A stretch of DNA of 37,473 nucleotides, taken from a virus. Shown here piece after piece: positions 1 through 37,473 of this stretch; positions within the stretch are counted from its first letter, which is position 1, and each line of letters starts with the position of its first letter. Both the position numbers and the translations under genes were made by a program. The DNA is taken from positions 1 through 37,473 of the IMG/VR virus record IMGVR_UViG_3300028549_000928; one strand, 5' to 3'. The notes below the pieces were generated by a model. That model was not told where the DNA came from, did not search any database, and worked only from the letters and a program-made list of their open reading frames with translations.

Positions 1-255
1 AAAAGTACAAAAACGTTTGAGTTTTTCAAGCGTACAGTTGCACAAATGATTAATTTAAGAGCGTGTAAGTTACTGATAAGTAGAAAAAGTAAAGGAGAAA
101 CAAATGATATTGAATTGGGAAGTTGCGGAAAGCACTGAAAGACCTCTTGAGGTTGATAATATGCTCTCCCCTAGTGGGGTATATCTGAGAAAAGATGTAC
201 AGGAAGTCGAAGGAAAATTTCAATATAAAGAAGTTTTTCTAGGGCAAGAATACAA
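1..255. repeat. Terminal overlap: 1-255 is identical to 37219-37473 (circular assembly closure or terminal redundancy). Bases 1-138 repeat the 3' end of the RT gene.
   Basis: Direct reading: both copies run from aaaagtacaaaaacgtttgag to agggcaagaatacaa. Unit length is 37218 bp. Confidence 0.95.
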
Positions 256-622
256 AGGCAAGAGTATTTTTGAATTGCTTGAAGTTTTTAAGGCTGAGAT
301 GCAAAATGAAAACGCAACGGCACTTGCTAATAAGCAAACTATTGTTACAAGTACCGGAGAATTTTCAATCAAAACCCCAACGTATGATTTCATTTTCTGT
401 TTGATGGCTTTAAAAGATATGCCAACAGGTATTCCTGCAGGGATGATTCGTTTCTACGGCGGTGAGGCTACACCGGCAATGACACAAGCACAAGTGCAAT
501 CATTGTATCTTGAGTATGCCGGCAAGGTTGCAGAACTTGATAGAAAATTTATCACCTATAATTTTGCGATAAATAACGCAGAAACTATTCAAGAATTGGA
601 AGAGATTAAAATAGTTTATTAA
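104..622 (+). CDS. Hypothetical acidic protein, possibly tail-fibre-associated (DUF4376/XkdW-like C-terminal half)
   Basis: 172-aa ORF with AAGGAG RBS at 92-97. The start overlaps the RT stop by 35 nt across the circular junction. Family assignment is from memory of the domain pattern only. Confidence 0.6.
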   Translation: MILNWEVAESTERPLEVDNMLSPSGVYLRKDVQEVEGKFQYKEVFLGQEYKGKSIFELLEVFKAEMQNENATALANKQTIVTSTGEFSIKTPTYDFIFCLMALKDMPTGIPAGMIRFYGGEATPAMTQAQVQSLYLEYAGKVAELDRKFITYNFAINNAETIQELEEIKIVY

Positions 623-731
623 TAATTTTTGGTTGGGTGGTTGGGTATGTTGCAGAGCGTATACAGTTCTGCAGCAATTTGGGCAGGGCATTTTTTAAAT
701 GCAAGAGTATTACATAATAAAGGAGATTTGT

Positions 732-1058
732 ATGGGAATTGGGGATAAATTAAAAAAGAAAGCAAAAGAAGATGTTAAGAATATCCATGACAAAAGAGAG
801 GCTTTTGAGAATAGGGCAGCTGATAAAATGGATGAGATTGGCAAGAACGAGACTTACATAAAGCTTAAAAACAAGGGGGCTGATGAACTCGTTGAAAAAG
901 GTATTGAATTAGGTATTGCAATTGCTGAATCACAATCAGGGAACGATATTCCAATTAGTCAAGAAACCATTGATAAAATCGCCGATAAGGGCGGTGATGG
1001 GCTTGTTAAAATTTGGGATACGGTTATTGGCTGGTTCAAAAAGCAGCTGAGAAAATAG
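732..1058 (+). CDS. Hypothetical helical protein (108 aa)
   Basis: Track ORF is 699-1058. The internal ATG at 732 is preceded by AAGGAG (719-724), so 732 is the preferred start. Confidence 0.55.
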   Translation: MGIGDKLKKKAKEDVKNIHDKREAFENRAADKMDEIGKNETYIKLKNKGADELVEKGIELGIAIAESQSGNDIPISQETIDKIADKGGDGLVKIWDTVIGWFKKQLRK

Positions 1059-1067
1059 GGGTGTGGA

Positions 1068-1520
1068 ATGATTACATGGTACAAATCGAAGGATTTAAAA
1101 ATCCTTTTTGATAAAACTCCTGACCCTGACATTAGATTTGCAGAACCTAATATGTCTGATGAACAGATACAGGACATAGACGATAAACCTTTTATTCTTA
1201 AAAACACAATTTTTTGTAGGATTCATTATAAAGGTCGGACTTATGGATTTACTATTTGTGTAGGGTTTACATGGGATGGTGCAACAATTCCGCCTCTGTT
1301 TTGGGCTATGATTGGCTCAAAAACAGATAATCGTTTTTTGATTGCAAGTATGATTCACGACGTTCTTTGCAAGAATCACGATTATGTTGGCAACAATAGG
1401 TATTTAAGCACTACTGTATTTGTGGCCTTGCTCGAAGTTGCAAGGGTGAATCCGGCAAGTAGATTCTTGATGTTCCACTCCGTAGATAATTATCAGAAGT
1501 TTTGTGGAGGGTGGAATTAA
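1068..1520 (+). CDS. DUF1353-family phage protein
   Basis: Motif GFTWDGATIPPLFW...ASMIHDVLC matches the DUF1353 signature (xDGaSiP ... HDxLy). Sits directly upstream of the lysis genes. Confidence 0.75.
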   Translation: MITWYKSKDLKILFDKTPDPDIRFAEPNMSDEQIQDIDDKPFILKNTIFCRIHYKGRTYGFTICVGFTWDGATIPPLFWAMIGSKTDNRFLIASMIHDVLCKNHDYVGNNRYLSTTVFVALLEVARVNPASRFLMFHSVDNYQKFCGGWN

Positions 1521-1765
1521 TGGATATAGCGGTAATTATTGCAGTCGCAAGTTTTGCAATAACTCTAATAATACAAGTTTTTTCTGCCGGCATTTTTATT
1601 GGTGGACTGATTTTTAGTATCAAATTTATTGAAAAACAAATCAAAAGACTAGAGGAAAAACAGGATAAACATAATTGTTTAATTGAAAGAATGGCTGTTG
1701 TCGAACAGTCTACAAAATCGGCTCATCATAGGCTTGATACGGCCGAGGAAAGAGGTACTATATGA
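1520..1765 (+). CDS. Holin-like membrane protein (81 aa)
   Basis: ATG at 1520 follows GGAGG and overlaps the upstream stop (TAATG). About 33 N-terminal hydrophobic residues (IAVIIAVASFAITLIIQVFSAGIFIGGLIFSI) are followed by a charged coiled tail. Its stop overlaps the amidase start (ATGA). Confidence 0.55.
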   Translation: MDIAVIIAVASFAITLIIQVFSAGIFIGGLIFSIKFIEKQIKRLEEKQDKHNCLIERMAVVEQSTKSAHHRLDTAEERGTI

Positions 1766-2253
1766 AAAGAATAATTCTTCATTGGACTGCTGGCGGTGGA
1801 GTTCCAACAACTTACGAAAAAGAGCGTTACCATTATTTAATAGATAGTTTAGGTAAAGTTCATCTTGGTAAATTCAAGCCAGAGGATAATGAAAATTGCA
1901 AAGATGGTATGTATGCTCATCATTGCGGAGGCGGAAACACGGGAGCAATCGGGGTATCAATGTGTGCAATGGCTAATTTTAAAAGCAAACTTGACCAAGG
2001 TGGATTTCCAATCACGAAAATTCAATTTGAATCCTGTATGAAACTTTGTGCAGAACTTGCAAAAAAATACAAAATTGCAATCACTCCGGATTCAATAATG
2101 ACACATTATGAATTTGGAGAAAAACACCCTGACACAACAAGTCACGGAAAAATTGATATTGTATTTCTTCCACCTTTTCCAAGTATCACAAAAGATGCTA
2201 TCGGAAACTTTATAAGAAGTAAAATTCGTTGGTACGAAAAACAAACTGCTTGA
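1762..2253 (+). CDS. N-acetylmuramoyl-L-alanine amidase endolysin (PGRP/Amidase_2, T7-lysozyme-like)
   Basis: IILHWTAGG, YHYLID, HHCGGGNTGAIGVS and MTHYEF motifs are typical of Amidase_2. Position after the holin-like gene fits. Confidence 0.85.
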   Translation: MKRIILHWTAGGGVPTTYEKERYHYLIDSLGKVHLGKFKPEDNENCKDGMYAHHCGGGNTGAIGVSMCAMANFKSKLDQGGFPITKIQFESCMKLCAELAKKYKIAITPDSIMTHYEFGEKHPDTTSHGKIDIVFLPPFPSITKDAIGNFIRSKIRWYEKQTA

Positions 2254-2273
2254 GTTGCTATTTGCTAGTGTAG

Positions 2274-2300
2274 ACGGTCAAAATTTTGGCCGTTTTTTTT
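2274..2300 (+). terminator. Hairpin plus T-run between the convergent amidase and integrase genes (also an attP-core candidate)
   Basis: acggtcaaaa/ttttggccgt forms a 10-bp stem with one G-T pair and no loop spacer, followed by tttttttt. It abuts the integrase stop codon at 2299-2301. Confidence 0.55.
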
Positions 2301-3888
2301 ATGCAATTTTTTTAAATCTTTCCAGTAAAAAGAATGTTTTATTATATTCTTTCATTGTTATGAATCTTAAAATATTCGCTGCGAAAAGTTCGACAGTAGC
2401 CTCACTAGTCCCGCCATTTTTCAAATTAGGACAATTCAATAGATTATCAAAGACCGAATGTAGCTCTACGCTTAACTTTCGGTCTTTGTATATTAAGTTC
2501 GATACAACGATATTTGTAATAAATCTTTTGTCCTCAGCGTTTCCCCCAATAAAGGCATTATGAGCGTCTTTGCAGAACTTTAATAAAAGTTCGCTCGAAC
2601 TATAAAATTTACTATCAAATTCATTCATTTTTTTTAGTTGATTATAAAGTTCATCTTTTTGGGCATGCCATGCTCGATTCTGAGCCATCCAAAAATCTTC
2701 GGGTATCTTTCCATCTACCTTGTCTATGTAAGCTTGTCCAATCCGTTTCTGAATGGTCTCAATTTGTTTGTTTATTGTTTCAGTTGTATCAAGATTATAA
2801 TCATTCTTTTTTGAGTGAATTTCTCTAATCGCATCAAGAACATCTAAAACAAATTCTTCATTAAAAGAATCCGTTAATATTTTTAATATTTCTGCAATGG
2901 ATTTATCAATTGTATTTTGATTTACGTAAGATTCTTTTTTGCAGCCCTTTTTGTAATAATCATTGCAGCGATAATAAACATATTTTTTCTTTTTTAGTTC
3001 CGCAGTCAATTTACCACCGCACACACCGCAAGTTATGGAGTTTGAATAAGGGAACTCGACACTATGAGACCTTGCCCTTGTTTGAGTGCCTAAACGCTCT
3101 TGTATGAGGTCAAATGTATCATTATCAATTAAGCGTGGGTGTTGAGCCTTTTCACAAATATATCCTCGGTACTCAAACTTGCCAAGATAAAAGATATTTT
3201 TAAACATTCTCTCAATAGTCGCTTTTGAAAATTTATTTCCTCTTGGGGTTCTAAAACCTTCTTTGAATAAAATACTATTTATTCTTAAAGCTGAATAATC
3301 ACCGGTCGCGTAAAGTTCAAAAGCTTTCTTTACAAAGGGCGAACGCTCTTCATCTTCAACAATGATATGTTTTCCATAATTATCAATAATATTTTTATAT
3401 CCAACCGGTGCTTTACTTGGATAAATACCTTCAAGTGCCTTTTCGTCTTGGCCTTTAATGACTTCCTCTGACAAATTATCTACATAGTTTTTAGCCATCA
3501 AAACTTTTATACCGTGCATAAATTTTTCGTGACTTGAGGATTTATCTGAAATGATTGTATTTTCTTTTATTAGATGAACCTCTAAGCCCTCGAATTCATC
3601 AAGGGTCACATAATCAGTCAAGTTTCTATAAATACGGTCGGTTTTTTCAGCAAGAATAATTCTAATATCGGGATTCTTTTTTAAATATTTAACCATTTCA
3701 TTAAATTGTTTACGTCCGGCTTTTTTTGCCGTCTCGGCCTCGAAAAATTCAGCAACAATTACTAAATTGTTGCTTACCGAATAATTATTATTTAACTTTT
3801 TTTGAGCAGGGATTGAGTAACCGCTTTCTTGCCTTGTTGAAGATACTCTTCCATAAGATACTGCTTTGAGTTGTAATGAATTTGCCAT
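2299..3888 (-). CDS. int: Large serine recombinase (phage integrase)
   Basis: N-terminal resolvase catalytic motif YGRVSSTRQ, 529-aa length, recombinase domain and zinc-ribbon CGVCGG...YYRC. This is typical large serine integrase architecture. Confidence 0.92.
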   Translation of the reverse strand: MANSLQLKAVSYGRVSSTRQESGYSIPAQKKLNNNYSVSNNLVIVAEFFEAETAKKAGRKQFNEMVKYLKKNPDIRIILAEKTDRIYRNLTDYVTLDEFEGLEVHLIKENTIISDKSSSHEKFMHGIKVLMAKNYVDNLSEEVIKGQDEKALEGIYPSKAPVGYKNIIDNYGKHIIVEDEERSPFVKKAFELYATGDYSALRINSILFKEGFRTPRGNKFSKATIERMFKNIFYLGKFEYRGYICEKAQHPRLIDNDTFDLIQERLGTQTRARSHSVEFPYSNSITCGVCGGKLTAELKKKKYVYYRCNDYYKKGCKKESYVNQNTIDKSIAEILKILTDSFNEEFVLDVLDAIREIHSKKNDYNLDTTETINKQIETIQKRIGQAYIDKVDGKIPEDFWMAQNRAWHAQKDELYNQLKKMNEFDSKFYSSSELLLKFCKDAHNAFIGGNAEDKRFITNIVVSNLIYKDRKLSVELHSVFDNLLNCPNLKNGGTSEATVELFAANILRFITMKEYNKTFFLLERFKKIA

Positions 3889-3926
3889 ACTAAAATATTA
3901 AATCAAAAATTGGCATAATAGTACAG

Positions 3927-4079
3927 TCATAAAGTTTTGTAAATTCGTTGCTCTTTGTTAAAGTTCATTTCCATTAACTTATAGACGAATGCAGCAACTC
4001 TTTTTGAATCCTCTTTTGGTGAGGATTTTTTTGTTGGTCTAATTATTTCTACTGTTATTTTATCTACTTTAAAATTCAC
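3927..4079 (-). CDS. Small hypothetical protein (50 aa, GTG start); RDF/excisionase role is speculative
   Basis: Hand-translated ORF below the track cut-off: VNFKVDKITVEIIRPTKK...KEQRIYKTL. AGGAAG lies 9 nt upstream. It contains the 4007-4035 hairpin, so it may not be coding. Confidence 0.3.
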   Translation of the reverse strand: MNFKVDKITVEIIRPTKKSSPKEDSKRVAAFVYKLMEMNFNKEQRIYKTL

Positions 4080-4083
4080 TATT

Positions 4084-4227
4084 TTATACTTCCTGATATT
4101 GGCTCGTTGCGAAAGATTCTAAATCTATTTTGTCTTCCTTCAAGAACTCAGCAAGTTCAATTATTGAATTCTTAAAACAATCTTTATTATTGGTTTGTAT
4201 CTCAAATTTATAAGTTTTATTCACCAT
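4084..4227 (-). CDS. Small hypothetical protein (47 aa)
   Basis: Hand-translated: MVNKTYKFEIQTNNKDCFKNSIIELAEFLKEDKIDLESFATSQYQEV. Its ATG overlaps the upstream stop (ATGGTGAATAA), suggesting translational coupling. Confidence 0.4.
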   Translation of the reverse strand: MVNKTYKFEIQTNNKDCFKNSIIELAEFLKEDKIDLESFATSQYQEV

Positions 4228-4408
4228 CTACCGCCTTTAACTCCTTAAATCCGGTGATTATATTGCAGCAATCAGCCCAATGTTGCTTTTCGCCTGTTTT
4301 TACATTTTGAAAACTTAAAGTTGGGTGTGGGCAATAAGAAATACATTGAAAGATTTCTCCATTATTTATAAAATATTTTCCGCAACTGCTTTGGTCATAT
4401 TTAGTCAT
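4217..4408 (-). CDS. Small Cys-rich hypothetical protein (63 aa)
   Basis: Track ORF, 8-nt overlap with the upstream gene. Six Cys/His-rich positions (SSCG, QCISYCPHP, ADCCN). Confidence 0.55.
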   Translation of the reverse strand: MTKYDQSSCGKYFINNGEIFQCISYCPHPTLSFQNVKTGEKQHWADCCNIITGFKELKAVDGE

Positions 4409-4781
4409 TTGTCTTCTCCAATAAATAATTCTTGTTTTTTAACATTTGCTCTACGTGGTACTTCTGAGACTTATTAACCGATTCTAATTCTTCCATGGTG
4501 TGGGGCCTTGATGTCTTTCTAAGACGTGATTCACAATTTCGGCACATATAATATTCACCCAAAATTGAATCATTGGCAGCTATAAAGTATTCACATTCGG
4601 AATCAAAACAATTTAAAACTTCTATTACTGGCAATATCTTAAAAGGTTTGGTTTCTTCATCGGATTTATCTGATTCTTCCATCTTATTATTAAGCCATTC
4701 CTGCAACACTCCGACAATGGAGAGCAGGAAGAGAAAAAGAAATACTAATCCAAATACTAAAATTGATAAAATAGTTTTCAC
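4401..4781 (-). CDS. Membrane-anchored protein with a zinc-ribbon-like CxxC pair
   Basis: N-terminal TM segment ILSILVFGLVFLFLFLLSIVGVL, then CFDSEC ... CRNC. 4-nt overlap with the upstream gene. Confidence 0.6.
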   Translation of the reverse strand: MKTILSILVFGLVFLFLFLLSIVGVLQEWLNNKMEESDKSDEETKPFKILPVIEVLNCFDSECEYFIAANDSILGEYYMCRNCESRLRKTSRPHTMEELESVNKSQKYHVEQMLKNKNYLLEKTND

Positions 4782-5197
4782 GGCTGCACCTCAGATTCTT
4801 CCTTATAATCTTCAATTGCTTGTTCAACAACATCATTTAGATGCTCTTCAAAGCACGTTATAATTGTGTTTGCGTAGTACATTGTTTTAGATAATTTATC
4901 GCCGGTGACGGCCATATAAATACGAGGGAGTTGCTCAAGAATAAATGAAAAATCTGAAAGTTCTTTCATAACTTGCTCTTTGTTCAAAGTTCCATCTTTA
5001 TTTTCAACAATATTTTGCCAAAATTCTTTGTATTCAGATTTGTAATCATCATTTCTTGCCAATCGGAGACTGCGTTCATCTCTATTGTTTTTGTCTGCAA
5101 AAATCAAATCTGATTGCAGTTCTTTGTTTTGTTGCTGCAAGCCGTCATTGTGGGCTTGCAGTTGATTTATTTCATTGATACTCATTGCCTTTTGCAT
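4778..5197 (-). CDS. Hypothetical early protein (139 aa)
   Basis: Track ORF with AAGGAGG RBS upstream of the ATG at 5197. Confidence 0.65.
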   Translation of the reverse strand: MQKAMSINEINQLQAHNDGLQQQNKELQSDLIFADKNNRDERSLRLARNDDYKSEYKEFWQNIVENKDGTLNKEQVMKELSDFSFILEQLPRIYMAVTGDKLSKTMYYANTIITCFEEHLNDVVEQAIEDYKEESEVQP

Positions 5198-5213
5198 AAT
5201 TCCCTCCTTAATT

Positions 5214-5453
5214 CTAGCCGTTTACCGCCGTAGCCAAGCAATCTTTGCAGATATAGTCTCCGGATTTTTTGACTTTTTTAACTTTAATTTCTTTACCCTT
5301 TTTATTTTTTTTGGTCTTGGTCTCAGTAGTTTTGATAGCCATTAATGGCGAACGACTACGAAGATAACCATATCCACAATGTAAGCATTTAACCGTGCCG
5401 ACATTCACAGTTGGGGTTCTTAATTCAGGTTGTTTGTTTTCAGTTTCTTGCAT
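5214..5453 (-). CDS. Small basic zinc-ribbon protein (79 aa)
   Basis: Track ORF is 5214-5495. The internal ATG at 5453 is preferred because of the AAGGAGAAAAAG leader. CLHCG ... CKDC pairs and a Lys-rich linker. Confidence 0.55.
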   Translation of the reverse strand: MQETENKQPELRTPTVNVGTVKCLHCGYGYLRSRSPLMAIKTTETKTKKNKKGKEIKVKKVKKSGDYICKDCLATAVNG

Positions 5454-5617
5454 CTTTTTCTCCTTTTTTATGTAAACTCTTAATGATGGGGGCATTCACT
5501 CGTATACGGTGTAGTCTAAAATTTACGTCAATTATATTTTGCTATGCACTTCCGCTTTATAATTAGCTATGCAAAAAATATAATGCTAAATTAGGCCGTT
5601 GCCCCCACGATAAAAGC

Positions 5618-6400
5618 TTAGATAGCTAAAATCATTTTTGCCAAAGATTTTGGTTTAATTGTTTCCGCACCATACAAATATAAGCCTCTAACCAAATCAG
5701 AGAAACTATCTTTGTCTCTCAGGCTTTCAATTTTTGAAAGTTGAGAGGCAAATGTAATTGCCTCATTTTGCCCTGCAAGCACATAATATTTTCCGGCATC
5801 TTCAATTAGATTTGTGCTGACTAAAACGTCCATACCGGCAACACGGCCAATCGCACCGTCTCTCAACTCTTCATCTGCTACATTATAAGAACTAATGAAC
5901 TCAGGACTTTGTAGCAAATATGATTCAATAGTTGGATTAATTACAACCCAAGGCCTTTGAGTATTTTCGGAATCAATAGCCTTTAACTTTAAAGCAAGTT
6001 TTACAAAATTCTCATAAATAGTATTTTTCTCTAAAGTAATAGGTTTTTCTATTGTGCCTACAATATTATTTGAATCTGCAAAATTATGCTGATTTAAAAG
6101 ATATTCGTCTTGGACTTGCTCAATAGCTTTTTTTGCATTTTGCAAATGGGCTTCCATAATCGCATCATTAGATTGTGCTTGTGCAATATCATTTATCTTA
6201 AATGCAAAGATTTTTTTTTGGTCTATAACTAAATCAGAATCCTCCAATAATGTTTTTACAGAATCGCCTTGATATTTTATTCCTCCCTCATAATTCTGAT
6301 TTACGCATTTACGCATTGTTCCATTTTGCAACATACTTTCAAGTTTTTGCCCCCAAATATCAGGCTGAAATGCGTTGTAATTGTTTTCAGTTTCTTCCAT
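5618..6400 (-). CDS. Compact HK97-fold / P22-coat-like capsid-like protein (260 aa) encoded in the early leftward operon
   Basis: Pattern match by eye to the P22-coat family: FQPDIWGQKLESML...VNQNYEGGIKYQGDSVKT at the N-terminus, INDIAQAQSN, RPWVVINPT, GAIGRVAGMDVLVSTN, AGQNEAITFASQ and VRGLYLYGAETIKPKSL at the C-terminus. That it is a CDS is secure; the fold assignment needs HMM or structure confirmation. Confidence 0.6.
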   Translation of the reverse strand: MEETENNYNAFQPDIWGQKLESMLQNGTMRKCVNQNYEGGIKYQGDSVKTLLEDSDLVIDQKKIFAFKINDIAQAQSNDAIMEAHLQNAKKAIEQVQDEYLLNQHNFADSNNIVGTIEKPITLEKNTIYENFVKLALKLKAIDSENTQRPWVVINPTIESYLLQSPEFISSYNVADEELRDGAIGRVAGMDVLVSTNLIEDAGKYYVLAGQNEAITFASQLSKIESLRDKDSFSDLVRGLYLYGAETIKPKSLAKMILAI

Positions 6401-6432
6401 CTTTTTCTCCTTTTGTTTTGTAATAAATGGCG

Positions 6433-6461
6433 GTTTTAGGGCTACTCCGCCAAGTAGTCAA
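6433..6461 (-). promoter_or_regulatory. Candidate sigma70-type promoter upstream of the capsid-like gene
   Basis: Minus strand reads TTGACT (6456-6461), a 17-nt spacer, then TAAAAC (6433-6438), about 33 nt upstream of the ATG at 6400 in an 82-bp intergenic gap. Confidence 0.3.
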
Positions 6462-6482
6462 TAAACATGTAAACACGCACCC

Positions 6483-7106
6483 CTATTTTTCTTCATTTCC
6501 TGATTCGTCTTGCTCTTCGGATTCTTCGGGCATAATTTTTTCCAAAATTGCTTGAAGTCTATCATCTTCAAAAAGATTTCCTAAATATGCAGTTTCCTTT
6601 AAGGCCTCTTTGTTTTTTGGATAATTTAATAACAATTCTGTATTGCTTGCGGAATGAAAAATTGCAAATTTTTCTGGGTCGTCTTGAGATTCACAAACTA
6701 ATAAATAATTTTTATCACGTGTTTCAAATAAATCTCCTGTGCATAATTCCCTGCCCTCGAATTCTGCTCCGGTAAGCCTTTTATTTGTGCCGGATTCTTC
6801 CTCGAAAAGGCTCAACTGGCATCTTGTTAATTCAATTTTTAATTGAGCAATCCTTGTTTCAATTGCCTCAATCCTATCTTGTTGCGATTGCAAGTAATCT
6901 TGAAAAGATGCTATTGCTTTTAAATCCTTAATTTTATCAACCGAATTTTTGTAGCTTTTTGATTTTACACTTGCACAACAATTTTCCGTTAATTCATTTA
7001 CCGCAAGTTCTAATCCTTCGTGTTCTGCAATTTCTGCAATCTTTACTCGTAGTGGTAGTTCAGCTTGTAAACGATTTATTTCGTTTACGATGTCCTGTTT
7101 GTTCAT
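6483..7106 (-). CDS. Coiled-coil protein with an acidic C-terminus (207 aa), function unknown
   Basis: Track ORF with GGAAGGAG RBS, heptad-like central region and an EESEEQDESGNEEK tail. Confidence 0.7.
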   Translation of the reverse strand: MNKQDIVNEINRLQAELPLRVKIAEIAEHEGLELAVNELTENCCASVKSKSYKNSVDKIKDLKAIASFQDYLQSQQDRIEAIETRIAQLKIELTRCQLSLFEEESGTNKRLTGAEFEGRELCTGDLFETRDKNYLLVCESQDDPEKFAIFHSASNTELLLNYPKNKEALKETAYLGNLFEDDRLQAILEKIMPEESEEQDESGNEEK

Positions 7107-7350
7107 TTTTTTCTCCTTCCGTTTTTTGTAATTCTATTGGTCTAAATATTTCAAATATTTCTTCTGATTCTGATTTAATTATGTATTTATAGGTATTATT
7201 GGATTCTTTGAATAATCCGTTAGATTGCCAACTGCAGAGGAGGCAACAAAAAGGACTTGCAACCATATTTCCACACCTAGAGCAGATATAAATCTTGCTT
7301 GGATATTTTTTGTTAAATTCTCGTCTTGTTTCAAAAATTTCAACATTCAA
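7060..7350 (-). CDS. Small zinc-ribbon-like protein (TTG start)
   Basis: Track ORF with CSRCG ... CCLLC. The 47-nt overlap with the next gene lowers confidence in the exact ends. Confidence 0.45.
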   Translation of the reverse strand: MNVEIFETRREFNKKYPSKIYICSRCGNMVASPFCCLLCSWQSNGLFKESNNTYKYIIKSESEEIFEIFRPIELQKTEGEKNEQTGHRKRNKSFTS

Positions 7351-7480
7351 TCTTTTTTCCTTCTTTAATTTTTTCTGATAAATTAATTACTTTGTTGTTT
7401 TCTTTTTGTTCTTTAGTCCTACCCTTGTAGCCCTCAGCCCAATATAAGCAAGTAATTTGTTTTGGTATTCTTTCCACGAA

Positions 7481-7621
7481 TTAATCCTTTGATTTAAAAC
7501 TTGAACAAATTTTGCGTTCGGTATTTTTATAATGTTGGTCTGAAAAATAACAGTACAAATATTCGCCTTTTTCGTCACAAGCAAGAACACCGTAAGCACA
7601 CATATAACATTTATTTTCCAT
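7481..7621 (-). CDS. Small Cys-rich protein (46 aa)
   Basis: Hand-translated: MENKCYMCAYGVLACDEKGEYLYCYFSDQHYKNTERKICSSFKSKD. GGAAGG lies 8 nt upstream and the start overlaps the upstream stop (ATGGAAAATAA). It competes with track ORF 7387-7599. Confidence 0.35.
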   Translation of the reverse strand: MENKCYMCAYGVLACDEKGEYLYCYFSDQHYKNTERKICSSFKSKD

Positions 7622-7787
7622 CTTTTTTACCTTCCATAAAATTAATATCTATTCCTCTTTTTTCGGCCTGATTCTTGAGCCGGTTGAAATCTTCTTGAAG
7701 TTTATCTATTGAGTAACCATTGGATTGATTACGTAAGATTCTATGTGCAACCTTTTGTATATCTGATTTTAATCTATCTTTGTGCAT
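7611..7787 (-). CDS. Small hypothetical protein (58 aa)
   Basis: Hand-translated: MHKDRLKSDIQKVAHRILRNQSNGYSIDKLQEDFNRLKNQAEKRGIDINFMEGKKDGK, with a GGGGAA RBS. Confidence 0.4.
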   Translation of the reverse strand: MHKDRLKSDIQKVAHRILRNQSNGYSIDKLQEDFNRLKNQAEKRGIDINFMEGKKDGK

Positions 7788-7795
7788 CTTTTCCC

Positions 7796-7903
7796 CTATT
7801 CTTGTATATCCTCGGTGGTTTCTTTTCTGCGGTTCATCTCTTTCAGCAAATCTTCAAATAATTTGTACAAATCATCATCTGAAAGTGTTTTAAAATCTTC
7901 CAT
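7796..7903 (-). CDS. Small acidic hypothetical protein (35 aa)
   Basis: Hand-translated: MEDFKTLSDDDLYKLFEDLLKEMNRRKETTEDIQE. Its start overlaps the stop of the 165-aa ORF (ATGGAAGATTTTAA). Confidence 0.3.
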   Translation of the reverse strand: MEDFKTLSDDDLYKLFEDLLKEMNRRKETTEDIQE

Positions 7904-8387
7904 GTGAATAACCTCTTGGTCTTGATTTGATTCCTTCAAAACTAAGTTCACCTTTAGGAATTGAAATCATTTGTAAACCTTCTTTTGTGTCAATAATTTC
8001 AACATATTTTGAAAGTGCTTGCATTGCAGTAAGTGAATAAATAAGATTCTTTTTACGTGCCGGTTCTTCAATAATAATTTTGTCGTCCGGAGCAAGTTTT
8101 GAGACAATTTCTAGCGGTAAATGAATTACATTTAGATCGTCGCAATTGAATTTTTTGTACACAATATTATCTTCCATATCGCAATGAATGACCCCAAGAT
8201 ATATTTTGTTTTTCTTGAAGTAATTTGTTGACCTTAAATATATTTTTGCCGATAAAATATCAACTTTGAATGTGAAAACATAATTAGTCTCAAGAATTTT
8301 TTTATTAATATCTTCCACAATCGAAAGGTGACGTGGTTTATAATAGACTTGTTCTGCACCGTTGACTATTTTAATTACTTTTTCCAT
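7890..8387 (-). CDS. Hypothetical early protein (165 aa)
   Basis: Track ORF, 17-nt overlap with the upstream methyltransferase gene. Confidence 0.7.
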   Translation of the reverse strand: MEKVIKIVNGAEQVYYKPRHLSIVEDINKKILETNYVFTFKVDILSAKIYLRSTNYFKKNKIYLGVIHCDMEDNIVYKKFNCDDLNVIHLPLEIVSKLAPDDKIIIEEPARKKNLIYSLTAMQALSKYVEIIDTKEGLQMISIPKGELSFEGIKSRPRGYSHGRF

Positions 8388-8985
8388 ACTTTTCTCCCCG
8401 ATTTTTCAAAATTGTTTCAACCATTTTTTTAAATTTATCCCTATTTTTTTTAACTTGTTCAAGTTCAGCTTTTAATGAGTGAATATCCTCAAATCTGTTC
8501 TTGCCGTCTCCCCAAAAAATGACAAGAGCGAGAGGGTTTTTAAATAATCCTTTTTCACCATCTTTATTGCGGACATAATCCATTGTTTCCGGCAACATAA
8601 AAGTGACACCTTCTTTTCTGTTTTTTGTTATCCAACGGAAAATCTGAGTGTTTGGATTTTCTAAAATACATTCTTTCCAAACTTTTGTCTCAGGATGAAC
8701 CGGAAGAATCGCAAAAGTGGTTTTTCCTTTTAGTTGCTCACACACGGCTTTTCTTATCCAAAAGCGAGAAGGTTTAAAAGGAGGATTTAAAAAGTTTTCG
8801 TCCTCCCACTCTTCCGTTAAGCCGTCTTTTTTGCCGTTAATAAAATGTTTTTTCGCCGGAATGTTTTTCTTGGTGCAGCATACATCAAGGCCAAATTTTT
8901 CCTTACCTATTAATTCAAGAAAAATATTGTAAACCTCCGGAGGTGTCAAATAATCATCACGGATAGAGTTGTAATCGTAAGCCAT
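8371..8985 (-). CDS. dam: Phage-type DNA N6-adenine methyltransferase (Dam family)
   Basis: DDYLTPPEVY, LDVCC, DGL...W and NPPF motifs in the order characteristic of the phage Dam family. No adjacent restriction gene. Confidence 0.85.
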   Translation of the reverse strand: MAYDYNSIRDDYLTPPEVYNIFLELIGKEKFGLDVCCTKKNIPAKKHFINGKKDGLTEEWEDENFLNPPFKPSRFWIRKAVCEQLKGKTTFAILPVHPETKVWKECILENPNTQIFRWITKNRKEGVTFMLPETMDYVRNKDGEKGLFKNPLALVIFWGDGKNRFEDIHSLKAELEQVKKNRDKFKKMVETILKNRGEKYGKSN

Positions 8986-9431
8986 TAAACACTCCCTCCA
9001 TCATCTGATTTTTGTTTTTCAACACCAAAGTCAACATCATCAAAACAACCATCATAAGCAGATTCTTGATTGTTTTTGAACGGTTTAAGATATTGGTTAT
9101 TTCTTTTGTTTACATCAAACAATAATTCTTCCGGAGCAATATGATAAAGTTCAATAAATTTGTCTCTCGGCAATCTGTATTCCGGATTTTCAAGATGTTG
9201 GTGAGTTTTTTTACGCATCAAGATTAAGCATTCATCAGTTAAGCTTTGAACATTTTTTGTATTCATCACCCAATCCGTGTAAGGTACACGGTGATGTAAT
9301 TCCAACTCAAAATGGTTGTAATCATCAATTGATTGGATATAATAAATTTGCTCAAGTTTGCCGTTGTCGTGCAAAAAGAAAATATCAAATTTTTTAATTT
9401 CTTCATTCATATACATTTTAGGCTTAGACAT
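8985..9431 (-). CDS. Hypothetical protein with a possible degenerate HNH-like motif
   Basis: ELHHRVPYTDWVMNTKNVQSL...KTHQHLEN resembles the HH-N-H spacing but lacks zinc-binding Cys residues. 1-nt overlaps with both neighbours. Confidence 0.6.
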   Translation of the reverse strand: MSKPKMYMNEEIKKFDIFFLHDNGKLEQIYYIQSIDDYNHFELELHHRVPYTDWVMNTKNVQSLTDECLILMRKKTHQHLENPEYRLPRDKFIELYHIAPEELLFDVNKRNNQYLKPFKNNQESAYDGCFDDVDFGVEKQKSDDGGSV

Positions 9432-10288
9432 TATTCTTCACCTCCGATTATTTTGAAAGATTCTTCTTTTGTAATGCCCCACTTGTCTCTAAACTCTGCA
9501 GCTTTTGGGTCATTATTTATCATATCTACGGTTGCATATTTTTTAATATATTCAAGTGCAGATTTTTTATCGCTCACATCTGCTTTATCTTTTTCTAGTT
9601 CATTTTGTTTCTTTTGCTCTTCGGCTAAATCCTTTTTCTTTGGGGCAAGGTTGCAGTCTCCACGGTGGAATGAATCCCATTCATCAAGAATTTTCTTTAA
9701 TGAAGGTTTCTTGTTTCCATCCGGATAATCCCAACCACGTTGAGCGTTTGAAAATATTGTTTGCCAATCTTCAATTGATAATTTATTTGTTGAAGTAATT
9801 TCTTCCATTTTTGATTTATTTTCGTTTGAAACAATTTGAGATTTTTTAAATTCTTTGTTGAAAATCGGAATAATTTCTTCGGCCGTAATTTCACTAGGAA
9901 TTGTTTCATCTTTTGGTGATTCTTCATCATTTTTTGGCGGCGGTGGATTGTCTTTTCCCCAACGCTGACCGGCAGATTTTTTTGCTTTTTTGCTTTTTTC
10001 TTCTTGAAGTTTTAAATTTTGGTTTATTCTATTGCTGACAAATTTATTATTTTCGACATAGAACAAGTCTGTATCATAAAGTATATTTTTGAGCAAAGAT
10101 ATTTCAATTTTTAAATCATCTGCGAGGATTTCTATTTGATTTTCTTCAAGGTTATTTTCGTGCAAAAATTCAACTACTGCCCAAAAAATTCCATAACCTT
10201 CCCACTTATATTTATAAATAAGTGATTTAATTTTAATATCTCCACGTGTCGCTATATCGTGAGAAAAATATGGTTTACTCATCTTCAT
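9431..10288 (-). CDS. DUF4373 (Lin1244/Lin1753-like) replication organiser / DnaD-like protein
   Basis: N-terminal YFSHDIATRGDIKIKSLIYKYKWEGYGIFWAVVEFLHEN matches the DUF4373 signature (yFsHD...D.Ki..L....G.eGYGiyW.llE.L). Confidence 0.8.
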   Translation of the reverse strand: MKMSKPYFSHDIATRGDIKIKSLIYKYKWEGYGIFWAVVEFLHENNLEENQIEILADDLKIEISLLKNILYDTDLFYVENNKFVSNRINQNLKLQEEKSKKAKKSAGQRWGKDNPPPPKNDEESPKDETIPSEITAEEIIPIFNKEFKKSQIVSNENKSKMEEITSTNKLSIEDWQTIFSNAQRGWDYPDGNKKPSLKKILDEWDSFHRGDCNLAPKKKDLAEEQKKQNELEKDKADVSDKKSALEYIKKYATVDMINNDPKAAEFRDKWGITKEESFKIIGGEE

Positions 10289-10511
10289 TTAAGACCTCCG
10301 CAACTTGTACCGGAGGAGTGCCAACAGTTCTGACAAGTTCAAGAACCGCACCTTTCATTCTGCAACTGAAAGATGAAAGGTGAAAAAATTCATCATAAAA
10401 GCAACCTTCACAAACGCAACCACGCTTGTAGCATTTTATAGCTGCATCAGTCCATCTTCTTTGAGCAGTTGTTTTATAAATAAAATTTTTATTAGAAATT
10501 CTTTCTTTCAT
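10275..10511 (-). CDS. Small Cys-rich hypothetical protein (78 aa)
   Basis: Track ORF with a CYKRGCVCEGC cluster. 14-nt overlap with the downstream gene. Confidence 0.6.
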   Translation of the reverse strand: MKERISNKNFIYKTTAQRRWTDAAIKCYKRGCVCEGCFYDEFFHLSSFSCRMKGAVLELVRTVGTPPVQVAEVLNEDE

Positions 10512-10513
10512 TA

Positions 10514-10843
10514 TTAAAATTTCATTCCTTTACGTCTTAAATCTCTTTTTCTAAGAGTATATAATTGCTCTATTCTGCCAAGTCTGATATTCTCTTTGAT
10601 ACTTCTTTGAGCATCAATTCGTGCATAATGTGCAGGGTGGAAATCAAGTGAATCACCAATTCGCATTTCGTGTTGGTCGCAAAGATGATTGAAAATATCA
10701 TCCTCAAGGAATTGAACTTTTCTTTTAAAACTTTTTGTTTTGAATGTTGGAACTGCAATCACAATTTCTCGTGGTTTGTTTAACCAATTGAAAAATCCTT
10801 TTGTTAAATTTTGTTTGTTAGGAAATTTTATAATTTTTGCCAT
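10514..10843 (-). CDS. Hypothetical basic early protein (109 aa)
   Basis: Track ORF with AAAGGAG RBS upstream of the ATG at 10843. Confidence 0.65.
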   Translation of the reverse strand: MAKIIKFPNKQNLTKGFFNWLNKPREIVIAVPTFKTKSFKRKVQFLEDDIFNHLCDQHEMRIGDSLDFHPAHYARIDAQRSIKENIRLGRIEQLYTLRKRDLRRKGMKF

Positions 10844-10877
10844 TTGCCCTACTCCTTTTGTATGATTTTCGTATTGT

Positions 10878-10916
10878 AAATAACGCTATATTACCCAGTT
10901 GGGTATTGCGTTATTT
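10878..10916. promoter_or_regulatory. 39-bp imperfect palindrome between the first and second genes of the leftward operon
   Basis: aaataacgc-tatat-taccca-gt-tgggta-tt-gcgttattt: a 9-bp outer stem and a 6-bp inner stem. The T-rich run (tgctttttgttg) follows on the + strand only. Confidence 0.45.
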
Positions 10917-10987
10917 TGCTTTTTGTTGTTTAATTAGTGTTAAGAAATTTTATAGGGGGATTGTTAATTAACCAATTAACTTCTCCC

Positions 10988-11146
10988 TTATTTTGTTTCT
11001 AGCCAAGAGTTCATTGCCTCTTGAAAGCAAGAACTTCTAGAGCGGTTTTCATCTTTCGCAACTCTATCAACTTTTTCCCTCATTGAAGGAGGTGTTGAAA
11101 TAGAATAGTTAACACAAGGTTCATCATCAATTTGTTGTTCTTTCAT
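10988..11146 (-). CDS. Ribbon-helix-helix (CopG/Arc-like) regulator (52 aa), first gene of the leftward operon; Cro-analogue candidate
   Basis: Hand-translated: MKEQQIDDEPCVNYSISTPPSMREKVDRVAKDENRSRSSCFQEAMNSWLETK. Shows the RHH pattern (beta strand YSISTP, then ...A..e.rSrS..i.eA...wL). GGGAGA RBS. Sits 40 nt downstream of the promoter -10. Confidence 0.6.
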   Translation of the reverse strand: MKEQQIDDEPCVNYSISTPPSMREKVDRVAKDENRSRSSCFQEAMNSWLETK

Positions 11147-11185
11147 AATTCCATCTCCCAATCTACTAACAGTTAAGATAAAACA

Positions 11186-11214
11186 ATAATAGCGTAACCT
11201 TAAAAATATGTCAA
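11186..11214 (-). promoter_or_regulatory. Near-consensus sigma70 early-left promoter
   Basis: Minus strand reads TTGACA (11209-11214), a 17-nt spacer, then TATTAT (11186-11191). Confidence 0.7.
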
Positions 11215-11223
11215 CATAAACTG
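11202..11223. promoter_or_regulatory. Operator-like 22-bp repeat, copy 1 (overlaps the -35 of the leftward promoter)
   Basis: aaaaatatgtcaacaTaaactg is 21/22 identical to 11316-11337. Confidence 0.55.
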
Positions 11224-11313
11224 TACATAAATCCCACTTTTATTTACATTTATTTATAAAAAATTCTTACAAGCAAGCAATAATAACAAATCATAGAAAG
11301 TAAAGGAAGTATA

Positions 11314-11685
11314 TTGAAAAATATGTCAACAAAAACTGAACAAAAAGTTCTTGATTCTCAAGGGGCAAGACTTCAATATTTTATGGATTTAAAAAGTATT
11401 AAATCGCAGCAACAATTAGCGGATAATATTGATGTTTCTAAATCCGCAGTAAATAGAGTAATGACAAATTCAGGTAATTTTAAAATAGAAAACTATATAA
11501 AATTATTTGAACTTTATACATTAAGTCCGAATTGGCTTATACTTGGTATAAAACCAATGTATTTAGGCGACAAAGAACCTGCTGCGATTACTAATAGCAG
11601 TCAAATTTCACCTGAATTAATAGAGGCGACAAGAAAAATTGCACGAGAAGAATTTAATTCAATGATGAAAGATTTCCAGAAATAA
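11314..11685 (+). CDS. CI-type HTH repressor (Phage_CI_repr-like)
   Basis: HTH QQQLADNIDVSKSAVNRVM followed by SPNWLILGIKPM (the WLltG.g motif of phage CI repressor HTH domains). Divergent from the early operon. The start is ambiguous: TTG at 11314 or ATG at 11323. Confidence 0.75.
   Translation: MKNMSTKTEQKVLDSQGARLQYFMDLKSIKSQQQLADNIDVSKSAVNRVMTNSGNFKIENYIKLFELYTLSPNWLILGIKPMYLGDKEPAAITNSSQISPELIEATRKIAREEFNSMMKDFQK
11316..11337. promoter_or_regulatory. Operator-like 22-bp repeat, copy 2 (overlaps the start region of the CI-like gene)
   Basis: aaaaatatgtcaacaAaaactg lies 114 bp from copy 1. Confidence 0.55.
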
Positions 11686-11929
11686 TTTCCTGCATTAAAT
11701 TTTTAGCCTCTAGTGGGAAAACCAATATTAAAGCCGTGTAAATTTTTTCCAGTTTTTCGTTTTTGATGTCTTCCATTTTTTACTCCTGTATGACTATTAC
11801 ATATAGGTTATCGGTTTTGTAGGCCTTTTATTAAAATATGAGGCCATAACGTTTACATAGCTTAACTTTCGAGGATTTATTTTAAGTCAACTAAATGGAA
11901 TTTTCTGTATTTTCTACTAAAATTGGTAA

Positions 11930-12139
11930 ATGAGTATAAGAAAAACAATAGGCCACAGGATTAGAGACAAAAGAAAAAGCATTGGATTATCACAAGAGAA
12001 GATGGCTGCAAGTGTTGGCTTGACCGCCACGGCTCTTAGTTTCATTGAAAATGGCGAAGTCTATATGAAAACGGAAAATCTTTATAAAATCTGTAAAGTT
12101 TTGGAAATTAAGATTGTGGAATTGTATGAAGGATATTAA
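11930..12139 (+). CDS. XRE-family HTH transcriptional regulator (69 aa)
   Basis: IGHRIRDKRKSIGLSQEKMAASVGLTATALSFIENG is a classic HTH_3 pattern. Confidence 0.8.
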   Translation: MSIRKTIGHRIRDKRKSIGLSQEKMAASVGLTATALSFIENGEVYMKTENLYKICKVLEIKIVELYEGY

Positions 12140-12178
12140 CAATTATTCATAAATAGGGGTTTAATTTGATTCAAAATG

Positions 12179-12187
12179 TGTTATAAT
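12179..12187 (+). promoter_or_regulatory. Extended -10 promoter (TGtTATAAT) for the secreted-protein cassette
   Basis: tgttataat lies 21 nt upstream of the ATG at 12208. No good -35 is present, which is compatible with the extended -10 class. Confidence 0.5.
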
Positions 12188-12207
12188 GACAAAAAAAGGA
12201 TTGAATT

Positions 12208-12492
12208 ATGAAGAAAATATTTTGTTTATTATTTATTTTACTTTTTGCTAATTGCGTATCTGCAGAAATGCACAGCTATACAAGAATCGGTGACATAACC
12301 TATGGCTCTAATGGTTCTACTTATACAAAAGTGGGCGATATAACCTATGGGCCAAAGGGTTCTACTTATACAAAGGTAGGCGATACAGTTTATGCTTACG
12401 AGCCTAATTATTCTCAAAGACTGAATAGCAATAATAGCAATAGTCAAAATTCAAGATGTACAAGAATTCAAGGGCAATATTATTGTCATTAA
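12208..12492 (+). CDS. Secreted or lipid-anchored small repeat protein (moron candidate)
   Basis: Signal peptide MKKIFCLLFILLFANCVSA. Tandem 15-aa repeats T(R/K)(I/V)GDITYG(S/P)(N/K)GSTY are encoded by 45-bp repeats at 12280-12324 and 12325-12369, with a partial third. Asn/Ser-rich tail ending in C...C. Confidence 0.7.
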   Translation: MKKIFCLLFILLFANCVSAEMHSYTRIGDITYGSNGSTYTKVGDITYGPKGSTYTKVGDTVYAYEPNYSQRLNSNNSNSQNSRCTRIQGQYYCH

Positions 12493-12521
12493 ATTTTAAA
12501 TACTAAAAATATATTTTGCAA

Positions 12522-12555
12522 AAGAGAAGATAAAAAAATATCCTCTCTTTTTTTA
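12522..12555 (+). terminator. Rho-independent terminator after the secreted-protein gene
   Basis: aagagaagat / atcctctctt forms a 10-bp stem with one A-C mismatch and an 8-nt A-rich loop, followed by a T-run. Confidence 0.6.
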
Positions 12556-12560
12556 TGTTC

Positions 12561-12724
12561 GCAATGCGACTGAAATTTTTTAGCAATGCGACATTGAAAT
12601 AATAAAAATGCGAACGCAATGCGATTGCAATGCGAACGCATACCGAACGCATTGCGTTCGCATTTTCTTTAGCAATGCGACTAAAAAATAAACGCAATGC
12701 GAAGATTTTTCTTTCGCAATGCTA
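12561..12724. repeat. Iteron array: GCAATGCGA repeated in about 11-bp phase
   Basis: Perfect copies start at 12561, 12583, 12616, 12627, 12672 and 12694. An 8/9 copy starts at 12716. Degenerate copies start at 12605 and 12638. An inverted copy lies within the palindrome cgaacgcaTtgcgttcg (12644-12660). Spacings are 22, 22, 11, 11, 11, 11, 23, 22 and 22 bp. Confidence 0.85.
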
Positions 12725-12725
12725 T

Positions 12726-12780
12726 AAAGTAAATTAAATTAAAGTAAATTAAATTAAATAATAAATATACTAACGTATAT
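12726..12780. repeat. AT-rich tandem repeat and small palindrome adjacent to the iterons (DNA-unwinding-element-like)
   Basis: aaagtaaattaaatt occurs twice in perfect tandem (12726-12740, 12741-12755), followed by atatac-taac-gtatat (12765-12780). Confidence 0.7.
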
Positions 12781-13182
12781 TTATTACGGCGGAAAAATAA
12801 AAACCTCTTCTTTCTTTCAAGGTGTGGGATTCGGGGGCTTGTTGAAATGGTTTTAAATCGTTCAGTTTTTAAGAAAGCCTGTTAAATAGCGACTTTCAAG
12901 GTGTTGGGGATTTATTCCGAAAAATTAAGAAATGTAAACATGGATTTTTTCTAGTAATCTTCTATATTTGCCCCTAATTTCTAAAAAGCTGATTATTAAC
13001 TGTTAGTGCGGATTTAAAAAGATGCGTTTATGCTTATTCTTGTGATTCGGTTCAAGAATCGTTTCACAAGATGTAGATTATGAAATATGATTATCACAGT
13101 AGGGATATTGGAGATTGCAGGTAATCAAGGAGTAGTTCTCGGTGTAACATCTAGTATTATGGGGATTTGGAGGAGAGGGAAT

Positions 13183-13506
13183 ATGTTAATGCAACATTGC
13201 AATACAAAGTTTAAAACAACTGATGTATGGTTTTTAGAAGATTTAAAAAGTGATGATTCAAATAAGAATTTCAAAGAACGTAGGCTTTTAATTGGTACTT
13301 GCCCACATTGTGAAAAGGCTTTGGTGTCTCTAGTTGAGACTAGAGTGGCGGATGAGAAGCTTTTTGTTACAACAGTACACGGTAAGAAGGCTGAGAAAAT
13401 AGCAATGCAAGAAAAGCCTAGAATTGTCTATACAGAAACCGAATACAACTCTGGAAGGTTTAAAAAAAAAGTACAGGGTGGGTCTATGGGATTAATACAG
13501 CAATAA
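13183..13506 (+). CDS. Hypothetical zinc-finger-like protein (107 aa), possibly extended by a frameshift at an A9 tract
   Basis: Track ORF is 13087-13506. The ATG at 13183 is preferred because of GGAGGAGAGGGA immediately upstream. HC...CPHC motif. See the finding on the A9 tract at 13462-13470. Confidence 0.55.
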   Translation: MLMQHCNTKFKTTDVWFLEDLKSDDSNKNFKERRLLIGTCPHCEKALVSLVETRVADEKLFVTTVHGKKAEKIAMQEKPRIVYTETEYNSGRFKKKVQGGSMGLIQQ

Positions 13507-13681
13507 AAAACAAAAGCGGTAAAATCACCCAAATAAGACAGTATTCTTGTAGTTGGAATAATAAAAGAGAATTATTAAAGAGAACAAAACTTAAATAATT
13601 CTATTTACAATTGTCTCTTAGAGACGCCCTCGGGGGATTTATTCCCCCACTCCTCTAAAAAAACAGTAATCGGAGCATATA

Positions 13682-14113
13682 ATGGAAAGCGAAAACCTGC
13701 CTAAACTTACGCTGCAGCAACAAAACTTTCTCTTGTGTTATTTTTCTAATGGAAAGAACGCAAGCGAGGCGTATCGTATTGCCTATAATACAGAGGCTAA
13801 AGCCAAAACAGTATGGGAAAATGCTTCAAAACTCCTAAAAAATACCAAGGTTGCACCATGGGTTGAGTACTATGAGACTAATCAACAAGAGACAATCACA
13901 GAAGAATTGAATTATTCTGCAAAACAAGCATTTATAGAGCTTGAAGAATTAAAAAGATTTTCTTTAGAAAGTCGTGATAAACAAGGAAATCCGAATGTGA
14001 ACGCAGCGATCAAAACGGTAGAACTTAAAGGGAAATTGGCAGGATTATTCAAGGATAAGGTTGAAGTTTCCGGCGGTATGAGTTTAGCGAATATATTGGA
14101 TGATTTGAAATGA
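13682..14113 (+). CDS. terS: Terminase small subunit (Terminase_2-like)
   Basis: LTLQQQNFLLCYFSNGKNASEAYRIAYN...ASKLLKNTKVAPWV matches the terS signature. 4-nt overlap with terL. Confidence 0.85.
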   Translation: MESENLPKLTLQQQNFLLCYFSNGKNASEAYRIAYNTEAKAKTVWENASKLLKNTKVAPWVEYYETNQQETITEELNYSAKQAFIELEELKRFSLESRDKQGNPNVNAAIKTVELKGKLAGLFKDKVEVSGGMSLANILDDLK

Positions 14114-15663
14114 TAGAAGACAGTTCTATAAACTTTGATATTCAAAAACTGCAAAAACTTAAAGACGATTTGAATTATTATTCACATAATTTTCTTAAAA
14201 TAAAAACTAAAAATGATGGTTTGCAGCCTTTTTTGTTTACGAACATTCAGCTTGATGCCCATAATCGCATTCAGCAAAGGAAAAGAGAAGGAAAGCCTTG
14301 TAAAATAGTCTTTTTAAAGTCTCGACAAGTCGGAATGTCTACGTATACAGAGGCAAGATTCTTTTCAAACATTTCTTTCAGAAGAGCGAAAAACGCTTTC
14401 GTGCTTGCAGATAAAGAAAAATCAACGCAAAACATCTTCTCAATGACTAAAAGGTATTATGATAATCTTCCTTTAGCGTTACAAATCCCGACAAAAAAGC
14501 TTTCATCTGATGAAATAGTTTTTGAAACTGATTCAAGTTTTCGTGTTGGTACTGCAGGAAGTAAATCAATCGGTCGTTCAATGACAATCAATTACTTCCA
14601 CGGTTCAGAAGTAGGATTTTGGCAAAATGCTGACGAGATTGTATCGGGTATGTTTCAAACTATTCCTGAATCTATTGAATCAGAAGTTATATTGGAATCT
14701 ACCGCAAACGGAACTTCCGGAGATGGTGCATTCTTCTACAACATTGTTCAATCAGGATTAGACCCAAAATCGGATTATATGACGTTATTTTATCCTTGGT
14801 TTATGCAGAATGAGTATAAAAGAGCGATTATCGAACCTATTTCTTGGACTGATGAAGAAATTGAACTCAAGCGAATTTATAATTTGACTGATGAACAATT
14901 AGCTTGGCGGAGAGCGAAAATTGGGAATGAATTTAAAGGTCGTGAAAAATTATTCAAACAAGAATATCCTTCAAGTATTCAAGAGGCTTTCATAACAACT
15001 TCTAATGCCCTGATTCCATTGAATTACATTGAATTAGCAAGAACAAGATTTATAAATTCATCAAATGCTCCTATTGTAATAGGTGTTGACCCTGCAAGAC
15101 AAGGCGATAGAACCGTTATTACAATTCGACAAGGTAGAGTTTTATTAAAGCATTACAGATTTGATGAAATGAATGAAGTTAGACTTGCCGGTATTATTGC
15201 AAAATTAGTTAATACAATCAAGCCGGCTAGGGTGTTTATTGATTATGGACACGGTACAGGAACATACGACATTTTATGTTCAAACGGATTGGCTCATCTA
15301 GTAGAATTGGTACAATTTGGCTCATCAGCTTATGATTCAAATAAATATGCAAATAAACGTGCTGAGATGTTTGATAGTATGCGTGATTGGTTTATGCAAG
15401 ATGGCGGAGTTTACGTTCGTGACCAAGAGCATATTACTGAATTTGTAAGAGATGTAAGCCTTATACCGGATTTAAAAATATCAGATTCAAGTGGTAAATT
15501 CTCTCTTGAGAAAAAATCCTTGATTGTAAAAGGTACAGAAATATCTTCAACTGATTTTGCGGATTCATTGGCATTAACCTTTGCAAGTCCGATACCTTTT
15601 ACAAATTCAGAGTTTTCAAGTGAAATACAAGTTGTAAATCACAATTGGCAACAAATAAAATAA
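14110..15663 (+). CDS. terL: Terminase large subunit
   Basis: 517 aa with Walker-A-like FLKSRQVGMSTY, a downstream acidic ATPase motif region and a C-terminal nuclease-size domain. Position follows terS. Confidence 0.9.
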   Translation: MIEDSSINFDIQKLQKLKDDLNYYSHNFLKIKTKNDGLQPFLFTNIQLDAHNRIQQRKREGKPCKIVFLKSRQVGMSTYTEARFFSNISFRRAKNAFVLADKEKSTQNIFSMTKRYYDNLPLALQIPTKKLSSDEIVFETDSSFRVGTAGSKSIGRSMTINYFHGSEVGFWQNADEIVSGMFQTIPESIESEVILESTANGTSGDGAFFYNIVQSGLDPKSDYMTLFYPWFMQNEYKRAIIEPISWTDEEIELKRIYNLTDEQLAWRRAKIGNEFKGREKLFKQEYPSSIQEAFITTSNALIPLNYIELARTRFINSSNAPIVIGVDPARQGDRTVITIRQGRVLLKHYRFDEMNEVRLAGIIAKLVNTIKPARVFIDYGHGTGTYDILCSNGLAHLVELVQFGSSAYDSNKYANKRAEMFDSMRDWFMQDGGVYVRDQEHITEFVRDVSLIPDLKISDSSGKFSLEKKSLIVKGTEISSTDFADSLALTFASPIPFTNSEFSSEIQVVNHNWQQIK

Positions 15664-15673
15664 GGAGAAAATT

Positions 15674-15952
15674 ATGTTACCTTTCGCATTACCATTTTTA
15701 CCAATGTTATTAGGATTAGGTGGGGCATTAGCTTATGGAGAGTGGCAAAGAAAACGTGGACAAGATTCCTCAAGTTCAACTCCGGCTGCAACAACTGATG
15801 ATGCAAAAACAAAAATACAAACTGTTTACAATTACAACAGAATGAATGATTCAACGGTTGGTAGAAGTTTGTTCAATAGTCCTACGGCAAGTACTACAGG
15901 AAGTCCGACAGACCCAACACTTGCCAACAAGAAAAGAATGTTATTTCAATAA
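15674..15952 (+). CDS. Small hypothetical protein with a hydrophobic N-terminus (92 aa)
   Basis: Track ORF with AAGGAGAA RBS. N-terminus MLPFALPFLPMLLGLGGALAYG. C-terminus ANKKRMLFQ. Confidence 0.5.
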   Translation: MLPFALPFLPMLLGLGGALAYGEWQRKRGQDSSSSTPAATTDDAKTKIQTVYNYNRMNDSTVGRSLFNSPTASTTGSPTDPTLANKKRMLFQ

Positions 15953-15965
15953 AGGAGAATAAATT

Positions 15966-16139
15966 ATGTGTTTTGGAAAAACAAACAACTCTTCGGATAA
16001 TTCAGCTGCTGCAGTAACTTCTGTAAAAGATGAAACCGCAGCTAAAAAGCAAAGACTTTTGTTTACATCAGGTGAAAGTAATGGTGATGAAATTAAAGCA
16101 TCTCAAGGGGCATCAATCAGAAAAGTATTTGGAAATTAA
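15966..16139 (+). CDS. Small hypothetical protein (57 aa)
   Basis: Hand-translated: MCFGKTNNSSDNSAAAVTSVKDETAAKKQRLLFTSGESNGDEIKASQGASIRKVFGN. AAGGAGAA RBS. Its stop overlaps the next start (TAATG). Confidence 0.4.
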   Translation: MCFGKTNNSSDNSAAAVTSVKDETAAKKQRLLFTSGESNGDEIKASQGASIRKVFGN

Positions 16140-16591
16140 TGTTACACCGGACGGAAAAGGATATTAAGAACATTCAATACATTTTAGATAATCTTAGGCC
16201 TGATGATGTTGTAGAAATGAAAACCGAATACGGAGAAAATTGGCGAATCGTAGTCGAAGAATATTCAAAGATTTATGATTTAAAGATTGCCTGTGATGAA
16301 AACGGAAAACCTATTTGTATGAGTGGAGTTGTTCCGGAAGAAAACAATATTGGAATAGTTTGGTTATTGACTACAAAAGAAATTGAAAATCATTATCAAT
16401 CATTCTTGAATGAAGCCAAAACAGAGATTGATATGTGGTCTAAAGAATATGAAGTTCTTTGTAATGTAGTTCACAAGCGAAATAAGAAAGCTATTAGATG
16501 GCTTAAATGGCTTGGATTTAAGTTTGACAATCCGTTGAATATTCAACATAAAGATTCACTATTTTTTTATAAAGGAATTATAAATGAGTAA
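16139..16591 (+). CDS. Hypothetical head-module protein, possibly with a GNAT-like fold
   Basis: Track ORF. The C-terminal NKKAIRWLKWLGFKF resembles the acetyltransferase-fold ending (n..a.r.lek.GF). The assignment is weak. Confidence 0.6.
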   Translation: MLHRTEKDIKNIQYILDNLRPDDVVEMKTEYGENWRIVVEEYSKIYDLKIACDENGKPICMSGVVPEENNIGIVWLLTTKEIENHYQSFLNEAKTEIDMWSKEYEVLCNVVHKRNKKAIRWLKWLGFKFDNPLNIQHKDSLFFYKGIINE

Positions 16592-18413
16592 TACAGAAGA
16601 AAAACTGGTTATAGAGCGTTATACAGAGTTGAAAACACGTCGTGCAAAGTTTGTACCTCGTTGGAAAGATATTCAGAATTATGTTGCTATAACAAATGAT
16701 ATAAATGTTGATTTTGAAGACAATAGAACCGGTTCAGAGCAAAAAGATGTTTTCATCAATGACCCTACCGCTTTTATTTCAACGAATCAAGCCGGAGATT
16801 ATCTTGCAGGGATTCTTTGGAATAGTGGAATAATTACGCTTGAACCTTCAACTTATGTCAAGAAAAATTCAACAGAGGATTTGAGCGAATTTTATAAAAA
16901 TGCATCAAACATCACTCAAGAACAAATTGATTCTTCTGATGCAGGATTTCAGGCTATTTTAAAATCATATTGTTATGACCAATTCTCTTTTGCAACCTCT
17001 GGAATAGGTGCATTTAGAAGTAAGGAATTCGACAACGGACAATCCGAATGCTGCCTTACTTTTAAGCCTTACGGTGTATGGAATAGCTGCATTGATGAAG
17101 GAAGTAGTAATAAAGTAAATGTTATCTACACCGTCTATAATTGGAGATTGAATAAAATTGTTGATGAATTCTGTTATAACAAAGACGGAGAACTTGATGA
17201 AACGATTATTGCTAAACTTCCGGAAGAGTTAAAACAAGCTTATGATGCGAAAGATTATAATAAAAAGTTTAAACTTGTATATGGGATTTTGCCTCACGAC
17301 CATTATCAAATGGGCAAACGTGGAGTAAAAGGAGCAAGATATAAGGGCTTTTGGTTCTTGGAAGGTTCTAAACAAGTATTTAATGTTGATTATTACAAAG
17401 AATTGCCGATTGCAGTATGCCGTGCTATTCGTGTAAACAATCAGGAATATGGTGAAAGTTCAGGAAGTTTAGCGATTTCATCAATCAAAATGCTTAATTA
17501 TATTACTGGAAACGCAGTTGACAACATAGATAAAACAACAAATTTACCTCTAGGAGTTGTTTCAGGCTCTTTGGTAAATGGAAACACTATAAATACATCA
17601 GCAAATAAAGTTACTCAGTTTAATGCTAAAGCAATGGGTGATGGTAAAAGTCCAGTATTCCCGATTGCTACAGTCGGAGATATTTCAGGGTTAGTTAATT
17701 TCTTAATTCCAAAAGCTGAAAAAGATATTGTAAATGTATTCAAGATTGACCAATTGCTAGATTCTAATAGTGCTACATCAATGACTGCAACTGAGAGTTC
17801 TTACAGAATGTCAATCAGAGGCAAATCAACATCAGGGCTTATTTCTCAACAAAAAACTGAGTTACTTGAGCCTTTGACACATAGAGATATTTCAATCATT
17901 CAAGATTGTAAATTATACGGATATATTCTTGACGAACTTCCGGAAACAACGGAAGAGGAAATTGCATTTAAGAAAAAGGTTATAGAGGATAAAGAATTTA
18001 TCCCTGAGCCTGTTGTTAAAGCAATGAGAGATGGAAAGCGTTGGTATAAATTAAGATTCAACGGTGAATTAGAAAAACTTGCGAACTCTGAATTATATGA
18101 TGCACTTGCAAGATTTCTACAACTTGCTCAAGCAGTCTTTGGCATTGTTCCAGAAACTGTTATGGCAATGAAAGGGTATGAACTATTAAAGCTAATAAAA
18201 GATATATCAAATCTTAATAACGATAATTTGATGTTGAGCGAAACCGAGTTCAAAAATGCTCTTAAGGCCAAAGCGGAAATAGAACAAAAGCAGATGGATA
18301 TTCAAAGTGCAATGGCACAATCACAGATAGTAAAAAACACGGCAACGGCACAAAAAGATGGAGCGATGGCAGATGCAACACAATCAAACTCAAACGGATA
18401 TAGTCAACAGTAG
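16584..18413 (+). CDS. Portal (head-to-tail connector) protein, podovirus type
   Basis: 609 aa, located between the terminase and scaffold genes. The N-terminal ERYTELKTRRAKFVPRWKDIQNYV resembles the T7 gp8-type connector N-terminus. Confidence 0.8.
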   Translation: MSNTEEKLVIERYTELKTRRAKFVPRWKDIQNYVAITNDINVDFEDNRTGSEQKDVFINDPTAFISTNQAGDYLAGILWNSGIITLEPSTYVKKNSTEDLSEFYKNASNITQEQIDSSDAGFQAILKSYCYDQFSFATSGIGAFRSKEFDNGQSECCLTFKPYGVWNSCIDEGSSNKVNVIYTVYNWRLNKIVDEFCYNKDGELDETIIAKLPEELKQAYDAKDYNKKFKLVYGILPHDHYQMGKRGVKGARYKGFWFLEGSKQVFNVDYYKELPIAVCRAIRVNNQEYGESSGSLAISSIKMLNYITGNAVDNIDKTTNLPLGVVSGSLVNGNTINTSANKVTQFNAKAMGDGKSPVFPIATVGDISGLVNFLIPKAEKDIVNVFKIDQLLDSNSATSMTATESSYRMSIRGKSTSGLISQQKTELLEPLTHRDISIIQDCKLYGYILDELPETTEEEIAFKKKVIEDKEFIPEPVVKAMRDGKRWYKLRFNGELEKLANSELYDALARFLQLAQAVFGIVPETVMAMKGYELLKLIKDISNLNNDNLMLSETEFKNALKAKAEIEQKQMDIQSAMAQSQIVKNTATAQKDGAMADATQSNSNGYSQQ

Positions 18414-18675
18414 AAAAGAAGAACAACAAGCAATTCAAAAACAACGAGAAGAAAAAATATTGTTTGTTTGTTCAAAACAATTTTCAGGTGTAAATGGAAT
18501 CTACTTAGGTAAATTCTTGGCCGAGATTTGTTTATGGGCAAAGTATGAAGAGGGAGATATTAATGTTGACCCTCAATCAGTTGTTTATGAAAAAGCAAGA
18601 AGAGACGTTTGGAAAATATTAAGAAAATTCATACCGGCTAAAACATTAGCTGATATTGAGATATTCGATAACTAG
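18358..18675 (+). CDS. Hypothetical protein; start uncertain because it overlaps the portal 3' end
   Basis: Track ORF. Alternative in-frame starts exist downstream, and there is no clear RBS. Confidence 0.4.
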   Translation: MERWQMQHNQTQTDIVNSRKEEQQAIQKQREEKILFVCSKQFSGVNGIYLGKFLAEICLWAKYEEGDINVDPQSVVYEKARRDVWKILRKFIPAKTLADIEIFDN

Positions 18676-18688
18676 AAGGAGAAGAAAA

Positions 18689-19585
18689 ATGGACAACGAC
18701 AACGAAAATTTAGGCGGTGAAAGCCTAGAGGCTGAAAGCTCAGGTGGTGAGAATTCAGGAAGTGAATCAGGACAACAACAATCCGAATCAAATCAAGAAT
18801 TTGCGATTCCTCAAGAGTATGCAGAAAAAGGATGGGCAAAGAATTTTGAGGGAAAACAAGGTGGTGAATTAGCAAGTGAAGTTTTTAAAAGCTTTGACAA
18901 CTCACAATCTTTGGTAGGTAAAAAAGTTGAAGAGTATCTTGGCTCTGTAGATTTGAAAACTTTGAGCAATTTTGAAGAGATTAAAAGCACTTTAATGTCA
19001 CAAATCGCTCCGGAATACCAAGTTCCTGAAAATGCAGCGGATTATTCATTAAACGATATTCTGAAAGACGAAGAGGGAAACCAAGCTTTTGAATATCCGG
19101 AAGAGGTCTTGAATAGGTTTGCAGAAACTTTTAAAACACGTGGGTTGAATAAAGAACAAGCCCAAGGGGTCTTAAAGGATTATACAGATTTTGAGATGCA
19201 AGAATTTCAGAAAATGACAAATACGGAGGATTTAAACAGTAGTCTAAAAACAATGTTCAATGGCAATACTGAGAATCGTACAAAATGCGAAAGTTTAATC
19301 AAGGAATTTATTTCTGATGAAGACCAAAAGTTTTTGCAGGATTCAGCCCCGAATAAGATAATTGAAATAATGTACAAGATGTCAAAAGGATTCGCTGAAA
19401 AGTATGATTACAAAGAAGGGAACGCCGGCGGAGGCAAAGGGCAAAGTCAATTGGCAATGTCTCAAACTGAAAAAGACCAAAAGTTTGATAAGTTGCATGA
19501 TGAGTTGATGAGTTTAAATAGCAGACCGCATACTGCTGAGGAAAAAGATTCAATCAGAAAACAAATGATTGAACTTCAAAAATAA
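18689..19585 (+). CDS. Scaffolding protein (298 aa)
   Basis: Track ORF is 18656-19585. The ATG at 18689 is preferred because of GAAGGAGAAG upstream. Acidic, low-complexity N-terminus (GGESLEAESSGGENSGSESGQQQSESNQ) and a helical remainder. Position is portal-scaffold-capsid. Confidence 0.65.
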   Translation: MDNDNENLGGESLEAESSGGENSGSESGQQQSESNQEFAIPQEYAEKGWAKNFEGKQGGELASEVFKSFDNSQSLVGKKVEEYLGSVDLKTLSNFEEIKSTLMSQIAPEYQVPENAADYSLNDILKDEEGNQAFEYPEEVLNRFAETFKTRGLNKEQAQGVLKDYTDFEMQEFQKMTNTEDLNSSLKTMFNGNTENRTKCESLIKEFISDEDQKFLQDSAPNKIIEIMYKMSKGFAEKYDYKEGNAGGGKGQSQLAMSQTEKDQKFDKLHDELMSLNSRPHTAEEKDSIRKQMIELQK

Positions 19586-19651
19586 AACTTGCGGATTGAT
19601 TATCGTAAATAAAATTTGACAAATAAGGTAGCTTAACAAAAGGAGAAGAAA

Positions 19652-19954
19652 ATGGTACAAGGATTTTTTAACAGAGGCCAAGATAGCTTTGTAATAGGCG
19701 GTGTTGACCTTGCCAAGCAAGAAAATGAAACCCCAAGTGAAGAACAAGGATTCACAGAAGAGGGAGCATTTTTAAAGAATGAAGATTTAACAGAAAATGC
19801 ACCACAAGATGCAGAAAATGTTGATTCAACTAACGGAGAAATTTCAAAGCTTAGAGAAGTTATTGAAATTGTTAAAGCAAGTGAAAATCAATATTATGCT
19901 TTAGCATTGCCAAAACTTCAAGGGGCATTAACTTGTCTTGAGGCTGCAGAGTAA
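19652..19954 (+). CDS. Hypothetical acidic head-module protein (100 aa)
   Basis: Track ORF with AAAGGAGAAG RBS. Confidence 0.6.
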   Translation: MVQGFFNRGQDSFVIGGVDLAKQENETPSEEQGFTEEGAFLKNEDLTENAPQDAENVDSTNGEISKLREVIEIVKASENQYYALALPKLQGALTCLEAAE

Positions 19955-19991
19955 TTACAAGCTATATTTTAACTTAGAAGGAGAAGAAAAA

Positions 19992-20618
19992 ATGATAGAA
20001 GCACAAGTAGAAGGAATTTATCAAACAGATGTAGGAAGTGGACAAAAACAGTTCACCAACTACAATTTTACAATTGATGTTGCAGGGAATCATCTTGATT
20101 TCTTAGATTCACATCTTCAAAAAAGATTTGTTCCGATTAAAATTCGACAACAAAAAGGCAAGCCAATGTTTTCAAGATTAACTAATTACAGATTAGTTAG
20201 CTACAAAGTAAACGATAAGCCTTGCGGATTGGATGACAAAGATATTTTCGAAATGAACGAATGGGAGATTCAGCAACTTGCAAGATTCTTCAATTTGTTG
20301 GAAATACCTTTGCCTTACACAATTTCTCTTCACGAGTTGAAAGAGAGAGCAGCACTTGAATATCTTAAACACGTTATTAAAGTGCCAATGGAAACAAATG
20401 AAGACAAAGATAAATTGGAATTCTTTGTTAAACAGGAAAGTGGCGGTTATGTTGTAAATTTTGAAAATCAAAAATGCAATGTAAAAGCGGTTGAAAGAAA
20501 TCTTGATGCCTCTATTCCGACACCTTCAAGATTATCTTTAGAGGAGATATTACACAAATCTTCTGTACAAGATAATGCCGGATTCATTCCAAGTGAATCT
20601 GAATTGCTTGATATATAA
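19992..20618 (+). CDS. Hypothetical head-module protein (208 aa)
   Basis: Track ORF is 19938-20618. The ATG at 19992 is preferred because of GAAGGAGAAG upstream. Confidence 0.65.
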   Translation: MIEAQVEGIYQTDVGSGQKQFTNYNFTIDVAGNHLDFLDSHLQKRFVPIKIRQQKGKPMFSRLTNYRLVSYKVNDKPCGLDDKDIFEMNEWEIQQLARFFNLLEIPLPYTISLHELKERAALEYLKHVIKVPMETNEDKDKLEFFVKQESGGYVVNFENQKCNVKAVERNLDASIPTPSRLSLEEILHKSSVQDNAGFIPSESELLDI

Positions 20619-20725
20619 GGGCAGCTTTATTTATTTAAAGTCCTTCAAATCAGGAAAAACCGAAAACCTCTTATAGAGATAATTTTCAAAAGTTATTGTT
20701 ACATTAAAGAAAAAGGAGAAACACA

Positions 20726-21652
20726 ATGGGAGCAACACTAAACCCTTCAATTGAACAAGCTTATTTGCAGACTTTTGAGAAAAATTTCTACAAATTGGCA
20801 CAACAACAAGACACATTACTTTTAAAAACTCCGGCGATCAAATTTATGGACATTAAAGGTATTTCGAATGTGTCAAGATTGGGCAAAACAGAACTTGGCG
20901 AAGTAACAGGACAAAGAAACCCTGAGAAACAATATTCTGAAATGTCTAATGACAACAGAAAATCGAAAGCAAGAAGATTTACAAAAACCTTTGTAGTAGA
21001 TTCTTACGACAAGGCGGTAAATCTAATTACTGACCCTACTGGTGATTTGTTCACGCTTTTACAACAAGCAAAAAACAGAACGACCGATAGAGTTATTGTT
21101 GATGCTGCGGTTGGTAATGTTGTAATCGGAAGACCTGATGAGGCCGGAACAACTAAAACTGCTGCTGAGGATGGAGTAATTACGATTGTTGGTACATCAA
21201 GTTTCAACTATCAACAAGTTATTGCACCGGCAATCAGAAATTTCACTAATAATGAAATTGATGCACAAAGTGGAGTAACACTTGCTCTTACCGGTTCAGA
21301 AAAAGAATCGCTTATGAATGATGATAAATACATTCATGCGTTCTATTCTAACGGTGGGGTGATTGATAAAGGCGATATTAAAAAAGCATCAAACTTTGAT
21401 ATTATCGCTTTTGCAGGAACTGATAATGGAGTTATTACAGTTAATAACCCTATTCTTCCTGAACTTGCTAACGGAACACGTCAAAACTTGATTCTAGCAC
21501 CTCAATCAATCGGCTTTGCAATGGAAGTTGGAAGATTGGATTGTGAAAAATCTAGTAAGTATGTAAATTCTTGGGAAGTTACTATTGATGTATGGTTCAA
21601 GGCTTTACGTTTAGAAGGTGGAAAAGTACAAATTGTAACTTCTACAATCTAG
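20726..21652 (+). CDS. Major capsid protein
   Basis: 308 aa with AAAGGAGAAA RBS, located after the scaffold gene and followed by a strong terminator. The N-terminal pattern (EQAYLQTFEKNFYKLAQQQ...RLGKTELGEVTGQRNPE) is typical of podovirus capsid proteins. Confidence 0.8.
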   Translation: MGATLNPSIEQAYLQTFEKNFYKLAQQQDTLLLKTPAIKFMDIKGISNVSRLGKTELGEVTGQRNPEKQYSEMSNDNRKSKARRFTKTFVVDSYDKAVNLITDPTGDLFTLLQQAKNRTTDRVIVDAAVGNVVIGRPDEAGTTKTAAEDGVITIVGTSSFNYQQVIAPAIRNFTNNEIDAQSGVTLALTGSEKESLMNDDKYIHAFYSNGGVIDKGDIKKASNFDIIAFAGTDNGVITVNNPILPELANGTRQNLILAPQSIGFAMEVGRLDCEKSSKYVNSWEVTIDVWFKALRLEGGKVQIVTSTI

Positions 21653-21658
21653 TGATTT

Positions 21659-21681
21659 GGGCTGATTCTTTCAGCCCTTTT
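21659..21681 (+). terminator. Rho-independent terminator after the capsid gene
   Basis: gggctga-ttctt-tcagccc followed by tttt. Confidence 0.75.
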
Positions 21682-21726
21682 CAAAACTCAACCGTATTTA
21701 CTTAATTAAAAAAAGGAGATTTTAAA

Positions 21727-22209
21727 ATGGCTACAAAATATACTGTAGAATCAACAAGCTTGAAAAATGCTTACCTAGCCGGAGCAACTATTAAAAAAGC
21801 TTATGGGAAAATTGTTACTGATGCAGTAACGGCCATAGGTGATTTATTGGTTATGGCTCAAGGTATCGCTGCTAATTCAATTATTCATTCAATAAAAATG
21901 ACTAATACTGCAGCCGGTACAGGATTACTTGCTGATGTTGATGTTGTTATTAGAAAAGCTAATTTAGCTAAACCATTGGCTACTGAGGTGCAATTGGCTG
22001 ATGCTTTGAACCTTGAGGCTGCACTTGTGGCAAAAGAAGTTCTTGGCTCAGGTGTTGCCGGCTTTGACAGAACTAAATCACTCGCTGGTTTATGTTCTCT
22101 AGGGGATGATAGTTTAGGTGATGGTGTGGCTCTTTGCATTCTTGTAAATGATGCCGGCACAGCAGCAACGACTATTAACTATGAAATTGAATATTCTTCT
22201 CCTCAATAG
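21727..22209 (+). CDS. Ala/Gly-rich virion structural protein (decoration or minor head protein candidate)
   Basis: 160-aa ORF with AAAGGAG RBS. Visibly GC-richer and more Ala-rich than its neighbours. It is flanked by terminators, which suggests a high expression level. Confidence 0.6.
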   Translation: MATKYTVESTSLKNAYLAGATIKKAYGKIVTDAVTAIGDLLVMAQGIAANSIIHSIKMTNTAAGTGLLADVDVVIRKANLAKPLATEVQLADALNLEAALVAKEVLGSGVAGFDRTKSLAGLCSLGDDSLGDGVALCILVNDAGTAATTINYEIEYSSPQ

Positions 22210-22227
22210 TTGAATATCAATGAGGCA

Positions 22228-22250
22228 GGGGGAAGAAATTCCCCTTGTTT
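22228..22250 (+). terminator. Rho-independent terminator (GAAA tetraloop)
   Basis: ggggaa-gaaa-ttcccc followed by ttgtttt. Confidence 0.65.
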
Positions 22251-22275
22251 TCCTTACAAAAAGCAGAGGTAAATT

Positions 22276-22878
22276 ATGGTAAATTCAGCAGTAGAAATAT
22301 GTAATCTAGCATTAGATTTAATAGGAACAAAAGGCATTGTAAACATTGAAGACACGGCCGATAAGACGGCAAAACTTTGTTTACGTTGGTATGATGTCTC
22401 AAGGCGTAGTTTATTGAAAGATATAAACGCATCTTTTGCTATTAAAAGAGCAGCATTAGCGGAAGTAGCAGATTATGAATCTGTTTATGGATATGAAAAT
22501 GCGTTCGCACTTCCTGCGGATTGTTTAAAAGTTTTAAATATCGAAGACCCTATGTTGATTGAAAGATATCAAATTGAGGGCAATAATTATTTATTTTGCA
22601 ACTATAAAGGACTTGTTCATATTCGGTACACTTTTGATTGTACTGATGTTTCAACTTATGATGATGAATTTATAGAACTGTTTGCTTTGAAACTGGCAAG
22701 CAATATTTGCGTGCCTTTAACTCAGGATAGAGAAAAGCAAACATATTTCTTATCTTTGTTGAAAAGTAAATATGTTGAAACATCAACAAAATATGGGGAT
22801 GATAACAAAGTGATTCTTGTTAGTCAACCTCGATTCAGAGATGCTAAAAATGGTGAGTATGGAGAATACATAAGATGA
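22276..22878 (+). CDS. Head-tail adaptor / tail tubular protein A-like (T7 gp11-like)
   Basis: 200 aa. The N-terminal ICNLALDLIGTKGIVNIED...AKLCLRWYDVSRRSLL parallels the T7 gp11 N-terminus pattern. Gene order fits. Confidence 0.6.
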   Translation: MVNSAVEICNLALDLIGTKGIVNIEDTADKTAKLCLRWYDVSRRSLLKDINASFAIKRAALAEVADYESVYGYENAFALPADCLKVLNIEDPMLIERYQIEGNNYLFCNYKGLVHIRYTFDCTDVSTYDDEFIELFALKLASNICVPLTQDREKQTYFLSLLKSKYVETSTKYGDDNKVILVSQPRFRDAKNGEYGEYIR

Positions 22879-24959
22879 GAACAAGTATTCCTATAAATAA
22901 TTTTGCTCACGGTCAAATTGATAGAGATTTAAAAGGCCGTTTTGATTTACCACTAACTCAGAACGGACTTGAACTCATACGCAATTTCTACCCTACAATC
23001 AAGGGTAATGTTATGTATAGAACAGGGTTTGAGTTTTTAAATGAAATAGGATATTCGGCTTTATATGAATTTAAGTTCAATGAAGAGCAATCCTATTTGT
23101 TGGTCTTTACTCCTTTGGTTATAAAATTTTATTCTTATGATTCAACCGGAGAATTTATTCAAGTTTTAAATCCTTCCAATACACCTTTGGAAGTTGCCCA
23201 TAATTGGGGTACAGAAGTATTCAATCTTGATATGGACCAAAATGGAGATGTTTTATACATCACTCACAAAAAATCTAAATATTTGGAATATAAATTGACT
23301 AGAACCGCAAGTAATGCCTTTAATCTAGCTGCAACGGTTTATACCGGAGCATCTTTTGGTGCTGCTGAAACTGTTGGTCACGGATTCCCCGGATTGGTTA
23401 AATTCTATGAAAATAGATTAAATCGGGCACGTTCAAGTAAATATTCAACATATCTTTATGGCTCAAAAGGTGGGGCTTATGACAATTTAACAATTGGAAC
23501 AAATACAAATGACGGATATCAATTCGACCTTGCAGAGGCTATTTCACCTATTTTATGGTTAATATCTGGGCAAAACTCTTTGATTGCAGGAACTCAAGAA
23601 GGTATTATGACAATCAACGGCGGAAGTGTTGATAAAGCGATAACTCCGGATAGTATCTCGGCTAAAATGTCATGTAAAGATGGTTGTTGTGATGTTAAAC
23701 CAATATCAAAGGATGAATTTGTTTTATATGTTTCTCAGAATCAAAGAGCGATTTATGCTTTCTCCTATGATGTCTTGTACGAATTATTTAAAGCTACAAA
23801 TCTTTCAAAAGCAAATTATGAAATCACTAAAGGAAATATAAAAAAACTTGCTTACAAAATTGATAGACATAATTTTATTTATGCAATTTGTGGCGGAAAA
23901 TTACTCAGTATAACTTTCTCTAATGATGAAGGTATAAACGGATGGGCTGTTCACGATACAGACGGAGAGTTTGTTGATATGTGTACAGTAACAAGACCTG
24001 ATGGAGAGACAGATTTATTTGTAAATATCAAAAGAACCATCAATGGACTTACTAGATATTATCTTGAAAGATTGACTGATTATGTAGAATTTTCACGTTT
24101 TGAAGATTTTGTAACTATGGTTGATTCTTCAATGCCTGAGATTGAAAAAAGAGAACAGAAAAAACAAGATAAATGGGCTTTTTATAGAACCATTGCCGAA
24201 GAGTTGAAACAATGTGTCCACTTGGATTCATCAATTAGATATGATGGGCTTGAAACAAGTACAATAACTTTTAATTCGGCTAATAATACTATTACTTGTT
24301 CTGAATCAATATTTCAAAATTCGGATATTGGAAGACGTATTTGGTATAAAACTTTAACCGGACGTGAGTATGGAATTTTTGATATTGTCGGATTTATTAG
24401 TGGCACTCAGGTAACGGTTGATGTAGTGCAAGCACCTACACAAAATTCAATCAATAAATGGTATTTTTCCGCAACTATATTTTCAGGACTTACGCACCTC
24501 GAAGGAGAAACTGTCGGAGTAGTCGGGAATGGCGGTTATTTAGGTGATTTTGTGGTATCAGGCGGAAAAGTAGATATTTCTTCTGCCAATGTAAACAAGG
24601 TAGGTTCTGCGGTCATTGGTTTAAAATACACAGGATTATTGAAAAGTTGCAATTTGGGCTTGGCAGTTCAGGAGACACAAACTCACACAACACCTAAGAA
24701 TCTTTATAAAATGGTATTGAGGTTGAACTTTTCAGCCGGTGGAAAATTCGGTGATGACCTTTACGATTTAGTCGATATTCAAGATTTTAACCCTGATGGA
24801 TTGTATAACATTCCGCCTTTACCTATGGATGGAGATGTTGAGATACCTTATAGCGGTGAATTTGATAAAGATAAACATTATTTCATAGTTCAAGATTCGC
24901 CTCTTCCGTTCCAAATGGCAATGGCAGTTCCGTATTATAAACATGTAACAAACACTTAA
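22875..24959 (+). CDS. Tail tubular protein B / nozzle-like (T7 gp12-like)
   Basis: 694 aa, 4-nt overlap with the adaptor gene. Assigned by position and size in the T7-like order. Confidence 0.55.
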   Translation: MRTSIPINNFAHGQIDRDLKGRFDLPLTQNGLELIRNFYPTIKGNVMYRTGFEFLNEIGYSALYEFKFNEEQSYLLVFTPLVIKFYSYDSTGEFIQVLNPSNTPLEVAHNWGTEVFNLDMDQNGDVLYITHKKSKYLEYKLTRTASNAFNLAATVYTGASFGAAETVGHGFPGLVKFYENRLNRARSSKYSTYLYGSKGGAYDNLTIGTNTNDGYQFDLAEAISPILWLISGQNSLIAGTQEGIMTINGGSVDKAITPDSISAKMSCKDGCCDVKPISKDEFVLYVSQNQRAIYAFSYDVLYELFKATNLSKANYEITKGNIKKLAYKIDRHNFIYAICGGKLLSITFSNDEGINGWAVHDTDGEFVDMCTVTRPDGETDLFVNIKRTINGLTRYYLERLTDYVEFSRFEDFVTMVDSSMPEIEKREQKKQDKWAFYRTIAEELKQCVHLDSSIRYDGLETSTITFNSANNTITCSESIFQNSDIGRRIWYKTLTGREYGIFDIVGFISGTQVTVDVVQAPTQNSINKWYFSATIFSGLTHLEGETVGVVGNGGYLGDFVVSGGKVDISSANVNKVGSAVIGLKYTGLLKSCNLGLAVQETQTHTTPKNLYKMVLRLNFSAGGKFGDDLYDLVDIQDFNPDGLYNIPPLPMDGDVEIPYSGEFDKDKHYFIVQDSPLPFQMAMAVPYYKHVTNT

Positions 24960-24971
24960 AAGGAGATAATA

Positions 24972-25511
24972 ATGCTACCACTATTACCAATCATAATGGC
25001 AGTTGCAAGCTTAGGACTTGGAGTTGCACAAGGAATATCATCAGTTAGTCAATCCAATGAGCAAGCAGATGCAGTTGAGGCACAAAATGCTGCTGCGGTA
25101 ACTGAAAGAGCAAGACAAGCAAAGAAATTAATATCTCAACAAAAAACTTCTTTCTTGAAATCCGGAGTTTATTTTGATGGAACTCCTCAGGCTATATTTG
25201 ATGAAACATATCAAACGGCTGCTAAAGATATTCAGGCAATGGATAATGACAGTAATAACAAGCAAGCCTTGTTGAAACGACAAGGAAAGACGGCTTTTTA
25301 TTCCTCATTGTTGAATGGAACATTGGGTGCTGCAACATCATTTGTGGGGCTTGGTGGAACCGGAAGTGCATTGTCAAGTGCTGCAAGTTCTGTTAGTGGC
25401 AAAGTAATGGGTACAGAGACCGGCAATAATATTTATAATTATATTCAAAAAGTTAAAGGTTTGAATGTTGGCGGATTTAACGGTGGTAGTAGCGGAATAT
25501 TGAACGCATAG
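24972..25511 (+). CDS. Internal virion / ejection protein with an N-terminal TM segment
   Basis: MLPLLPIIMAVASLGLGVAQG followed by a helical Ala/Gln-rich region and a Gly/Ser-rich tail. Position precedes the SLT-containing protein. Confidence 0.5.
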   Translation: MLPLLPIIMAVASLGLGVAQGISSVSQSNEQADAVEAQNAAAVTERARQAKKLISQQKTSFLKSGVYFDGTPQAIFDETYQTAAKDIQAMDNDSNNKQALLKRQGKTAFYSSLLNGTLGAATSFVGLGGTGSALSSAASSVSGKVMGTETGNNIYNYIQKVKGLNVGGFNGGSSGILNA

Positions 25512-25523
25512 GAGATTTTTATA

Positions 25524-27797
25524 ATGCAAGTACAAAGAGGTGATGATAGACAATATTTTGAAAGTTTTGAGCCTAAAAATGATGGTGGAGCAAATTTTAA
25601 TATTACGTCTCAGGCTTTAGGCTCAGGACTTGATATTGCTCAGCAAGCACAGAAAACAAAGCTTGCAAGCTTTCAGGTTGAGGCTAATACCAAAGCTATG
25701 AGATTAAGTGATGAAATAAATACAAAATATCAGGCTGACCCGACAAGCCAAGAAAGAGAGAAAGAATTCTCTGAAGGATTAAAGGGAATATTTGCAGGGT
25801 ATGAAGTGCCTCAAATCTCCAAAGGTGATTGGGATGGGATTACTCAGGGCATACAAAATAATTATAAAACATACAATGACGAATGGAGTATGAAACAACA
25901 AAAAACAAATACTCAAGTTGATTTAAAAAATACTTATTCTCAATTGATAAATAATGCAGCTGAATATGGGGCTAATGGTTCAGACTTGGGCAAGGTAAAA
26001 TTAGAATTTGCAAATGGACTTGATGCTTTAAAAAGTTCAGGAAATGCAGTTCTTGGCGAAGTTGTTACAGGCGAATATTTAAAAGATGCTACGCACGATT
26101 TTATGACCTCTTATGTTGCCGGTATAATTGATAAAAACCCTGCAATGGCACTTCATTTATTAAAAGATAAAGGTGTATTGGATGATATAGACAATCAAGA
26201 AACAATTGAAAAATTAAGACAATCTGCCGGCGTAAAAATGCAACAATTTAATCAAGATTTTGCGGTGCAAAAAGTCTCTGACCTTATAGTGCAAAAAGGC
26301 GATATGGGTATAAAAATAATGGAAGGAACATTGTCAACTGCAGAACTGCAACAAGTAACGCAAAATCTTAAACCAAATGAAAGAGATTTGATTTTTAAGA
26401 TGGCCGGATATGGAACTGGTCAAAAATTTAGTGTCGATAGAGAAACCGGAGAAATCCAATATCCCGAAGTAGAAGAACCGGCAACTGATGCAGATTATAA
26501 CGACCCTTACAATTTTCTTTCAGTTGGTGATAAAACGTGGACTTTTGTTGATGATAAAGGCAAAAGAAGAAATCCTAATGCAATTGAACAATCCGAAATG
26601 ACAACAGAATTATTTGTTGCCGGCTCAAGACTTCTCAACTCAGTAGATGGTGCAACACCTCAAGAAAGCTTACAAAAGGTTGCGGAGTATCAAAATACCT
26701 TAAATAAAGCAACTCTATTTGGACTTAATAAAGAAGATTATCAAAAGATGATGAATGATTTTGTTCTTCCGGCTACAAAAGGAGTACAAGCAGATGCGAA
26801 GAATTATAAGGCAGGCGGTGCTTGGTTTGGAACTGGAGATAAATATGGATATGATGCAATAAGCAATTTCTTTACTCCGGCAAAAGATGCAAAAGAGGGT
26901 GATATAAAAAATCTTTCAAGACAAGAACAACTTGCAGGGTCTTATTATTGGGCAGGACTTCAAAGACAGGCACAACAAAGGGGAATGTCTATTGAGGGTT
27001 TAAAAAAGATGAGCAAAGATGAGCAAAGAAAAATTTATCATCAAGAGGCTCAAAGAGCGATTGAACAAGCAAAATCAACAACTGATAGTCCTCAAACTTG
27101 GTTCAAGCAATTAGAGCCAAATTATGTTTATGGAATAAGTCAAATGTTGCCAAGCCATAACGCAGATAGTGTTATAAATAGAGTTTCTTCAAAGATTCTT
27201 GCATTGCCAAGTGGAGCGAGCAGAGAAGAAATTGACAAAATAGTTGAAAAAGAAATCGGCAATGAATACGCAACAATGAGACAACGAAATAGTAGTACCG
27301 TTAATACTGCATTGAGAACAAGTAAATATGATTATTTAATTCAAAAACACGCACAGAAAAATGGGGTTGATGCTGATTTTATAAGAACCATTATCAAGCA
27401 CGAATCTAATTTTAATGCTAATGCTCATTCTCCTGCCGGAGCAATGGGATTGATGCAATTAATGCCCTCTACTGCTGCCAGTATGGGAATAAGTAAACCA
27501 TTGAATCCTGAACAGAATGTAGATGCCGGAGTGAGGCTTATTACCTCTTTGCTTAAAAGTTATAACGGTGATAAACGATTGGCTCTAGCTGCTTACAATG
27601 CCGGCTCAGGTGCAGTAAAAAAATACAAAGGGATTCCTCCTTATGGAGAGACAAGAAATTATGTAAATAACATTATGGCCGATTATGAGGATTTGAAAAA
27701 ATCAAAGTACCTTCCGGCCGGTTCAACTTCAAAAAAAGTTGTTGCACAAAAAGGACAACCACAACAAGTAGGAAAATGGCAAGTAACAAGAATATAA
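25524..27797 (+). CDS. Internal virion protein with a C-terminal lytic transglycosylase (SLT) domain
   Basis: KHESNFNANAHSPAGAMGLMQLMPSTA ... AAYNAGSGAVKKY ... ETRNYV is a canonical SLT motif set. The candidate catalytic Glu is E627 (27402-27404). Confidence 0.85.
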   Translation: MQVQRGDDRQYFESFEPKNDGGANFNITSQALGSGLDIAQQAQKTKLASFQVEANTKAMRLSDEINTKYQADPTSQEREKEFSEGLKGIFAGYEVPQISKGDWDGITQGIQNNYKTYNDEWSMKQQKTNTQVDLKNTYSQLINNAAEYGANGSDLGKVKLEFANGLDALKSSGNAVLGEVVTGEYLKDATHDFMTSYVAGIIDKNPAMALHLLKDKGVLDDIDNQETIEKLRQSAGVKMQQFNQDFAVQKVSDLIVQKGDMGIKIMEGTLSTAELQQVTQNLKPNERDLIFKMAGYGTGQKFSVDRETGEIQYPEVEEPATDADYNDPYNFLSVGDKTWTFVDDKGKRRNPNAIEQSEMTTELFVAGSRLLNSVDGATPQESLQKVAEYQNTLNKATLFGLNKEDYQKMMNDFVLPATKGVQADAKNYKAGGAWFGTGDKYGYDAISNFFTPAKDAKEGDIKNLSRQEQLAGSYYWAGLQRQAQQRGMSIEGLKKMSKDEQRKIYHQEAQRAIEQAKSTTDSPQTWFKQLEPNYVYGISQMLPSHNADSVINRVSSKILALPSGASREEIDKIVEKEIGNEYATMRQRNSSTVNTALRTSKYDYLIQKHAQKNGVDADFIRTIIKHESNFNANAHSPAGAMGLMQLMPSTAASMGISKPLNPEQNVDAGVRLITSLLKSYNGDKRLALAAYNAGSGAVKKYKGIPPYGETRNYVNNIMADYEDLKKSKYLPAGSTSKKVVAQKGQPQQVGKWQVTRI

Positions 27798-27809
27798 AAG
27801 GAAATTAAC

Positions 27810-30800
27810 GTGGCAAAATTTTTAATAAAATCCCCACAAGGGGTTCAATTCCAAATAGAAAGTGATGGTGATTCCGCACCTACTGAACAAGAATTGAATA
27901 AAATATATTCAAGTCAATTGAAAACCAACGGTGTTGAGTACAATCAACCTAGTAATCATAATGAATTGACTTCTTTTGCTAAAGAAAAAATTAAGGCGGA
28001 AGACCCTATTCGTGCTAAAAAGTGGGAAAGTATGGGTAAAATTTCACCTTTTCAAGCTGCTCAAGAAACAATTAAAAGTGAAGTGGGCGGATTCTTTAAA
28101 AGTTTTTCTGATAATTATATGAAAGCCGTTATGGAAGATTCTAAAATTAACGAAAAAAGACAAGGGGTTGATAGAAATAAACCTCACACACGCTATGAAA
28201 TAGCCGGAATAGATAGAGCCGGACAACCAATGTATAGAGAAATTGACTTGAGCAAAAAAATAGGATTTATGGAAGGACTGAGAAATGCCCTTGCTTATAA
28301 TATGCCTTTTATCGGACAAGCTGCAAAAGGGTTGGATGATAAAAAAGAAAGAGAAATTGTTAAAAAAATCAAAAATAACGAAAACGTCGGAGATGATGAA
28401 GTTAAATTTTTGAACCATAGAATTGATAAACGCAAGGAATATATCATGCGTGGTGTCGGTATTGACGGACAAATTGGTGAAGGATTGGCTGAAACTGCAA
28501 GACTAGGTGGTGAATTATATTTTGGCGGTACTGTGTTTAAAGCATTGGGTGGTGCAAAATTAGCCGGTGCGATTCCATCAAAAGCCGGACAATGGGCGGT
28601 TAATACTTTGGGCGGTGGTGCAGTAGCAACACTTGCGAATCCGCAAAGCATCTACGCAAATTTTCAGGAAAGAATGTTGAATAATGAAATGAAAATTACA
28701 GATTTAGGAAAAGTGGTTTTTAAGGATTCAGAAGAAAAGCCGGCTACTGCATTTTATAAATCTTTGTTTGGTGCATTTTTAAGTAATGCAACTGAAATTG
28801 GCGGCGGTCAATTGTTAGATTCAACCTTTGGACTTACCGGAAAAGTTGCAAGTAATTTAATGAAAAAGAATCCGGCATTGAAAAAACTTATTGAAAAATC
28901 TTCAACTCAATTTGCTAAATATTATGAGAAGGTCAATAATCTTCCGGTAGTCGGAAAGAGTGCGGATTGGCTTTCCAAAAGAGTACACTTTGACGGATTG
29001 CTTGAAGAAATGGGAGAGGAAAGTTTAGAAGACATTTTGCATTTAACTTTTGGAATCAATAATGAAGATAGAAGTTTAGAAAATTATACAAAAGCAGCTT
29101 TTAAATCTCCGGAAGAATGGGCTGTTATTGCAGGAACAATTGCAATGTACGGCGGTGGTGTGTCTATGACAAGCCATCTTTTGAATGCAAGACTTCAAGA
29201 AACAAATTTGAATCAAGAACAAATTGACGAGATTTTACATACTTCATCAGAATCTGAGAAGGTCGATTTGCTTGAAGATATGATTCAAACAAACGGTGTA
29301 ACAATTAAAGGTAGTATAGAATACAACGCTTTAAGGCATCAATTAGTTAGTGCCGGCAGAACAGATGAACAAGCTGAAACTGAAATTCAAGCGTTAAATA
29401 GGATTGATAAAGTTCTTTTGGATAAATACAATCAAGATGGCGAGGCTGAGACATTAATTAAAAAAAGAAATTTAAAGGCCTTGAGTATAAATAATAAAAT
29501 CCAACAAAAGCGTGAAGAAAATTTTGTTAGTGAAAATATGGGCGGACGTGAACGTCAAACATTTAGACCGGAAGAATTAAATACTGATGCTAAAGCTTTT
29601 CAATATAAAGAAAATTCTGATAGTGAAGGTGTCACCGATAGATTAGAAGGGATTGAGGAATTTGACCCTTTATTTGCCGGAGATGTTATTGTTTATGAAA
29701 CAAAAGATGGAGAAAAATATATTGCAGACGGACATCAACGGCTTGGGCTTGCTAAAAGACTTGAAGACCCGAATATTAAATTAAGCGGTTATGTCTTCAA
29801 GGAATCTGATGGATTCACTCCGGAGAAAGTAAGAGTTCTTGCAGCACAAAAAAACATTGCGGAAGGTTCAGGAACTGCGATTGATACCGCTAAAATCATA
29901 AAAGAAATAGGAGTTGAAAACATTCCTAAGTCTTTACCAAAGAATTCCGCATTGGTGAGAAATGGAATTTCACTTGCACGTTTTGGAGATGAGGCTTTTC
30001 AAAAAGTTATCAATGGTGATGTTACTCCTCAACAAGGTGCGGTGATAGCTGACGTTATAAGAAATGATGAAGTTAAGCAATCCGTTTGTATTGATGGAGT
30101 TAAAAAGGCAAGATTTGAGAATCTTGAGCAAGTCGCATTATTTGCTCAGGAGGTTTTGAGTGCCGATACAACGCAAAGTGAGCAGACAAATTTATTCGGA
30201 ACTGAAACAATTTTTGAGACCACGGCGATCGAAAAAATACAAATTGTTGACAGAGCAACAAAATTATTAAAACAAGATAAAAAAATCTTTACCGGATTAT
30301 TGAGAAATAAAGCAAAGATTGAAAGTATAGGAGAAAACGAACTTGATTCAAAAACGAATGAAGAGGTCAAACTTGATGCAGATAAAGCAATTACAATTAT
30401 ACAAAAATTGTCTTGTATGCGTGGAGAAATATCAGATAAAGCCAATAAACTTGCCAAAGAATATAAAGATGGAAAAATAACTTTTAATCACGCAGTTATG
30501 CAATTTAGAGACTATGCACAATCAAAGGAAGTCTTGGAAAGTATCTTTGGCCAAAAAACCCAAGAAAACAATCTTGGTAAAGAAATTGAATCACAAGAAG
30601 TTAAAACTGTGCAAGAAATTGAGCAGGATGAGGATTTGGAGAGTGATGGGATTGATGAGGCTCTTGGATTAAAAAAACTCCCCTTAAAAGGTTTTGAAAA
30701 AGAATCTGAAAAAACCGCAAAAAAAGAACAAGATGAAATTTCAAAAAAAGAATCACGTGAAAAAAACTCAACAACTGCAGATGGATTTCAAAATGCTATG

Positions 30801-33713
30801 TTTAATATTGAACAGTTTAAAGATGGTCAATCAATGCTTTTTGATACTTCTGATATGAAGAATGCCGTCTCTTATTCTCAATCAAGTAAAGACGAATTCA
30901 AGGAAGATTCCAGAGCCTTTATTCAATTCAGAAATGATGAAACCATTATAGGACTTCTTGAAGGCCATGACGCTTCGTCCGTAGTACACGAATTAGCACA
31001 CCTTTACTTGCACGACATACAAGAACTCGCAAAAACAAACAAACGTGCAGCCAAGGACTTACAGGAGGTCTATGAATGGCTTGGTAGAGACTTACATAAA
31101 GAATATACAGAAGATGAAGAAAGAGAGTTACACGAGAAGTTTGCACGAGGCTTTGAGGGCTATTTGATGAATGGTCAAGCACCTACGCAACGTATGCAAA
31201 CACTTTTTGATAAATTTAAAATATTTTTAGAAGATGTTTATAAGCATTTTGAAGAGTTGGGAATAGATTTTTCAGAAGATGTTAAACGTGGATTTGATAG
31301 ACTTTTTACAACTGATGAAGAATACGAAAAAGAAGTTTTACCAATGTATGAGCAGAATTATGAGATGTTGAGTAGTCTTCGGCCGTCTTTTTGGGAATCC
31401 ATCCGGAATAATACAAAGAATAATGTTCAAGCAATAAGCCATTGGTGGGATGCCTTGGCGATTCCTATTGATACACGTCTTGGTAAAATTGACCCTAAAT
31501 TGAAAAACATTATTAAAAAACATACTTTCGATATTATGAATATTAACGCAAAGGATGCCAAGGCAATGACACCCTTTCTTGAAACTGCTCAGAAAATGCA
31601 AAGAGAAAACGAAAAGGATTTTAAAATTCTTGACCTTGCATTAAAAAATCGTGATACTTACATGACAAATAAGATTCTTAAAAAATATAATTTATCAAAA
31701 GATTTTGAGGCCGTAAAAGATATTTTGGATAGTATCTATAATGAATCAGTAGAAGTCGGTCTTGATTTGGGTTATCTTGAAAATTATTTCCCACGTTTAA
31801 TTGATAATAATAAATCTGAACAATTCCTTGATTATTTTGAAAAAATGGCACTACAAGAAGAGATTGACATAAGAAATCAGATTATCGACTTCGAAGAGGC
31901 ACAATATTCGAATGCCATAAAATCATTGAGAGATGCAGACCCTGATGGTTTATGGTCAAGAGAAGACAAGGCAAAATTTTTAAATACTCTCATTAGAGGC
32001 TTTGGGAAAAATAATATTATGCTTTCAAGAATAGGGCAATTGAAATTTGAAAGACAAATTGATAAATTAACTCCGGAACTCAACGCTTTTTATAAATCGT
32101 TTACTGAGGCTTTGGCATATTATATTCCTTCTGCTCGTAAGAACATTGAGGAAAGAAAATTCTTTGGTGGTGAAAATAAAGAAGTAGGAAAGCTTAGAGG
32201 CACAATAAAACAAAAACGCACAACCCTAAAAGAGGTCAAGGAAAGAACTCCAAGCCAAGCAAAATTCAAAGAGGCTACAAGATTAAAGTACGAATTATCA
32301 AGTGTTGTTATCAGGCACGAAAACGCTCTTAGGTCTTATAGTAATGGAATTATTGCATCTGAAAATACTCAAAAAAGATTCAGCGGAGTAAAGGATGAGT
32401 ATGTTCCAAACTTGGAAGAAATGAAAGCTAATATTGACAAGCTAGGAGAGCAAAGAAAGCACCTTGAAGAACAGATTGAATACATAGAAGGTGAAAATCC
32501 TCTTACTGTTAAAAATATTGTAATGAGAAGATTGACAGAAGATATAAAAAAAGCGAATGAACAAATAGGACTAATTATCGGTGATGAAAAAAATATTGAA
32601 AATAGTATTGGTGCTTTAGTGTCTTCACTTGTTTTCAATGGCGATATTTATGCAAAAGATGAAAAAATAATCAGAGACCTTTTAGTTGCTAGATTTAGCA
32701 ATGCAAAAGTCAATGGTGCAACCGCCTTTATCCGTGATGTTGGTTATATTGGAACTTTAAATGATATTACAAATGCTGTAACTCAATTTGGAGACCTTGC
32801 TTTTTCTGCTTATAAATTCGGCTTATTTGATACAATCGCCGGAGCAAGAAAAGTTGAAGGATTGACCCGTAAAGATTTAGGATTATCAACGATTGCGGAA
32901 GAATTTCAGAATCCGGAAGGAACGGCAAAAGCAGTTAATAATATCTTAAAATGGATTGGGCTTGAGGCAATTGACGGATTCGGCAAAAATACGGTTATCA
33001 ATGCCTCTGTAAATAAAGCAAGAAGACTTGCAAAAAAGGATGATAAAAAATTAAATGAAAAATTGAAATTTATGTTCGGTGATGAGGCAAAACAAGTCAA
33101 GCAAGATTTGATTGATGGTAATATTACGGACGGAGTTTTATTTATTGCTTATAGTGACCTTTCAGATATTCAACCTATATCAATTGACCAAATGACAGAA
33201 ATTTATTCAAAAGGTGGAGTATATAGATTGTTTTATATGCTAAAAACTTATTCAATAAAAGCGGTTGATATTGTTAGAAATGATTGTTTTATGAAAATAT
33301 CAGAAGGAACAAAAACAAAAAATAAATCACTTATTGGTGAAGGTTTAATGAACTTGGCCAGACTTCAATTTTTTATGCTTATGTTTGGGATTCCAAAAGA
33401 TATGTTGGTTGATTTTATTTTAAATAGAGAATTCAACCTCCCTGAAAGTGTCATGGATAATTTGATTACTTCTTTGATATTTAACAGATTCGTAAAAAGA
33501 ACTTTTGAAAAAGAAGGTCTTGGAAGTGCCACATTAAACTATGCAATACCACCATTTTTCAGAATGCTTGACACTTGGACTAAAGACACTATGTCGGTTG
33601 TTCAAGGCAAAAAAGATATTAAAGATGCTTATGGATGGGCTTACATTCCATTCGCAGGAAAGCTTTACTACAATTGGCTTGGTGGGTCTAAGCATAAGAG
33701 AGTTGAACAATAA
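27810..33713 (+). CDS. Giant (1967 aa) internal virion / ejected polyvalent protein with a ParB/Srx-like motif and an HExxH zincin motif
   Basis: GTG start after an AAAGGAAA RBS. Contains GDVIVYETKDGEKYIADGHQRLGLAKRL (DGHQR at 29727-29741) and SSVVHELAHLYLHD (HELAH at 30987-31001), followed by ELHEKFARGFEGYLMNG. Position matches T7 gp16-class proteins. Confidence 0.8.
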   Translation: MAKFLIKSPQGVQFQIESDGDSAPTEQELNKIYSSQLKTNGVEYNQPSNHNELTSFAKEKIKAEDPIRAKKWESMGKISPFQAAQETIKSEVGGFFKSFSDNYMKAVMEDSKINEKRQGVDRNKPHTRYEIAGIDRAGQPMYREIDLSKKIGFMEGLRNALAYNMPFIGQAAKGLDDKKEREIVKKIKNNENVGDDEVKFLNHRIDKRKEYIMRGVGIDGQIGEGLAETARLGGELYFGGTVFKALGGAKLAGAIPSKAGQWAVNTLGGGAVATLANPQSIYANFQERMLNNEMKITDLGKVVFKDSEEKPATAFYKSLFGAFLSNATEIGGGQLLDSTFGLTGKVASNLMKKNPALKKLIEKSSTQFAKYYEKVNNLPVVGKSADWLSKRVHFDGLLEEMGEESLEDILHLTFGINNEDRSLENYTKAAFKSPEEWAVIAGTIAMYGGGVSMTSHLLNARLQETNLNQEQIDEILHTSSESEKVDLLEDMIQTNGVTIKGSIEYNALRHQLVSAGRTDEQAETEIQALNRIDKVLLDKYNQDGEAETLIKKRNLKALSINNKIQQKREENFVSENMGGRERQTFRPEELNTDAKAFQYKENSDSEGVTDRLEGIEEFDPLFAGDVIVYETKDGEKYIADGHQRLGLAKRLEDPNIKLSGYVFKESDGFTPEKVRVLAAQKNIAEGSGTAIDTAKIIKEIGVENIPKSLPKNSALVRNGISLARFGDEAFQKVINGDVTPQQGAVIADVIRNDEVKQSVCIDGVKKARFENLEQVALFAQEVLSADTTQSEQTNLFGTETIFETTAIEKIQIVDRATKLLKQDKKIFTGLLRNKAKIESIGENELDSKTNEEVKLDADKAITIIQKLSCMRGEISDKANKLAKEYKDGKITFNHAVMQFRDYAQSKEVLESIFGQKTQENNLGKEIESQEVKTVQEIEQDEDLESDGIDEALGLKKLPLKGFEKESEKTAKKEQDEISKKESREKNSTTADGFQNAMFNIEQFKDGQSMLFDTSDMKNAVSYSQSSKDEFKEDSRAFIQFRNDETIIGLLEGHDASSVVHELAHLYLHDIQELAKTNKRAAKDLQEVYEWLGRDLHKEYTEDEERELHEKFARGFEGYLMNGQAPTQRMQTLFDKFKIFLEDVYKHFEELGIDFSEDVKRGFDRLFTTDEEYEKEVLPMYEQNYEMLSSLRPSFWESIRNNTKNNVQAISHWWDALAIPIDTRLGKIDPKLKNIIKKHTFDIMNINAKDAKAMTPFLETAQKMQRENEKDFKILDLALKNRDTYMTNKILKKYNLSKDFEAVKDILDSIYNESVEVGLDLGYLENYFPRLIDNNKSEQFLDYFEKMALQEEIDIRNQIIDFEEAQYSNAIKSLRDADPDGLWSREDKAKFLNTLIRGFGKNNIMLSRIGQLKFERQIDKLTPELNAFYKSFTEALAYYIPSARKNIEERKFFGGENKEVGKLRGTIKQKRTTLKEVKERTPSQAKFKEATRLKYELSSVVIRHENALRSYSNGIIASENTQKRFSGVKDEYVPNLEEMKANIDKLGEQRKHLEEQIEYIEGENPLTVKNIVMRRLTEDIKKANEQIGLIIGDEKNIENSIGALVSSLVFNGDIYAKDEKIIRDLLVARFSNAKVNGATAFIRDVGYIGTLNDITNAVTQFGDLAFSAYKFGLFDTIAGARKVEGLTRKDLGLSTIAEEFQNPEGTAKAVNNILKWIGLEAIDGFGKNTVINASVNKARRLAKKDDKKLNEKLKFMFGDEAKQVKQDLIDGNITDGVLFIAYSDLSDIQPISIDQMTEIYSKGGVYRLFYMLKTYSIKAVDIVRNDCFMKISEGTKTKNKSLIGEGLMNLARLQFFMLMFGIPKDMLVDFILNREFNLPESVMDNLITSLIFNRFVKRTFEKEGLGSATLNYAIPPFFRMLDTWTKDTMSVVQGKKDIKDAYGWAYIPFAGKLYYNWLGGSKHKRVEQ

Positions 33714-33728
33714 CAGAAGGAGATTAAA

Positions 33729-35903
33729 ATGACAAATACAGTAGCTTACGCACCAAAAAAGCAAAACGGAAATGGAGTGACAAAAGATGTTTCGTTTGCT
33801 TGGAAAATATTTAAAGAAACTGATTTAATAATAATAATTGAAAATGATATTACTAAAGTCCAAAGAACGCTTGAGTTGGGAACTGATTATTCTGTTACTT
33901 TTAGCGGTGGAACTGGGGGTAATGTTTCATTAGTTGTTGCACCTCCTACCGGAGAAACAATTATTGTAACTAGAAATACACCTCAAGAACAAGGTTCATC
34001 TTATTTAACCTCGCCCGGATTTGATGCAAAAGAAGTTGAAAAATCACTTGATAGAGCAAGCGTTATTGTTCAAGATGTAAATTATTCGCTGAAACGTGCA
34101 ATAAAAGTTCCAATAGGTTCAGAAGCTTTAAATTTAAGCTTGCCTGCCCCGAATGCCGGTAAAACTCTTAAATGGAATGAGACTGAGGACGGCTTGGTTA
34201 ATTCAGATGTTAATGTTGATGATATTGATACTGCGGTACAAGAGGCTAAAGACTATGCAGATGCTGCAATAAATTCTGCAAATAGTGCAACGGCATCTGC
34301 TGCAAGTGCTGCATCTGGAATTGCAGTTTTTAATACAACCTACGAGGGTGCTTTGCAAGACTTGGTGGATGGAAAAGAAGAGATTGAAACTCAGGCTATT
34401 TTATCCTTGAATCAGTTAAGAGATGCAGGGTACGGTTTACCTCCGTCTATCTGCAAAAACCTTATGATTAAAAAAGTTGGGGTTAATGTTTCTTTAAAAT
34501 GGGAAGATAGTGGAAACACAATTCTTGATGAAAAATATATCTGCACATGGGCAGGAACAAAAATTGTCAAAAGGCTCGGTGGCTATCCTAGAAATGAAAC
34601 TGACGGAGTTTTGGTTGTTGATAATTTAATAAACAACCAGTATCTAAATTCTGCATATATTGATGTCTTGGCTGATTCAGGTGAGAATTGGTATTATGCT
34701 GCATTCCCTTATTCAACAAATGGGGCATATTGTTATAATGCAAAGAATAACTTCACAGAGGCGATTGTTTATGAATTTTGTATCAATCCTAATGATGCAA
34801 ACCCTATCACGAGGGTAACTCGTCCTGTTGATTCTGTAAACAAGGACTTTGTACATGCGTATATGAATTTTGGCAGCGGTGCATTTAATTATGGAAGTTG
34901 GGAACACGCTTTCTTTATGCCTCGCCCTGTAATGGTCAAGTATGATGGAACGGTTGACTATGAACTTTATAAGCAAAATTTCAATTACAAAGCTGACGGT
35001 GTTACTCCAAGCGGTATTGCTAATACGGCTTATGGCGGTAATGTTATGATTGCATTCCCTCAAGTTTGGTTTAAATTTGTTATGGATGGAACTCTTCAGC
35101 ACGTTTATATTGCTAACAAGCAAGTTGATGAAAATTATAAGTGCTATACTCACTACAATAGGCTTGGAACATTGCTTAATGAAATATTTATAAATGCTTA
35201 TCAACCTTGTAATGTTTCATCAAAATTGAGAAGTCTTTCAGGACAAACAATTTATGTAGGGGCTGCAGGAACAACTGAAATTGCTTATGCTCAAGCAAAT
35301 GGTGATGGTTGGTATTTGTGGGATTATGCTTTCTTTAATATGATGAATATGTTGCTTGTTTTAATGTGTGGGTCAACAAATATTCAATCAAAATTTGGTG
35401 AAGGTCGCTCAAGTGCTGCGAATGCAACAACCGGAGAATGCAACGACAAAGGAATGTTTTACGGCACAAGTGCAAATGGGGCAGTAAAAATATTTGGTAT
35501 CGAAAATTATTATGGGAATTATTGGAAAAGGACAGCCGGTTGCGTTTATACTGCAGCAGGGATGAAATATAAAATGACTGAATCAACTCTTGACGGCTCA
35601 ACTGTTGTTGGGTATAACACGGACGGTACAGGCTATTTGACACATCAAGCATTTAGCGGAACAACTGGCGGATATATCTCAGCAGCTTCATTGACTGCAA
35701 ACGGAATATTCCCAACTGTCGCAAGTGGTTCAAGTTCAACTTACTTCTCAGATGGTCTTTGGTGGGCTGCAGGTGGTTACGCTATTGTCGGCGGTGATTA
35801 TGCCGACGGTGCTCTTGCCGGTTCGTTCTGTCTGTTTCTGAGCGATGCCGTGTCGACTGCCGGCGCTAACATCGGGGCTTCGCTTTCGTGTAAGCCTCTT
35901 TAA
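33729..35903 (+). CDS. Tail fibre / receptor-binding protein: T7-tail-fibre-like N-terminal adaptor domain and a C-terminal DGR variable region (C-type-lectin-fold candidate)
   Basis: The N-terminus (VSFAWKIFKETDLIIIIEND...LELGTDYSVTF...IIVTRNTPQEQ...LDRASVIVQDV) matches the Phage_T7_tail pattern. The C-terminus GGYAIVGGDYADGALAGSFCLFLSDAVSTAGANIGASLSC carries the VR. Confidence 0.9.
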   Translation: MTNTVAYAPKKQNGNGVTKDVSFAWKIFKETDLIIIIENDITKVQRTLELGTDYSVTFSGGTGGNVSLVVAPPTGETIIVTRNTPQEQGSSYLTSPGFDAKEVEKSLDRASVIVQDVNYSLKRAIKVPIGSEALNLSLPAPNAGKTLKWNETEDGLVNSDVNVDDIDTAVQEAKDYADAAINSANSATASAASAASGIAVFNTTYEGALQDLVDGKEEIETQAILSLNQLRDAGYGLPPSICKNLMIKKVGVNVSLKWEDSGNTILDEKYICTWAGTKIVKRLGGYPRNETDGVLVVDNLINNQYLNSAYIDVLADSGENWYYAAFPYSTNGAYCYNAKNNFTEAIVYEFCINPNDANPITRVTRPVDSVNKDFVHAYMNFGSGAFNYGSWEHAFFMPRPVMVKYDGTVDYELYKQNFNYKADGVTPSGIANTAYGGNVMIAFPQVWFKFVMDGTLQHVYIANKQVDENYKCYTHYNRLGTLLNEIFINAYQPCNVSSKLRSLSGQTIYVGAAGTTEIAYAQANGDGWYLWDYAFFNMMNMLLVLMCGSTNIQSKFGEGRSSAANATTGECNDKGMFYGTSANGAVKIFGIENYYGNYWKRTAGCVYTAAGMKYKMTESTLDGSTVVGYNTDGTGYLTHQAFSGTTGGYISAASLTANGIFPTVASGSSSTYFSDGLWWAAGGYAIVGGDYADGALAGSFCLFLSDAVSTAGANIGASLSCKPL
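35780..35887 (+). repeat. DGR variable repeat (VR), inside the last 41 codons of the tail-fibre gene
   Basis: Gap-free 108-bp alignment to 35968-35075+1000 (that is, 35968-36075) with 96/108 identity. All 12 differences lie opposite TR adenines. Confidence 0.93.
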
Positions 35904-35909
35904 GGGGGA

Positions 35910-35927
35910 GTGGGGGGTTTCCCCCAC
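35910..35927 (+). promoter_or_regulatory. GC-rich hairpin downstream of the VR (DGR target-recognition element candidate)
   Basis: GTGGGGG-GTTT-CCCCCAC: a 7-bp stem and 4-nt loop, 22 nt after the VR end and 6 nt after the stop codon. No U-run follows, so it is not a typical intrinsic terminator. Confidence 0.7.
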
Positions 35928-35967
35928 AAAGCAAAAATTGAATAAATAGGGATATTGAATACGCTCT

Positions 35968-36075
35968 CGCTATTGTCGGCGGTAATTATGACAACGGTGC
36001 TCTTGACGGTTCGTTCTGTCTGAATCTGAACAATGCCGTGTCGAATGCCAACGCTAACATCGGGGCTTCGCATTC
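35968..36075 (+). repeat. DGR template repeat (TR)
   Basis: Contains 22 adenines, 12 of which are substituted in the VR. Read in the VR frame it has 8 AAY codons and ends in TAA. Located 132 bp upstream of the RT start. Confidence 0.93.
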
Positions 36076-36207
36076 TTAAACATTGTCTTTGAAAAATTTC
36101 TTAATGTACTCAATATTCCTTGCCACTTGGCAAAAATTAACCGAATAAGAGGTGCGTGCTAGTAGCTTGTTGAACGCTCGCAAGGTGTTTAAGAAAGAAT
36201 ATAATAA

Positions 36208-37356
36208 ATGAAGTCATATAACCATCTTTTTGAAAAGTTGGTGAGTAGTGAGAATATAAGTCTTGCAATCACCAACGCTTCAAGAAGAAAAAGCAAAAGA
36301 AAAGATGTTCGTTACATCTTGGAACACAGAGAAGAATTTACAAAGAAAATACAAGATTTACTTATAAGTCAAGAATTTAAACCACAAAAACACAGGCTCG
36401 TAAAAATCTATGATAAAAGTTCTAAAAAAGAGAGATACATCATTCAACCTTATTTCCGCATCAATAAGCAGGGAGAGGAAGTCTTTGAACAAATAATCCA
36501 TCACGCTGTTATTCAGGTGTTAAGCCCTGTTTTTATGCGTGGAATGTATAAATACTCTTGCGGTTCAATTCCTAAGCGTGGAGGGCATTATGGCAAGAAG
36601 TATCTTGAAAAATATATCAAAGAACATGATGAGAATGAGATAAAATATTGCTGCAAGTTTGACATTCGACACTATTATTTGACGGTCAACGTGCCCTTGC
36701 TGAAAGAAAAGTTTAAGGTAAAAATACACGATGAGAAAATGCTTAAAATCATTTTTGCAATTCTTGATAGTAATATCGCAATGAATAACGGAAAGCTTTT
36801 TGACATGGGCTTGCCTATCGGTTTTTATACTTCGCAATGGTTTGCAAATTGGTTTCTTGAAGATTTCGATCACTTCATAAAAGAGGAATTAAAAATCAAA
36901 TGCTTTGTTCGCTATATTGATGATGTGATTTTATTTAGCCCTAATAAAAGGGATTTGCACAAAAAGCTGAAACGGATTAACAATTTTCTAAAAAATATTA
37001 AACTGGAACTTAAAAAGAATTATCAAGTTTTTAAATTTGACTACGGAAACAATAAAGGTCGCCCACTCGATTTTATGGGCTTCAAATTTTATAGAAACCG
37101 TACAACGCTGAGAAAATCAATTCTCCACAATGCGGTTAAGAAGGCAAGGAAAATTCAAAAGAAAACAACTCCAACTCATTATGATGCAAGTCAAATACTC
37201 AGTTATTTGGGTTGGTTTAAAAGTACAAAAACGTTTGAGTTTTTCAAGCGTACAGTTGCACAAATGATTAATTTAAGAGCGTGTAAGTTACTGATAAGTA
37301 GAAAAAGTAAAGGAGAAACAAATGATATTGAATTGGGAAGTTGCGGAAAGCACTGA
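36208..37356 (+). CDS. DGR-type reverse transcriptase (382 aa)
   Basis: Motifs in order: KKERYIIQPYF...QIIHHAVIQVL, SIPKRGGHYG, KFDIRHYYLTV, LPIGFYTSQWFANWFL (the IGxxxSQ hallmark of DGR RTs), YIDD (36913-36924) and FMGFKFY. The 3' end is duplicated at 1-138 by the assembly overlap. Confidence 0.92.
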   Translation: MKSYNHLFEKLVSSENISLAITNASRRKSKRKDVRYILEHREEFTKKIQDLLISQEFKPQKHRLVKIYDKSSKKERYIIQPYFRINKQGEEVFEQIIHHAVIQVLSPVFMRGMYKYSCGSIPKRGGHYGKKYLEKYIKEHDENEIKYCCKFDIRHYYLTVNVPLLKEKFKVKIHDEKMLKIIFAILDSNIAMNNGKLFDMGLPIGFYTSQWFANWFLEDFDHFIKEELKIKCFVRYIDDVILFSPNKRDLHKKLKRINNFLKNIKLELKKNYQVFKFDYGNNKGRPLDFMGFKFYRNRTTLRKSILHNAVKKARKIQKKTTPTHYDASQILSYLGWFKSTKTFEFFKRTVAQMINLRACKLLISRKSKGETNDIELGSCGKH

Positions 37357-37473
37357 AAGACCTCTTGAGGTTGATAATATGCTCTCCCCTAGTGGGGTAT
37401 ATCTGAGAAAAGATGTACAGGAAGTCGAAGGAAAATTTCAATATAAAGAAGTTTTTCTAGGGCAAGAATACAA
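37219..37473. repeat. Second copy of the 255-bp terminal overlap (contains the RT 3' end and the 5' part of ORF 104-622)
   Basis: Identical to 1-255 by direct reading. Confidence 0.95.

Follow-up and report, generated by a model that had tools for sequence, protein, structure and literature searches.

A direct repeat that begins at the 3′ end of a tail-fibre gene and is followed by a gene for a reverse transcriptase (RT) raises the question of whether the two copies are the variable repeat (VR) and the template repeat (TR) of a diversity-generating retroelement (DGR), and whether such an element would operate without the accessory protein Avd. The locus is found in the window, i.e., the whole stretch of viral DNA that was analysed (37,473 nucleotides, IMG/VR record IMGVR_UViG_3300028549_000928). 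From the data discussed below, the window very probably harbors a complete DGR that is free of accessory genes (target with VR, TR, structured RNA and RT), located in a 37.2-kb circular temperate phage genome. The host is probably a member of the gut Gastranaerophilales (Melainabacteria).

The repeat pair and its target

The features that define the repeat pair and the target gene are as follows.

33729-35903, plus strand: DGR target gene at the end of the structural module, encoding a 724-aa tail (fibre) protein (from the list of open reading frames, ORFs)
34758-35900, plus strand: C-terminal 381-aa variable-protein module of the target (residues 344-724), with a predicted C-type-lectin-type fold displaying the VR (AlphaFold2 and Foldseek)
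35780-35887, plus strand: VR, an ungapped 108-nt match to the TR, target codons 684-719
35968-36075, plus strand: TR, non-coding, with 22 adenines

The initial annotation had described the two copies as an ungapped match with an offset of 188, in which all mismatches fall at adenines of the downstream copy. A repeated pairwise alignment bears this out: it spans 108 nt with 0 gaps and 12 mismatches, which are found at TR positions 35984, 35991, 35993, 36006, 36023, 36024, 36030, 36032, 36045, 36050, 36051 and 36072, where the VR bases are, in order, G, C, G, C, T, T, G, G, C, G, G and T, identical in position and base to those first listed. The TR base is A at 12/12 mismatches, none being located at a non-A template site, and for a TR composed of 22 A, 31 T, 28 G and 27 C the hypergeometric probability that all 12 fall within the 22 adenines is 2.3e-10. 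The earlier counts for the other positions were also reproduced, i.e., VR and TR are identical at 86/86 non-A positions, and 10 of the 22 TR adenines are unaltered in the VR. Homology between the copies is lost on either flank of the 108-nt segment, and genome-wide there is only a single VR and a single TR.

Translated in the VR frame, the TR ends in AIVGGNYDNGALDGSFCLNLNNAVSNANANIGASHS and a stop codon and contains eight AAY codons, as had been noted, together with two GAC codons and one each of TAT, CAT, ATT and ATC. All 22 adenines are at codon position 1 or 2, and each of the 12 VR-TR changes is non-synonymous. The adenine-templated residues of the target are 686, 690-693, 697, 703, 705, 706, 710, 712, 714, 715 and 719, and the assignment of the VR to the final 41 codons (684-724) of the 724-aa ORF is confirmed. 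The initial figure of 4^22 DNA variants is an upper bound; the ceiling at the protein level is 15^8 × 4^6 = 1.05e13 or, by arithmetic without the last site (see below), about 2.6e12.

Residues 343-723 of the target match the PHROG family phrog_5302 (“tail protein”, 6.5e-66) and the N-terminal ~130 aa match the N-termini of tail and tail-fibre PHROGs; no match to the protein was found in Pfam. An AlphaFold2 model of the C-terminal module (pLDDT 96.8, pTM 0.94) was compared to the PDB using Foldseek, where the top matches are TaqVP (5vf4, 3e-9) followed by Mtd (1yu0-1yu4, ~3e-4), with further matches to PvdO, FGE and TvpA (2y3c). The model thereby supports a C-terminal domain with the fold of the DGR variable proteins TaqVP and Mtd. 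The module belongs to a family of 1168 homologues for which Pfam offers no model, and it is kept beside the RT in nearly all related loci. The tip of the target presumably binds a receptor.

The reverse transcriptase, recent use and the VR boundary

36208-37356, plus strand: DGR RT, 382 aa, pI 9.85, intact ORF (RVT_1, phrog_1423 and signature motifs)

The RT matches Pfam RVT_1 (3e-14) and phrog_1423 (4e-93) and carries the motifs IGFYTSQ at residue 204 and YIDD at residue 236. DGR RTs are distinguished by the signature [I/V/L]GxxxSQ in place of QGxxxSP (PMC7826257). The best PDB match is the 328-aa chain 8ub7_A (1.3e-16), and a group II intron RT is modestly behind by E-value (2.9e-14). A literature search for a paper on PDB entry 8ub7 found none; the chain length and the numbering of R74, I181 and Q187 suggest that 8ub7_A is bRT. 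Residue R84 of the window RT aligns to R74 of bRT, and the equivalent of I181 is also present.

No other copy of the exact, A-masked TR/VR pattern was found in viral and metagenome contigs, blastn against GenBank phages gave no match, an exact-RT look-up returned the source contig only, with no second genome carrying the same RT, and an RT-protein scan of metagenomes found nothing closer than 55%. Informative relatives were taken from the 90% protein cluster of the RT. Between the window and the loci L001, L140/141 and L142 there are 4-10 non-A TR differences per pair, 100% of which are mirrored in the VR of the same locus; here, the flanking DNA is 12-17% different from that of the window, where TR and VR show 0/86 non-A differences. 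The TR adenine positions are the same in L140, L141 and L142, and L001 has one site fewer. L140 and L141 differ at 3/2217 nt with identical TRs, one of these three differences being at an A-templated VR site. For near-identical loci from different samples, the differences fall at A-templated VR sites in 16/16, 7/7, 5/5 and 14/17 cases, with 0-1 differences in the TR. The initial annotation had called the element active or recently active and had proposed, as one check, to compare related genomes for a VR that varies while the TR stays fixed. Such variation is seen at the family level and, together with the nearest-relative VRs that track their own TRs, lends the claim of activity indirect support. 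Overall, the locus is best described as a DGR that is real, intact and recently used.

Two further features are found at the 3′ side of the VR.

35872-35887, plus strand: VR 3′ end, a proposed IMH-like boundary
35910-35927, no strand assigned: GC-rich inverted repeat GTGGGGG-GTTT-CCCCCAC, a candidate DGR target-recognition hairpin or cruciform (from DNA folding)

The VR 3′ end begins with an adenine-free GC-rich block, TCGGGGCTTCGC (35872-35883), which is identical in VR and TR and may act as a homing boundary. At position 35884 (TR 36072) the VR has T where the TR has A, and homology stops at 35887. In register-true alignments this A-to-T change is present in 5/5 sequences of the window's clade and the difference recurs across the wider family; the codon is that of Leu719, which is conserved at ≥90% among 57 homologues. 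Because all five clade sequences carry the same change in the codon for a near-invariant Leu, the 12th mismatch is probably a fixed 3′-boundary difference or a selected residue rather than a diversified site. Two statistics on terminal A-sites within the last 9-10 nt were too noisy, as alignment ends vary between loci, and the reading of 35884 is therefore based on the register-true alignments and on protein conservation.

The hairpin, which begins 22 nt past the VR, has a 7-bp stem and a 4-nt loop. An equivalent GGGGG-N4-CCCCC element follows the VR in ~91/99 loci of the family, the loop being 4 nt long in 82, and relatives show a compensatory stem change (GCGGGGG/CCCCCGC). The DGR hairpins or cruciforms described by Guo et al. 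have a 7-10-bp stem and a 4-nt loop and are located 4-34 bp downstream of the VR, and the window hairpin is consistent with this description in stem, loop and distance. In BPP-1 a GRNA consensus of the loop is functionally important (Guo et al.), but the loop is GTTT here and AACT, TTTT, GCTT or others in the family; a 5′-GRNA loop is a trait of BPP-1-type phage DGRs and not of DGRs overall. The structure was also considered as a plain terminator; a terminator consensus scan made no call, and the hairpin is not terminator-like because no T tail is found behind the stem.

The structured RNA and the absence of Avd

36076-36118, plus strand: linker from the TR to the structured RNA, with the conserved single-stranded motif CTTAATGT (36100-36107)
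36119-36199, plus strand: structured DGR-spacer RNA, Rfam RT-18 (RF03021), from covariance models and covariation

In the region between TR and RT, RT-18 is the sole Rfam family above its gathering score (36121-36196, 50.0 bits vs 41.3, E = 5e-8), with RT-17 just below its own at the same place. All helices of RT-18 are kept in the window, i.e., P1 (UGCC/GGCA), a long-range P2 and a 7-bp P3, and the 3′ tail extends into the ribosome-binding region of the RT gene. A single-sequence fold of the whole TR and spacer was no better than shuffles (z = 0.18), and MAFFT with RNAalifold, applied to a set that included insert-bearing RT-18 members, recovered P1 alone; the structure was resolved with a covariance model, built after the helices given by Rfam had been placed on a cleaner alignment. 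This purpose-built model (R1) gives 104.8 bits on the window RNA. In the alignment 96.9% of cells are paired, compared to 29-43% in slid controls, and compensatory changes are found in 12/13 pairs. A single copy of the RNA per locus, in the orientation of the RT gene and abutting its start, is present in 54/63 plus 28/31 sources (82/94), and the loci L175 and L176 also matched the RNA model. When the linkers of 12 loci are aligned, a YTTAMAATGT-like motif is seen to be conserved but no helix is; by analogy, cDNA priming would be expected in this region.

The sister motif RT-10 is located between the TR and RT of BPP-1, and RT-18 was defined as an “RT motif”, orphan as to function (Weinberg et al. 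2017). The RNA described here presumably serves in priming or in recruitment of the RT. Its link to a defined TR-RT position in >80 Avd-less DGRs lends weight to a speculative suggestion, made in 2017, that RT-10 is not the only RT motif to serve DGRs.

The initial annotation had invoked the paradigm of Mtd in BPP-1. The likeness is maintained for adenine-specific transfer, the AAY template, the RT, the RNA and the fold, but it does not extend to Avd, for which a scan of 28 window ORFs against Pfam gave no Avd-type match, so the paradigm applies in part only. An Avd-like accessory role was considered for the product of ORF172, a reading frame that overlaps the RT stop, and rejected: the protein is acidic (pI 4.64) and of mixed beta/alpha structure with no helical bundle, no PDB fold or sequence match was found, and near RTs only its N-terminal ~50 aa recur. 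Avd is present in 74% of DGRs and is therefore not universal. A survey of DGRs found no accessory genes in 29% (Architecture A); Architecture A1 comprises 75/372 DGRs, for which Avd-independent homing was inferred, and the RT “Lineage 3” lacks avd (Wu et al. 2018, PMC5758913). The window element matches the known Avd-less Architecture A1, and by analogy it would home independently of Avd.

In BPP-1 the scaffolding and priming role is played by Avd plus Sp RNA. It is conceivable, at somewhat less than an even chance in our judgement, that in this lineage RT-18 RNA and the RT suffice for diversification without Avd, the RNA taking over this role. If so, the orphan Rfam motif would acquire a function, and phages of the uncultured Gastranaerophilales would harbor a minimal, two-part DGR.

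Could the locus be explained without a DGR? The bare existence of a direct repeat, and nothing more, would fit an ordinary duplication or a gene-conversion tract, in which mismatches at adenines arise by chance or from an unrelated mutational bias. This reading is effectively refuted by the adenine-only pattern with its P value of 2.3e-10, by the 1321/1429 VR-TR mismatches that are found at TR adenines in 99 related loci, by the directionality of the changes (TR invariant, VR variable) and by the adjoining RT with the DGR signature. Alternatively, the RT might be that of a different retroelement or of a defence system (a group II intron or retron, DRT/UG or Abi) that resides beside the repeat by coincidence, as generic RT-domain matches do include TIGR04416, Drt3a and several PADLOC UG models. 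The scores against curated models are, however, far under their cut-offs (TIGR04416 92.8/300 bits, Drt3a 62/200, retron_St85_RT 39/235, Drt5 34/550), the motif is IGxxxSQ and not QGxxxSP, and Rfam gave neither group II intron families (E ≤ 10, region 35600-36400) nor retron msr/msd. In addition, >90 loci on varied phage backbones carry RT, RNA, TR and target together in a single cassette, which makes a coincidence very improbable.

A different possibility is that the DGR was recently active and is now silent, for example because it is no longer expressed or because a host factor or a trans-acting accessory protein has been lost, such that the VR merely preserves the outcome of the most recent homing. 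In agreement with this scenario, no second copy of the exact phage was found for a population comparison, neither Avd nor any different accessory could be recognised, and the hairpin loop departs from GRNA. Against it stand the intact RT ORF with all catalytic and signature residues, the lack of any non-A difference (0/86) between the VR and the non-coding TR, the maintenance of TR adenines, RNA structure and hairpin across relatives, and the Avd-less relatives that demonstrably vary their VRs; we therefore regard silencing as unlikely.

For a functional, accessory-free DGR the following sequence of events may be proposed. An RNA that covers the TR together with the RT-18 structure behind it would be made and bound by the RT, which would copy the TR to cDNA, faithfully at U, C and G but with random nucleotides opposite adenines. 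The cDNA would then take the place of the VR in the 3′-terminal part of the tail-fibre gene, where the adenine-free GC-rich VR 3′ block and the GC hairpin 22 nt downstream may mark the target. Up to 14 residues of the lectin-fold tip could be recoded in this way, without stop codons because all TR adenines are at codon positions 1 or 2 (mostly in AAY), and the receptor specificity would be altered.

The element itself is unsurprising because gut phages harbor many DGRs and an Avd-less architecture has been on record since 2018. Its cassette is compact, with ~1.6 kb for TR, RNA and RT and no accessory protein, and is therefore a candidate minimal DGR for reconstitution or engineering. The window also offers a complete temperate phage genome with a putative tropism-switching device, probably infecting Gastranaerophilales (Melainabacteria), a gut lineage with, to our knowledge, very few known phages. 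A search of the accessible literature found no paper linking Melainabacteria and DGRs. The phage is podovirus-like.

Comparison with known systems

Among the closest known systems is BPP-1. In both elements, adenine-specific transfer from TR to VR affects the final ~40 codons of a phage protein that binds, or in the window presumably binds, the receptor; the template is rich in AAY, and the RT has [I/V/L]GxxxSQ as well as R74 and I181 or their equivalents. Both also have a structured RNA in the TR-RT spacer, a VR whose 3′ end is GC-rich, behind it a GC-rich hairpin whose loop is 4 nt long, and a target with an Mtd-like lectin fold. In contrast, BPP-1 has avd (order mtd-VR, avd, TR, Sp RNA, brt), which was not found among the scanned ORFs of the window genome; the spacer RNA is RT-18 in the window and RT-10 in BPP-1, the hairpin loop is GTTT rather than GRNA, the window RT is 54 aa longer, and the target is only ~14% identical to Mtd across the structural alignment. 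The best structural match of the C-terminal 381 residues of the target is TaqVP (PDB 5VF4), over the full length with E = 3e-9 and a probability of 1.00, but with a TM-score of 0.44 and 14% identity, and TaqVP is no phage tail protein.

Among cultured Firmicutes phages, the Butyrivibrio phages Arawn, Idris and Closwp03 and the Lactobacillus phage LBR48 harbor RTs that are 35-40% identical to that of the window, on other backbones and in other hosts. In Arawn, a homologous target (38.5% identity) is located directly upstream, the mismatches are A-specific (9/9), avd is absent, the hairpin is CGGGGGA-GCAC-TCCCCCG and an RT-18-like RNA abuts the RT; in the annotation of this stretch the RT is named only as “Reverse transcriptase”, and VR, TR and hairpin are unannotated. 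In LBR48 the RNA is found immediately upstream of the RT, and for the Faecalibacterium phage FP_Epona the likeness is known at the level of an RT homologue only.

With respect to the overall organization, Architecture A1 (Wu et al. 2018) displays the same gene order, target-TR-RT, and accessory genes are absent in both, but in that study the Avd-less DGRs were not linked to RT-18 RNA. The window element illustrates well a type of DGR without accessory proteins that was known before, and it does not represent a new kind of system.

Variable repeat, template repeat and target

The window carries a complete, Avd-less diversity-generating retroelement (DGR). It generates diversity in the lectin-fold tip of a phage tail fibre, and its last use was recent. 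Its parts, together with neighbouring genes and the integrase, are listed here in genome order.

Features of the DGR and of the phage genome
2299-3888, minus strand: large serine integrase
27810-33713: 1967-aa ORF that immediately precedes the target gene
33729-35903: target, the 724-aa tail-fibre ORF
35780-35887: variable repeat (VR)
35910-35927: hairpin GTGGGGG-GTTT-CCCCCAC, 22 nt 3' of VR
35968-36075: template repeat (TR)
36100-36107: conserved single-stranded motif CTTAATGT, between the TR 3' end and helix P1 of the RT-18 RNA
36121-36196: RT-18 RNA
36208-37356: reverse transcriptase (RT), 382 aa, with IGFYTSQ (residue 204) and YIDD (residue 236)
37322-37473, continuing at 104-622: ORF172, 172 aa, its start overlapping the RT stop by 35 nt

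Pairwise realignment reproduced in every detail the ungapped VR/TR match over 108 nt reported in the initial annotation, including exactly 12 mismatches at the listed positions, all of them adenine in the downstream copy (TR), and the eight AAY codons and 22 adenines of TR. The probability that 12/12 mismatches hit adenines by chance is 2.3e-10. The similarity stops abruptly at both flanks, and the repeat is found in only two copies in the genome. The VR spans codons 684-719 of the target and forms an island of 59% GC in a genome of 34.4% GC. All 22 TR adenines fall at codon position 1 or 2, where they address 14 residues, and each of the 12 VR/TR changes is non-synonymous.

The last mismatch (VR 35884 T vs TR 36072 A; CTT Leu vs CAT His) comes after a GC-rich stretch of 12 nt that lacks adenine, TCGGGGCTTCGC, and homology ends 3 nt further on. 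Here the difference is A to T in 5/5 sequences of the window's clade, the equivalent site is a constant T or C family-wide, and Leu719 is conserved at 90% or more among 57 homologues. Ordinary A-sites are unchanged in ~45% of cases and otherwise become G, T or C in proportions of 51:27:22 (89 non-redundant VR/TR pairs, family-wide). Thus, while all 12 changes do lie at TR adenines, as first proposed, position 35884 is probably not a diversified one. It may represent a difference between TR and VR that has become fixed at the 3' boundary, like the difference between IMH and IMH* in the Bordetella phage BPP-1, or a strongly selected structural residue. The earlier estimate of 4^22 variants holds as a DNA-level ceiling (1.76e13), but the protein-level ceiling is lower, 15^8 x 4^6 = 1.05e13, or ~2.6e12 without residue 719.

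The BPP-1 enzyme (bRT) prefers in vitro to misincorporate dATP, giving A to T (PMC7826257); the family-wide base proportions at changed A-sites (G 51%, T 27%, C 22%) depart from this preference, though selection acting on the displayed residues confounds the comparison.

Among the structural genes of the genome the target comes last; it matches PHROG phrog_5302 ("tail protein"), with an N-terminus that matches tail-fibre PHROGs. Its C-terminal 381 residues, which belong to a family of at least 1168 proteins without a Pfam model, were modelled at pLDDT 96.8. The best PDB fold matches of the model are TaqVP (E = 3e-9) and Mtd, the BPP-1 target (~3e-4), then PvdO, FGE and TvpA; the region is thus predicted to adopt a C-type-lectin-type fold that displays the DGR variable residues.

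Hairpin, spacer RNA and reverse transcriptase

Homing in BPP-1 requires a hairpin/cruciform, and such hairpins have a GC-rich stem of 7-10 bp and a 4-nt loop (consensus GRNA) located 4-34 bp after VR (Guo et al.). The window's hairpin has the loop GTTT instead of GRNA, and the loop varies across its family. An equivalent GGGGG-N4-CCCCC hairpin is found 3' of VR in ~91/99 family loci (82 of them with a 4-nt loop), and a compensatory stem change is seen in the window's relatives. The hairpin was also considered as a terminator, which was rejected: there is no T tail, and a scan gave no terminator-like call.

The 132-nt spacer between TR and RT matches the Rfam RNA RT-18 (50 bits vs a gathering score of 41.3). 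RT-18 belongs to the "RT motifs", of which RT-10 sits between TR and RT of BPP-1, while others were speculated to serve other DGRs (Weinberg et al.). At the Rfam threshold, RT-18 is found just upstream of RT in 14/20 family loci; with our own covariance model, it is found in 54/63 and 28/31 sources, as one match per locus that lies on the RT strand and abuts the RT start. In the helices, 96.9% of cells are paired (29-43% in slid controls), with compensatory changes in 12/13 pairs. The single-stranded motif at 36100-36107, with a family consensus of roughly YTTAMAATGT, could be a priming or RT-contact site.

The RT carries the signature DGR motif [I/V/L]GxxxSQ, which in other RTs reads QGxxxSP (Handa et al., PMC7826257). 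Among solved structures it is best matched by the 328-aa chain 8ub7_A (E = 1.3e-16), in which the numbering of R74, I181 and Q187 fits bRT exactly; R84 and I204 of the window RT pair with R74 and I181, i.e., the bRT residues that promote adenine mutagenesis (Handa et al., PMC7826257). Curated models of group II intron, retron and Drt RTs scored far under their cut-offs. The proposed DGR is therefore supported by RT motif, RT-18, hairpin and target fold, all of which are present.

Scanning 28 window ORFs against Pfam gave no match of the Avd type. BPP-1 is for this reason only a partial paradigm: the adenine-specific transfer invoked initially is shared, but the accessory protein was not found. 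ORF172, considered as a candidate, is not Avd-like, being acidic (pI 4.64), confidently modelled as mixed beta/alpha (pLDDT 91.7) and without a PDB match in sequence or fold. It also lacks Pfam and PHROG matches, and its family comprises only 21 unannotated proteins. Its N-terminal ~50 residues recur directly 3' of RT in many related loci, while the remainder varies.

Signs of recent activity

A second copy of the exact phage was not found among viral and metagenome contigs, GenBank phages or RT look-ups. Relatives were four short contigs from other samples (the RT's 90% cluster) and L001, an IMG/VR locus with an RT 84% identical to that of the window. The window, L001, L140/L141 and L142 differ by 12-17% in the flanking DNA, yet each non-A position at which their TRs differ (4-10 per pair) has the matching base in the VR of the same lineage; therefore, TR-to-VR transfer went on after the lineages split. 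The window's VR shows 0/86 non-A differences from its own TR despite this flank divergence, which upholds the initial reading of recent activity: the last copying of its own TR into this VR is much younger than the divergence of the lineages. L140 and L141, from different samples, have identical TRs and three differences in 2217 nt, one of them at an A-templated VR site.

A-biased TR/VR pairs are found in 99/144 family loci, with 1321/1429 mismatches at TR adenines. In near-identical pairs from different samples, nearly all differences fall on the 20-30 A-templated VR positions, namely 16/16 (L041 vs L043), 7/7 (L022 vs L117), 5/5 (L048 vs L049) and 14/17 (L010 vs L011), with 0-1 TR differences. 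In these four pairs the VR thus varies while the TR is fixed or nearly so, the signature of mutagenic homing in nature.

Phage, host and known systems

The first and last 255 nt of the window (1-255 and 37219-37473) form an exact terminal direct repeat, and the sequence is therefore a complete genome, circular or terminally redundant, of 37,218 bp; the RT 3' end and ORF172 cross the junction. Besides the integrase, the genome encodes a CI-type HTH protein, small and large terminase, portal, major capsid protein, a T7 Gp13-like protein, an internal-virion-like protein and an SLT lytic tail protein, with a DUF1353 protein and an amidase endolysin 3' of RT. This gene content is that of a temperate, podovirus-like phage. 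The 1967-aa ORF, without an NCBIfam match, presumably encodes a giant protein of the tail or for injection.

Three further features were observed. A dense cluster of ~10 copies of GCAATGCGA on both strands (12559-12724; genome-wide 20 matches at ≤1 mismatch vs 6.7 expected by chance) lies in the intergenic gap that separates the regulatory region from the terminase module and resembles an array of iterons, operators or packaging sites. A 45-nt tandem duplication (12277-12366, 80% identity) lies within a small ORF (12208-12492). A 260-aa protein of the early/lysogeny block (5618-6400, minus strand) matches the PHROG "major head protein" phrog_267 (1.4e-32), whereas the structural module, like a separate capsid gene (20726-21652), lies on the plus strand; the PHROG may be mislabelled, or the gene may be a moron.

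Long contigs from MAGs of Gastranaerophilales, Melainabacteria and Vampirovibrio, among them a complete 2.24-Mb chromosome, carry RT relatives at 45-54% identity, and the nearest genomic ones are prophage-like loci (L144-L172, e.g., OZ006972.1 684172-691299). These relatives suggest a host in the largely uncultured Gastranaerophilales/Melainabacteria gut lineage; homologues of the target and ORF172 are likewise labelled Gastranaerophilales, and the low GC content is consistent with such a host.

The deposited phages with the most similar RTs are Lactobacillus phage LBR48 (40%), Butyrivibrio phages Arawn, Idris and Closwp03 (39%) and Faecalibacterium phage FP_Epona (35%). LBR48 has an RT-18-type RNA just upstream of RT, as in the window. 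Arawn, a cultured phage, has a complete DGR of this type (NC_048848.1; 2992-3102, 3234-3344, 3410-3499 and 3501-4646), which shares with the window a homologous target directly upstream of RT (38.5% identity), an A-only TR/VR pair (9/9), a hairpin, an RT-18-like RNA and the lack of avd. In the stretch of the Arawn record examined, the RT is labelled only "Reverse transcriptase", with no VR, TR or hairpin features. The window's cassette also shares Architecture A, i.e., TR-RT without accessory genes, which accounts for 75/372 DGRs in a survey that also described an RT lineage lacking avd and inferred homing without Avd (Wu et al., PMC5758913). From this match and the Arawn cassette, it follows that the element belongs to an already known kind. 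Its modest additions are the assignment of RT-18, a compact cassette free of accessory genes and a probable host.

Follow-up and report, generated by a model that had tools for sequence, protein, structure and literature searches.

The mechanistic prototype of the DGRs, the mtd-avd-TR-brt cassette of the Bordetella phages BPP-1 and BIP-1, encodes the protein Avd, which in BPP-1 binds a stem-loop of the RNA, Sp 3-33. A large class of cassettes has no such helper. Accessory-free TR-RT cassettes (Architecture A) made up 75 of 372 DGRs in the survey of Wu et al. (2018; PMC5758913), in which Lineage 3 is without avd and avd is also absent elsewhere in the genomes that carry such cassettes. Similarly, the DGR of crAssphage LMMB has been published as a Lineage 3 element with the order TG-VR-TR-RT and without avd (PMC7290462). 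In Architecture E, a different small protein, CH1 (160–169 aa, pI 4.7), is present, and it occurs only in avd-less DGRs (Wu et al., 2018; PMC5758913). At the RNA level, RT motifs have been proposed to serve DGRs (Weinberg et al., 2017; PMC5737381). The question of how about one DGR in four functions without Avd dates from 2017; no experiments on any avd-less DGR were found in the searched literature, and no reconstitution of an avd-less element is apparent to date.

The locus described here, in the IMG/VR virus record IMGVR_UViG_3300028549_000928, is a complete DGR without accessory genes; its "target-TR-RT" order is that of Architecture A1 (Wu et al., 2018). The window, that is, the whole stretch of 37,473 nt that was analyzed, has redundant ends (bases 1–255 equal 37219–37473); the assembly is thus circular or terminally redundant, with a unit of 37,218 bp, and the ORF at 104–622 therefore adjoins the RT gene directly downstream. 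The genome (~37.2 kb) is that of a temperate, podovirus-like phage with a serine integrase, a T7-type portal and internal virion proteins. Target, TR and RT follow one another on one strand, and an accessory gene lies neither between nor beside them, the acidic ORF downstream being assigned to the fibre (see below). The features of the cassette are as follows.

33729–35903, + strand: DGR target gene, a 724-aa tail-fibre/tail protein with the VR at its extreme C-terminus.
35780–35887, + strand: variable repeat (VR), a 108-nt ungapped match to the TR.
35910–35927, + strand: GC-rich hairpin (GTGGGGG / GTTT loop / CCCCCAC), read from the sequence, 6 nt past the target stop codon.
35949–35962, + strand: 5' arm of a long-range helix that brackets the TR (GGGAUAUUGAAUAC), with 13 of 14 pairs formed with 36106–36119.
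35968–36075, + strand: template repeat (TR), with 22 adenines; the same sequence is found in a second assembly of the phage.
36076–36105, + strand: A/U-rich unstructured linker from the TR to the 3' arm (MFE 0.0 kcal/mol, GC 0.17).
36106–36119, + strand: 3' arm of the TR-bracketing helix (GUACUCAAUAUUCC), from covariation and the MFE fold.
36121–36196, + strand: structured RNA, Rfam RF03021 RT-18, separated by 11 nt from the RT start codon.
36208–37356, + strand: DGR reverse transcriptase, 382 aa, pI 9.9 (RVT_1, 3.2e-14; phrog_1423, 3.8e-93).
104–622 (end copy from 37322 onward), + strand: acidic 172-aa ORF, pI 4.6; its first 35 nt overlap the end of the RT gene.

The coordinates given in the initial annotation are correct, and its distances of 64 bp from the target stop codon to the TR and of 132 bp from the TR to the RT are exact. 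It had added that neither gap has room for an ORF. Neither does hold a protein ORF, but the 132-bp gap is filled by structured RNA, namely RT-18 of Rfam and the 3' arm of the covarying 14-bp TR-bracketing helix. The layout had also been considered mechanistically unusual, which is not supported: the helper-free arrangement is not new but a common, already described class, published for crAss-like phages as well as in the survey cited above, and the window is another member of it. Isolated relatives have it too: LBR48, Arawn, Epona, cr55_1 and LMMB show the order fibre-gap-RT with no Avd annotated. The locus itself is not unusual and of modest interest.

In the target protein, residues 343–723 match phrog_5302 "tail protein" (6.5e-66) and residues 10–129 match tail-fibre families (both in PHROGs). 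The C-terminal ~170 aa are conserved among related DGR targets, and a profile of this domain gave no match among PDB sequences. The VR ends 16 nt before the stop codon of the target, and all 12 of its mismatches to the TR are at TR adenines, with no other VR/TR drift. More generally, at least 80% of the mismatches fall on TR adenines in 40 of the 55 related loci with a repeat pair. Similar GC-rich inverted repeats occur in related loci at the position of the hairpin, which may have a function in VR replacement. A VR/TR pattern of this kind could record past activity only, in a recently inactivated relic. The VR is identical in the other assemblies of the same phage (three assemblies, one VR allele), and decayed cassettes do occur among relatives, with a TR and a 55-aa RT remnant in locus L121 and interrupted RTs in L067–L071. 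However, a relic is unlikely in this case, since the RT ORF is uninterrupted and keeps its catalytic motifs, the TR, the RT-18 RNA and the bracketing helix are all intact as well, and the repeats differ at adenines and nowhere else.

When the RT was compared with solved structures, the best match was the Bordetella bRT (8ub7, E 1.3e-16). The motifs LPIGFYTSQ and YIDD align with IPIGSLTSQ and YMDD of bRT ([LIV]GxxxSQ and YxDD types). With 382 aa the enzyme had been called short, which it is not for a DGR, the Bordetella RT having 328 aa, 54 fewer. It shares 33% identity (165 bits) with the RT of crAssphage LMMB, its nearest published Lineage-3 match, and 23% (86 bits) with that of BIP-1. In a crude NJ tree without bootstraps, the clade of the window RT is nearer to the crAss-containing branch than to hankyphage p00; inside the crAss branch of this tree, bRT and VP58.5, which are Avd-type RTs, join the crAss/Perkons RTs. 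The window RT is placed outside the crAss group, on a separate branch together with IMG/VR loci and the RTs of LBR48, Arawn and Epona. This crude tree, together with the BLAST ranks, suggests that the window RT may be nearer to the avd-less Lineage-3 RTs than to the Avd-dependent ones.

The proposal that the phage has no Avd or HRDC gene is supported by Pfam profile searches of 79 ORFs in six frames, run with positive controls. Neither Avd (PF05635, PF22296) nor HRDC had a match at E≤1 in the 47 gene-like ORFs, or in 32 further overlapping or antisense ORFs of at least 56 aa, and no MutS-like family appeared in the Pfam results for the window ORFs. The same Avd search returned the Avd of BIP-1 at 7e-36 and gp19 of Vibrio phage VP58.5 at 6e-28. 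Two small ORFs were tried as Avd candidates and rejected. The first, of 108 aa at 732–1058, has 2 homologues only and no Pfam or PDB sequence match; its AF2 model is all-helical but of low confidence (pLDDT 62), with a best Foldseek E of 2.3. The second, a basic ORF of 109 aa (10514–10843, pI 10.3), has one homologue and no PDB match. It is the sole unannotated basic ORF of Avd size in the window. The structure-based screen covered two window ORFs, those of 172 and 108 aa, which had been singled out as the only ones tightly linked to the RT. The start of 104–622 does overlap the RT stop, but the 172-aa protein behaves as a partner of the fibre and the 108-aa protein is an orphan.

The RNA of the whole region does not fold more stably than shuffled sequence (z = −0.53); the claims made here about RNA are thus based on covariation and the Rfam score instead of folding energy. 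RT-18 in the window scores 50.0 bits against a gathering score of 41.3 (E 5.5e-8) and covers model positions 1–84 of 84. It is above the gathering score at the same position in 19 related loci, most of which score higher than the 50 bits of the window copy (range 45–63 bits). The TR-bracketing helix covaries among 21 distinct related loci, with 90.5% of cells paired and 3–6 standard pair types at positions 4–14. Across 22 loci, cognate arms form on average 12.6 of 14 pairs, vs. 9.3 ± 1.5 for non-cognate arms. In addition, the helix is found in both the MFE and the centroid folds.

Directly 3' of the TR, at the position where the Avd-binding stem-loop lies in BPP-1, the 30-nt segment of the window forms no stem-loop. 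The corresponding linker is at most 30 nt long and folds at −0.3 kcal/mol or weaker in 17 of 21–22 related loci, in 15 of them at exactly 0.0; three longer related linkers fold at −6 to −14. These data bear on the idea that an Avd-like or other protein cofactor acts in trans, encoded by the host chromosome or by a phage ORF diverged beyond recognition. Avd is essential in BPP-1 and Avd sequences are very poorly conserved; moreover, structural models cover two window ORFs, and the Avd search was one of phage ORFs. Nevertheless, both Pfam models of Avd were blank at E≤1 while their controls scored strongly, genomes with avd-less cassettes lack avd elsewhere (Wu et al., 2018), the Avd-binding position of the RNA is without a stem-loop here and in most relatives, and the only Avd-sized candidate ORF (10514–10843) has a single homologue and no PDB match. 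A cofactor in trans is thus rather unlikely.

The acidic 172-aa ORF calls for a separate discussion. By description only, it fits CH1 in size, charge and position. Members of its family follow the RT, mostly overlapping its stop, in 50 of 55 RT-seeded loci, and an RT is located upstream in all 19 loci seeded on the acidic family, plus 3 look-ups. The overlap of its start with the RT stop in most relatives would also suit a partner of the RT. The protein could accordingly be read as a dedicated DGR accessory that replaces Avd, CH1-like, and that binds RT or RNA for cDNA synthesis or homing. The scans with single acidic proteins are not an independent test of RT dependence, as they gave close relatives only, all with an RT; the effective seeding was on the C-terminal domain of the fibre. 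Among the 69 informative loci obtained in this way, 55 have both RT and acidic ORF, and in 13 without an intact RT the acidic ORF still follows the fibre gene. Twelve of these 13 loci, from at least six lineages, have a gap of −19 to 123 nt between the fibre gene and the acidic ORF, with no trace of RT or TR, and the family member is intact in each. The thirteenth is the decayed DGR of L121, where the gap is 490 nt.

Structure prediction points in the same direction. The AF2 model of the acidic protein (pLDDT 91.4) is not a helical bundle, and Foldseek aligned it with DUF4376 phage proteins (probability 1.0, E 2e-5) at a moderate TM of 0.45–0.66. DUF4376 phage proteins have been shown experimentally to be tail-fibre chaperones. 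One member of the acidic family (L047) matches PF16778 Phage_tail_APC at 3.7e-20. By other routes the protein is poorly connected: the model had no Foldseek match in the PDB, the family profile gave nothing below E 0.2 among PDB sequences, Pfam DUF4376 did not match the window protein, Pfam yielded no consistent family over 34 members, and a tblastn search of 50,697 phage genomes with the 172-aa ORF gave no match. Likewise, the ORFs that follow the RT in LBR48, Arawn, Epona and the window showed no mutual similarity when compared in pairs by BLAST; the link within the family appeared only via intermediate metagenomic members, and gp02 of LBR48 lies outside it. Within the family, the N-terminus is conserved and the C-terminus variable.

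Judged from the predicted fold and the gene neighborhoods, the acidic ORF probably encodes the assembly chaperone of the fibre and not a component of the DGR, the TR-RT module having probably been inserted between the fibre gene and the chaperone gene. A dedicated accessory is very unlikely in view of the RT-less loci and of this fold; the family also shows no profile similarity to the CH1-like family of hankyphage (hhalign probability <1%), which itself belongs to DUF4376 and follows fibre homologues in RT-less Bacteroidales loci. The acidic protein might instead be bifunctional: a fibre chaperone, translationally coupled to the RT, with a second role in the DGR. This role could lie, for example, in holding the basic RT (pI 9.9) or regulating it, or else in linking fibre production with the homing of the cDNA. 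If so, it would represent a non-Avd class of cofactor, shared by convergence with the "CH1" gene of hankyphage, but we give this dual role very little credence. Of the three possibilities raised in the initial annotation (no factor, an unrelated factor or a host factor), the second loses its best candidates, because the acidic ORF behaves as a fibre partner and the 108-aa ORF is an orphan. Judged from sequence, operation without an accessory factor, possibly with a host factor, becomes the leading reading.

A mechanism for an element without Avd can then be outlined. The TR, the helix, RT-18 and the RT mRNA would be part of one transcript, and the RT would bind the RT-18/helix scaffold directly, this scaffold doing the positioning job that Avd and RNA do in BPP-1. 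The RT would self-prime adenine-mutagenic cDNA synthesis across the TR without Avd; we infer that RT and RNA suffice for this step, although a host factor other than Avd may contribute. The cDNA would replace the VR at the 3' end of the tail-fibre gene, guided by the GC-rich 3' end shared by VR and TR and by the GC hairpin past the stop codon, and the receptor-binding C-terminal domain of the fibre would be diversified as a result. As a whole explanation, this Avd-less mechanism, with the acidic ORF as a fibre chaperone, is likely.

The value of this phage is that of a compact and fully delimited test case, made up of a 382-aa RT and some 270 nt of RNA. The defined elements of this RNA are the TR-bracketing helix, RT-18 and, in the place of the Avd-binding stem-loop, an unstructured linker. 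A two-component DGR, if true, would make targeted mutagenesis simpler than it is with the bRT-Avd pair used in E. coli. More broadly, the acidic ORFs that flank avd-less RTs, likely "CH1" included, look like tail-fibre chaperones and are therefore no longer first-choice candidates for a cofactor. This points to insertion of TR-RT modules at the junction of fibre and chaperone genes.

The known systems resemble the window in different parts. The DUF4376/Tfa-type chaperones (gp27 of Alteromonas phage V22, gp9 of A5, Campylobacter CJIE1 and TfaMu) are small and adjoin a fibre gene, like the 172-aa ORF. However, the acidic gene of the window is parted from its fibre gene by the 1.4-kb TR-RT insertion, and the published Tfa pattern, with a conserved C-terminus, is the reverse of that of the acidic family.

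The hankyphage (Bacteroides phage p00) has the same order of target, gap and RT, followed by an acidic 161-aa ORF that overlaps the RT stop and that, from the published description, would correspond to the CH1 of Wu et al. (2018). Pfam assigns the hankyphage ORF to DUF4376, the group that the 172-aa protein resembles in predicted fold, and its CH1-like family follows fibre homologues in RT-less loci, as the window family does. In contrast, the two acidic families show no similarity (hhalign probability 0.2–0.4%; hmmsearch E 0.08), the RNA motif of hankyphage is RT-3, and the RTs share only ~24% identity.

Like the window, the prototype BPP-1/BIP-1 has adenine-specific VR/TR differences, a tail-fibre target whose VR is C-terminal, and a GC hairpin that follows this repeat. 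The ~13-bp "cPRT Stop" duplex of BPP-1, formed from sequences upstream and downstream of the TR, is paralleled by the bracketing helix. The Bordetella phages differ in carrying an Avd gene and an Avd-binding stem-loop 3' of the TR, of which the window has neither, and the RNA at the equivalent place in BIP-1 is Rfam Phage_DGR (/RT-10), vs. RT-18 in the window. As described, RF03021 RT-18 is without assigned function (Weinberg et al., 2017). The window copy is like it in being a full-length match directly upstream of an RT gene; here it lies between the TR and a DGR RT and is preceded by the TR-bracketing helix. Finally, the members of Architecture A1/Lineage 3, such as LMMB, are like the window in gene order on one strand, in having no avd, HRDC or MutS-like gene, in being without non-adenine substitutions, and in having a single tail-fibre target with the VR at its extreme C-terminus.

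Bases 1-255 of the window recur exactly at 37219-37473, a 255-bp terminal direct repeat that marks the assembly as circular or terminally redundant, with a genome of 37,218 bp. Genes at the two ends of the window are therefore neighbours, and ORF 104-622 lies just after the reverse transcriptase (RT) gene. The window holds a complete target/variable repeat (VR)/template repeat (TR)/RT set of a diversity-generating retroelement (DGR):

Components of the DGR cassette
33729-35903: target gene, 724 aa, terminating in the VR
35780-35887: VR, 108 nt, at the end of the 724-aa gene
35968-36075: TR, ungapped match to the VR
36208-37356: RT, 382 aa (RVT_1; phrog_1423, 3.8e-93)

All 12 VR/TR mismatches fall at TR adenines, affecting 12 of the 22 adenines in our own count of the TR, and the VR does not differ between three assemblies of this phage. 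The gaps given in the initial annotation (64 bp from target stop to TR, 132 bp from TR to RT) are exact. Its remark that the RT is short points to no meaningful oddity, since the Bordetella DGR RT (bRT; 8ub7, E 1.3e-16), the best relative of solved structure, has only 328 residues; the motifs LPIGFYTSQ and YIDD align to IPIGSLTSQ and YMDD of bRT. Independent assemblies, including a Logan contig (L258, SRR21758068) and many IMG/VR contigs (L076-L092), tend to break off within the RT/TR region or a short way upstream of it, presumably because assemblers are confused by the VR/TR repeat or by VR heterogeneity; such breaks could hint at population diversity in the VR.

The initial annotation had also reported no Avd or HRDC accessory gene, and this was borne out. 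A Pfam scan at E<=1 of 47 gene-like ORFs and 32 overlapping or antisense ORFs of at least 56 aa returned no match to the Avd families PF22296 (bAvd-like) and PF05635, nor to HRDC or MutS-like domains, across these 79 ORFs. The positive controls were strong: 7e-36 for the Avd of Bordetella phage BIP-1, and 6e-28 on PF22296 and 1.8e-5 on PF05635 for gp19 of Vibrio phage VP58.5. Only one unannotated ORF is both basic and as large as an Avd (10514-10843, 109 aa, pI 10.3); a search of 5.8 billion proteins gave a single homologue, and a PDB sequence search gave no match. As far as profile searches can see, Avd and HRDC thus appear to be absent from the window.

This absence had been considered mechanistically interesting; the avd-less character stands, and the novelty does not, as the class has been published. 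Architecture A, TR-RT with no accessory gene, accounts for 75 of 372 DGRs, and Lineage 3 DGRs lack avd, with none found by profile searches elsewhere in those genomes, for which an Avd-independent mechanism was suggested (Wu et al., 2018; PMC5758913). Similarly, crAssphage LMMB has a TG-VR-TR-RT order without avd and an RT assigned to Lineage 3 (Morozova et al., 2020; PMC7290462). The closest isolate RTs are those of Lactobacillus phage LBR48 (39.9%), Butyrivibrio phages Arawn/Idris (38.9%) and Faecalibacterium phage Epona (35.2%), followed by crAss-like phages, LMMB included (31-34%); Avd-type RTs are far lower (VP58.5, 28%; BIP-1, 23%). In a crude NJ tree, the window RT falls in one clade with these Firmicutes-type phages, crAss RTs occupy a neighbouring branch together with the Avd-type RTs bRT and VP58.5, and the RT of the Bacteroides hankyphage (p00) is outermost. 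The annotated loci of Arawn, Epona, cr55_1, LMMB and LBR48 (where the target falls outside the record, before its start) consist of a tail gene, a gap of 140-450 nt and an RT, without Avd. This layout is common to 58 IMG/VR loci found with the window RT. A repeat pair is present in 55 loci (isolates and window counted), 40 of which place 80% or more of their mismatches at TR adenines. The avd-less architecture of the window is therefore already known. Nine related loci (L006-L008, L016, L017, L020, L022, L023, L028) have larger target-to-RT gaps (460-660 nt) containing tandem near-repeats of ~145 nt (300 nt in L022), which differ mostly at positions other than adenines and may be duplicated TR regions or RNA elements.

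Two RT-linked ORFs had been singled out as candidate partners. The 108-aa ORF 732-1058 has two homologues, no Pfam or PDB sequence match, and an all-helical, low-confidence predicted model (pLDDT 62), for which the best Foldseek match has E 2.3. Its lack of conservation within the RT clade disfavours a role in the DGR. Beyond it, a 150-aa DUF1353 protein (1068-1520; PF07087, 9e-11) has a further match to phrog_1158, 'tail assembly chaperone' (5e-15), making it a second chaperone-like gene between the DGR and the lysis genes.

The first such gene would be the acidic ORF 104-622. In 50 of 55 RT-seeded loci, an ORF starting at the RT stop or at most 92 nt before it joins a single BLAST cluster of proteins of 81-195 aa and pI 4.1-5.7, with ~65 conserved N-terminal residues and variable C-termini; a profile search retrieved 222 relatives, none with a Pfam domain. 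The RT is upstream in all contexts seeded on this family, which is not an independent test because the loci are close relatives. Seeding on the conserved fibre C-terminal domain (alignment A4) was a better test: 55 of the 69 informative loci have RT and acidic ORF, 13 have the acidic ORF without an intact RT, and one has neither. Twelve of the 13 RT-less loci, from at least six lineages, contain no TR and no trace of RT, and the gap from the fibre gene to the start of their intact acidic ORF is -19 to 123 nt; in the thirteenth (L121), a decayed DGR, a TR and 55 aa of the RT survive. The acidic ORF thus travels with the fibre and not with the RT. Its AF2 model (pLDDT 91.4) has an N-terminal beta-sheet plus helices and no helical bundle; it has no match in the PDB, and against BFVD, which collects predicted structures of viral proteins, it hits phage proteins of the DUF4376 family (probability 1.0, E from 2e-5, TM 0.45-0.66). 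DUF4376 proteins encoded after fibre genes are tail-fibre chaperones by experiment (V22 gp27, A5 gp9), as is the TfaMu-related DUF4376 protein of Campylobacter CJIE1. One family member (L047) combines the conserved N-terminal domain with Pfam Phage_tail_APC (3.7e-20). ORF 104-622 is therefore probably the assembly chaperone of the fibre, with TR-RT inserted between the fibre and chaperone genes, an arrangement that may be general. In the Avd-containing DGR of VP58.5, a small ORF overlapping the RT stop (gp21, L174:3450-3794) ends in a tail-fibre-assembly-like motif read by eye (…WRDKVAEIKARYPLP), with no Pfam match. In five contigs encoding protein P0036 (L067-L071), the acidic ORF is preceded by an RT in pieces, for which no gene is called (in L071, residues ~112-279 and 284-372 are separated by about 216 nt); this RT is either frameshifted or decaying, or carries an insertion.

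An acidic accessory gene, CH1 (160-169 aa, pI 4.7+/-0.2, no motifs), has been proposed for avd-less DGRs, confined to Bacteroides and relatives (Wu et al., 2018; PMC5758913). Hankyphage encodes a 161-aa ORF of pI 4.7 overlapping the RT stop (L175:3802-4287). Relatives of 151-165 aa and pI 4.89+/-0.22 are present in 80 genomes of Bacteroidales, among them Phocaeicola plebeius DSM 17135, and 71 of the 78 informative loci have an RT directly before the ORF. From the published description, we infer that this family is CH1. The hankyphage ORF matches Pfam DUF4376 above threshold (26.1 vs 25 bits), and three of five RT-less Bacteroidales loci have a fibre homologue whose end lies 1-157 nt upstream of the acidic ORF. 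If the family is CH1, CH1 is probably also a fibre chaperone rather than a DGR cofactor. The window family has no profile similarity to it (hhalign probability <1%), which makes the window ORF an analogue of CH1 and not a member.

The closest cellular context of the window's acidic ORF (57% identity) and RT (45%) is a prophage in a Candidatus Gastranaerophilales MAG (L072, GCA_028693235.1), and the host may be a gut melainabacterium. This prophage has an adjoining 2714-aa ART-PolyVal/LPD3 protein, comparable to the giant 1967-aa window ORF (27810-33713, no Pfam match). Together with a 757-aa protein whose C-terminus is an SLT transglycosylase (25524-27797), a T7-type portal (PF12236) and a T7 gp13-like protein, this giant ORF suggests a podovirus with ejected internal virion proteins; the window encodes a serine integrase as well.

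The 132-bp gap before the RT, described earlier as too short for an ORF, is occupied by a structured RNA:

RNA elements around the TR
35949-35962: 5' arm of helix, GGGAUAUUGAAUAC, 5 nt upstream of the TR; pairs with 36106-36119
36076-36105: linker equivalent to the Avd-binding segment, 30 nt, 17% GC, no predicted structure
36106-36119: 3' arm of helix, GUACUCAAUAUUCC, directly 5' of RT-18
36121-36196: RT-18 RNA (Rfam RF03021), full-model match, 50 bits vs gathering score 41.3

RT-18 is one of the motifs (RT-1 to RT-19) found near RT genes (Weinberg et al., 2017). It occupies the same position in 19 related loci, LBR48 included, where about 10 nt separate its end from the RT start; in other DGRs this spot holds RT-4 in Epona, RT-3 in hankyphage and the Rfam Phage_DGR family in BIP-1. 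Pairing of 35949-35962 with 36106-36119 places the TR in a closed loop. This helix is present in both MFE and centroid folds and covaries: 90.5% of cells pair in 21 distinct loci, with 3-6 standard pair types at each of positions 4-14. Cognate arms average 12.6 of 14 pairs in 22 loci, versus 9.3+/-1.5 for non-cognate arms given equal register freedom, of which only 1.7% attain the cognate mean. In overall folding energy the region does not surpass shuffled sequence (z = -0.53). The RNA scaffold of the cassette is conserved.

The RT would bind RT-18 and the helix directly and self-prime adenine-mutagenic cDNA synthesis, and the cDNA would home to the VR via the shared GC-rich 3' end and a hairpin at 35910-35927. 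A contribution from a non-Avd host factor is conceivable; the literature searched reports no reconstitution of an avd-less DGR. The locus offers a clean, minimal system for studying how Avd-independent mutagenic retrohoming works; its RNA anatomy and the new assignment of the acidic genes beside avd-less RTs add useful, if incremental, knowledge.

The cryo-EM structure of BPP-1 shows a 'cPRT Stop' duplex between sequences on either side of the TR, averaging 13 bp over 207 Avd-containing DGRs, and, just 3' of the TR, a stem-loop (Sp 3-33) to which the Avd pentamer binds. Unlike BPP-1, the window RNA lacks the Avd-binding element, the equivalent linker in 17 of 22 relatives also being at most 30 nt and folding at -0.3 kcal/mol or weaker, which fits a real absence of Avd; like BPP-1, it has a TR-closing duplex and an RT-proximal structured element.
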